NCBI RefSeq assembly: GCF_021869535.1
Contig: NW_026262723.1
Span: 3,472,001 to 3,536,000 of the forward strand
Length of the DNA: 64,000 bases
Direction: 5' to 3'
Source: Mytilus californianus
Lineage: Eukaryota
Shown here: piece by piece, positions 1-64,000 of the stretch
How the letters are laid out: every line of letters begins with the position of its first letter
Numbering within the stretch: the stretch's first letter is position 1
The notes under the pieces: generated by a model
What the model saw: the letters and a program-made list of their open reading frames with translations, nothing else
What the model was told of the DNA's origin: nothing
Databases searched by the model: none
Translations under genes and position numbers: made by a program

Positions 1-59
1 TATAAAATATATAAAAGTGCACAAATTGCATAACATGTTAATTATTAGTCCTTGACTGA

Positions 60-219
60 CAGGGGCGGATCCAGGATAATAGGTTAGGGGGGCTCAAACT
101 TAAAATATTTTGTGGTAAAATTAGCGAGAATTAGGCTGAGGACAACTCATGCTTTGCAAATTTTAGGGGGGGGGGGGGGGGGTGCACGCCCGCCACACCC
201 CCGCCTGAATCCGCCCCTG
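60..219. mobile_element. Non-autonomous TIR MITE (CAG[G/T]GGCGGATCC family), 5-bp TSD
   Basis: Termini CAGGGGCGGATCCAGG / CCTGAATCCGCCCCTG; ACTGA on both flanks (55-59, 220-224); internal poly-G. Confidence 0.85.
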
Positions 220-310
220 ACTGAGCACTGGAAATTATAATTATTGTCTATCTGATTAAATTAATAATAATCCAATACATTCAATGAATAGTAAAATAGA
301 AATTATTTAA

Positions 311-600
311 GGTGGTACCAAACACCTTGAATAAAATTAAATTGGCTCGTTTAATTACATGTATCATAAAATTTTGACAAAAATTTTTATTATGACCCTT
401 TGACAAAAATATAAAACTTTCAAAAAACTTGAACCACACACTTTATCGGAAAAAATTCATTGGATATTTAGCCATGATAGCAGTTTGACAAACACTAATT
501 TTGATCATTGAGAAGCTTAATATTTCCTTAACAATAGAACATGATTAAAATGTTTAGCTGATTTTTACAGAGTTATCTCCCTGTAGTGTTATGTACCACC
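311..600. mobile_element. Kolobok-type MITE with TTAA TSD
   Basis: TTAA|GGTGGTACCAAACAC ... GTGTTATGTACCACC|TTAA; RR..YY termini with a TTAA TSD are typical of Kolobok. Confidence 0.8.
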
Positions 601-632
601 TTAATTATATTGTTATGTGTTCCTTGATGAAG

Positions 633-1490
633 CTATAATTTTGCAGATGAAAGAAGCTTAGTTCTTTCTATTCCATACTTGAACTCTGCAAAGGTAATCT
701 GTTTTTTGTCTTTACAACATGAAAAGAATATTTTAGAATCATCTGAATTGTCTTGCCAGGTATATATCTCAAGTTCATCATCCACAAAACTTTCTCCAAT
801 ATAATTAATAGCAACATGTTCCACATTAAACCAGCACATATCAGTTTTAAAATGGCGATAATATCCTGATGTTGATGCTTTGGTAGCACAGTCCATGAAA
901 AGTTTTAGGTAAGTGGCTTGATTAGAATGCATGTTTTTATCTAGATCACTGTAGCGAACAATAACTTTCCATCGGAAATAGTTTTCAGGTGTTTCAGGAA
1001 GGGTGGTTCTATTTAGGCTGGTATACTTCCCTGTCATTTTGAGGTGAGACAAACTAGTTTGAAACCAGCTTGGAAATGGCAATGACTTCCTAGTCTCTGT
1101 GTTGATCTGTACAAATTTGAGCAAATTCTGAGCAAGTTTTAGTCCAGTCTCTTCATCGTATAGAGCAGTACCGAAGATTATGGAAGAGTTTCCGATCTCC
1201 TTGATGTCCATTAAAAATCTCAATCTGATAGGTGTTTTGTACGTGTATCTATAAACCAGCGGGTTGATGTCTAATATCTGTTTTGTTATTACATGCCCGA
1301 CGTTTTTTGTGAGCAATTTGTCCATATACATGAAGGAATTCGTCATACCAACTGCTCTGTTAGCTTGAAAGAGTAGTGATATCGCCCATATACTCCAATG
1401 CCCTGTCCGGTCGGCGTCAGCGTACGGTATTCCACGAAATGTTACGTCGGACTTTTCTGATGTCACCTCGTTTATTGTATAGTGTGTCAT
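633..1490 (-). CDS. Double-hotdog acyl-CoA/acyl-ACP thioesterase-like protein, 285 aa, intronless CDS, C-terminal PTS1 (AKL)
   Basis: Uninterrupted ORF with two hotdog signatures, GIPYADADRTGH and VRYSDLDKNMHSNQATYL, plus downstream YIGES; ends SSAKL-stop. Confidence 0.85.
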   Translation of the reverse strand: MTHYTINEVTSEKSDVTFRGIPYADADRTGHWSIWAISLLFQANRAVGMTNSFMYMDKLLTKNVGHVITKQILDINPLVYRYTYKTPIRLRFLMDIKEIGNSSIIFGTALYDEETGLKLAQNLLKFVQINTETRKSLPFPSWFQTSLSHLKMTGKYTSLNRTTLPETPENYFRWKVIVRYSDLDKNMHSNQATYLKLFMDCATKASTSGYYRHFKTDMCWFNVEHVAINYIGESFVDDELEIYTWQDNSDDSKIFFSCCKDKKQITFAEFKYGIERTKLLSSAKL

Positions 1491-1989
1491 CTTTCACAAA
1501 TAAGGACACAAATTTATTCCAAACTTGTAAAGCGTCCTATTTTTTGACCGGATATTTTAAGATAGGGGAAGGAAGCTAAAATATATACTATATACATAGC
1601 CGATGCGTTTATATTCCTCCTGCTATAGGTACACACTAAGCCTTTTCTCATTAGTTTCTAAAGTATCTCATTTTTCATATAGGCCTAATAGTAACTTTTA
1701 TTACTAACTGATCATTCAATTTACTTTTGCTTGTTTGTAATAATTCTAATTTTTTTTAATGCGAATCTGAGACTACTATAACACGTGTTATAGTAGTCTC
1801 AGTGCGAATGGTTATTTTTATATCTGGATATTTTTAAAAAGAATATATGTATAATTACAATGTACATGTATAGCTGGAGAAGGACAATTAAAGTATATTG
1901 AATTTTTGAAGACAAGAAATAGTATGATCAGAAACACTCAAACATGTAATACAAATGATTAGGAACTATACAGGCGTAATTTCCGTGAT

Positions 1990-2470
1990 TTCATTGATAA
2001 GGTTAAAACTGGATTTTGATATCTATATCTTTAAAGGGAAGCTTAATACTAAAATTTACGATAAAAGAGATGATTTTTCATTTCCTATTGTTAATTTTCT
2101 GTTTTAGATTGTGAACGGTTCCCTTTGGCACCATCGTATGGTGTTTATATATCTCAACTTGTTCGATTCGCTCTTGTGTATATATGTAACAACGTATTTG
2201 ATCTCTCTTTAACACTGAAAATCATTACACCAGCCTTTTCGATATCACAAACACGTCAAAACTTGTACTACATTTGATCATGATACAAGAACATCATTCG
2301 TAAATATAAATCAACGTGCAGACATCTTATACGTCTATGTATTTCACATCCTATCTTTTATGGTAATATTCTATATAAAGCACAGAATTTTTGTCATTCA
2401 CCTCAAAAGCTAACCAAACCTTTAAACAGACTTATCCAAAAGGGATATAGTTACGATACTGTTGTCAAGT
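1990..2470 (+). mobile_element. Penelope-like RT C-terminal relic (degenerate)
   Basis: Conceptual translation KIYDKRDDFSFPIVNF..PLAPSYGVYISQLVRFA with frameshifts; its 3' end recurs at ~32805-32890. Confidence 0.7.
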
Positions 2471-2953
2471 GACAATTGGCCCATTAGTTTCAAAGGTGAA
2501 TTAATATTTTGGTAAAATTTAACGGACTAAGAACGCTACATATCGAAAAAAGCTAACTTGATCCTTCAGGTCAAGTGAACAACAAAAAACCCACTCTGAT
2601 CCAAACAAAAAAAATATCTGAAACTGACAACAGTAACTTTAACGGTACCACTTTTTCTGCACCATTTCGACAATAAATGTCTCTTCAGTGATGCTCGAGG
2701 CCAAACTATTACAACATCTTAAACTTATTTTAAAAAATGAAGAACTTATAAACCAAAAAGGACAAAAATATAACCAAAGATGGGCAAGGAATTTGAGCTT
2801 TGCATGAAGGAGATATATTATATATACCTTAATTCAAAATAATTTCAAAAATTGCGTAACAACAAATTTTGATAACACAATATCCGTATTTCATGCCAGT
2901 ATCAAAGCACTGGCTACTGGACTAGTGATACCCTCGGGGACTAACAGTCCACT

Positions 2954-3116
2954 CAGTGGCGGATCCAGGGGAAGGAGGGGGGGGGGGGGGGTCCGGGGGT
3001 TGAAACCCCCCTTTTTTTTGGACGATCAATGCATTTGAATGGGGCATATAGTTGGACCCCCCCTTTTATCCTGGGTTAGGAACCTCCCCTTTTATAAATG
3101 GCTGGATCCGCCCCTG
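2954..3116. mobile_element. CAGTGGCGGATCC-family MITE inserted in an older repeat
   Basis: TIRs CAGTGGCGGATCCAG / CTGGATCCGCCCCTG; perfect CCACT TSD (2949-2953, 3117-3121). Confidence 0.9.
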
Positions 3117-3339
3117 CCACTAGCAGAGGTATCGACCCAGTGGTAGTAACAACAACAACATGCTTTATTTTTGTATCGACAACATCTTTATTATGTTTAC
3201 AGAATGTGCTTCTCACACACAATTTGCATTCCAACTGTAATCATCTTCTTTTTGTCTTTTTTCGTTTTTTCAGATGAAGCAGACCTCATACAGCAGCTTT
3301 TTTGGGAAGAATTAAAAGAAGCTAGCATTATCCCGTAAC

Positions 3340-3480
3340 CTCACGTTCCGCTCCTTACATTAAACAATTCAAAGTATGGTGACTATGATATATGCATCTA
3401 ACCGATCAAACTTGAAACAAACTTAAGGATACCACAGATACAGTTATGTCTGCCTCATATATTTAGAATTAAATTTAGAG
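3340..3480 (+). mobile_element. Penelope-like RT fragment
   Basis: Degenerate LNNSKYGDY..IYPIKLE.KDTTDTVMSASY, the region just after the RT YIDD motif. Confidence 0.55.
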
Positions 3481-3793
3481 GTTTTCAATGCGGTTCGGAT
3501 GAGAACTAATTGTCAACATGGTAATGCGGGTCAGATGAGAACTAATAGTCAACATGGTAATGCGGATCGGGTAAGAAATAATTGGCAACTTGGTAATGCG
3601 GATCGGATGAGAAATAATTGTCAGCATGGTAATGCGGGTCGGGTGAGAAATAATTGTCAACATGGTAATGTGGGTCGGGTGAGAACTAATTATCAACATG
3701 GTAATGCGGTGAGAAATAATTGTAAACATGGTAATGCGGTTCGGATGAGAAATAATTGTCAACATGGTAATGCGGGTCGGATGAGAAATAATT
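3481..3793. repeat. 36-bp tandem minisatellite, ~8-9 units
   Basis: Unit GAGAAATAATTGTCAACATGGTAATGCGGGTCGGAT; the last unit resumes at 4549 after an insertion. Confidence 0.9.
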
Positions 3794-4400
3794 TTATCCC
3801 CGGCTTAGTATATTTCTAGGAGTTTGATTGGTTAACGCACGTCGTTACAAAACCCATAGCCCCTGGGTGTTGCTAACCCATATCCCCGGACGTTGCTATC
3901 CATTACATCGGGGAATTTCACGCGCGTTTTCCTTTGTTCCATGGTTGTTCCTTATGAAATATCGAATTCTGTAGATTTTCCATGATGTCTGTATAATTAA
4001 ATACTTAATCCACTAACGATTTTATCTTATTATATCGACTAGTTGCACTCATTTTAGTAAATGCATCACTATGCAGCCACATTGTCAATGAATGGTACTA
4101 CTGACCTAGCTATGCAAATGACCCACGTTGACGTCACACCGTTTATGATGAAACTCTCACAACATTGCGCGCCAAATTCGACCCATTTCAGTTTCTCTGT
4201 CTCTAGTTTAAAAACGTCTTATATTTGTCTACCTGTAGGGTTCTACCAAAGGTAGTACCCTACACCCCGTTAAAAATATGTCAAATTCCCAAATTTCAAT
4301 AAAAGATATTTAAAAAATGAAAAAAACGTTGCTTTCACGTTAAACTTTATGGTCGAATTTCTCTAAAAATCGCCAGATTTAGACTAAGACCGGGGATAAA
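3793..4400. mobile_element. ~600-bp non-coding TIR element
   Basis: Left TTTATCCCCGGCTTAGT; right ACTAAGACCGGGGATAAA (inverted, 1-nt gap). Confidence 0.6.
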
Positions 4401-4403
4401 TTC

Positions 4404-4543
4404 GTTATCTACGTTCATATCCGTAGATATGGATATTTTAACACCCTTCAGTACCCTGTACACCCTTCGGCTGCGCCTCAGGGTGTACTTGGATACTTCA
4501 GGATGTTAAAATATCCATATCTACGGATATGAACATAGATAAC
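4404..4543. repeat. 140-bp fold-back palindrome
   Basis: Arms GTTATCTACGTTCATATCCGTAGATATGGATATTTTAAC.. / ..GTTAAAATATCCATATCTACGGATATGAACATAGATAAC; centre TTCGGCTGCGCCTC. Confidence 0.9.
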
Positions 4544-5094
4544 TTATAGTCAACATGGTAATGCATTTTTGCCTTTTAATATTAAAAACTTGAAAACTAT
4601 GATAGATAGACGGAAACTTTAAATAGCGAAACTGAGTCAGCAAGATAAGATCTACAAAAAACGTCAATTGTAAAATTATATATACATTTATACTTCCAAC
4701 GATACATATACAGTAAATTAAAAATGAGATAATGTATTGAATATTAAAAAAGCGGAGAAAACTATGTATCTTTTTTCTTTGTATAAATTGCTACTTTCCA
4801 AAATTTACAAAAAAGATATAATTTCAGCTTCATGTTTTGAACTTTCCATTTCTTTGTAGCAACATCCTAGCAGCGCTAGCATATTGGGTATAAATCTTAG
4901 TTTGCGTTTCTTATCATGGTTTCCTTGATAGAGGATTGTTGCTTACAAAAGGAAGCTATTGAACCGAGGGTTCGTAGTGGTAAAGTTGAAAACAGCCTAT
5001 GGAAAGTTTTTAATTTATGGACGCCATTATGATTGGGTTGACCGTTATGCATATGGAATATGTATGTCGGTAATGGGATGTATATAAATACGGA

Positions 5095-5358
5095 TATTGT
5101 TTTATTGAAATTTGGTGATTTAACGCCACTTTTAAGCACCGCTTTTGGGCTATTTCGTGGCGGCCAGTTTTTATTAGTGGAGGAAGCCGGAGTGCCCGGA
5201 GAAAACCACCGACCTTCGATAAGAAAACTGACAATCCTAGTCAATTAAGATTGGAGTCGAGTGCACCCGCACGAGCGGGGTTCGAACTCACAACCTCAGT
5301 GTTGACTGGCTAGTGATTACAGTAGTAACTACTTAGACCACTCGGCCACCGAGGCCCC
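5095..5358 (-). mobile_element. tRNA-headed V-domain SINE, full length
   Basis: Minus strand GGGGCCTCGGTGGCCGAGTGG (A box) ... GAGTTCGAACCC (B box) ... GGTTTTCTCCGGGCACTCCGGCTTCCTCC (V domain). Confidence 0.8.
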
Positions 5359-6127
5359 TGTGAAATAAGTGAACGTATATCCCTCATTCATAGCTCTGAT
5401 ATTTTGTCCGCGTGCTTTTGGTGTTTTTTGTTTTGTTTTATCAGCTCTACAACGTTTGCGTTAGGTTTTGGATATTCAAATATTTAAAAGTATCACGGAG
5501 GAGACATCGATTGTCAACATGCGCATCTGTACGTGCAGTATAATTGGTACATTCAATAAATCTTACCACAGATGACCACAGATGACCATGGATATGTCCA
5601 ATTTGCCGTAGCCACAATCCTGTCCTTTTGTTTCAGATTCTAATAGCACCAAAAGAGAATTTTTACTGTACATGAATAACAAGATAGAAGCCAGATTTTG
5701 AGGAGAATTTGTTTAACTTTCTGGAGCAATTGAGAAAATCCTCGGTGCAGTTGCGAAACCGAAATGATAGTAGTACCCTGAACGTAGACAGATTTCATAC
5801 AGACTAGAACAAAAACATGAACTTGCGCAATTCCCATGGTCATTGTTTATGCATTAATTTAGAACTCTTCGAGCTGCATCTGACAATTATAAAATGATAT
5901 TTATGCACTTATTCTTCCAAAGAGACATGTACTGTTAATTGAAAACTTATGAAAATGAGATGAATTTATTGAATGTTAAAAAAAGGGAGAAACAATCATT
6001 ATGGATCTTTTTCTTTGTTTAAATTTTATTTCTCGAAATTCCATTCACAGAATATGTATTAAAAATAATGTTATTTACTCAATCAGTAAATGTATTAGTT
6101 GTTTTTTGTGTTTCGTGCCAATATGAT

Positions 6128-6510
6128 GAGTCAAGCCACTTCCAACTGATTGTTCTTATGTTGGGCTGTTACACCACTGTTTTGCTTAGACTATGTGAGA
6201 GTTGAGCGCTCACAAACATGCTTAACCCAGCCACATTCTATATGTGCCTGTCGCAAGTGAGGTGCCTGTAATTCAGTGGTTTTCGCTGATTGCTGTCTGT
6301 CATATATATATTTTTTTTTTTCATTTATTGTTTGTCATAAATCAGGCCTTTGTTTATTTTTCGTTTGAATTGTTTCACATTTTGTGGTTTCTGGGGCCTT
6401 TTATAGCTGACTATATAAACGCAATGAGTTTTGCTCATTGTTGAGGCCGTACGGTGACCAATAATGACCTAAGGACTCATGAGAATAGTTGTCTCATTGG
6501 CAATCATAAA
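6128..6510 (-). repeat. Abundant interspersed repeat family (ATAAGAAGATGTGGTATGA[G/T]TGCCAATGAGACAACT)
   Basis: Related copies at ~11860-12330(+), 19250-19670(-), 19680-19810(+), 28965-29210(+), 43945-44095(+), 47520-47740(+), 58050-58280(+). Confidence 0.65.
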
Positions 6511-7329
6511 TACTACGTCTTCTAATTTTTTAAAGACAATAGATAGCGGATTGCAGAATCCCTTCACTTTGACTGACTGAAATTATTGTCATAGGTTGAA
6601 CTACGAACAAAACACAAAAAATGGCGAGAAATATTGAAAGTGTAAACATGTTGTACACAATTTTTCAGCATTCAACTGTCTTGTCCATGGTTATTTTAAG
6701 GTGGCAGAATTAGGCCATGAAGGAAAACGTTTAAGCTTGAATCAACATCATATAAGTTATAAATCCAGGTCTATATTGATTAAGTGTGTGACTATTATTC
6801 ATAAAAAAATAGCTCATGTAAGATCACATATAATTGAGCGGGGAGCGCCAGAAGAATAAGACCCGATAGCAATCAAACAGCGCTCCTTTTGTTAGCTGTA
6901 TACTGTAAATAAATTGACAGAGTTTGTATTTGTATAAACCAAGGAATTATGATCGATCTATAACGTGACTACAATGGAAACCAGCTCTTCACAGGAAATG
7001 CATGAACATTTTTCTTGATTTAAAACAATTCTTTCCATTTATAATTTACTTCTACCGCTTTATTTATCCGGTTGAGAATCTTAATTTAATGATAGAAACT
7101 GTATGAATGAATTCAAATCAACAATTGACGCTATTTCTGGACACAATTCCTGTGCAATCAAAAAGTGTATACCAGCGAGGCTAAGTAGAAAAATAATGCG
7201 AATATAAATCGTCCCGAACATGTCAAACAAAATGAATTCACTTAAATTAGTTGGTTCACATTATAAATTATCAAGAAAAAAAATGATTTTGGATTCGTAC
7301 TGAAGTATTGACCAAAACAAGCAAACCCT

Positions 7330-8130
7330 ACAACATATACACAGTAAACGGACTTGCTCCACCAATGATACTGTGAAAAAGCGATTACAAGAGCTTCGGG
7401 GTCACCTTAAAAATCGGGGCTACAAATCAGAAGGTAGTTCTAACAACATCAGCCGAGATCAATTTTTACAATATAAAGAGGAAAAGGTCCACAAAAGAGT
7501 CCCGTTTGTACTTACTTACCATCCTAAATTTGACAAATCTTCAAACCTTATCCGCGAAAAATGGAAGGAAATCGAAAAACATCCTAACCTATCCAAGATC
7601 TTTCCCGAGCCACCCGTATTGGCTTTTCGTATGCCTTAAGAACTTGCTAGTGAGAGATGATTTATATTCTCTGAACCAGGCTCTTCGTCAGCGGGCTCTG
7701 GGAAGGGTTGCGGGAACAAACGATGCCTGACTTGCAAGCAAATACTGAATAACCAGACTTTTAACAGTCACTCCACTTGTACGGAATGCACCATATTTTG
7801 CAATGTTACTTGCAAGACTACAAATATTATGTATCTTCTACAGTGTAAATGTGGTAAACAGTATATATGTTAATTGGTGAGTCAGAACTGCTATTTTACA
7901 AACGTATAAACGGCCATCGTAGTAACTATAAATGTAAACCAATTTGAAATCTTCCTCTCAGTCGACATTTGTGATCCTCTTGCCACACTAAGACAGATCT
8001 CAATCGACTGAACATTACCATCACAGACCACATCACTGCTTAGTCTAGGGAGGAGAGAATCACTCGGGAAAGATTTTGGATAAGAAAATTAAAACGTTGG
8101 CACCAAATAGGATCAATAAAGAGGTGTAGT
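7330..8130 (+). mobile_element. Penelope-like element 3' part: thumb/linker plus GIY-YIG endonuclease, pseudogenised
   Basis: RVPFVLTYHPKF..IFPEPPVLAFR; C..C linker; NIMYLLQCKCGKQYI..GES (GIY-YIG); terminal REDFWIRK..TLAPN.INK; stops and frameshifts present. Confidence 0.85.
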
Positions 8131-8504
8131 TCAAATCGCACAGTGCTAACCAACTAGTTGGGTGCGTTGGTTTCATTTAGGATGCACAGATACACAGTTC
8201 CGTAGAAAATATTAAATTTGCATGAATTTGGAAATTTAAGAATTTTACAAGCGTGGTTCCGTTTTTAATTTGTATTACATTGAAGACTGTTTTAGTAAAA
8301 TCAGAATAGATTGATAAGATTCATTTTAAATCATATAGATGAAAGAGAACTGCATGTAACTGTTATCCGAAATATTTATTGATACTTGTATTTACTGTTT
8401 CCTTTTTTAATATTGATGTTGGTGTTGTTTTGTTCACCTTTTCAAGCGTGTATAGAAAACATAATTATTGTGTACAGTATCGTTTTTTATAACAATCCAG
8501 CACA

Positions 8505-8762
8505 AATCTCAGTGTGTAATTCTAAATTCTCAGTGTGTAATTTCATATTCTTAGTGTGTGTTTTTCAGTTTATTTCATCTCGGTGTGCCTTTTTGAAATC
8601 TCTGTGTAATTTTCAATTCTCGGTGTGTGTTTTTCATTTTTTGTAATCTCAGTGCGTCTGTATGAAATCTCAGTGTGAAATTTTGTCATTTTTAATTCTC
8701 AGTGTGTGTCTTTAGGTTTTTTAATCTCAGTGGTTTTTTTTTAATCTCAGTGTGTAAATTTT
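8505..8762. repeat. Degenerate tandem of (A/T)CTC(A/G)GTGTG motif, ~12 copies
   Basis: AATCTCAGTGTGT-like core recurs every ~17-27 bp. Confidence 0.7.
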
Positions 8763-10064
8763 TCGAAAAATAGTTTTGACGAGAACGGCTTAATTTCCCA
8801 TACAGCGCCCTTGTTCTTCAAACTTTTGGAAAAAGATATCAATAAAAGCTGGTTGAAAACAAAACCAAAACCAAGAATAAAATGAAAATTCACGGCTAAA
8901 AATGATAATTGAAATAATTATAATACGTGAATTGAACACACGAAACAGTACAAGATGTCTGGAATGAAATCTTTGTCAATTATCAAAACATTTTTGGGGG
9001 TATTTAGGAAAACACAAATATACGTGCATTTCAACACAGTATCTAAAATATACAAAAATAGGACAGACCCTTTTCATTTTTATCATTTGTTGGGATAATA
9101 ATTTAATAAAAGAAATAACTCAATCAAGTAAAAAATCACATGCATGGATGCAAATATTGCTTTTTTCAGTCCAGGTTAATATTATAGAAGTAAAAGCAAT
9201 TAACACCTTTACTAGCATATTTTCGTTTCGGAAATTTATAGGACTTAGAATAAAATATGGGAAATTTTAAAATAAAGAAAATCTAGGATCATTTGACAGT
9301 CGACAAGGAGAGTCCCAGTAGCAGCAAAAATAAAATAAAAAATAAAAATGCGGAACCCACATGCATTACAAAACCGTGAACAGAAACGTAATCAAAACAA
9401 TGAAATCACTAACTAAATTATTGAGTCTTTGGTATAAACACCACACATACTTCCTTGATAGCTGGCGATAATTTCTCTACTCTTGGCTGAGTTACGTATT
9501 TAATGTGTTTCTCCCTTACGAACTCATTTAATTTTCAAAATAACTATCATTTAACATCCTTATTGTCAGGGCTGTTATTTATTTCATTTTCCCTTATCAG
9601 GTATTATTTCATATCGGTTAAGAATTAGCTTCTCTTATTGGATAACAAGGGGCCACATGACATTCTTTATTCTTCAGTTATAATTTCTATCGGTCTTTAA
9701 CAGAAAAAAAAACGGACCAGAAAACCGGTCGTTAACAGACTTTTACATGTAAATGACCGGTGGGGCGTGGTTTCTCTGTTGATAGAGATGTCCCTTTAAT
9801 AAAACATTTTCCTGTTTTCAATTTTATATTGAAGTTGTTGAATTGTTTACCATATATTTTCGTTAATTATAAAATTATAGAAAACTTTATTTTGTTTTTA
9901 AAAGTACACTTACATGAATGGCAGTGACTTATACATTTTTTGTAGTTATCACTATGGCTGGTCTTCACTCTTTCCTATAGAAATCGTTCAATAACTGAGT
10001 TTGTTTTGAACAATTTGAGTTTATGAGAATTTTTAAAAACATGGTTCCTCAATGAAATAAACAG

Positions 10065-10246
10065 AATAGTTATTGAAGAACTGGTCATTATCGTGATACA
10101 TGGACTGCCCGTAGGACAGTGGTATTGACTGCGACAGCGACAATGACCTCGCCTACGACTCAGTCATTGTAGCTGTCTTAGTCAATACCACTGTCCTTTG
10201 GGCAGTCCATATATCACGATAATGACCAGTTTTTTCAATAACTATT
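10065..10246. repeat. 182-bp fold-back palindrome
   Basis: AATAGTTATTGAAGAACTGGTCATTATCGTGATA.. / ..TATCACGATAATGACCAGTTTTTTCAATAACTATT; centre TCGCCTACGACTC. Confidence 0.9.
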
Positions 10247-10854
10247 ATGTAATTAATGGCACTTCGTTCGGAAAGAAAATTATTCGAGAAGCGGTGAAAA
10301 GGCATGGATATCTATTTTTGTAGAAGGTAATTTATTTTTGTTTTTCAGTAAAAAAAAATCATTCAAATCCTGCATACTTTCTTTCTCTCTCTCCTAATGA
10401 AAAAAAGGTTACTTTCGATTGAGATTAGTGACTAATTTTGACAATTTTGCACAACCTGTAGCGAGAAAAAAAGCTTGGTGACCCATACATTTTGACAAAT
10501 TATTAAAAAATTCTATGGATTTTAACTAAGACTGTTTGGTTGTGCTTGATGTATAAATACACAGCCACGTCTAGTTGAAAAGAGATATACAAGTTATGTT
10601 GTTTATAGAGACACATTGGAAAACCCTGCAACATATTTATCAGGTTACTTGACATTAATATATCGATTTCTCATAATATCTAAGGATTGTCACAACACTG
10701 TCGTCAAACATATTATTTCATCTTTTATCTGAAGACTCACATGTCATAATATGCTTTCATTTCACGTTTAAAAAGTGTCTAGATATACCTTTTTGAAGTC
10801 ATGCATTATTTTTTTTAAGATGATGTTGAGGAGGAGGAGGAGGAGGGGGATGAA

Positions 10855-11555
10855 TTGGTTTTTAACGTCCAGTGTCAAATATTACAGGAATATCGAGACG
10901 AAGACATGCTTATAGCGATATAATTATAAACCCTGCGTTGCCATACATTTTTACGTGCTAGTTGAAAAGGTAACAAACAACCCGCAGGAAGTTATGTCGC
11001 TATACCCGGACATATTATTTGTCACGTGACTCTAATCCATCCAGGTTTGCTCTTACTCTTAAATGTCGCGTGCTTAGCAGATTGATTGATTGATTGATTG
11101 TTGGTTGCTTAACGCACAGTGGCAAATATTTCATGCATATTCAGGACGAGAACAAATTAACATTAAATACAATAGGTAGGTTCTGTAATAGAGGCGTCCG
11201 GGATTAAGGTCGGAGAAATTTAGACTGCCACTGGAAATGAGGGTATATTGGATAGGGACAGAAATTTAGCCTTGCAACAGGTCACCTACGGACCCCTCAA
11301 AGAGTTGTTGCAAGGGTTCTTAACGTGCAAAGAGCGTGGCACTCTCTTTACACGAGGCATCGGATTTGACGTCCCCATCTGACCGGACGTGGCTGCAAAT
11401 TTGTACATCCCGAACAAATGGACGCCCCACTTTGGCGAGGGTTTTACTGCCGGTCGGAGGAAGACCAATGGTGACCATACTTTGATCCCCCAGTCACCCT
11501 TGGGGTCGTGCTTAGCAGAGAAGCAGCATGTATACCATTTTTTTAGTCTTTGAAA
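10855..11555 (-). mobile_element. Meta-domain-like SINE, split by a nested SINE
   Basis: GTTTGCTCTTACTCTTAAATGTCGCGTGCTTAGCAG at 11045-11080 continues as AGAAGCAGC..TACCATTTT..AGTCTTTG after 11518. Other fragments at ~16730-16885(-) and ~20470-20705(+). Confidence 0.65.
11081..11506 (-). mobile_element. Deu/Nin-domain-like SINE with (CAAT)n tail and 12-bp TSD
   Basis: TSD CGTGCTTAGCAG at 11069-11080 and 11507-11518; minus strand carries GCACGTTAAGAACCC; (ATTG)n tail at 11081-11100. Confidence 0.75.
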
Positions 11556-13499
11556 AGAAATTCGATTCATGCGAAAAAATCGACAGCACTCAATTATCCT
11601 CGATTCTGATATTTAAAACAATTTCATCAGCAATACATGGATTTAAAATTAATGTTTACTGTTATTATATTAAGGTAACTAATAACCACCTTGTTTTATT
11701 TAATATTTAACTTTACTAATTATGCTGTATTAGAAATATAGATAAGAAAACATAATCTCATCCGTTAGGTCCAAATTATCCAATAGTACATGACATCTTG
11801 AAGGAAAGAAAGTTCCTGTGTTATTTTAAAAAAGTCAAATAATTGTAAGTATTTATATAGATATAAGAAGATGTGGTATGAGTGCCAATGAGACAACTCT
11901 CCGCCCAAGTCACAATTTGTATAAAGTAAACAATTACAGGTCAAAGTACGGCCTTCAACACGAAGCATTGGCTCACACCGAACAGCAAGCTATAAAGGGC
12001 CCCAAAAATGACTAGTGTAAAACCATTCAAACAGGGAAAAAAAACAAGAAAAGAGAAACACTTATGAACCACATCACTGACAAACGACAACCACTGAACA
12101 TCAGGTTCCTGACTTAGGACAGGTGCAAACAAATGCAGCGGGTTTAAACGTTTTAATAGGCGCCAACCTCCATCCTAACATGAAACAGTAGTGTAACATT
12201 ACAACGCAAAAAGACACACTATAAAATATCAATTGAAATGGCTTAACTCAATCAAAAGACATATTGACAAAAACAAGTGAACATACACTGAACGAATAAA
12301 TTTGATCTATGACACAATGTAAATACAAAATTATAGTTTTGATTAACCAACACAAGGAGTGTTAGGAGAGCTATGTGAAATATTCTAAATATTGAGGAAA
12401 TCGAAAAGAACACGAAAATTTATTGATCTTAGGAAATACATTTGTGCCAAGAATTTATCTGGATATTTTGCAAGATTATCTATTAACACCATTTTGCATG
12501 TGCCACAACCAATCAAGCGAAACCAAAGGTGAAAAGATCATAATATAATGATAGATTATAATATTGTTATGCTAGATTAAAAATCATTGACAAACTTTCT
12601 TTCACGAAAATTAGATTTGCATGTACTATTTTGACAAGTAATTTACAGTTATTAAGGCTAAAAGAGATATACACTTGTTATCGTTTAGATTACACGAACC
12701 GTTGGCTACATTGTGACCAAACAATCCAAACTGTCCTTAAATTCACAGTCAAACTCTGATTACGATCTTCAATGAAATGTTGTTTGTTTTAAATCAAATA
12801 GCTCTCGTCTTTCTATTGTGATTTGAATATAAGTAATAGAATCTACGTCATAAAACAATGGATTATTTATGTTTTAAATTTTGGACTTGTTTTAATGTTT
12901 GAGTATCATTTCAGATAGACAAATAAAATTAACTAGTACAGCAGTCATTATAGTATCAAGTACCGTTTAATTAAGATCTACCTGTCATTTTTGGATGGTC
13001 GTTTGTGGAATCGACATCTACCTAGTACGTTAATATTGAAAACACATGCAAAATAAATATTTTACCAATAAAACGGGATTATATAAATGCAAACGTGACA
13101 CAGAAAATAGTTAAATATAACATGAAACGGATTATTAACAAAAATGTGTGCTAATATGGAATAATCATTTCTAATTGGAATTTGATAACAATGTGAAAAT
13201 CGGAGATTATATTTTTAAAGCATCCGTAATTACTTCTTGCAATAGATAACATTATACGGAAAAATAGGATTAATTCGCATTGAGGAATTACAATCATGAT
13301 CTATTTTTCATCGGAATAATTACCTGAAGAAAATAGATTTTATTTGGCCCAGTCTTTTTGAAGTATCCTTAATGAGGTTAAGATGATTAAATTGACCAGA
13401 CACATGTTCAATTACATTTGCGTAAGATAATTTGGACAAGGAATATTGAAAAAAAGATATTAAATTAATCAAATTCTTGAGGATCCGTATCATCTGCTC

Positions 13500-14666
13500 A
13501 TGATGGATTCACATGATGATGTACTAACTGCGTTGCCTAGTTACGTTAGATATTCTCGACGAGAACTGGGAAAGCTTTCTAAGGAAGACAGGCGAGAATC
13601 TGCTTTCAGTGGAATACGTCAGAAACTTAGTTCAGCTGTCATTTCGGTGCCATATGGAGGTGGTTTAGATAATTTAAGACTAATTGGGAATTTAGATGAC
13701 CATGAATTGCAAAACCGATTCACTTCCTATACTAAACCAAGAAGGAAGAAATATAAGAACAGTGTTGTGTCAGATACAGAAATGTTCATGAGTGAGGGAG
13801 AAATGTCTCCGACTAAAGGTTATCACAGATATCACGACCAGTTTTCACCCTCCAAATTCATTTTACCTGGAAGGAAACCAGCACGAATAGGATCGGAAAC
13901 CAGTACAACAAGTACGGCAACTACGAAAAGTCGTAGTACGATATATTCAACTACATCGGAACACGACGAAGGATATTGGGCGAAAAAACTGAAAGAATTG
14001 GATGAAGTTAAAGAACGTTATTCCGATAATAGTGAATTTCTAACACATCTGTATGCATGTAAATTGAAAAAAGACAAACATTCGAAGAAAAAGAAAAACA
14101 AGAAAGTAAAACGAGACGACGAAAGCACACCGCAATCGATTGTAGGTGACATAAGCAACCGCCTTGTGTTGCCTCCAATAAAACAGAGACCTATGTTTGA
14201 TAGGAAGAGTCGAGAGAGCACATTAACAAATCCGAGTGATGAGAGCAACACCTCTACCATTGTAGCGAATGATGAAAATGAAGTTTCGAAACGACGGAAG
14301 GTGGAATTTAATTTTCAAAAGGCAAAAAGAACTGTTAAACTTCCTCCTTTGGAATCCAAACATGATTTTACTAGAACCAGTCCTCGAGTGAAAAATCCAA
14401 AACGTTCTATCCTGAAGAAAATAGACAAAAACACAGACACTGTTGTGAATAGTTTTCCAGCAAAAACACACTCTACGTCGTCGGTTTATAATAATCATAT
14501 AGGAAAACTAAAGTCACCGATACCTTCGTCTGCGTCTCGTAGACAACAAGTGACATTCAAACGTAACCCATTTAATCTAAAATATAAATGTAGTAAGGAA
14601 TTCGAGGCGGTGGCGAGTAACTATGAGAAAGAAAACGAAAGGAAACCCTCGTTTATGACGGATTAA
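13500..14666 (+). CDS. Uncharacterised 388-aa S/K/R/T-rich, probably disordered protein; intronless ORF
   Basis: A 1167-bp open frame is improbable by chance in this AT-rich DNA; no TE motifs; basic NLS-like clusters (KKDKHSKKKKNKKVKR, SKRRK). Confidence 0.75.
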   Translation: MMDSHDDVLTALPSYVRYSRRELGKLSKEDRRESAFSGIRQKLSSAVISVPYGGGLDNLRLIGNLDDHELQNRFTSYTKPRRKKYKNSVVSDTEMFMSEGEMSPTKGYHRYHDQFSPSKFILPGRKPARIGSETSTTSTATTKSRSTIYSTTSEHDEGYWAKKLKELDEVKERYSDNSEFLTHLYACKLKKDKHSKKKKNKKVKRDDESTPQSIVGDISNRLVLPPIKQRPMFDRKSRESTLTNPSDESNTSTIVANDENEVSKRRKVEFNFQKAKRTVKLPPLESKHDFTRTSPRVKNPKRSILKKIDKNTDTVVNSFPAKTHSTSSVYNNHIGKLKSPIPSSASRRQQVTFKRNPFNLKYKCSKEFEAVASNYEKENERKPSFMTD

Positions 14667-15824
14667 CATACATAAACATTTAGTTTCTTGTCCATTTTCG
14701 ATATTTCCACTAATTATGTGAATTTTTTGTTCTCATTGCTAACAATTTCAAACAAGTCATGTGAGTAGATATTTGTTATACAAGCTTTTAAGATTATCAA
14801 AATCTCTCGACAATCATTTCAGTGAAGCCAAAATTAATTACGATCAGGCAGTTTCGTGTTTGATAGTTTTTATATACTACGCATTAACTGTTAAAATGCT
14901 TTTGATGTCGTGTAAACAAGACTTCGATGTATGTAAACAGTTATTTATGAGAGAAAGAATGACACTGCTCCTAGCGTGGGTTTCGGAAGTCATCAAACTT
15001 AAGATGACATATTCGTAAATCCTGTAGTTTGTGATTGAAATGAACAATTAAGCTCAAAATACTACAGGAAATGCGTGAAAGACTTGAAAAGGCGCTTAAA
15101 ATAAAATGCACAAAATAAAATGCACAAAATAAAATGAGTGTTGATTTTACAGTAATTCTGTCATATAAAATGTAAAAAGTGAACACACAGATAACATATT
15201 ATGTGGGGTTTGTATTGCTCAGTCTTTAGTTTTCTTTATTGTGTTCTGTGTACCAGTTTGTCTGTTGGTCCTTTTTTTCTTTTTTTTTTACCATGGCGAT
15301 GTCAGTTTGTTTTCGGCTTATGAGTTTGACTATCCCTTTGGTATTTTTCGCCTCTCTTTTGAAAACAAATGATATATTTACAAAAACAAATATATTTGAG
15401 AAATATTGAAAAATCTTAAAAATAAATCGAAACACATGATATGTAAATATAAAAGAAGCGGAACAAAACTGTAAAAATTTATACACAATTTCACATGAAG
15501 CAGTGAACATGAAAAAGTTGTTTAAATAGGTTGTGTTTATTATTGTAAGTTCACTAAGTTGTGCTGTCAAGATATCAACATTTTCTATAATAAAACCGCA
15601 AGTATAAGGAAATACTCTGGGAACCTTGAGACACATCTTTCCCGATTCGTTTCTTAGACGAAACGTCATGAAACTTTTAAAGAGTGTGATCTCTGATCAT
15701 GTGTTTTCTTGAGTAGCAACATTAAACCAACAACTTTGAACCCTGCTTTCCAAATCATATGCAGTATCGGTACAGTTTATTCCAGTGAGCGGCCGCCTTC
15801 ATGTGGAAGACTGAACAATTCATC

Positions 15825-16075
15825 TAAAATTGAGAATGGAAATGGGGAATATGTCAAAGAGACAACAACCCGACCAAAGAGCAGACAACAGCCGAAGGCC
15901 ACCAATGGGTCTTCAATGCAGCGAGAAAATCCCGCACCCGGAGATGGTCCTCAGCTGGCCCTAAATAAAATTGTGTGCTAGTTCAGTGAAAATGGACGTC
16001 ACACTTAACTCCAAAACATATAAATGAACTAAAATTAAAAAACATACAAGACTCCTGACTTGGGACAGGCGCAAA
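15825..16075 (+). repeat. Interspersed repeat family (AATTGAGAATGGAAATGGGGAATATGTCAAAGAGACAAC)
   Basis: Inverted copies at ~33290-33555 and ~26905-27085; explains the near-identical spurious ORFs 15709..15981 and 33410..33601. Confidence 0.75.
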
Positions 16076-17382
16076 AGAATCTGTTCATATATATTGCAAG
16101 TTTTTTATTGTTTTTTTTTTTTTAAATATTTTGGGATCAACGTTAACGACAAGTGGTCTTCTGTCTGTCTTATTTGTTTTTCGTTTATTGTTTTGTCACA
16201 AATCGGGCTGTTTTTTCGTGTGAATTGTTCCACATTGTGTCATACGAGAGCCTTTTATTGTTGACTTTACGCGGTATGAATTTTGCTCATTGTTGAAGAC
16301 CGTGCGGTGACCTGTAGTTGCTTAAATCTACGTCATTTTAATATTGGTGGATAATTGTCCCTTTGACAATCATATCGCATTGCATATGCATTAAAAACTT
16401 GACGTAGTGTAAAGACTGTTGGAAATTCACCGTTGGGAAGTCTAGATAAATGGCATGTAGACAAATAACCATAGATGACAGGATAGCTGTTTCACGTCCA
16501 GTGACAAATATCATAGACATATTCAGGTCGGGAACATGTTGATTATGCATTCTTCTAGCTATATATACTATGAGTTTACAGAAAAGAGAATACTGGGCTA
16601 AAAAAGAGGAAAAAATGTGCCAACAAATAATCAAAGAATAAATAACAATATATATATATAGCTAGAATGTATAGACAGACACATTAAGGCGGATCTTTAA
16701 CGTGTCGTTATATGGTAACAGCCCACGGGAAGATAATGTCATAACCATACCAGGACAAATTATTCTGACTCTGGACCGACTATGCAATGTCTGCTATTAT
16801 TTAGCGTGCTTAGAGGAGAAACACCAAAAACCAATGTTTAAGTCTTTGGTTTGAATTAACCGGCTATTGAACCCAGGACCTTTCGATGATTATTTGCGGA
16901 CGAAATATTCATTTTCCACTGTTGCATGTCCTGCTGGCTTATTTTTACTTGTGTACCTGCATTTTGTTGGGCAGAATTTTCGTTTTCATATCGTCTTTGG
17001 TAAAGCTATTATTTATCAATCCTTATAAGGCCAGATTATTCATTTTTCCAAAAATCATCCCGAATATCAAATAGTCGCCCCGTTATAATAGAAACCATGA
17101 ACTCATGTAGAAATCCATATTCAAAACGCGACTAATAATTAGGAAAATAAACCAAGGATTTTTTTTTCACCCGTCTACTGACACGATTTCGTCATTTGCA
17201 CCTTCAGACGGATAATAGTTCACACATTACTCCAAGCATACTTGTCTAGTATATACATTTTTCTCACCTTTTTACGCAAGTGCCTTAAATGAGGGTATGG
17301 ATTGTGTTTACAGGATAGATAATAATGGAAAAAAAAACGAGAAAATGTGCCAAAAAAATTAAAGAATAGACAACAAGGACAG

Positions 17383-17461
17383 AGTTCCATATGGCACCCC
17401 ACGGAATAAACTGTAATGCATTATTGTGTTCTTTTAGTATGATGGGGTGCCATATGGAACT
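17383..17461. repeat. 79-bp hairpin with perfect 19-bp arms
   Basis: AGTTCCATATGGCACCCCA (17383-17401) / TGGGGTGCCATATGGAACT (17443-17461). Confidence 0.85.
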
Positions 17462-18660
17462 ATTACCGACAAGAATATAAAAGAAAAATAGACAAACAAA
17501 AAAGAACTGTGAAAAATGACACAGAATAGAGAAATGAAGACATACCCCATTCAGACCCTCTTACCCTTCAACCCCTCTTATCATTCGATATTGATTTACT
17601 TCATGTTCGAAAATGTGTCAAAACAACAGTAAACTGATCACTTATTTCTAGTTTTGGTTGATATAACTCGTTCTCTGGTTTCTGTCTCATTGACGTAAAC
17701 ACCACATTTTCTTTTATTAATGACCCATTAATATTTACTCGTCGGTGGTTGTCTGATGTTATATTTTTATGTATTTTGTTATTTGGGAAATTTGTTGTTG
17801 ACGACATATGTGTCTTGACAAAATATCAAGCCCTAAATCGACTTTAGTCCATAAAGCTTGTAAAACTTAAATATTTCTATTGTTGAAGACTATTGGTTGA
17901 CTTCTGGATGCCTTTTAGGTTTTGTTTTGTGTTGTTGTGTCACTGTCGTATTGGCGTTTATTGGACTCTCATTTTATCCATATATATTGCTATACAAAAA
18001 CACTGACATTTTATCCAACTTTTTCCCACAGAGACATCAATACCAGTCAAATTGGTATCGGATTCTGAAATTCGAAGATCTCGTTAAGTCTTCTTTATTT
18101 TTAAAGATGAAATGCGATGCACTTTTAGTAGCAATATAAAGCCTAGACATATTGCGTTGAAGCAATTAGAACTGGTTTAAGGTATAATTAAGAAGTAATT
18201 ATCTTATTGATTTTAAATAAAGATTCGCGAAGTGATATCTATAAGGATAGAACAATCTTCAAAGCATATCCCTTAAAGAATTAATTAACTCAAAATGATT
18301 ATGGTATATTAATTAAAACGTATTCCGAACAATTTCCTAGAAGTACAAATACTTGCATGACAACAAGTATCATTGTATCAGTTAAACTAAAGCCGCTTGC
18401 TCTTGTAATCATTTCTTTTAGACTTTAGAATGTTTATGAAAATATGGTTTGAAAGCCAATGATCCAACTGTCTTCCAGAGTATAAATGGTGTGGATGTTA
18501 ACAATTATGTAGGAAACTGTACGGCCTTCAAAAATGAGGAAAAACCAAAATCCGTATAGTAAGCTAAAAAAGGCCACGACATACCTTACTTTAAACTTAT
18601 TTTATTGTCAAAAAAACGAGAGGAATGGCAAAGGATATGACACACATTTTAACTTCTGAG

Positions 18661-18922
18661 GGGGCCTTGGTGGTCGTGTGTTCTAAATAGTTCATCTACT
18701 GTATCACTATTCTGTCAACACTGAAGTTGTGAGTACATATTAGCACGTGGCAGGTGTGTTCGACTCCAATCTTAATTGACTAGGATTGCCAGTTTTCCTG
18801 CCTAAGGTCGGTGGTCCTCTACGGGCACTGCAGCTTCCACCAATAAAAAAAATGACCGGCAAGATATAGCAAACAAGCGCTTAAAACAGCGTTAAACACC
18901 AGCAATTAGTCAATCAATCATT
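18661..18922 (+). mobile_element. V-domain SINE, diverged copy
   Basis: GGGGCCTTGGTGGTCG..GACTCCAATCTTAATTGACTAGGATTG..GGTCGGTGG..CAATCAATC tail; aligns by eye to 5095-5358. Confidence 0.75.
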
Positions 18923-21504
18923 TAACTTACGAGGTGTACCCCTGTATAACAACACTCACAGTTCAAAAGAATAAATCAACGTCCTGATTTATGCTAAAAA
19001 CAAATATGATCTAAGTATACAGAATTACAGGTTCCTGCCTTGGGACAGGTACACGAATTATATGGAGTGGTTAAATTTAGTTAAATTCGCCACTCTCGTT
19101 AGATAGTTGATACAGCTAACAGGCAAAAATACGAACAATTCTGCTTGTTTATTTACTTTTGACCTTAATTATTTATCCCTTATAATTTTTATTAACTATG
19201 TATTTGCATTAAGGTATCACAGATCAAATTTATGCGTTCATTGTGTGTTAATTTACGTTTTTTGATTGAGTTAAGCCTTCCAATTGATATTTCATAGTGT
19301 GTCTTTCTATGTTGTGATGTTATACTATTGTTTCAGAAAAGGGAGAAGGTTTGGTACCATTAAAACGTTTAATCCCGCTGCAAAAGTTTTCACCTGTCCT
19401 AAGTCAGGAATCTGATGTACAGTAGTTGTCGTCTGTTTATGTAGTTCATACGTGTTTCTCGTTTTTATATAGATTAGACCGTTGGTTTTCCCGTTTGAAT
19501 GGTTTTACACTAGTAATTTTTGGGGCCCTTTATAGCTTGCTGTTCGGTGTGAGTCAATGCTCCGTGTTGAAGGCCGTACCTTGACCTATAATGGTTTACT
19601 TTAATTAATTGTTAATTGGATGGACATTTGTCTCATTGGCACTCATACCACATCTTCCTATATCTATAGACATACAAATAAGATGTGGTATGATTGCAAA
19701 TGTGACAACTCATCACCAGAGACAAAATGAGGTAGAAGTTAGCAACTGTTGGTCAACGTACGACCTTCAACAATGAGCAAAACCCATACCCCATAACAAG
19801 CTATAAAAGGCTATCATTATCTCAACTGAAAGGGAGAGCTAAAACGCAAAAAAAAAATATACTTTTGGAGCCACAACTAATATTATATACTATAATATTT
19901 TGGTTTGCGAGAGAAATCAGGGTGGTGCAATAATACTTTTTCGATGTGTATATATTACTATGGTGTTGTTTGAGAGGGAGGAGTCATATCTGTAGGGATT
20001 TATCTAATTTGATGTATCCTGCCTATTTTCAAAACTTTCCATTCAGACATTTCAGCAGTCACCGTTAATTATCAGAGAATACTGTCTTGAACTTGGTGAA
20101 AGGTTGAAATCTCCAGCAAGAATAATTATTTAATAATTATTAATCAATTCCCAATATCTTAGGAATTGGTCTCTTTTAGGTTCAACTTTTATCCTTTCTG
20201 AGATAATTACAGAAAATCGAATGCTGCGATGTAAGAAAGTATATCTACACTTTAAACATGTTAAAAGATACGACTTAGTATTGCATAATATCGACTTGTC
20301 TATTGATGAAGACTGCATGCATGTTGCCCTCTATTGTTATTGGTTGCTGCTAATTGACGTATATATATGTAACTTGCATTTCTTTTTATTCATATTTAAT
20401 ATTTTTTTCTATAAGTCAATTAAATATCTCTACGCTTAATACTAATCGAGTCAAGAAACCACTTGAAAATTGGCATTTGCTGCTTATACGCTAAACAAGC
20501 GTCATTTAGGTTTAAGAGCAAAGACTGTTCAGGTGTGGTAACATTTCCTCCTGTAGATTGTTACCTTGTAAACTAGCCGGTTAAAACCCATACTCATCGT
20601 GCCGGTCCAGTCAAAATCAGAGTATATATTTATAACACATTGACATGTTTCCGTCCTGATATGTATGTACTATATGCCACTGGACGATAAAACACATTTC
20701 ATCTTCATTATTACCACTACAGCTATTTTTCAACTATTTGCCCTTCATTCACGATCTCTTTTCATATCGTAATGTGGGAGGGTTTTATCTCAATCTTTAT
20801 AGTAACCCAAAGGTCGGTATGATTTTTATTTTACATTTGTTTAGAGGTTATGCAATATCGATCAAATAAGATCCCCTGGGGATTTTGTTTTAGTAACTAA
20901 TCACTAAATAATCTAAAATTTCATCATTAGGCAATAGCATAAATGTTATCTGGAGTCGGGAATATCATCTTTGAAACAATCCACCACGTTGTTGATAATC
21001 ACAGGTAAATCTCAGGTAGCTTATCTTTGATCTATGTCTGATAACATCATCATAATTCGTGGCCTTGATTAAGTAAGGCATTTACGGACAATAAACCGAA
21101 TAATATTTTGTTTCCTAAACTAAAGACAAATATCATATAGATGACCTGTAATTAAAAAAGGCGTAATTCAAGACATTCCGATTTTTGATTGGGTTTTTAT
21201 TTGAAGTCGCTTCTTTGAGACTGTGTATTTAATTAAGAAACTTTATAACAACTTATCATTTAGAATTCATACTTTGACCTTGTTTCACATTTTTGTATTT
21301 AAAATATTGAGAACATTTCAAGTTCAAGATCGAAGTTCAAAAGCTTTATTTATAGACGAATTTCAGAATACAGAAACATAATAAGCTCTATTGTGTCTTC
21401 ACGACCCACAACAACATCGAAAATTGACACTCATAACTGCAGTCGGAATTGAGGCTTGGGCGGAGCTATTGGATAATTGGTCATCTTGTGTCAAATATAT
21501 CCTG

Positions 21505-21902
21505 CTTATTAGGGCCCCGCCGAATGGCGGCCGCCCTATAGTGATCAGTCTGTCCGTCCGTCTGTCCGTCCGTCAGTCCGTCCGTCTGTCCGTCCGTCCA
21601 TCCGTCCGTAACAAATCGTGTCCGCTCTATATCTAGAGAGCCGTTATGATTTCAAAGTTTATACTTGACATGTATATTAACCAACACCAGAGGGTGTGTC
21701 ATAATGTATGTTCAACTTCCTAAGTCAAAGGTCAAGGTCAAAAACTTTGGATTTAGTTGACAACCCAATGTCCTATGGTAAAGATCGTGTCCGCTCTATA
21801 TCTTGATAACCGTTATGATTTCAAAGTTTATACTTGATATGTATAGTAACCAACACCAGAGGGTGTGTCATAATGTATGTTCAACTTCCTAGGTCAAAGG
21901 TG
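21505..21902 (+). mobile_element. HINE/pearl-like (Helentron-derived) element, 5' part
   Basis: GC-rich subterminal hairpin-like motif, (GTCC/GTCT)n microsatellite at 21546-21609, then a 169-bp core repeat (units start 21616 and 21785; second truncated). Confidence 0.7.
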
Positions 21903-23048
21903 ATCATATTTTTATATCGTTGTCAACCCTTTTTTGGTACGCGAATATATGGCGGTTATAAACTTACTAGCTAGATTAAGGTAAAGGGAAGCACCGCCAC
22001 AGCATGCAGAGTACTCACAAAACTAATGCACATTGCTTGCTGCCTCGTTGATGTGTATTGCTCATTTTCGTTTTAATAAATAATTTATATAAGGTAAAAC
22101 AATCTTGATAATTCAGTAAAATATTTTCTACTCATATGTAATCATATTCTTTGATCGTTTGATTTAACCCTGACTTATGAGAACATCGGTACACTACCTT
22201 AATTATATTTACTATTATCTTCTTACTGAAAACATATTTTTTGTAACTTTGTTTAAAATAAAAACTCCAACATTAAATACTTATCGCATGTTATAAATTC
22301 ATTTCTTCAATGAATACTCATGAAAGAACATAAATAAAAAATATGAAAATGTTTTGTCGTGAGAAATATATATATATATATTTCGACTCCTCAAAATTTA
22401 AGAGTCTATCCTAAATTGAGGTAAATTATATGGCCTTCCAAATACCGTTTCGATTCCTAACATCACTGAAGAGACATTAATTGTCGAAATCCGGATATAG
22501 TGCACCTTTTGTTTGCGGTATACCATCTTTTCCGCAAGTTTATTGTTTTCTGTTTGGTATAAGATTAATAGTTAAGTTCCATTTTGGTACATCTAATGAT
22601 CCGTTTATTTGGCAATCGCCAATGGCAGTCAGCAGGGTTTAAGAACATCCGTTGTTCGACCTGCTCGTCAAATGCGTTTTGTTAAAATATACTTTTTCAC
22701 TTTTTAGGTCGTTTGGAAAATGTTGTTTGTGCTGTATTTAGACCCGTCTACCAAGAAATTTGTTTTGCATGCACACGTGTAAAAATTGCGGTTTTTATCC
22801 AACGCAATCATAGGTTTGAACGTTGTTTTCAATTTAGACTTGTATATATATATATGCAAACGTACCGGAAAATTGTGTTTGCGGATGAATATCTCTTATC
22901 GCTTGTTATATATTAGTTTCATCAATAAATATTCATTAGCGGGAGAAATCAAACCTATTAGAAAAACGAATTATTACAGAAGAGTGTCCACCATGCACTT
23001 GCACTGCACTATCATTAGAATATTAGAATATAGAATGATGATATAAAT

Positions 23049-23231
23049 CAGTGGCGGATCCAAAACTTGTTATAAGAGGGGGGCGGGGAGGGAGGGCACT
23101 GACTGCCATAAGAGGGGGCCGCTACAGTCATGCTTCAGTGATTCCCTATATAATCAACCAAATTTTTCCCACGAAAGGGGAGCTCCCCCCCCCCCCCCCC
23201 CCCCCCCCCCTTTCCACCGGATCCGCCTATG
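23049..23231. mobile_element. CAGTGGCGGATCC-family MITE in triplication copy 1
   Basis: TAAAT TSD (23044-23048, 23232-23236). Orthologous shorter copy at 30128-30243; right end only at ~27490-27528. Confidence 0.85.
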
Positions 23232-25051
23232 TAAATGGATGAAAATTTGCCAGTAGAGTTATTAAGATGATCTGCTATATATATAACTTTTATACAAATG
23301 TCAATATAATATATAACAGCAAACCAGATTATACTGATAACAAATGATTGTCCCATGATTATATCACTACAATATAATGATTATTACAGTGAGGTTGAAC
23401 TCCCTGACATTTATTTATCATCCACACAGGAACTTATCTCAGAAAAAAAATACATCTATGTTGTAACCTAAACTAACTTTCAGGTATAGAGATATGATTT
23501 TTTTTTTCTGAGACAAGTGCTTATGACTATCCACCAGAACTTGCGGTCATCCGATGTTCAGTACTTCAGTACTTTGATTAAGTATGGTTTACTACATACC
23601 GGAAATCATTAAGTTCAGTGAATTTACCTGTTCAATAGAAAGAATATAAGAAATATACATTTCTTTTCAGTGTCATAATAACGAATAAGTTCAATGACTT
23701 TGTTAACCCGGTTTGTCTTGAAAAAGATTAATTAATTATTTCACAGGATTGTAATGGTCTGACTGATTTTCTCTTTCAGACAGACAGTTGACTCAACCGA
23801 TGAACGCGTTTGTATTATGTCAGGTTGACATGGGGGATATCTCGATTCACAGATACGTTTGACATCTCACCTATATTTTGTTTCAATGCATTACAAATTG
23901 TATATTTGATAACAATATGACGCTCATTACAATTTAGAACAAATCTAACTGATGCTTTCCTAGTTGGATTTTGGATGTTTCTCTTTCACAAGAAAATCTC
24001 TTTGCAATAATTTCCACCAAAGGAGACGTTTTTGTTTCCTATTTCGATTTATATATTACTATTCTAGACGCAATACTGCAACACTGTGAAACTGTCTTGG
24101 GGATGTGTAACTTGTCAACGTATTTGTCCTCACTTCGTTTGAAGTTAATGCGATTCTTTGATTGGTTGATTTAACACTGACTTATGAGAACATCGGTACA
24201 CTACCTTAATTATTTTTACTATTATCTACTTACTGAAAACATTTTTTTTTGTAACTTTGTTTAAAATAAAATCTCCAACATTAATTACTTAAAAATTTTG
24301 AATATTTTATGGCCATTTCAATACACCTGTTAATTCCACACCCGTATCAAGCTGAGACATCAATACAATCCCGAGTCTCTGCTCGGGATATTATTTTGCT
24401 TTGGTTCGATATCCTGTGCAGCATTGAAAAGAAAATACATGTACTATAAATTTTAGAATATGCTTAAAACAGACTTTTGTCTGTTGATGTTTTTCATATA
24501 CAAGAACCAGTCCGGTCAATATTGCGCATGCGTGAATTCAGATACCCTACATGGATAAAATCGTTATATAGAAGTTATTTCAGACTAAGGCTGTTTGGGC
24601 ATCACAGTTTAAAAATGTTTTCATAGTTGATCTTAAACGACTTCTTTGCAGTACTTATTCAATGATCTTCAATGTAAAAAATGTATTCCCTCACAATTGT
24701 ATTAATGCCTCCAACATTGATATTTTTGTTCCCCTTATAAATAGAATAAGAGAATTGAGGACATTTAGGCCTATTACACATGTTATGAACTTTGAAAGAA
24801 CAGAAGCAAGGGTAACTTTTGACACCACCTGCAGGACAGGAGGTGGTCACCAAGTCACTGGAGGTGGTAAGTTTATAACAGTAAACCCCTTTCAACTTGA
24901 CCCATTAAATGCCGCTTGCTTGAAACAAAAGTAAAATAGAAGAAGGTAATTATGTCCTTTGCTTTTATTCCACACCAAAGAAGAAGAAATGCATGATAAA
25001 GTTATAATGATACATTATTATGTACATTGTATAAGGGACGAAGTAACATCT

Positions 25052-25203
25052 CAGTGGCGGATCCAGAAGGGGGGGGGGGGGGGTTCGGGGGTTTGAACCC
25101 CCCTTTTTTTGGACGATCAATGCATTTGAATTGGAACGTATAGTTGGAACCCCTTTATCCTGGGTTGAGACCCCCCTTTCTAAAATGGCTGGATCCGCCC
25201 CTG
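25052..25203. mobile_element. CAGTGGCGGATCC-family MITE
   Basis: Near-identical internally to 2954-3116; flanks CATCT / CACCT (TSD with 1 mismatch). Confidence 0.85.
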
Positions 25204-26519
25204 CACCTTGTAATGATCATAATTGTTTGTCGTGATTTCAACTCGATAATAGTGTTTCTTCCCCCTAAATTTTATAAGCCTCATTGAGCAGGATGAAACT
25301 ACCCCAGACTTCTAACAATCTGAAACTTTTCAAGTACTTTCTATATGCTCATGTGCATTTTCTTGTAAGCATATAGTTTTGTACTTGGACAGATAATCAG
25401 AATGATCAACAATCAAGTATTGACAATGTTAATTGGTCTCGTTTGTTTGAACAACCACTGTGAACCAGGTAATTTTTAATTCAGCCTTGTACAATGTATA
25501 TACAATCAGTCATTTTTATAACACAAGGGTTACAAATAAGAACATCCTAAATAAAATATGCAAATGACTAGTTTAATTTGATTATAGCGTCATAACTGTA
25601 TGAAGCACCTTAGACTAAAATATATCTTGCATGCCTTTTGCCAGTTTTGATCAAAGATAGTTGGGCAATGGCACACATGTAAATATGAATAAAAAGAGAT
25701 GTAAGAAGTTTTGTACTAAACTTTTGAGAAAGTTACCCAATAACAATAATAACAAAAACACATGTACAACATATCTTGACAATTTTGGCAATTGTTTAAC
25801 TTAATTTAGCCATCCATCATTCATGCCATTAGTTGTTTATGGGGAAGACATCAGGCATTTTTTGTAATGACAAACATTAACAATAACTTCAAATTTAAGA
25901 AAAAGACTTTCTTTTTCAATTACATTTATTTTTCAATTACATACAGGAAAAAGATATTTTTTTAAATCAACATTGTTTTAATTTTATATAATTTCACCAT
26001 TCACAAGTTTACTCCTTTTCTCTAATTTTTTTTGAAGAGATGTTAATGGTTGATGGAGAAGTACAACCATATATGTATCTTAAATTAAATAATTGAAAAA
26101 AATTCAACAATCTTTTTATAATATGAAAGAATGTGAAACTGTTAAATCACCATGACTGTTGTTCAGAAGCTTGCCAGTTTATTTTGTAAATTACTATACC
26201 CTTATCATTAAATTGCTTTATTTAAATATTAAAATATTTCACACTTTTAGTCATGTGGTCTTTGCAGGAAAGATATCACTTCATGTGTTCTTATATAAAG
26301 CTAATATTTAAAGTTATAGGCTTGAAGTAGAGATTTACAATATGCATGTACATCTGGCATGCAGAATGTTGAAAGCAAGTAAAGAACTTACTTTATGCGA
26401 TATCTGTAATGATTTATGCATACTTTCACTCCACACTGTAACTAAACTTACTGTAACCTGTACTATATACAAAAGTATAGATACAACACATGAGATTTAC
26501 AACTACTACATCAATCGGA

Positions 26520-26905
26520 TGAGTTGAGCATGATACACACATGACTTTCTCATGTACTTAGCTTTCATGCGTAAATCATGCGTTTACAATATATGCCATA
26601 CACACATGTTTTTATTACATGCGAAAAGCGCATGTGAAGATCATGCGTTTTACTCATACTTCAAAAAACGCTTGATTATCGCACGATTCACACATGATTT
26701 ACGCAGGTTATAGCCTTCATGCGTAAATCATGCGTTTAAAAAATTATGCGATACACGCATGTGAAATACATGCGAAAACCGCACGTGAAGATCATGCGAT
26801 TTAGGCATACTTCATATTTCGCATGATTTACGCATGATTCACGCATGATTTTTGCATGTAATGGCATTCGTGCGTATATCATGCGTGGCACTTTTGCCTG
26901 TGTAT
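26520..26905. repeat. CATGCG-rich repeat, ~152-bp period
   Basis: TCATGCGTAAATCATGCGTTT at 26565 and 26717; dense CATG/CGCATG/GCATG motifs. Confidence 0.75.
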
Positions 26906-27837
26906 GTTTCGGAGTTTAGTGTGGCGTCCATTTTCGCTGACCTAGTATACATAATGGTTTAGGGGCCAGCTGAAGCCCGCTTCATAGTGCGGGAATTTCT
27001 CAATCATTCACTGTCTTGGGCTGTTTTCTGGTCTTTGGTCGGATTGTTGTCTCATTGACATATTCCCCATTTTTATTCTCATTTTTACATCGGATGTGAC
27101 CTTGAGAGGTCATAACGGTGTTATGTTGCCGCAGAAATTTCCCTTGCGTTTTTGACTGATAACCGAACGTATTTCGTATAAATACGCGGATATTATCGAG
27201 TGCAAAATAACATTCCTTATCGCTTGTTATAAATTCATTTCTTCAATGAATACTCATGTAAGAACATAAATAAATAACATGAAAATGTTTTGTCGTGAAA
27301 AAAAAATATATTTATCTATATGTATGAAAATATGTATAAAAATCATTAATATCTACGCACACGTACCGAAAAATTGTGTTTGCGGATAAATATCTCTTAT
27401 CGCTTGTTATATATTAGTTTCATCAATAAATATTCATTAGCGGGAGAAACATGAATGCCTACTCAAATCAAACCTATTAGAAACCCCTAGCGCCCCCCCC
27501 CCCCCCCCTCCACATGGATCCGCTTATGTAGATGGATGAAAATTTGCAGTAGAGTTATTAAGATGATCTGCTATATATATAACTGTTATACAAATATTAA
27601 TATAATATATAACAACAAATCAAATTATACTCAGTCTGATAACAAATGATTGTCCCATGATTATACCACCACAATATAATGATTATTACGGTGAGTTTGA
27701 ACTCCCTGACATTTATTTATCATCCACACAGGAACTTGTCTCAGAAAAACAATATATCGATGTTGTACCTTAACCTAACTTTCAGGTATAGAGATATATT
27801 TTTTTTTCTGAGACAAGTGCTTATGACTATCCACCTG

Positions 27838-27973
27838 GCCTTGCGGTCATAAAACTTTCGAGCACGATTTTTGTACTCAGACTCAGAAATCAACCAATCA
27901 AAATCCTGGATTTGGTGTTTCGAGCACAAATTTTGTACTTCGAGTACTGAGTAAAGTTTTATGACCGAGAGCC
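27838..27973. mobile_element. 136-bp Harbinger-like MITE unique to triplication copy 2
   Basis: TIR core CGGTCATAAAACTT / AAGTTTTATGACCG; flanks CTG/CAG; copies 1 and 3 lack it (copy 1 empty site TATCCACCAGAAC). Confidence 0.7.
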
Positions 27974-30127
27974 CAGAACTTGCGGTCATCCGATGTTCAG
28001 TACTTCAGTACATTGATTAAGTATGGTTTACTACATACCGGAAAGCATTAAGTTCAGTGAATTTACCTGTTCAATAGAAAGAATATAAGAAATATACATT
28101 TCTTTTCAGTGTCATAATAACGAACAAGTTCAATAGTTTTGTTAACCCGGTTTGTCTTGAAAAAAAATAATTAATTATTTCACAGGATTGTAATGATCTG
28201 ACTGACTTTCTCTTACAGACAGACAGTTGACTCAACCGATGAACGCGTTTGTATTATGTCAGGTTGACATGGTTGAGGGATATCTCGATTCACAGATACG
28301 TTTGACATCTCACCTATATTTTGTTTCAATGCATTACAAATTGTATATTTGATAACAATATGACGCTCATAACAATGTAGAACAAATCTAACTGATGCTT
28401 TCCTAGTTAGATTTTGGATGTTTCTCTTTCACAAGAAAATCTCTTTGCAATAATTTCCACCAAAGGAGACGTTTTCGTTTCTTATTTCGATTTATATATT
28501 ACTATTCTAGACGCAATACTGCATCACTGTGAAACTGTCTTGGGAATGTGTAACTTGTCAACGTATTTGGCCTCACTTCGTTTGGAGTAAACGATTCTTT
28601 GATTGTTTGATTTAACCCTTACTTATGAGAACATCGGTACACTACCTTAATTATATTTACTATTATCTACTTACTGAAAATTTTTTTCTGTAACTTTGTT
28701 TAAAATAAAAACTCCAGCATTAAATATTTAAAAATTTTAGATATTTTATGGCCATTTCAATACCACACCCGTTTCAAGCTAAGACATCAATACAATCCCG
28801 AGTCTCTGCTCGAGATATTATTTTGCTTTGGTTCGATACCCTGTGCAGTATTAAAAAAAAAATACATGTACTATAAATTTAAGAATATGCTTAAAACAGA
28901 CTTTTATCTGTTGATGTTTTTACAAAACATCTGCAACCATGACTTATATTGATATCAATATAAATAAGAAGATGTTGTATGAGTGCCAATGAGACAACTC
29001 TCCATTCAAGTCACAATGTATAAAAAGTTAACAATTATAGGTCAAAGTACGGCCTTCAACACGGAGCCTTGCCTAACACCGAACAGCAAACAAAATGACT
29101 AAAAGTGTGAAATAATTCAAACAGGAAAACCAACGGTCTAATCTATATGAAAAACGAGAAACGAGAAACACCTATGAACCACACCAACAATCGACAACCA
29201 CTGAACAATCACAATGGATGACCTTGAGAGGTCATTCTGGTGTTATGTTGCCGCAGCAATTTCCCTTGCGCTTTTGACTGATAACCGAACGTATTTCGTA
29301 TAAATATGCGGATATTATCGAGTGCAAAATAACATTCCTTATCGCATGTTATAAATTCAGTTCTTCAATGAATACTCATGAAAGAACATAAATAAATAAT
29401 ATGGAAATGTTTTGTCATGAGAAATATATATATATATATTTCGATTCCTCAAAATTTAAGAGTCTATCCTAAATTGAGGTAAATTATATGGCCTTCCAAA
29501 TACCGTTTTGGTTCCTAACATCACTGAAGAGACATTAATTGTCGAAATCCGGATATGGTGCACCTTTTGTTTGCGGTATACCATCTTTTCCGCAAGTTTA
29601 TTGTTTTCTGTTTGGTATTAAATTAATAGTTAAGATCCATTTTGTTACATCTTGTGATCCGTTTATTTGGCAATCGCCAATGGCAGTCAGCAGGGTTTAA
29701 GAACATCCGTTGTTCGATCTGCTAGTCAAATGCGTTTTGTTAAAATATACTTTTTCACTTTTTAGGTCGTTTGGAAAATGTTGTTTGTGCTGTATTTCAG
29801 ACCCGTCTACCAAGAAATTTGTTTTGCATGCACACGTGTAAAAATTGCGGTTTTTATCCAACGCAATCATAGGTTTGAACGTTGTTTTCAATTTAGACTT
29901 GTATATATATATATATGCAAACGTACCTGAAAATTGTGTTTGCGGATGAATATCTCTTATCGCTTGTTATATATTAATTTCATCAATAAATATTCATTAG
30001 CAGGAGAAATATGAATGCCTACTCAAATCAAACCTTTTAGAAAAACGAATTATTACAGAAGAGTGTCCATCATGCAATTGCACTGCACTATCATTAGAAT
30101 AGTAGAATATGGAATGATGATATAAAT

Positions 30128-30243
30128 CAGTGGCGGATCCAAAACTTATTATAAGAGGGGGAGGGACGGGGAGGGGGGCACTGACTGCCATAAGAAAGGG
30201 GAGCCCGGGCCCCCAAGCCTCCCTCCCCCCGGATCCGCCTATG
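30128..30243. mobile_element. Internally deleted orthologue of the 23049 MITE
   Basis: Same termini and site; flanks TAAAT/TAAAC; 116 vs 183 bp. Confidence 0.85.
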
Positions 30244-32804
30244 TAAACGGATGACAATTTGCCAGTAGAAATATCTGCTATATATATAACTTTTATACAA
30301 ATATCAATATAATATATAAAGCAAACCAGATTATACTGATAACAAATGATTGTCCCATGATTATATCACTACAGTATAATGATTATTACGGTGAGGTTGA
30401 ACTCCCTGACATTTATTCATCATCCACAACACAGGAACTTGTCTCAGAAAAAAAATATATCGATGTTGTACCCTTACCAAACTTTCAGGTATAGAAATAT
30501 AATTTTTTTTCTGAAACAAGTGCTTATGACTATCTACCAGATCTTGCGGTCATCCATTGTTCAGTACTTCAGTACTTTGATTAAATATGGTTTACTACAT
30601 ACCAGAAAGCTTTAGGTTCAGTGAATTTACCTGTTCAATAGAAAGAATATAAGAAATATACATTTCTTTTCAGTGTCATAATAACGAATAAGTTCAATAA
30701 CTTTGTTAACCAGGTTTGTCTTGAAAAAATTTAATTAATTATTTCACAGGATTGTAATGATCTGACTGATTTTCTCTTACAGACAGACAGTTGACTCAAC
30801 CGATGAACGCGTTTGTATTATGCCAGGTTAACATGGTTGAGGGATATCATCTCGATTCACAAATACGTTTGACATCTCACCTATATTTTGTTTCAATGCA
30901 TTACAAATTGTATATTGGATAAACATATGACTCTTATTACAATGAAGAACACATCTTACTGATGCCTTCCTAGTTGGATTTTGGATGTTTCTCTTTCACA
31001 AGAAAGTCTCTTTTGCAATAATTGCTAAGAGTTTCATGTTGATGTAACCACTACCTAACGATAAACCACTTTATACCAAAACTGTATCCATATACAAGAC
31101 GGAGGGACGCACAGATCGGACAACATAATGTTCAATACCGTCGTATTCGGGTCTAAAACCATACTTTTAGAACGATAGACGCGACGAATAGACATCGATC
31201 AGACAATAAATTAAAAACCTATGGTAAATGAAATACGCTGTATAACAAATGGTCAACAAATATGAGAAAGCTGGAGCAATGTTAACCCAAGTTTTACAAA
31301 AAGATCGGGGTGAACTAATAAAAGTAGGGCTAACAGTTAATACTTTAGTGACAGCCATCGTGTTATATCGAAGAGTAACAGTGCTTATTGATAAGGCTTC
31401 ATATCATAACGGATTTATGGATGCCTTTTGTCTAACTCGAAGACATTACCTATTCAGACTTAAACCATCAGTACATGGAACTGATACATGACAAATGTGA
31501 AACAAGCAGTTTTGTTAGGACAGGATCGACCGAAAAAACTTAGGTGTTTTAAACTAACATCTTCCTATATCTATATAGCAAAAAACAAATTGAATACATA
31601 CAACTAAAGCAAGAGGAACACAAACCACCACTTAACAACATAAAACTAAGGGTACCCGAGTCCGTTGCTAAGTTTATCTATGATACCATTTACGTTAGAG
31701 GGAGCATGGGATTGTGACTACGACAAATGAAACATATTCAATAATCATTTCATTTAAAAGAAACGTCAACAAATCAGTTGTTAAATAGACGTGTTACGAA
31801 AAGGTATATTCTCGACGCTGAGGTTGACAAATTAGACTTTAAATGTGGGGACTGTGTCGAAACATTGATTATCGATTAAAACCGGTAAAATTCATGTTAA
31901 CCAGGTATCCTACACACTTCTTTCGTTCGTTTGAAATCATGTTAATTTAGAAAGATTATTTTCTGATATCATTGCTTATGATTATAGGACGGGAACGGTG
32001 AACGTGTGTGCGGATGGGGGGGGGGGGGGGTTGGAGGGGGGGAGGGGGTTGATAGTAATTCAAGTGCACTTCTAGATTTGAAAAAAAATCACATAATAAG
32101 CCACTTTGATTTTGTTTATATTAATTACTGTTCTTCGAGCATAATTATCACTCTGACACTCCACTACTTAACCTCGTCCTGAAAATGCATGAAATATTTG
32201 TCACTGGATGAACAACAAACAACAATCAATCGAACTCTACTAAACCCGCACAAAACTCCACAGTCTGGTCTGGTTGATTTTGAGTTTGAATGTTTTAAGC
32301 GGCAAAAAGCGTGTTCAACATATACACGAAATCCCGAACGATAATCGCAAGTTAACTTCTTTCTGCTCTTGGTCTACATGTAGCTCTAAGTTTACGACGC
32401 CTTTAGAGAAAACGAGCGTAGAACTACATGTGGTATATTTCATTACTTAAAATGACAAAAACCTGGTTGGAAATCTAATTCCATACCTGGTCAATTGAAG
32501 CCAGTAAATTATCCTGCTGACCTATGAAACTACTGCGTGTGAATTTTACAAAAAATAATGTACATGATTCCTATATATTGTCCACAAAACATGCGTATGT
32601 ATGCAATGCCGGTATCTGGTATAAAATTGCTCCCGAGGCCCCGTGTGTGGTATGTAAATGTCATGACAATTGCTATAAATTGTCCCTAACGCTGAGGGCA
32701 TTTTATGCCAACAGCCACGTAGTTGTCGAAATTTTTCTACGGTCGACTAAGAAATATTTAGTGTATAGATTTCACAAAGAATTGGTATCTATGCATGTCG
32801 GCAT

Positions 32805-33560
32805 TCACCTGAAAAGCTAACCAAACCTTTAAATAGACTTATTCGGAAAGGATATAGTTACGATACTGTTGTCAAGTCATTGAGGATTGCATATTTTGGT
32901 ATTAATATTGATTCACTCATAGGGTCTTTGCATCGGAAATAAACACATTTATTCTAAAACCAGTTGTTGGCATTATACGGGTTATGTTCTTCTCATATAT
33001 TTTATGATGGTATGGTACTAAACCCCTAACGGGAGGGATTGTACTTGATTTTCATATGATGAAGACATAATCTTTCAATCAGTTTAATTGAGGTTTGGAG
33101 CTGGCATGTCAGTAACTGCTAGTAGTCCTTTGTTTATTTATGTATCATTGTCATTTTGCTTAGTTTCTTTTGTTACCTATTTTGACATCGGACTCGGACT
33201 TCTTTTAAACTGAGTTTTACTGTGCGTATTGCTATGTGTTTCTTTTTTCTACATTGGCTAGGGTATAGGGGGAGGGTTGAGATCTCACAAAACATGTTTA
33301 ACCCCGCCGCATTTTTCCGCCAGTCCAAAGTCAGGAGCCTTAATATTAGTTCATTTATATGTTTTGGAGTTTAGTGTGACGTCAATTTTCACTGAACTAG
33401 TACACACTTTTATTTAGGGGCCAGCTGAAGACCACCTCCGGGTGCGGGATTTTCTCGCTGCATTGAAGACCCATTGGGGGCCTTCGGCTGTTGTCTGCTC
33501 GTTGGTCGGGTTGTTGTCTCTTTGACATATTCCTCATTTCCATTCTCAATTTTACTTGTG
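32805..33560. repeat. Penelope-like 3' tail followed by common interspersed repeats
   Basis: CACCTGAAAAGCTAACCAAACCTTTAAATAGACTTATT matches 2400-2470. Confidence 0.55.
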
Positions 33561-34249
33561 CACTTAATTGAAGCATGAACAGAAACCTCAAAGAGAAACA
33601 TGCTGAAATATGTATAAAGATGTCAAACAGGCGAAAAACGAGACACATTCGACATAGAACCCTTACATGAGGAATTACAATTTCAGTTTAAACTTTCTTT
33701 TCCTAAGACTTAGTTAAAGTTAAAGTTAAAGAAATAAACAAAGAAACCACATGCCTAAGACTTTTCGGACTGCTTGAAAGGCTGATCAATCGGGTAAGAC
33801 AATGTATAGGATGTCTTTTTCTAAAGATTCTCATTTCGTTGGGTCGAACAAGTAACATTTTACATGAAAATAATATAAAGGGGGGGGGGGGGGGGGGGGG
33901 GTGGTAGGGGTTGTTTCTCTCTTTTCTTCTCGATTTTATATCCTTTCTACAATACTCATGCCTCCTGTTAGTGTTCCAAAAGAAAGAAATATTATGGGAA
34001 TCATCATTTTATTCCTCAAGGAATTATTGTTATGGACTTTTTGTCCATAATAAAGAGATCAAAGGGACGTCTTTTATAAGGAACAAATATACGTGGACAT
34101 CAGTACTATGCAGTTAAAACACAAGATCTATATTCAATTGGTACACAGGTAATTTAAATCTTTAAATCACTTTTGTGTTTTGATACGATACCCGCATTTA
34201 AAGTCTAATTTGTCAACCTCTGCGTCGAGTATATACCATTTCGTAACAT

Positions 34250-36050
34250 GTCTATTAGAACCTCAATTGTTTATTTTTTAATTTGAAAACGTAATTTATA
34301 AAACACAATGCAAAGTTTGATGATTTGTTCATTCTTTAATATTGTTTAAAAAAAGATATCGATTTCAAAGTAAGTATGATTTATTTTTACGTCACCTCAT
34401 GTTGTTATATATTTGCATCGATGCAATTTGGGTACTCCTCATAACAGAATCATGGACGGTTAAGAAGTTGGTTCAAACCCATTTTTCTCTGATTCAATAA
34501 TGATTCAAAATTAAATTGGTAGAACTATATAGTGAATAATGATATATCTACACAATAAACACAGAATGGAAACTTTTGTCTTGATCATAAATAAACGAGG
34601 TAAAAAAACTGTCAAAAAATGTGCAATTTTGGTAACCTCGCGTTATATGTAAGAGACACAGGAAGGCTGAAAACAAACAAAATCATGATTAAAAACAATG
34701 GGTACAGTCTTGTTAGTGGTAATTAAGTACAGGTCATTAAGTATTAGAACATTGTCCTCTCTGAAATTCAAAACCATTATTCGACCGAAAACATTGAAGA
34801 CATCATGCCGAATAGAAAAACAACGAGGAGACGAGCAACAGTCCACAAAACACTACAGAGATAACTGAAGATAAAGCAAGACGAATCCAACAAAAACAGG
34901 GGTTCTGGAAGGATAAGCATTTCATGCTGTCCTACGTTGTGAAAATAATTTGTTAAGGTAGTTTCGCTGAATATCGGCCTCTTGGATTGTAAAATAGCAG
35001 TACACAATCCGTCTAGTTCTTTGCTTAAATCTGCAAATTGTTGAGACAGAATGGCAATGTATGTGTAAGACTGTTAATTTAAATAAAGAAACATATTAAG
35101 TGATTTATTGTATTATTTAGACTAAATACTAAACAAATACCAAATATTTGATTTTGTTCGATTCAACTTTTCCACTTAGCCATATTATATGGCATATACG
35201 GGGAGACAACGCTAAGAGTATTTTGTTTTATAAAGGAATGTTAACGAAACAAACAACAGTATACAAAATTCAACATAGAAAACTTAAGACCGAGCAACAC
35301 GAACCCCACCAGAAAGGGAGGTGATCTCAGGTGCTTCGGAAAGGTAAGCAGACCCTGCTCCACACGTTCTTCCGTCGTGTTGCCCCTATAAGTACAATAA
35401 CGGTGATAAGTCTAATTCTGTACGGAACATTCGAGGAAAGGAGAAGGAATTGTGATTAAGACAATTGGAACATATCCGTCGTCATTTGTAAAACAGATAT
35501 TCCATAACGGTCAACCAACTCGTGATGGCGTCCGTAAAATGTTCGGAGATGATTTCAACTTCATCACCTGAAACTCTTGGTTTAATAGCTTCCTTGTGAG
35601 CAGCAACCTTCTACCAAGAAAACACAAGCTCTTGAGTATCGTATAATTTAGGAGATATATATTCCATATGCAGGCGCAGTGTGAATGTTGCTACATAGAA
35701 ATGGAAAGTTCACAAAGTTTGAAAGCTGAACTTTTGCTTTCTTTTCTTCTTCTGATAACTGTTCCAAACTATATTCCAATTTTTCTTGTCCTTAAATTTG
35801 AACTTTTCTGTTTGCAGTTTCTATTTACATTATAAAATATTTTGATATTGACATTACGAACTTTATTACCTAGTCTTATCAAAATTGAGATACGTAACAA
35901 ATATAAATATTAATTCATTACTCCGCTGTTCATTTGTACCTGAATTAAACCACACATAACAGACATGACATTCCATACCAGAAACTGAAAGTGATGTAAT
36001 GTCTAGTGTTCTGGAAGATTATGTGTGTTTTGCTTTGAATGCTACAACCA
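34250..36050 (+). pseudogene. Promoter and decayed exon 1 of a third C-type lectin unit (no exons 2-4 found)
   Basis: 34640-35130 aligns with 39970-40450; 35740-35910 aligns with 41085-41325; ATGTCTAGTGTTCTG at 35999 resembles CTL-A ATGTCTTCTGTTCTG but has no GTAAG donor. Confidence 0.55.
35270..35720 (-). mobile_element. Penelope-like RT 3' relic
   Basis: Minus strand VNFPFLCSNIH.APAYGIYIS.IIRYSRAC. Confidence 0.65.
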
Positions 36051-36840
36051 TACTATTTTTCAATACTTAATGTTTTCCATAGTCCGATAAATTATGTACC
36101 TGAGTAATGCAGAACAATTACTACAGTATTTTCATTACGTTTCTAACAACTGCAAAAGAAAAGGTATGATAAGGCCATCGAATAGGCCCTTTGAACTAAA
36201 AAAATCAGAAACTATTATAAATTTACCAAATAACATTATTCAGACGTTCACATTAGTCTGTCGGACATCACTATTTACATTTTTTGAAATATGTCCAACC
36301 TATTGTCATTTAGGCTTCAAACTTCTAATACACAGTGCAAGATAGCTAAACCTATCGAAGAGCCTCATTTTGCGATCTTGCCATTATTCATATATTTAGA
36401 TATAATCAAGATCTTTATCCAAAAATATATTTTGCTACAATGTTTTTAACAAAGGTGTTAATGTATGTTCAATATCTTTTGGGTAAAGCTGTTGCTCATA
36501 TATATTATTCGTAAAATGGCCATTGTAGGTCAAATAAATAAATTTCGACTCTTGTATGAAGTCATAGTGACAACTAAAGTGATTTTTCAGGATTAAACTT
36601 ACCAGATCAAAGCAACTGTTTTATTTATCAATAAAATGATAATAATTTTGAATAGGCTTGAATAATTTTAAATTCATAGTTGTGCAGTTCATGGTCTAGA
36701 TAATAGCTATTATCATACTCTTACCGTACCATTGGAGCAGACACATCGTTAAATGTAACCTTAAAATCAGCCGAAAGAAGATAACGGAAGATTTTATATA
36801 AATATGTCTTCTTTGTTTTTTTTTATAGTATTTTAAAAGA

Positions 36841-37100
36841 TTGATTGATTGATATATGTTGGTGTTTAACTCCACTTCAACGCTATTGGCTATATCAAGG
36901 CGATTAGTTTTCATAGATGGAGATAGCCAGAATGGCCGGATAGAACCATTGATCTTCGGCAGGAAAATGTACAATCCTAGTCATTTGAGATTGGAATCGA
37001 ACGCTAATGCCACGTGCGGGGTTCGGACTCGCAACCTCAGTTTTGACAAGCTAGTGATGCAGTAGATGAACTTCTGAGACCACTCCACCACCGAGGCCCC
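36841..37100 (-). mobile_element. V-domain SINE, diverged copy
   Basis: Ends CCACCACCGAGGCCCC; B-box-like GGGGTTCGGACTC; (GATT)n tail. Confidence 0.75.
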
Positions 37101-40100
37101 TTGTGGTAATAAGTAAACTAAATTGAATCATACGGGAGAAAGGAAAAAGTTAAACACATTTTCATATACAGCCTCTACATAACTCTGATAACTCTGTCTT
37201 CAAAAAGAAAACATTGCTGGCTTGTCGTTTACCTATCTAACATTGTATTTATACTTTTCCAACATAGATATTTTAATCTTTGTGAGTCCTTTACAAAAAT
37301 AAAATGATGTGTAATGAGGCAATTGACTAACATTCAATAAAATTGGATATCACCTGAAATTCTCATATTTATTACGTAGCAGCATTAACTCTTTTACATT
37401 GTTGAGTGTGTGTCCTGTGAGGTAAAACCGCTTTGCGTTTGTCGTTTTTAAAACCTTTCTCCTTTATCATCTAAAATTATTGATATCATTCCATGCATTC
37501 AAACAAACAGCTTATAATAATCACAATTTCTAGTAACTCTGACAGAAAGACCGTTTACACATTCAAATGACGCTGATCTTAATTGACAAGGATTGTTAAT
37601 TTCCTTACCGAGAGTCGGTGGTTATTTCTGGCTTCCTCTAACACAATGGCCACCAAAATATGGAGTTAAACACAAACAAAGTATTAATCTATCAGATTCT
37701 TTGTTTTATTTTGGGATTGAAAATTCAAGATTGCAATTATGAAGTCCTATAAAATATCATATGGCAAGTGCAATTGTGGAAGGATGAACAAGGATTACCC
37801 ATATTTTTCGAACTAGACAAACAAAGAGTACCGTATCAATCAATCTCGGGACTATCTCATGTAGTGCTTTTTCACAAGTTCTGTTGTATGAATAGGTTAG
37901 CTCAAGTTTTCCACACACAATGCTGTATTTTACTAAATCATGTTAATGAATGTCAGATGAACCAAACTAATGAAATTCTTAGATCGAATGATTAAATATT
38001 TTATCCTTTTTGAGTTTACATTGGAGTTCGGTATTTTTGAGATACTGTTTTACGTTTGTTTTTTTTTCAAATGTTCCAGTGTTTTGGGTAAAGTCCATTG
38101 TAGTGAACCTTTTGGTCGTCTTGTTCCTAAAGTGTTCAAGAATTTATAAATCCTTGGATTTTAATTTTTTAGGTTTCAGTGTTCCCAATAAGGATTAAAC
38201 TGGACCATTTGATGTTCGTTATTTTTTGTCATTTGTTTTACCTACCAGTATTTTTGACAATCCTTGTTATCCCATTAAAAATGTATTATAAGGAATCAGA
38301 AAGTTCTGATTTTGCCAATACAAAGATAGTAATGAAATACTAATAAAATAATGATACTCATCTACATATAAAAACATTGCTTTTAACTGTTCGTGCCCTA
38401 TTTTTCTTATATACCCATTAAAACTAGCTTATTTTATCCTTATATTTAATCTTAGCAGGAAAATTCAATGAACATACACAAAAGGATATAAATAAAATGA
38501 ATATACTATACATGTATAATTTCCGCAACTTGTTATCTAAACTAGCCATTTGTTTTTAATTTAAAATGATACTAACCAAAAAGGTTGTTATACCTGTCTT
38601 TGTAAAGACCTTTTGATTTTATTCTTTTTATAGTTTCCTTCCGCCACTGTTGTTTGAGAAACGTCGTCTCTTTAATGAACATGTCGATAACATATTTAGT
38701 ATCGAACAGTCATTATGCTTTTGAAACTCGAACTGTGCAATCAAACTCGTATCACTGTGTGTGAGGTTATTCTCCGTTATCTGTTTTTCTTGTTATAATT
38801 TTTTCTTAAGCAGTAGTTTTTTTTCAATCAAAATGTTAGTAGTTTGACCCCCCCCCCCCCCCCCCCCCCCCTAGCGGATTAATATATGACTATTATCTAT
38901 CTATAAGACAATACAAATACAAAATTGGTACATGTAAAGAAACATGAGAAATGTGAAACGAGCTGTTTTAAATAGACAAAGTCCAGGATCGATCGAACCA
39001 ACATCGACGTTATATAATAAAATATAGCAACACACAATATATATATATATAAAAAAAGCAAGAGTAACATAATCCACCACTTAACCCAACACAAAACTCA
39101 GGATGAACTCAAGTGCCTCGGAAGAATAAACAGTATCGGAACCACCAACAGTATCCGTCATGCTGCTCATGAAAAGTACAAGGTCATTGCTAAATTTATT
39201 TATGATGCAATTGACGCCAAAAGGATGATGAAATTGTGCCAAAATCAAATGCAACATATTTGATGATATTCGGTGAAAACGAAACAAAACTCTGGAATAT
39301 TGTGTCATCATCTATATACTCCATATTCAAATTCTGATGAAATGTTGTTTCATTAAAGTGTAAAGTTTACAATGAGAAAATTTAATTCAGTTCATTCATA
39401 AACGTAATTTATGGCAAAAAATTAAAGTTTGATGAATTGTCCATTTTTTAAAATAGTTTCAAAAAGATATCGATTTCGGAATAAGATTGATTTATTTCTA
39501 CGCAACCTCGTCTGATTGGTTAAATATGTTAAAAAATAATAATTTTAGCACTCATATAGCCCGATGAAGATGGGCAGATGCTGTACCCTCTTACCGACAA
39601 TCCTTTTATCACATTTGAAGTGAGTCTTGCTTGCATCGAAAGACACACAAACAATATCATCAGCATAGGTTCATGCAGCCCCCCCCCCCCCCAAAAAAAA
39701 AAAAGCACGTGCTGTTATTATACACATACAAGAAATCGTCTGAATATTAAAAGTTATATACAAAATGGAGTCTACCACTAAAGTCAACTCTTGGTGCTAT
39801 CCTAAATAATGTAATGTGTCAAACCTTAACTCATCGATGTTAATTTTCTAGCAACTGGTATTATTGATAACAGCAATAATGGCGCGGATACCCGGTATTT
39901 AACAGGATTTCGTGCCCATCCACCATGTTCCATCTAAATGTCATAAATAATTAAATAATGATGTACGGCATATATAAGTGACACAGGAAGGCTATCACAA
40001 CAAAACAATCTTGAGTTAAACATAATGACTACAGTCTTGATTTTGGTAATAGAGTACACGTCACTAAGTAGTAGTACCTTGTTCTCTCTGAAAAAATGGA

Positions 40101-41292
40101 AATTATTAGTCGACGAAAAAAATTAGAAACATCATGCCGAAGAGAAAAAAGACGAGGTGATAAACAACAGCCAACAAAACACTACAAAGAGAACTGAAGA
40201 TAAAGCAATACGAACACTACAAAAAACCGTCTACAACACGTATGTAGAAGGATAAGCTTTTCTACTGTCCTACTTTGTGAAAGTAATAAAAAATTAAGTT
40301 AGTTTCACTGTATATCGCCATCTTGAATTGTAAGATAGCAGCACACAATCATCTAGTTCTTTGCTTAACTCTGCAAATGTCTTTAGCAAGAATGCAAATT
40401 TATATGTAAGACTGTTTATATAGATAAAGAAATGTAAGAGATTGATTGTATTAATTAGATTGTTTTTTACAAATATAATTTTGTTTTTGTTGGACTCAAC
40501 TTTTCTACTCAGCCATACAAGGGGAGATACATGTTACTCTTACAGTAAAATATTCATAAAGGAATCTTAATGAAATTTTTATTTTTTACTTGCATAAAAA
40601 CAGGTTTCGTTACACCTTTATTTCTTTTTATTTTCTAAAAACATATTATATAACCTATCTTCTCATATGTAATTCAAATTTTTATCTGATAGATTTCTAT
40701 GGTAAGAGGCAATTCCCTCTGACACAATTGATCTTACCAAATATCATTTTGACCCCCGTGTTCAACCCAAAAACAATTTACGTATTTTCCTTTCAAAAAT
40801 TTTACCATCATTGAGCACGTGTTAAAGCTTTTTCTGGAAATGTGTATCGTGCGCAGTTACATTGTTGTCAATGGTTTACATTTTTTACTTGTACTAAAAA
40901 CGCATCAGGATTATAAATTTGTACAGAAAACGCTCGTTTCGTCTACATAAGACTCACCAGAGGCGCTCATAATAGATGTTCCGATTTACATTCTAACTAT
41001 TCTCCTTAAATGCCTCATGTACTGATAAATATTTTTATTTATATTTCAAATCTTTACATAGGACGTCTCGAACTTTGGCTTTTATCCTTATCCTGATAAT
41101 TGTTCCAAATTATATTCCAAATAATCTTGTTCTAAAATTTGAACTTTTGATCAAAATGGTCTGTATGAATACCACTCTTATAAAAGTTCTACATTTATTA
41201 TTAATATTTCAGGAGACCTTGACTTGGTTTCTGGTCCGAATTTTACACACCCATGTCAATCTGTCTGCAGTTTCATTGACATCACGAACTTT

Positions 41293-41323
41293 TCAAAATT
41301 GAGATAACTTACGAATATAAATA
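41293..41323 (+). promoter_or_regulatory. CTL-A core promoter: TCAAAATTGAGATAA plus TATA box (TATAAATA 41316-41323)
   Basis: Same motifs and order upstream of CTL-B and the decayed unit; ~55 bp upstream of the ATG. Confidence 0.55.
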
Positions 41324-41376
41324 TCGCCTCCAGAAATGCAACATGCAATGTTTAAACTGCTGCCTCATATATCAAA

Positions 41377-44300
41377 ATGTCTTCTGTTCTGATGAAACTT
41401 TGTATTCTGGCATTTGTAGCCACAGTTGGTAAGTAACTTTTTCATTATCATTTAATGAATTTACTCTTGAAGATTAAATCTGTAATTCATAATTAAATGA
41501 TTCTTCATTTAGTTTTAATCAAAGGACATTAGAGTTAGCGTTAGGGTTAAGGTATAAAACCACTAATTCATAGCCCCATTGCTTTCTATGTTAAATTCTG
41601 CAAATTCAAGCATTAATGGCTACTTTGTCTTAAGTTCAAATAAAGTGGCAGTTATTTCATGTCAAAACTGTACCTTATCCTGACTTGTGCTGAAAAAATC
41701 AACATACCTTTAATTGCATATTAGAGCGTACTGGTTCCCGGAAGTTTGATAGTACAAAAACAGGAACTTCTGATCTGAACAACAGGCCAAATGAGCCCTC
41801 CTATTAAAATTTCATATACTTCTTTATTATTCAAATAAAACTTTCAATAAGGGTTCTACAGTGATCCCAAGTCCCCAAGCTTTCATTTGATACTAAAACT
41901 ACCCAAATATTCCAACTATTGACAAAGATACAGCTATGCGTAGGAACTATTTTGTTTACAATATGTACTACTTTCTAGTATGTTCTTTCCAACCGGGCCT
42001 GAATTAGTGGTTCTATACCTATAACAGCACCAAACTTGTTATATTGACTTCTGCTTGACTTAATTTCCTTCTATGATCTATTTCTAGCATAGAAAAACAC
42101 ATCAAGCTTTTGTCAAAACACTATATCACTGAATTCGAGCTCAAATTGGACTGGTAGTAGCATATGCGTTAAACAAAGAAAACTACTTATGGATACTAAT
42201 AGTGACAGATATAACACTTTTTCAATTTTTCCCAGCTCTGATTTGTTAATATCTACTCAAATAACAGTGTTCTTACCTATATGTTTATTTTTATCAGAGA
42301 TTCTTCCTTCAATATAAATACAGTGGTCCAAACATAAAATATAATTGATAATTTTGTCCCCCCTTTTTTCTACATGTTGGAAAAGGAGAGTGATTTGGTA
42401 AAAAACCATACTTTTATGTATAAACATGGATCAACAAGAGCAATTTATGTATCTCCAAGCTAGACAACTTGCTAAAATGGTTATAAAATGCATTTCAAGT
42501 GAGATTTTGGATTTCCTACATAAGTATACACCAATTTTCCTTGAAATAAGTAATTCACTAAGAAACACAATAAAACATGAACACTCACTAGATAATTTGA
42601 CCAAAAACAATATTTATACTGTAAACTAGTCATGATATACAAGTCTCATTGGTTTCAGTGTTAGATAATCCAAAAATTAAAATTTCGGGTAAAATCTTAA
42701 CTGTGTGCATGCTAAATGACCAAAAAAGGCTAAAATACCTTAGTTTAGCAATTTGAGGGTTGTAACTTGACACTAACATAATTGTTACATAAAAAAAATA
42801 ATGTAACATGATTTCTGACAACAAATGTGACCAATTTTTACTGTAAAGGGTATGATTTCTAAAAATAGAATTTCACATGCCTGTCAGTAATAGGTATAAA
42901 ACCACTAATTCATAGCCCCATTGCTTTCTATGTTAAATTCTGCAAATTCAAGCATTAATGGCTACTTTGTCTTAAGTTCAAATAAAGTGGCAGTTATTTC
43001 ATGTCAAAACTGTACCTTATCCTGACTTGTGCTGAAAAAATCAACATACCTTTAATTGCATATTAGAGCGTACTGGTTCCCGGAAGTTTGATAGTACAAA
43101 AACAGGAACTTCTGATCTGAACAACAGGCCAAATGAGCCCTCCTATTAAAATTTCATATACTTCTTTATTATTCAAATAAAACTTTCAATAAGGGTTCTA
43201 CAGTGATCCCAAGTCCCCAAGCTTTCATTTGATACTAAAACTACCCAAATATTCCAACTATTGACAAAGATACAGCTATGCGTAGGAACTATTTTGTTTA
43301 CAATATGTACTACTTTCTAGTATGTTCTTTCCAACCGGGCCTGAATTAGTGGTTCTATACCTTAAGGTTAGGCTTAGGGTAGCTGTCAAATTTATGCTCA
43401 ACAATTTTACACAACTTCAAATTAACATATTTGATTTATAACATAGACAAACCTAGTTCCAAAAATTACCATAAGTCCAAAAAGAAAAAATTAACAATGC
43501 ATAGAATCGATAAATGTAACAGCATTTAGTGCATAAACACTAGATGTTATCAAATTATCCATTGCATTAACATGATTAAGAGTGAAATCAAGCTTTTTCA
43601 TTTTTTTTTGGAATATTCCTATCAGTAACTTTGTGAATAATAATAAACTTAAAGGATAGCAACCTCAGACATTATAAAACGCCACCAGTGTCTGAGCAGA
43701 AAGTTGATGAACCACAGTTATGCCAAAGACCCTTTTCCTTTTCTATAAAAGTTCATTGGAAAATACCAAAATCTTGTTGATAAATATTCAGTTTCAACTT
43801 CACAAAGAATACTTGATGGTCTTGAAGGATATATTCTAGGTACTGACGTTGTTTATCATCTTAATTACATGTTAAAGTGTTTTTCGTATTTGTTTATTTA
43901 CATTTTTAACCTTATGTCAAAAAATGGGATATATAATTTATATAAATAAGAAGATGTGGTATGAGTGCCAATGAAACAACTCTCCATCTAAGTCACAATG
44001 TAAAAAAAGTAAACAATTATAGGTCAAAGTACGGCCTTCAACACGGAGCCTTGGCTCATACCGAACAGCAAGCTATCAAAGGCCTCAATTTGATTAGTCT
44101 ATTTTTGGTAATATCCTTTTGGCGTGACTCGGTATTTGTACATCTCGCCATTGTGTTATTGTGCTACGGTCATCTTTTGTATGTTTGTCTTTCGTATTTA
44201 CTTATGTGCTTTGTCTATAGAGTGTCTACATGTCAATTTATTTTTAATTGTTGACATAGTTGTTTGTTTTTATATTGATTAAGTTAATAACACAAGTTGA

Positions 44301-46636
44301 CTGCTGTTCCTCAATTTTTGACACTTTTACCTATTGTGTCTGTTTGTTTTGCTAACACATAGTTGTCAATATAATGGAATTTTACCCGACTGTTATACAC
44401 GTGAGAGGTTTAGCTAGCTATTAAACCTGGTTTAATCCAACATTGTCTACATAATGAAATGCGTGTACCAAATCAGGAATATGACAGTTGTTTTCCATTC
44501 GTTTGATGTGTTTGAGCTTTTGATTTTGCCATTTGTTAAGGGATGTTACGTTTTGAATTTGCCTCTGAGTGCGGATTTTTTTTAATTTATTTTTTATTGA
44601 ATCAAAGAACATCATGTGCTTTTTTTTTATATCAAATAATGAAATCCTTATGAAACAGTTTTTCTTCGTGAAGCAAATAAAACCAAAAGTCGAAATAAAT
44701 GTTATCACTCAAAATGTAATTTATATTATTCTTCTTTGACTTTTGATTTTGATTGCCTGCCTTGAACATGGTTACTCTTTGTGTATCATTTGTTTATAAA
44801 AATTAGACACATTTCAACATTCATACTTTTTATGAAAGGATACATACAAATAAATCATTTTTTTTTATTTTAGTATTTTGTGCATGTCCAAATAATTGGA
44901 GTCATTATGAAGACAAATGTTTCTTTCTAAGCCGTGACAACGAGACATTTGCCGATTCACTGGTGAGTTAAAATGAAAAGAGCGGAGTGAGGGTTCCGAA
45001 ATTAAATGTTTATAAATTTGTCTTCAAATTATGATTTCGATTGTCTTACTTTGATATAGAATATGTCCTATTCTCGATTTTGAATGAGTGTGGATTCCAA
45101 TGATGAATGATGTATGCAAAGCAGAAGTTACTAACCCTTTAGACACATCCAGTCTGGCTTCTTTTAGAGTTACTGTGAATCTGTGAATCGCTCAGGTTTT
45201 TTTTTTTTTTGCTCTGTTTTTTTTTACCTTGTTTTGTATCTTATTAGTAAATTTATGAGATGTGAACATCGGTAAACTAATGTTGCCACTTTTTTAACAT
45301 CACATGATCTTGTATATGAAATCAATAATTTTGAATTCACAAATAACAAGCGCAAGGGACTGCAACCTTAGAATAAGAACAATGACGTAATATTAGGAGC
45401 GGGAAATACATCTACACAATGTAGTATGTTTTATCATGGTTATATCAAAGCACTTGGTAATGTAAGAATATCGGTTTGTTTCACTGTGAAAGCTGTTAAT
45501 CGTATAATATCAACATGATCAATAAATACTCGTTATGTAATTTGAATGTATTATTTTTCTATCTTTTCTCAGAAACTGTGTGAAGTGATTGGACGCCAAT
45601 ATGGAAGATCGGCATCATTAGCTACCGTTGATGATGCAAAAACGCAACAATTTCTTACAGATTTAATGATCAAAATAAGTAAGAATGAGTAAATGTTAGA
45701 TTGTACATAAATGATGAAGCACAACTTTTCTCCTCTATCTTCCTGAACCTGGAAAAGAATATGAAGCGACTTGTTTAAAGTACTATTAAGCTTGGCTGTC
45801 TTAGTGGCTATAGTTTTGTTTTTTATGGTCTTTAAGTTAGTAAATGATTTAATATATGAATATCAAAGTTTCGTATGCATAGGAGCTTTTCTGCATTTTG
45901 TCGGAATAAAAATATGGCTTTTGTTTACTTCCTTATCATTGAGGTTCTTTCCTTTCTTAAACTGATTTACTGAGTCTTAGTTGTTAAGAATTTACTTTTT
46001 AAAAGTTTGTTGACCTCATTGTTTGCATCTAAAAACAAGCCGAATACTTTAACCTAGTCGTTATGAAGAAGTTCTATGATTCATCGTACAAGATATTCAG
46101 TTAACTGCGATTAGAAAACTGCAATAAAACCATTACAAATGGCAGTTTAATTTGTAAAAAGTATAAAAATAAGAAATAAGAATTCATAGAAAACTTATGC
46201 AGAAATGAAAATTCCGGTTAGACTGAAAGCAATCAATTCTACTATAATTTTTATATTATGCTGTTCATTTATTAGCCGAATAAATACAAACAAAAACTTT
46301 ACAATTCAACATTGAAAATGTATATTTGATGGATAGAATTCTGCATGTTAATTTTATATGAATTTGTTTAGAAATTCACAACCATTTTTTTTTGTTTTAT
46401 CAGATTCCATTGGAATGTACATAGGATTAAATGACCTTGTAACTGAAGGGACATTTCACTGGGTAGCCAACGGTAAGCAGGCAACATACTTTAACTGGGG
46501 ACCTACCCAGCCAAACAACAGAGGGGGAAACGAAAACTGTGTAGCTATGCGAGTTGATCCAGTTATAGGCTTCAATTATTCTTGGACAGATGGTCCTTGT
46601 ACAGTTCCGACCACCTACATTTGTGAAATGGTGTAA
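41377..46636 (+). CDS. Secreted single-CRD C-type lectin A (perlucin-like), 159 aa; join(41377..41428,44874..44962,45573..45678,46404..46636)
   Basis: All introns GT-AG with phases 1/0/1, 480 nt in total. Signal peptide MSSVLMKLCILAFVATV; CPNNW..KCF; YIGLND; QPN; ENC; WTD; final C. Confidence 0.95.
41551..43361. mobile_element. Non-autonomous KolobokP-type composite transposon: 469-bp LTDR (41551-42019), 873-bp internal region, 469-bp LTDR (42893-43361)
   Basis: Two direct repeats identical by eye, each with TIR GGTATA(A/G)AACCACTAATTCA; TTAA only at the outer ends (41547-41550, 43362-43365). Confidence 0.9.
43660..43840 (+). mobile_element. Penelope-like 3' end relic
   Basis: SDIIKRHQCLSRKLMN..KFIGKYQNLVDKYS. 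Confidence 0.5.
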
Positions 46637-46680
46637 GTATTATTGCAAAGGAATCAATATAAACGCAATACATGTTACAC

Positions 46681-46800
46681 TGTGATATGCGACTTGATTC
46701 TTTTAACGGCTTCAACTATACTTGGACAGATAGATCTTGTACAGGTCCAACCTACATCTGTGAAATGGTTTAAGAACCATTCAAAAGAAATCAAATAAGC
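46681..46800 (+). pseudogene. Duplicated last 28 codons and UTR start of CTL exon 4, lying in the CTL-A 3' UTR
   Basis: 46687-46773 reads MRLDSFNGFNYTWTDRSCTGPTYICEMV* versus MRVDPVIGFNYSWTDGPCTVPTTYICEMV*. Confidence 0.85.
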
Positions 46801-48057
46801 TGAACACTTATTTTCTGGATTTTTTACAACTGCTTAATTAAAAACAAATGATTAACTGTTTGTTTTCCTCTGTTTTTTAATGTTGGCTTGAACTACCGAG
46901 TAATTATCATATATTGTAGATTTTAAGATTCAAAATGTCCTCTCTGTCTATTAGTATTCATCGGTCTGGGTATTTCGTTCCGACAAAAATATGGTAGCAT
47001 ACACAGTATTTTTAATGCGTAAAATCGTACGATTAGAAAGCGCCTATCAATAAGAATGCAAATATGTTTTGGTGATTAACAAACCCGTCCTTAAATTATC
47101 ATTATGAAATGAACAAGTGTCCATCTAAATAAATTTATCATATATACCAGGATTACAATTTGGTACGTTAGACGCTCTTTTCGTCTACAAAAGACATAAT
47201 CCCAACCTGGATCATTCGTGGGATATTTGGAGTTTACTGTAACGACATAGTGGTTATTCTATTTTCTGGTTAGATAAATCTATTATTGAGACTTTTTATC
47301 AAATCCATGACACAAATCGAATATGAACTTTAATTTTTAGGTGACTTATAGACACATTGGGTCGGGTTTATATGTATATATTATCATAATGTCAATTGAC
47401 ACAAGTCACTTTAATAAATAATCACTTACTTACTTGCTTAATGGTCAACCCCATGTTGTCGCATCCATAAACTTTTAAAAACAAGGCGACTTTAATCTTA
47501 CGATTTATATGAGAATAAGCAGAAGTGGTATGATTGCAAATGAGGCAATTTTCCACTGGAGACGAAATTAATTAGCAGCTATTTTTCACCAAAAGGCCTT
47601 CAACAATGAGCAAAACCCATTCAGTTAAGCAAGGTATAAAAGATACTACAATGACAAAAAACTTCAAACAGGTACACTAACGGCCTCATAAACAAAAATG
47701 AATACAATATAAAAACAACAAAAGACAACCACTGATTTACAAGCCTTTAACTTTCATTCAAACGCCTCATTGTTCATGTGCCAGCTATTTATCACTAAAA
47801 AATCCCCCACATATGAAATACATTTATATACTTTTGATTTTTTCAAATTTTTATTTATTCATTTTAGGGCATCAGATATTGGAAACCTTCTCGGATAGCC
47901 GTAATTGTCAGTAATTGTTTTACATGTTATATGTCAGTTTATTTATTATATATCTACACCAAAATCATTCTGTTTGTTTTTATTTGATATTTGTTTTTAT
48001 GTAATTTGTTGGATGTTGACCTTATAGTGTAACATCGATTTTCTTCATATTGATAAT

Positions 48058-48061
<4 letters not shown>

Positions 48062-48107
<46 letters not shown>
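48062..48107. repeat. (GA)n microsatellite; paralogue at ~58586-58625
   Basis: Both follow the same flank CATATTGATAATACC. Confidence 0.9.
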
Positions 48108-48109
<2 letters not shown>

Positions 48110-50559
48110 ACGTTTGCGGTTGCTTATCAGCGACTGTTGATTTTCAAGATTTTGAATAAAGAACACGAATAATCTCTAGTTTACTTGGGAATAAAAATTC
48201 AAAGGCAAGCTGATTGTTTAGGAATTTATTATGAGCTATTATCTTTTTATCTACTAGTTTCGCACTCTGTTATTTTGAAGCCCATAGACGACTTACGTGT
48301 AAATCTGTATATCCAGATTATACTGTAACACTTACTTCCGTTTTATTTAATGTAGAAACATTAAATTAATTTTACAGATCGTGCAACAATAAACTTCAAT
48401 AATATCTGTTAAATCCTTCTGTAGATCTCAATGATTTCCATAAAAACTGACCACTGAACGGCATTGATATTGATAACGACACACAAAAACACATAATATT
48501 TAAATGGTCTTCCAATTAACATAACAATCAATTTTGGTTCTAATATGTTGTTTGATGGAACGAATAGAGTTAAACAAGATACACAATTTACACCGGAACT
48601 CAAGATATAACTTCTAGTTCCAACTCTTACCCATATCCAAACACTCTCTAGTTTCTGATATGAAAAGGATGTTTACTATGTACAGTTAAATGTATGGACA
48701 AGTGAACAGCGGGAAAATGAAATACAATTGTACTTTTTAAACACCATTCTAACATCACTGTCTGAATTATCAAGCTGATAACTGTCATTTATAACATATA
48801 CTAAAATCAGAATAATCCATAGGTATGCTTTACAATAGTAAATAGTGGTTTATTATTCGTTGTTGTTCTGTGGTTTGCATGTTGTGTCGACTATTATATT
48901 ATTTGTTTGTGCTTTTCTCTGTCCTGTAGTGTTTTAGCGATATTTTTTAACATTGTTATAAAGCTTGAGGTTTGGCATGCCATGAAACCAGGTTCAACTC
49001 ACCATGTTTTCTTAAAATGTCCTGTACCAAGTCAGGAATATAGCAGTTGTTATCAAATTGTTCGTTTCTATGTGTGTTGGCGTTTGTTTTTGTTGCACTT
49101 CGGTGTTCCTGGTGTTCCTTTGTTTTCCTCTGATAATTGATGTTTTTCCCTTGGTTTTGGTTTGTAACCCAGATTTGTTTTCTCTCAATCGATTTGTGAC
49201 TTTTGAACACCGGTATACTACTGTCGCCTTTATTTATATTAGTTTTGTCTATAGCATTTCGCAAAATACGTGTTATTATGTTACATTGGTACTGACATTT
49301 TTTCAGACGCGTGTTTTGCATACAAAAGACTCAGCAGTGACGCTCGAATTAAACACTTAAAAAGGACAAATAAAGAACGAAGTTGAAGAGCATTGAGGAT
49401 ATAGCTTATCTTTCACAGAAATCAAAAATACATATCTTTTATCCTTCTTTAATGAATTAAAGTAGATAATAAGCGACTTTCAATTTACTCAAAAAAATTT
49501 CCGGTGCAGACTGACAGCAACATTTACATTGATTCTTAAAATATATGGTTTCTATATATTTTGATTGAAATATGGGAGCCAATTTGCTATTTCCGGTTGG
49601 AAATTACAACGTCTGGTTTGATATAATAAGTAACTTCATATTGATTCCAAAATTATATGGTTGCTAATTTCTTTTACATCAAAAATGCTAAAAAATAGCT
49701 TTTCCTGTTAACAGAAAGTCAGTCTGGTAGCTGACCTTTCAAGGTCATATGTCTTCCAACCTAATGCAAAGGACCCAATGTCTTTATCATGTTTTAATAT
49801 CAAGTTATAGCAAAGGTTCGAATCTAAAACGTCCAATTTACCTTAAACCTTGACCTCATTTTCATGATCACAAAGAAATTATCTCATATAAAAAATGTAC
49901 ACAAAATACCTAACTCGAAGGTAAATTCAAAAAGGGGGAAGTCCAAGAAACATGACAAAATCAAACGTCAGACTATCAACCAACAGAACGAATTGTAACA
50001 ACTTTCATATTACTAACTTGGTACAGGCATTTTCCGAATTGGTGGGTCTAACGTTATTTCTTACACTTTATTTGCTTATACGTTTATAGCTAGGTAGCTA
50101 GGTAAACCCCCAACTTTTATGACAGTTGTCTCTAGTTCCATTATGTTAACAAAACTGTTTTGTTTTGTTGGATATGCAACCTAACAGACGCAATATGTTA
50201 ATATGACAATAATCGGGACCCAACAGCCAAACGGTGTAAGCAATTATCACAGATATACAACACAACTAACTAACAAAAAAGTCATTGTAGCTGACAAATA
50301 CGCTATGATAAAAAAAAACATAAAATGCGGTACAGTATTTATCCAAGGGTTTACAAAATGAAAAAAAAACATTGTAAAAACATACTGGGTCCAAATCGCA
50401 CCTCTAGACCAAAACTACAAAAGAATCGTCCAAAGCCAAAAATCCGATAACTGGATGGACAAAACAGAACCAAAAAGGAACACATAAGCATAAAAAGGGA
50501 AAATTGTAAAACAGATAAAAAGATAAACTCTTTAGAACCTGCTGTACAGTCAAGACCCT

Positions 50560-50880
50560 CTTGTATAATTTATGAAGTAGACACTTTCTGCGAGACATTT
50601 TTTGACAAAACCTGGGACTATTAATTTTTGCTCAGACACCGATGACGTTTTACAAAGTCTTTGTAGCAGCTGCAAGTTCTTGAATATCAAATGAGTTGAG
50701 AAATATATACTCCATACGAGTTTGAAGTTGGTAAATTGCTGCTAAGGCGAGGACAATTTATAATGTTAAAATTGAAATCGTCTCTATTGTCATAGATTTT
50801 GGTACTGAGAAGACCGCTGTAGTCAAATTTGAGGTAAATGAGGCAGATGAGATGTTTCTGTGGTTTTTTTTTATCTCTTT
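50560..50880 (-). mobile_element. Penelope-like RT C-terminal relic
   Basis: Minus strand STKIYDNRDDFNFNIINCP.LSSNLPTSNSYGVYISQLI..SRTC. Confidence 0.7.
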
Positions 50881-53800
50881 TGCAGAAGGATGTATGTATT
50901 AATGGGACCCATTCCGAAAAGTTTGGATTGTTTATGGAAAGAACATCAACAATATACCTATTTGTGAAATTAAATGATCTCGCTTTGATCTTGTTTTTTA
51001 CAAGTGTTTAAAGGAACTCAGACTCGTATGAAAATAAGAAAAGTCGACCAGTTGAGGTGGACAGACTTTAGGTCTTAACTATGTATTGTAAATGAAATAT
51101 ATTGTGAAACTTCTAGTTTTGAACATTCCAAGGGAGAAAACTCCTGTTAAATGTAACTTTATCCCTCTGTACAAAAAACCTATTAAGGCATGTCTCAACT
51201 CATAGAAAACCTTTTGTTTGTCGATATAAATAACGGGATTAGCAAGAACAAGCAAAAGTAAAATATTCTAACAAGACTTTGACCTTTGATCTCATTTTCA
51301 ATTTGTTGGACCGAAGACCTCAAATAAAAAAACACTAGATCTCTATCACTTATGGTTAACTAGTTACAAGTACATATTACTTATATCAAAAACATAAACA
51401 TGATAAAGGTAAATAACCCTCAGATGGAGTCTTCGAATTGCTTCGGTACAAATTATTTTCAAGCAACAAATTTGGGAAAATTATTTTTATTGTCTTGTGC
51501 GTTTTGGGGAGACAATTCCTTTAAGGAAAAGTGTTTTATAAAGCGTCAGTATCAAAAGTGTATTAGCACTTCGATATTATATACCAAATATCTACACGTA
51601 AGCAACATCTTGCGAAAGAACAAAAAAGTGCTGCCGAAAAAAACACAATTGCTAGATGCTTTGAAAAATCACGACTTTATTTTTTAGGTATATTTGTCTG
51701 TTGGAATCTGTGTCATCCATGTTCTTCAATTACTGCCATCCAGCAAAGAAATCTATTTTAAACATTTGAAGTTGATTAGAACACGACTACTTGCTACCAT
51801 TTACGGGGTGGACAAAAGAATGGTCGAACGGTTGGACAGACCACAAAATATGTCCCATACTATTGTTGTCAGGGCTTAAAACCTTAACCTAACCTAAGAA
51901 ATGGGAGACATGACGAATACACATCGACCAGAGACCAATTTGAAAACCAGTGGCAAATATGACATACACTGTATAACAAATGCTGAAAAAGTACATGTAT
52001 GATACCAAAGGGACAATCAAAGAATGAAAACACAGTGGGAAAAAACACACACACACACACACAAAAAGACAACAATAGTCCACATTAATGTGCACTTCAC
52101 AAACATCTGCAGTTTCAGCAACCCGAGTAGAATAAAATACCGCGGTGAACTAAAGTGCTACGGTAGGGTTAGCCGATCCTGTGCTACAAGTAGCACATGT
52201 CACGTTATCGAATTTAACATCTGTTAAGTAAGAGTACTTACAATTGAGGCTCGTACCATAGTTGGTTAGTTAATTTATTGCGTAAAACTCGAAGAAATTA
52301 CATATTCTCAAACCAGCGGTATTGGTACAATGTACTTTCCTGAAACATGTCGAAATGAAAAGCGAACAGTGTTTTTTTTCGGGACAAAAAATCGGAAGAA
52401 ACAACAATGACGTAAAAAAAATATAGCAACCAACAAATAATGAAATAACACAAACCTCATTTAAATTCATGTGCTCCAGATGGATACCAGTCGCACTGTT
52501 TTTGACAAGTAAAAGTCCAGTGACAAATTTATTGAGGATGCCATCAACGTGGAAAGGAGGCAGATATTTTGCGTACAACAAATGAAATTATGCATGGTAA
52601 TTTGTGAAAAAGAAACGTAAGACCTAATCATATATATAACGTGTCGAGAATAAACTTTATAAGAAAATTTCACTTATAAACTTTAAAAAAGTGGAAACTT
52701 AACAATTAGAAAGTTGAAGAAAATTCTTTTAAAAATATTCTGCTCAAATCAGTTTTAGAATTGACTTTCTGCAATGTTTCGATCTCTGATATTTTTTGTT
52801 TAATTTGACAAAGTAGTTCATGGAACAAAATGAAAAAAAATGACGCTTTCTTATCTTTTTGTGTGTTCGAGAAAAACGTTGTCAGGCCATCACATATACG
52901 TTTATGAAGCCTAAATATGAAGTAATACTGACTATACATATACAAGAAAAATCGTCTGGAAAATTGTGTATTTTCACATACATGGTTTTCAAATAATTGG
53001 GTTTGATCGTTCTTTGTAAAGCAAATCAAGAAAATCAGAAGAACTCACAAAATATATATAGTATTATTTTCTTTATAGGAAAATGAGGTGTATCACAAAA
53101 GTTATTGTTTGATGGTGTCCTCACTTATAAAAGATGTGAACCTCAAGTTCAGTGTTGAAGACCTGCAATCAATTGTTATTACAATGTATAAACAGCATCA
53201 ATAATGACGCTTAAGTGATTCAAAGGATATCATAGGATTTTATTTACATGTACATTCACCCATTGTACGCTCTTTCGAAGATAAACATATAAGCATCTTT
53301 TTCGTTTTTGCCATAGCAATTTCAATTTACTTTCAATTTATAAGTTTGATTGTCCCGCTGGTACCTATCGCCTCCCTCTTATCCTTTACTACGAATAAAC
53401 AGTTATGTAGGATGTATATCAGGGAAACAGGAACGATAATATCCAACTTTTTGATAATGCTAAAACAATGGTTACAGTCTTGTTAGTGGTAATACAGTTC
53501 TAGATTATTCCGTATTCATGTCGGGCTCTTCCTGATAAGTTGAAAAAAATCCAGACAATATCATTGCCGAAAAGAAAAACGGCGAAAAGACGAACAAAAT
53601 TTCCAGAAAAACAAACATAAATATGATAAACTAAAGCAACAGAAATCTCTGTAAAAACTTTTAAAATATATTGTACTAAAACTAGGTAGAGTAAGGGAGT
53701 AAATCCAGTGGACAATCGACAATCATGTATCAAGTAAATCAGACTGCACAATAATAAAAAAGAATTAAAAAAAAAAAAACAACAAACAATAAACCAACAA

Positions 53801-53999
53801 AATACTGAACCACACGAACCACAACAAAAACTGGTGGTGAACAGAGGTGCTCCGGAAGTGTAGAATCAAAAACAACCTGCCCAAAGATTATATTGATTGC
53901 AGTGTTTAATTTCCTTTTTACATTCCAAAACAATCTACATATCAGTTTGTTTCGGAAACAAGCATTGTGCACATCAAAGTATTAATTAGTGTTATGGGT

Positions 54000-54195
54000 T
54001 TACATTCTAACACATGTTCTATATGACAACATTTCTGTACATGAACTGATAAATGTTCTAATTTATGTCCTAACAAATGTTCTATATAGCAACATTTCTC
54101 TTCATGTACTGATAAACGTTCTAATTCATATTCTAACAAATGTTCTATATAACAACATTTTCTCCACTTTTACTGATAACTGTTCTGATTTACGT
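54000..54195. repeat. 63-bp tandem repeat (x3) upstream of CTL-B
   Basis: CTAACA(C/A)ATGTTCTATAT at 54007, 54070 and 54133. Confidence 0.85.
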
Positions 54196-54332
54196 TCCTA
54201 GTGTTCATATGGGATGTTTACTTTGGTTTTGGTGCGAATTTGACACCCACATTCTAACCTGTCTGCAGTTGCCATTCACATTCTAAAACATTCTGACATT
54301 GAAATCACGATATTTGATACCAAGTCTTATCA

Positions 54333-54366
54333 AAATTGAGATAATTAACGAAAACTAGTATAAATA
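54333..54366 (+). promoter_or_regulatory. CTL-B core promoter: CAAAATTGAGATAA plus TATA box (54359-54366)
   Basis: Conserved with CTL-A despite diverged surroundings. Confidence 0.55.
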
Positions 54367-54418
54367 TCGCCTTATTAAATGCAACAAGCAGTATTAAACT
54401 GAAACATTATCTTATAAA

Positions 54419-57400
54419 ATGTCTCCTGTTTTGATAAAACTTCTTGTTTTGGCAGTTGTAGGAACAGCTGGTAAGCGTAATTATATATTTCATTTAATGA
54501 ACTGCCTTTTCAAGCTTTTAAAGATATACGTATATCACGTATATCTTATAACAAAATACTGATGATTACAGCTAAATAATAGTTCATTTCCTGTTTTTTC
54601 CTCGATGGAAGACACTAAAGTAGAACCTATGACAAACATGATGATTTAAAAATGTTTACTTCTCATTTCTCAACAGTAATATATGCTCTGTTCCAACTTA
54701 TGACGTTTACACATCTAAGCTAATACATTACACTCGTGCACGCTCCAAAGATACGAACTTCATTGACATAAGTGTGCTCCTTACACAAAAAACTAAACCC
54801 TCAGACTGATGAGGAAGAACGATTGAAATCCATATCAAATAAGTTTTATAGTCACCATTTTGAATCGGTCGACTGATATGCAATATCTGTGTCTCAACTC
54901 ATTTGCCACATGTCTGTGTTTCAACTCATTAGCAAAATGTCTTTTTCTCAATTCATTAGCGACATGTTTTTAAAGTCTTAGATCTTCAGCTACCGGAATA
55001 GCTGTTTAATCTGTAGTTGTACCGATGGTGTCCTATTCCCGTTGATGACATTTTGAGTGACTGTTGCTTCGCATGGCGGAAGAAGCATGCGTATATTTGT
55101 AGTAGGAGACGCCTACCCTGTCGACGCCTAATACCTCAATCATTATCGTGATGATGCAATTCAATTAGTTTGTTTTGGTTACCTTTGTTTCTTCTCGATG
55201 AAAGATATTTGAACTACTGTCGCCTTAGCTTGTCTTCATTATACAGATTATTTTTGTAATTTACACATTTACACTTCTTTGTTCAATGATGTGACACATA
55301 CTAATTCAATATTATTACTATTTCAGTATTTTGCACATGTCCAAATGGATGGAATCATTATGAAGACAAATGTTTCTTTCTAAGCCGGGACAATGAGACG
55401 TTTGGAAATTCTCTGGTGAGTTGAGATAATGATCAAAAGGTCTGAAATATACTAACATATTTACTACGTTTAAATCGTTCTTTTGTTTGAAATAACTTTC
55501 TCATCAGATTAAACAGTTTGATGGTAACCGCCAAGTAGCTGACGGGTCGATTAAATACATGTCAAGCTATAATTTGTTATCAATTACTAGACTTAGTACT
55601 CCGGAAGGACAAGGTGACCTGTGATGTCGTAATTTAGCCGTTTTGTTTTGATTTTATAAAACGGTTCTATTATATGTATTTGTCTTCCCAATTCGTTGTT
55701 GTTGTACGCACTTGATGAAGTTGTTTTTCAATTGGTGAGACCCAAAATTACAAGACAGGTAAATAAAGGTCGTATGAAGGTCCCTTAGATTTTTAAAATC
55801 ATTACATCCATCATATAAAAAAAAAAACCTGATGCTATAACGTTTAGCACAAAATGTGTGTCTGGAATAACTCTAACAAGTATATTTAACTGCTAAGAAA
55901 AACAATATAAATAAGGTTAAGCATTGACTACATTGTTTATTGGGGTAATTTATAAACAGATAATCAACCTTTAACTTTGTGATATGCCTAGGAGGGATAT
56001 GGAAAGAAACATGAACATTTCAATTCCATCATGGGAATCTATTCAAATAGTACTATGTTTACAAACTATATTTATTTAATATTTACAATAATGTGGATTC
56101 ATTATTATTCGTTGGATAGCAATTTTCGTGGATTTCGTGGTTATATGTTAACCACGAAATTAAAAATTCAACGAATGGCAAATTTACTATAGGCTTGTAT
56201 GCAGATATTGTCAAAAACCACGAAATCAAATATCCACGAACATGCAAGTTTTCCTTAATACACGAAAATTGGTACCCACGAAAATAAATGAATCCACAGT
56301 AACATTTATTTTTTTGCAGATGCTCTGTGAAGTAATTGGGCGCCAGTATGGAAGATCTGCGTCTTTGGCTACCGTTGATGATGCCAAAACACAACAGTTT
56401 CTTACAGATTTAATGATCAAAATAAGTAAGAATAAATTGGCAACATGTATTATAACTATAATGATCCAAAACTTTTCAGTCCCTCTTTCTTGCTAAAGAT
56501 TTTTATGATTTAAGGGAATCATAACTATTGTTTTTATGCAGCAAAGCTTGGTTGTCGTAAGATCTAAAGCTTCGTCTTGTTAGGCTCTATATGGTAATTG
56601 GGATTTTGATATAAATACTTCATGTACACGGGAGTTTATCTGCATGTATGTAAGACATTAAATCTGTGTTTTTCTAATCGTCAAAAAAGTCCGTTATAAA
56701 CTTAAAAAAAAAAAAGAGAGCGTATTATCTGTTGAGAATCTATTACTTAAGAAGGTTTCAATTATTAATCACTTTATTGGCTGCATTTAAAAAGAATTTA
56801 ATTTACCAACATGCTGTAAAGCATAAATCTTATTGTTCAAAGTAGAAGACCTTCAGATACAACAGCAATAAAACCACTTTTATGAAATGAGCATTTCTGT
56901 GTATTTTACACAATGTTTTATGGGCATAATTTTTCTGTACATTTTTTGCTTTTCCATGTATCAGATATTTATTCGGAAAATATAAAGTCAAAGTCGAAAC
57001 AAAACACACACAAAACCAACCAAAGGGAGAAATAAACAGATATAAATCAACAGCGAACACACTCACATATCTATATCTCCCACAATAAGGTCGACATGGG
57101 ATGCTGAAATCTTTCTCATTTACACTTATACCATTAGTTGGAAATCAAAGGAAATCTTATACAGAAATATAACTTCATACTGTTTTCATGCTATGCTGTT
57201 CACCCGTTTGTCAGAATCAAGCACTATTTAGCATAACTTAGATAACAACGGAAGTTTGTGAATAGATATTTCGTTATATGAACTATCCATGTTTGTTAAT
57301 ATAAAAAATGTTAATCTATCTCAAAGTCATTTTCCTTTGTTTAATCAGATTCCATTGGAATGTACATAGGATTAAATGACCTTGTAACTGAAGGGACATT

Positions 57401-57581
57401 TCATTGGATAGCCAATGGTAAGCAGGCAACATACTTTAACTGGGGACCTACACAACCAAACAACAGAGGAGGAAACGAAAATTGTGTAGCTATGCGAGTT
57501 GATCCAGTTATAGGCTTCAATTATTCTTGGACAGATGGTCCTTGCACAGTACCAACCACCTACATTTGTGAAATGGTGTAA
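54419..57581 (+). CDS. Secreted single-CRD C-type lectin B, 159 aa; join(54419..54470,55327..55415,56320..56425,57349..57581)
   Basis: Exon sizes (52/89/106/233) and phases identical to CTL-A; canonical splice sites; open frame. Confidence 0.95.
56089..56301. mobile_element. Tc1/mariner-type MITE in CTL-B intron 2
   Basis: TIR TGTGGATTCATT / AATGAATCCACA; TA at the right end; internal CCACGAA repeats. Confidence 0.7.
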
Positions 57582-58585
57582 GTATTATTCCAAAGAAATC
57601 GAATGAATTTTAAACTGTGATTTTCAGCACTGCAAAAATGTATCATTAAAACTTTTATTTTCAAAGTATTGTTATGTAATGTACAAGCGCCATCTAAATC
57701 AGTTGATCATTTATACCAGGCTTAAAAAGTGTGTACGCCTGGCGCGTTTCGTCTACAAAAGAATCATCAGTGATGCTTGGATCACAAAAGTCAAAAATGG
57801 CCAAATAAAGTACAAGTTGAAGAGCTTGAAGCACCATTAGCCATTGATAATAATTGCTTTGAAGAAAAGTTGTTCTTCTTTTACTGATTGACCTAAATAA
57901 CAAAACAGACAAACTAGATCGTTAGTTGGATATTTAGAGTATACTGTTATTACACAGAGGTCAACCAAATATATCATGTCGCCTTTCTTAAACTTAAACA
58001 AAAGATGACCTCAACCTTAAAATTAGTATAAAGATAAGCAGAAAAGGTATCATTGCCAATGAGACAAATGTCCACAAGAGACGATATTAATAAGCAACTA
58101 AAGGTCACCGCTTTCAACAATGAGCAAAACCTATACAGCTTAGCAAGGTATAAAAGCCGCCAAAATGACATGTAAAACAATTCAAACGAGAACCATTATG
58201 GCCTCATTAACGAAAAATTAATATAATATAAAAACAAAGAAGGGCAATCACATGAATTACAAGCATATGACTAGGGTTAAGCGCCTCGTTGTTCATTTGT
58301 CAGTAGTAACTTCTATTTAAAAAAATCCCCAAATTTAAAAGATCATTAATATTTATTTTCAAATATCTTTTTATTTATTTTAGGGCAGCAGATATTGGAA
58401 ACCTTCTCGGATAGGCGTAATTGTCAGAAATTGTTTTACATTTTACATGTCAGTTTATTTATTATAAATATATATATATACCTAAATTCTTCTGTTGATT
58501 TTATTTGATATTTTGTTATATGTAAATTGCTTGATATTGGGAGAGACCATAGAGTCAAATGGATTCTCTTCATATTGATAATACC

Positions 58586-58616
<31 letters not shown>

Positions 58617-61107
58617 GAGAGAGAGATTAATCTTCAGTTATCTTTTATCAATTAACCTCGTAGTCTATTACCTCAAAGCCGTAGCCGACTAACGTGAAAT
58701 GTGTAGATCCAGAAAATACTGTAACCCTGACTTCCATTTTTATTGAAAGTAGACAAAATAATATAAATTTACAGATGATGCAACAATAAACTTCTGTAAT
58801 TTCTGGGAAATCCATCAGAATTTCTATATCATTTAAAAAACAATGGACCACTGAAAGGAATTGATACTCATTACGACACACAAAAACACAGAATATTCAA
58901 ATGGTCTTCCAATAAACATTACAATAAAATTCAGCTCCAGTATGTTGTTTGATGGAATGGATGGAGATTAACAGAACACACAATATACACCGAAACACCA
59001 GATATAACTTCTAGTTCTAACACTTTTCCTAATCTATACCCAAACACTATCTAATTTCTGATATGAAAAGCATGTAATCAGAATAATCCATAGGTTTGAT
59101 TTACAATAGCGAGTAATGGTACATATAAGTTTTATTTAAAACATTTCGAAAAAGGAGCATTATTGTGGAACATTAACACTGACGGTTTTTTGCGCGCTTC
59201 CTATACAAAAGCCTCACCACTGACGGTCGAATCCCAAGAATTAAAAAAAGAGAAATGAAATACGAAGTTGAAGAGCATTGAGAAGATAACTTATCTTTCA
59301 TAGAATTCAAAAATACCTAACTAATCCTACATAAATGAATTAAGGTCGGAAATAAGCGACCTCTAGTTTGCTGAATACAGTTTCCGGTGTAAATTGATAG
59401 CTAAGTATACACTGATTTCTATAATATATGGTTTCTATATTTTGTCACAAAGTAAGGGAGCTTATTTACAATTTCCGGTTGGAAGTTACAACGACCGATT
59501 TGATATAATAGGTTACTGCATATAGATTCCAAATATAATTGGTTGCTAGATGTTTTTACATAAAATTAATGCAAAAAATAGCTATATCATGTTTACAGAA
59601 GGTCAGTATTGTAGATTACCTTTCAAGATCATATGTCTTCCAATCTAATTCAAAGGAACCAATTGCTTTATTATGTTTAAATATCAAATTAAAGCAAAGG
59701 TCCAAATCTACAACGTCAAATTCATCTTCTATCTTGACCTTAATTCTATGTTCACAAAGCAAGGATCTCATATTCAAAATGTTTAAATAATAAATACCAA
59801 ACTTAAAGTTAAATTCAAAACCGGAGTAGGTTCATGAAACATGACCAAAATCAAACGTCATATAACGACTATATCAACCAACACATCGAACGGCGAACAA
59901 CTGTAGGATTACTAACTTGGTACAGGCAATGTCCGAAAAAATGGTGGGTTAACCTGGTTTTATTGATAGGTAAACCTCCTACTTGTATGACAGTTGTTTC
60001 TAGTCCCTTTATATTTCCAAAATGGGGAGCAACCGTAACAGACTAAATATGTTAATATGACAATTGTTGGGATTTTGTGTAAACAATCATCACATAAGGT
60101 TGATTGGTTTGAACTTTTGATTTTGCCATTAAATAAAGGATTTTCCGTTTTAAATGTTCCTTGGAGTTCGGAATTTTTGCTATTTTACTTATACAACACG
60201 ATTAACTAAAATGTCCAAACAAACAAACATATAAAGCTTATGAATAAGTCAGCTATTTTGTTTTACTGTAGTTAATAGTAAATCTGACAAAGACGCCAAT
60301 AATAAAAGTAATTGTAGTTGATAGTACATGCAGGATATAAAAACATAATGCCGTACAGTATACATTTCCTGATAAAGTACGAATTATGTAAAATATAAAT
60401 ACAAGGATAAACAAAATGAAAACAACATTGTATATACCTTATGGGTCCGAATTGCACCTCTGCACCCACTTGCACCAGGAACGCAAAAAGCCAAAAACCC
60501 GATTGCTGAATAGACGTAAAAGGACCAAAAAGGAACATTATAGCATAAAAAAAAAAATGATGGGAAAAATGTAATGAAATAAAAAGATAAACATTTGTAG
60601 CACCTACAATCCAAAGACCATCTTGTATTATTTGTGAAGGAGACACTGAATATTTATGTATAAGGTCTTGATACTTTCCGATGACCTGTTCAGGAAAATT
60701 ATGAAACGTGGAGTTTTGTCAATACAAATATCCAAGATCGATCGAAACAATAAATACGTTCTGAAACAAAATATAGCAACAAACAATATATATGTATAAA
60801 ACAGAAGAAACAAAAATCACCGCTTAACCTAACACAAATTTTAGGGTAAACTAAAGTACTGGAGAACTGAGAGTTCTGCCAACCTTTCACTTTTGATCAT
60901 TTTTTCTACAAAATGGAAAATTAAAGTATGTCATCAATCTATTTATAAAATAAGTAAGGAACCGGTTCCAACCAGTTTTCATAAAACACCCTAAACCCTA
61001 GTGAGAGTTCTGTCCCACTATGCAGAAATGTGTTTTTTTCAAAAAGGAGTGAGAGGGGTTGAAATTGAAAAAAAAGAAGAATAAAAGACATAGGTATAGT
61101 AAGTAAA

Positions 61108-63070
61108 ATGAATACGAATGTTGTTGAAACGGTATAACAGTTAAGAAGTATGGCTAAAAATGCTGGTCTTCTAGGTACTCTAGAATGAAGAAAGATGAGC
61201 TGGTAGAGTTGATTGAAACAAAGACGGAACAAACATTTAAGCGTATTCCTAAACCAGCGTCATGATCGTTGAAAAGGTTGAAAGGTGTAGGAAGATTACC
61301 TATAAATCAACTGTTGACAAAGGTAGGTGAGAAAATCAAGAAAGATCAAGAGTCCATGATTCGGGTACATGAACCCATTAGACCCATAAAAGGTGTATTG
61401 ACTACCTGGAAAATGACATCGGATGTAGAAATGGACATCCAGACCTTTCTTGAAGTAACACAAGGGAAAAGGATGGACATAAATTAATGTGGTGTTACAC
61501 TGTATTTTCTTGAAAATCAACCCCACAGGTAAAGAGGACGATGAGAATGAGAGACACTTCAATTCGGGAAATCGAACTATAACCGAAGCCACCGACCTCA
61601 TTGAAACTTTGAAAGAGATGGACCTAAAGATCGGAAAAAAGATTGCCGAGTGGACTTCTGAGAAGAATGGGTGGACATTGTGAAGGAAATCGTGAAATTA
61701 CAACTTAACATCAACAAACACACACAGTTATCTGGTTTGCAGTATGTAGATTTACCAAAATGGATCAAAGACAAGACAGCCGTGATTAATGTTCAAAACA
61801 AAGATGATAAGTGTTTTAAATGGGCAATACTTGCTGCCGTGCATCATGAGGAGGTAGACCAAACGAAAACACAAAGGGGGACTCAGTACTGTAGATGGAA
61901 CAATGAACTACACCTAAAAGGATTAGAATTCCCCGTAAGCCTAAAGGATATTAGCAAGTTTGAGAAAATCAACCCTTCCTTGGCAGTCAATGTGTATGGA
62001 ATCAATGATGACAATGAGAAACACACACTACGATATTCAGATTTTGCTGAAAAGCGGGATAGAGACAATCAATTGTTGCTGATAGAAGGTGAAGGTAAAA
62101 GACATAAGTGTTGCATAAAAACATGTCTAGCATGTCTAGACTACTGTCGAATCAGATCTCGGATCATAACGGTAGACTTAAATTTTGCTACAAGTGTCAA
62201 TGCCACTTCCACAGCAAAGAGGTATTGAAGGAACATAATATAGTATTGCGTAAACCACAAGGCAGTTAAGATCAAGATGCCGGTAAAGGAGCCTACCAAA
62301 GCTTTGTGAACCACGCCAGTTCGACGAAAGTTCCTTTCTCGGTTTATGTAGACTTTGAGTGCTTTATCGAAAAAGTAGAATCCAAACCAGTGGAAACCGT
62401 TGCAGACAAACCACACACCAGAATGTATCAAAACCATATACCATCGGGATTTTGGTATTACATTAAATGCTTTGATGAAAGTGTCTTTACTAAGGCGCCG
62501 GTACTTTATTCTGTGCAAAAAGAAGGAGAAGATGTGGCGCAGATTTTTGTTGAAGGACTTGAGAAAGATATCATAGTCATTTACTCCGAGAATGACTTCA
62601 AAAAACCAATGGTGATGACTACGGAAGATAAGAGTGATTTTAAGGCTGCCACACAGTGCTGGCTCTGTGACAACGCTTTAGGAAAGGACAAAGTCAGAGT
62701 TCACTGTCACTTCACCGGTAAGTATAGAGACGCAGCGCACAACGAGTGTAACTTGAAGAACAAAGTACCAAAGTTTATATCCGTGTGTTTTCATAATCTA
62801 GCTGGGTATGACATTCATCTTTTCATTAAGAATTAATGTGTAACAGAGGGACCAATTACATGTATTCCCAACACCGATGAAAACTACATTTCATTCACCA
62901 AAGGTATTCAAGTAAGTGAATACAAAGCAAAGGATGGTAACATGAAACCACTGTACCAATATTTGAAATTTGTATACAGCTTCAAATCTATGAGTACGAG
63001 TTTTAGAAAAAAAAGTAAAACCAACCACTCGTGAGGATTTTAAAAATATGGAAAAAGTGTTTGGTGACCT
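61108..63070 (+). pseudogene. Protein-primed family-B DNA polymerase, N-terminal half, of a Polinton/adintovirus-like element (frameshifted)
   Basis: N-terminal HeH/Rho_N-like helix pair; GWTL..LNINKH.QLSGLQYVDLPKWIKDKTAVINVQNKDDKCFKWAIL; FPV..KDISKFEKINP.LAVNVYG; Zn-finger-like FCYKC..FHSKEVLKEH; ExoI YVDFE; EndoVII-like CWLC..RVHCHFTGKYRDAAHNECN; ExoII FHNLAGYD. Confidence 0.85.
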
Positions 63071-64000
63071 ACCGCTAGATCCTGAATTATACAAGGTTAA
63101 CCCATCTACCTCAGAAAACAAACGAGACATTCAACTACGTGAAATTATTGATAAAAGTAAAATGGAATACATTGTGTCCCATCTAGATGATTTTGAATTG
63201 GGAAGTCGATGCATTAACGGGGTTAAGTTGGAAAAGAATGCACAATTAAAATTAATGAAGGATTACTTGTCAAGGGTTAACAAGCGAGGAGAATGTGTAA
63301 TGAGATATTATCAAAGAAATAGTTTTGGTAGATACTGGACTGGTTAAAAACTATATATTCAAAACATGAGTCGGAAAATCAGATACACCTTGTGTTCAGA
63401 CATCATATATTACTTTAACATGAAAAATGCTCATCCAACTTTACTGTCATGGTTTTGTTATGAAAATGGAATCGAGTGTAAAGGATTATATGCTTATATT
63501 GAACATCGAGAAGAGTACTTAGCTATTTTAATGAAACACACAGGTAAAAAATTGAAAACAACACGTTTATTTATTTCATGCGTCCGAAGCGCTTTTTTGG
63601 ATTTACCTTCATCAGGAACGCTCAAAGCCAAACATTTGAAATCCGAGGGATGTATAAGTACCGAAACAATTGAGGAGCTATATGACATAAATACCTAAAA
63701 CAAATAGCCAAATTCATCTAAGGTCAACTGTAAAGACACTTTAGCCATCATTAACGGTAGACGAGAAGCACAATACAAGGATGATCCTGAATGGTACAAA
63801 TCTTACGGTAATGAGATTAAACACATTACTGAATCCATCATTGCTTTACGATCAGACTTACATAAATTAGCTAAACAATCTAAAGAAAAGAAAGGTAAGA
63901 AAGAATACAACATTGGAGGAACTACCGTTAATTACATTATGTGTTCATTAGAAAACAGAGTATTTATGATTGCTTTTGACTACTTAAAAAAACAGAACAT
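63070..64000 (+). pseudogene. Family-A-like TVpol polymerase/primase fragment, continuing beyond the window
   Basis: LREIIDKSKMEYI; YYQRNSFGRYW..QNMSRKIRYTLCSD; motif A-like FNMKNAHPTLL; motif B-like KDTLAIING; YNIGGTTVNYIMCSLENRV. Confidence 0.75.
63565..63725. mobile_element. Host short repeat inserted in the TVpol relic
   Basis: TTTCATGCGTCCGAAGCGCTTTTTTGGATTTACCTTCATCAGGAACGCTC interrupts the frame between KHTGK and KDTLAIING; recognised from memory as a common host repeat. Confidence 0.5.

What the first reader, a model, noticed from the sequence alone, without database searches (positions are those of the whole stretch)
62880..64000. pPolB exonuclease runs directly into a family-A-like TVpol: two polymerase superfamilies in one frame
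Seen: after ExoII and the YSFKSMS..EDFKNMEKVFG segment, where the PolB palm should begin, ORF 63048..63347 continues without a stop into LREIIDKSKMEYI..GRYW..QNMSRKIR..NMKNAHPTLL..KDTLAIING..N.GGTTVN..CSLENR. These match my recall of TVpol (Pol-A-related, usually fused to a D5/SF3 helicase). No PolB palm motifs (SLYP, YGDTDS) appear in the window. Inference: either a deletion joining two genes of a virus that encodes both pPolB and TVpol, or a genuine PolB-exo/Pol-A chimeric replicase. Either would be unusual for an animal endogenous virus.
Basis: partly seen in the sequence, partly recalled or inferred. Interest (0 to 1): 0.85.

Follow-up and report, generated by a model that had tools for sequence, protein, structure and literature searches.

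The report
Polymerase nested inside another polymerase
A virus-like mobile element (a Maverick/Polinton) in this animal genome, likely a mussel, carries a DNA polymerase gene with a second, unrelated polymerase domain inserted in frame inside it; the window's copy is broken, but unbroken relatives keep both sets of active-site residues, and the inserted part has moved between element lineages and likely helps start DNA synthesis.

Summary
The junction is real, but it is neither a deletion nor an exonuclease/Pol-A chimera. A ~310-aa TVpol/family-A domain sits in frame between ExoII and ExoIII of a complete Maverick pPolB. PolB resumes about 200 bases past the window end. The window copy is decayed. 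20 of 27 genomic DNA matches cross the junction, and unbroken 1,500-1,720-aa frames exist in this genome and in public data. In one model, phi29 polymerase aligns around the insert (Z 19.5) and family-A polymerases align to it (Z up to 15.8). The insert keeps its catalytic residues and has dN/dS near 0.09. It is patchy: none of 236 other pPolB neighbours carries it. Insert-bearing pPolBs are not one clade (AU p 1e-8), and flanking tracts travelled with the insert. Helicase-free PolA domains also sit at two other sites in other pPolB lineages. Likely role: a tethered primase-polymerase acting on the displaced strand (untested); the rival is a selfish self-copying module. Not found in 8 literature searches.

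The parts
60849..60854 (+). left copy of the 6-bp target-site duplication (5 of 6 bases match the right copy)
60855..61110 (+). left terminal inverted repeat of an ~11.8-kb Maverick; its partner (89.5% identical) lies beyond the window at G000:C143:3544412-3544663
61483..62228 (+). decayed N-terminal part of pPolB: terminal-protein-like segment and vOTU-like protease (Cys motif 61809, His region 62103); labels by motif likeness to PMC11161782, inferred
62270..62836 (+). pPolB exonuclease: ExoI (62345), inserted endonuclease VII domain (about 62645-62755; Pfam PF02945 E 0.006 here, above cut-off in intact homologs), ExoII (62792); stop at 62834
62837..63065 (+). rest of the exonuclease before the insertion site (YSFKSMS 62975, EDFKNMEKVFG 63033); frameshift between the two motifs
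63066..64000 (+). TVpol/family-A polymerase domain inserted in frame into pPolB; continues about 190 bases past the window end; hairpin Arg motif 63327, motif A 63414 (catalytic Asp replaced in this copy), fingers 63741, motif C just beyond the window
63345..63347 (+). in-frame stop inside the insert (decay of this copy)
63550..63732 (.). ~183-bp foreign piece disrupting the fingers region, absent from 5 of 5 sister copies compared; 82% like a stretch of L020

Best explanation
This is a decayed copy of a Maverick/Polinton protein-primed B-family DNA polymerase gene that carries a ~310-aa family-A (TVpol) polymerase domain in frame inside its exonuclease domain, so unbroken relatives encode two polymerase folds in one chain, and the inserted domain likely works as a tethered primase-polymerase. 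Shown: architecture, fold, conserved catalytic residues on both sides, purifying selection, patchy spread with flanking tracts. Inferred origin: the N-terminal PolA domain of a PolA-SF2-helicase replicase was captured without its helicase into a tolerant loop before KGVYPY, then passed between co-resident Maverick lineages by recombination or gene conversion in conserved pPolB flanks. Inferred mechanism: pPolB still starts from its terminal protein and displaces a strand as it copies; that displaced single strand would take the place of the helicase-made template on which stand-alone TVpols are predicted to prime, so the PolA domain would start and extend DNA on it, or re-prime after stalls. 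My odds: nested fusion real 0.97; lateral spread 0.9; PolA catalytically active in unbroken members 0.85; role in the element's own replication rather than purely selfish 0.55.
For: Architecture: the ExoII-to-KGVYPY distance is 340-351 aa with the insert (402 in P0008/P0067) against 26-38 without it (68-72 in four with a small Zn-ribbon). Unbroken frames: L067 1,723 aa stop to stop; P0007 1,644, P0008 1,559, P0012 1,538, P0086 1,505, P0101 1,550 aa. Fold: model of P0020 (pLDDT 85.8); phi29 aligns to model 50-1138 over 519 of 571 residues (Z 19.5, rmsd 3.5) and family-A polymerases to 281-566 (Z 13.5-15.8). Insert model (pLDDT 90.2): Klenow E 4.8e-8 and Z 15.6; Zamilon virophage replication protein E 9e-22, TM 0.72. 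Residues: D277 invariant and R102, D131 at least 90% conserved in 39 rows; RxxxK in 13 of 14 checked. Selection: insert dN/dS 0.08-0.10 in four pairs, against 0.05-0.09 for the PolB part in three pairs; invariant columns 80 of 291 against 153 of 545. TP-like Ser/Thr-Gly site and vOTU Cys/His are kept in most insert-bearing proteins. All pPolB-embedded inserts in the tree form one clade (100/99) among PolA-SF2 fusions. A helicase-free PolA also lies 45 aa after PolB motif C in P0508/P0018 and between ExoIII and motif A in P0468/P0513. In this genome 20 of 20 weak PolA matches examined lie with pPolB pieces. Precedent: CCPol, listed as a TV-Pol, primes de novo only with a partner protein (PMC7581432, passages; PMC10061031, abstract: the partner confers ssDNA binding).
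Against: No activity was measured and no expression data were obtained. Priming by eukaryotic-virus TVpols is a prediction (PMC2579912), and CCPol alone does not prime (PMC7581432). Protein-primed strand displacement needs no second primase (established for phi29 and adenovirus; recalled), and the insert is rare: 0 of 117 and 0 of 119 other nearest pPolBs have it, which a strong general benefit would not predict. Purifying selection and co-transferred tracts fit a selfish module equally well. The model's coordinates could not be inspected, so whether the PolA active site can reach the displaced strand is untested. P0468 rests on two near-identical assembled contigs and was not in the insert tree.
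Confidence: 0.55

Rival explanations
1. The PolA domain is a selfish 'homing polymerase': it copies its own locus, with flanks, into breaks in insert-free pPolB genes, and is kept active for its own spread while the host pPolB merely tolerates it in a loop.
For: Co-transferred tracts: P0101 matches P0095 at 94-100% in most windows of aa 600-1050 (76 and 87 in two) but at 27-76% before and 64-86% after, where it matches insert-free P0528 better; P0083 matches insert-free P0521 at 86-100% except around the site. L072's insert is 78% identical to L070's (dS 1.38) while its flanks are 52-63% (saturated) and group with insert-free L079/L082. 8-9 gains or losses are needed on the PolB tree. Three sites in pPolBs, a gene already known to collect endonuclease inserts (10.1101/2023.08.22.554363; PMC11161782). 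10.64898/2026.10.13.758929 section 13 proposes such self-templating for PolA/AEP genes, as a hypothesis.
Against: No endonuclease travels in the tract: endonuclease VII lies outside the P0101 tract and occurs in insert-free pPolBs too. No intein or intron marks were seen, so the host protein must carry 310 aa. The unit was never seen free of pPolB in this genome (20 of 20 weak matches). Ordinary recombination plus selection gives the same tracts.
Confidence: 0.3
2. The insert is ancestral to this whole pPolB group and was lost many times; it did not spread laterally.
For: All exo-site inserts form one clade (94/89). Counts of change cannot tell gain from loss. Recombination with insert-free alleles would remove it cleanly.
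Against: Clades of the insert tree are rejected on the PolB tree (L072+L084+L070+L024+L026, p 4.5e-48; P0086+P0101, p 0.025; groups were named after seeing earlier trees). The sister insert P0018 sits at another site in a pPolB only 24-30% identical. 236 neighbours lack it.
Confidence: 0.05
3. The insert is removed from the RNA or protein (intron or intein), so the mature enzyme is an ordinary pPolB.
For: pPolBs carry inserts ascribed to intein invasions (PMC11161782, passages). No RNA data were seen.
Against: The frame stays open through both borders in all unbroken lineages. No Cys/Ser...His-Asn ends at the borders (read by eye), no Hint family in Pfam, 0 Rfam matches in 4 loci, and family-A polymerases align over nearly the whole insert model.
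Confidence: 0.06
4. One reading: a deletion joining two genes, or a PolB-exo/Pol-A chimera without a PolB palm.
For: Inside the window alone the sequence looks like this.
Against: PolB resumes after the insert in this copy and in sister copies, several of which reach motifs B and C. No helicase in 60 stretches.
Confidence: 0.01

Closest known systems
Maverick/Polinton pPolB, TP-vOTU-EXO-PALM (PMC11161782, passages read)
   Same: Domain order, ExoI-III, motifs A-C, vOTU Cys/His, phi29-like fold; element with TIRs, 6-bp TSD, rve integrase, A32 ATPase and double-jelly-roll capsid
   Different: A whole second polymerase domain lies inside the exonuclease. The passages read treat PolA-S3H as a replacement for pPolB, not part of it.
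TV-Pol family; PolA-SF3 and PolA-SF2 replicases of virophages and PLVs (PMC2579912, parts 1-2 of 3; 10.64898/2026.10.13.758929, sections 12-13)
   Same: Minimal family-A core with hairpin Arg, two Asp and RxxxK; closest stand-alone relatives are PolA-SF2 (UL9-like) fusions at about 40-52% identity
   Different: No helicase; nested in a PolB exonuclease, whereas PMC2579912 states TV-Pols never fuse to nucleases; found in an animal element
Endonuclease inserts (HNH, VSR) in Polinton pPolBs (10.1101/2023.08.22.554363, passages)
   Same: In-frame domain inserts in pPolB, shared across hosts
   Different: The insert is a polymerase, not a nuclease
Helicase SF1-pPolB and Tlr1-like fusions (PMC12721341, passages)
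   Same: Large fused replicases built on pPolB
   Different: End-to-end fusion with a helicase; one polymerase site
CCPol-MP primase of SCCmec (PMC7581432, passages; PMC10061031, abstract)
   Same: Minimal family-A polymerase shown to prime DNA de novo; the functional model used here
   Different: Bacterial, two proteins, needs the MP partner; homology beyond the shared fold was not tested
Homing endonuclease genes and inteins (recalled)
   Same: Same site in many lineages, patchy distribution, co-transferred flanks
   Different: No nuclease and no splicing domain in the moving unit

Membership tests
TV-Pol / family A polymerase core | Family-A palm-fingers-thumb fold | tested here: met
   Foldseek Klenow E 4.8e-8; VIA Z 15.6, rmsd 4.4, 288 aligned; Zamilon protein E 9e-22, TM 0.72 (that it is the Sputnik V13-type TVpol is recalled)
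TV-Pol / family A polymerase core | Beta-hairpin arginine | tested here: met
   R102 of P0232, at least 90% conserved in 39 rows; GRYW at window 63327
TV-Pol / family A polymerase core | Two catalytic aspartates | tested here: met
   D131 at least 90%, D277 invariant; present in unbroken homologs. The window copy has lost the motif A Asp; assignment of D131 as the catalytic one is by recalled alignment to Pol I
TV-Pol / family A polymerase core | RxxxK motif in the fingers | tested here: met
   13 of 14 proteins matched the pattern, P0025 did not; this region is disrupted in the window copy
TV-Pol / family A polymerase core | Usual context: helicase fusion or stand-alone, never fused to a nuclease (context, not the domain definition) | tested here: not met
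   Nested in pPolB exonuclease; no helicase in 60 stretches
TV-Pol / family A polymerase core | Primase and polymerase activity | not testable with these tools
   Predicted in PMC2579912; shown only for CCPol-MP among the papers read
Maverick/Polinton | Terminal inverted repeats and 6-bp target-site duplication | tested here: met
   Window element TIR 89.5%, TSD 5 of 6; two other insert-bearing elements have 100% and 98.9% TIRs and exact 6-bp TSDs
Maverick/Polinton | pPolB | tested here: met
   PF03175 E 2.3e-18 in L067; phi29 Z 19.5
Maverick/Polinton | rve integrase | tested here: met
   PF00665 in the C24 element. Not found in the window's own element (L016-L018), which is deleted there
Maverick/Polinton | Packaging ATPase and double-jelly-roll capsid | tested here: met
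   PF04665 and PF21738; decayed matches of both in the window's element beyond the window
Maverick/Polinton | Ulp1/adenain maturation protease | tested here: inconclusive
   No such family among 12 frames scanned; several frames have no Pfam match
Intein | Hint domain and splice-junction residues | tested here: not met
Group I/II intron | Catalytic RNA core | tested here: inconclusive
   0 Rfam matches in L016, L067, L070, L072; no RNA reads seen
Homing element | Same site, patchy distribution, co-converted flanks | tested here: met
Homing element | Self-encoded endonuclease that cuts the empty allele | tested here: not met
   None in the moving unit; endonuclease VII is in both allele types and outside the P0101 tract

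The most novel reading that the evidence does not exclude
A helicase-free TVpol domain has become a mobile 'homing polymerase' that invades pPolB genes in frame, at three or more sites, without splicing or a nuclease of its own, and turns them into single-chain replicases with two working DNA polymerases of families A and B: one protein-primed and strand-displacing, one priming de novo on the displaced strand.
Probability: 0.35. Interest if true: 0.92.

Novelty: new variant of a known kind. Interest (0 to 1): 0.8.

Why it matters
pPolB and PolA-helicase are treated as alternative replicases that replace each other in Polinton-like viruses and virophages. Here both catalytic cores are kept under selection in one chain, in animal elements, and the arrangement arose at three sites. 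It gives a natural intermediate for replicase swapping, puts TVpol into animal Mavericks, and offers a soluble test case for the open question of whether viral TVpols prime DNA. It also raises the possibility of gene-conversion spread driven by a polymerase rather than a nuclease.

Tried and rejected
Pfam and PHROGs name neither the window pieces nor the intact insert. Sequence search of PDB with P0001 gave 0 matches at E 10; the phage collection gave none. The IMG/VR scan gave 5 distant loci (22-24% identity), not examined further. No earlier scan findings in three look-ups. A free-standing or MITE-like PolA element, suggested by paired opposite-strand hits, was rejected: 20 of 20 fetched loci are rearranged pPolB remnants (output partly cut; 20 places taken from 135 matches). 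Endonuclease VII as the homing partner was not supported. The careful PolB tree did not finish; searches are quick trees without the mixture model, on chosen subsets (56, 56 and 26 rows of over 300), using rows anchored on P0007; one search drops the first 110 columns after the insert. In one search the insert label is no more clustered than shuffles (176 of 500), partly because nearest insert-free relatives were picked on purpose. Exonuclease-region dN/dS for L076 and L078 rests on 50-81 codons and is not used. No RNA evidence was obtained. Literature: 8 searches found no report of PolA inside pPolB; subscription journals, Repbase, figures (such as Fig. 5D of the 2026 preprint) and all supplements were not seen, and may hold one.

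Full report
Observation. The window is G000:C143:3472001-3536000. The frame 62994-63347 does run from the exonuclease segment EDFKNMEKVFG into LREII and GRYW without a stop. The copy is decayed: a stop after ExoII (62834), a frameshift between YSFKSMS and EDFKNM, stops at 63345, 63696 and 63705, a ~183-bp foreign piece at about 63550-63732 and a lost motif A aspartate. Of 27 own-genome DNA matches to 62900-63400, 20 cross the junction and 7 match only the right side. L019 and L021 share host flank with the window and are tandem duplicates.

What follows the window. The next bases hold PolA motif C 17 bases past the end, then PolB again: LRKGVYP, ExoIII and palm motif A at the equivalents of 64208, 64399 and 64694. 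After that this copy is deleted and rearranged. Sister copies L023, L024, L026, L033 and L034 carry recognisable motifs B and C. No SF2 or SF3 helicase piece was found in 60 own-genome stretches. So the Pol-A-like part is an insert between ExoII and ExoIII. The ExoII-to-KGVYPY distance is 340-351 aa with it and 26-38 aa without.

The element. It is a Maverick: TIR at window 60855-61110 with a partner 11.8 kb away (89.5%), a 5-of-6 target-site duplication, and decayed ATPase and capsid genes; no integrase match remains in this copy. Two other insert-bearing elements in the genome have TIRs of 100% and 98.9% and exact 6-bp TSDs, so the arrangement was present in recently integrated elements. Integrase, A32 ATPase and double-jelly-roll families were confirmed there. 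The host is likely a Mytilus mussel (inference): the cluster of P0007, 96% identical to L067 in the insert, has named Mytilus members.

Unbroken homologs. A search with the insert among longer proteins gave 46 hits: 19 pPolB-embedded, 26 stand-alone helicase fusions (three assigned by my reading, without a Pfam hit) and one Mytilus gene model. Full-length frames of 1,500-1,720 aa keep ExoI-III, PolB motifs A-C and the PolA motifs together. Most also keep the TP-like Ser/Thr-Gly site and the vOTU Cys and His (labels after PMC11161782). The wider library holds 3,856 relatives at E 0.001; only the best 150 were listed.

Fold. In the model of P0020 (pLDDT 85.8), phi29 polymerase aligns from residue 50 to 1138 over 519 of its 571 residues (Z 19.5, rmsd 3.5), while Pol theta, T7, Klenow and Taq align to 281-566. 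The pPolB fold is thus predicted to close around a looped-out second polymerase. The insert alone (pLDDT 90.2) matches Klenow and, more closely, virophage replication proteins (Zamilon E 9e-22, TM 0.72). It has the TV-Pol hallmarks of PMC2579912: hairpin Arg, two Asp, RxxxK.

Selection. Insert dN/dS is 0.09 for L070-L072 and 0.08-0.10 within the L072 family, against 0.05-0.09 for the PolB part. Among 10 representatives, 80 of 291 insert columns and 153 of 545 PolB columns are invariant.

History. All 28 exo-site inserts plus P0018 form one clade (100/99) among PolA-SF2 fusions (the outgroup was not one side of a branch and long branches met among stand-alone rows). The hosts do not form a clade: 9 changes among 56 rows, and monophyly is rejected (p 1e-8). 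None of 117 and none of 119 other neighbours from two searches carries the insert. L072's PolB groups with insert-free families of the same genome, but its insert groups with L070 and the window family. P0101 shares only the insert and short flanks with P0095, and P0083 differs from insert-free P0521 only around the site. The unit therefore moved with flanking tracts. The same PolA clade lies 45 aa after motif C in a distant pPolB (P0508, 1,716 aa; four cluster members show both motif C and the insert), and a 32%-identical PolA lies between ExoIII and motif A in P0468/P0513.

Mechanism. I commit to a tethered primase-polymerase (0.55). Stand-alone TVpols ride on a helicase that makes single-stranded template. 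At each of the three sites the helicase is gone and the partner is a strand-displacing polymerase, which makes such template itself (established for phi29-type enzymes; recalled). CCPol primes only with a partner protein (PMC7581432), a role the pPolB body could fill. All of this is inference. The main rival (0.3) is a selfish module that copies itself into breaks in empty alleles, an idea raised for PolA and AEP genes in 10.64898/2026.10.13.758929; the tracts and the rarity fit it, the lack of a nuclease and of splicing do not. The two are not exclusive.

Literature. Eight searches found no report of PolA inside pPolB. Seen: PMC2579912 parts 1-2 of 3; the 2026 preprint, passages and sections 12-13; passages of PMC11161782, PMC12721341, 10.1101/2023.08.22.554363 (29), PMC7581432, PMC13215967, PMC11348598, PMC3671162; abstract of PMC10061031. 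PMC3671162 calls the combination of pPolB with a primase-helicase uncommon. Figures, supplements, Repbase and subscription papers were not seen.

Verdict. A real, selected, apparently undescribed nested architecture of two polymerase families; both parts belong to known families, so a new variant of a known kind. The window copy itself is a dead relic. Interest 0.8.

Noticed in passing
P0508 aa 1300-1593; P0018: Same PolA clade inserted 45 aa after PolB motif C in a distant pPolB lineage that also has a VSR-like segment (label recalled).
   Followed up: partly
P0468/P0513 aa 873-1171: A more distant PolA (32%) inserted between ExoIII and motif A, inside what looks like a VSR-like insert (label recalled), in a third pPolB lineage.
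   Followed up: partly
P0117, P0118, P0126, P0186, P0008: A ~40-55-aa Cys-rich, Zn-ribbon-like insert lies a few residues before the PolA site, so this loop tolerates inserts.
   Followed up: no
L070, right border of the insert; P0353: A ~60-aa acidic extension between the PolA domain and KGVYPY.
   Followed up: no
L091-L110: Decayed, rearranged fragments of insert-bearing pPolB; many are amplified together next to ~168-bp tandem repeats at many genomic places, perhaps as cargo of another mobile element.
   Followed up: partly
L016:4735-6468 (beyond the window): After palm motif A the window's element has a deletion and a tandem duplication containing inverted copies of window 61490-61947.
   Followed up: partly
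window 46352-46636 and 57345-57581: Two near-identical host exons that look like C-type lectin domain ends (label recalled); the region, element included, is tandemly duplicated about 57 and 110 kb downstream.
   Followed up: no
P0010, P0114: Insert-bearing pPolB fragments labelled as Candidatus Thiodiazotropha metagenome bins, likely host DNA of the bivalve that houses this symbiont (recalled).
   Followed up: no
P0006: Mytilus coruscus gene model joining a MAM domain to the PolA domain, likely a gene-prediction artefact over a Maverick copy.
   Followed up: no
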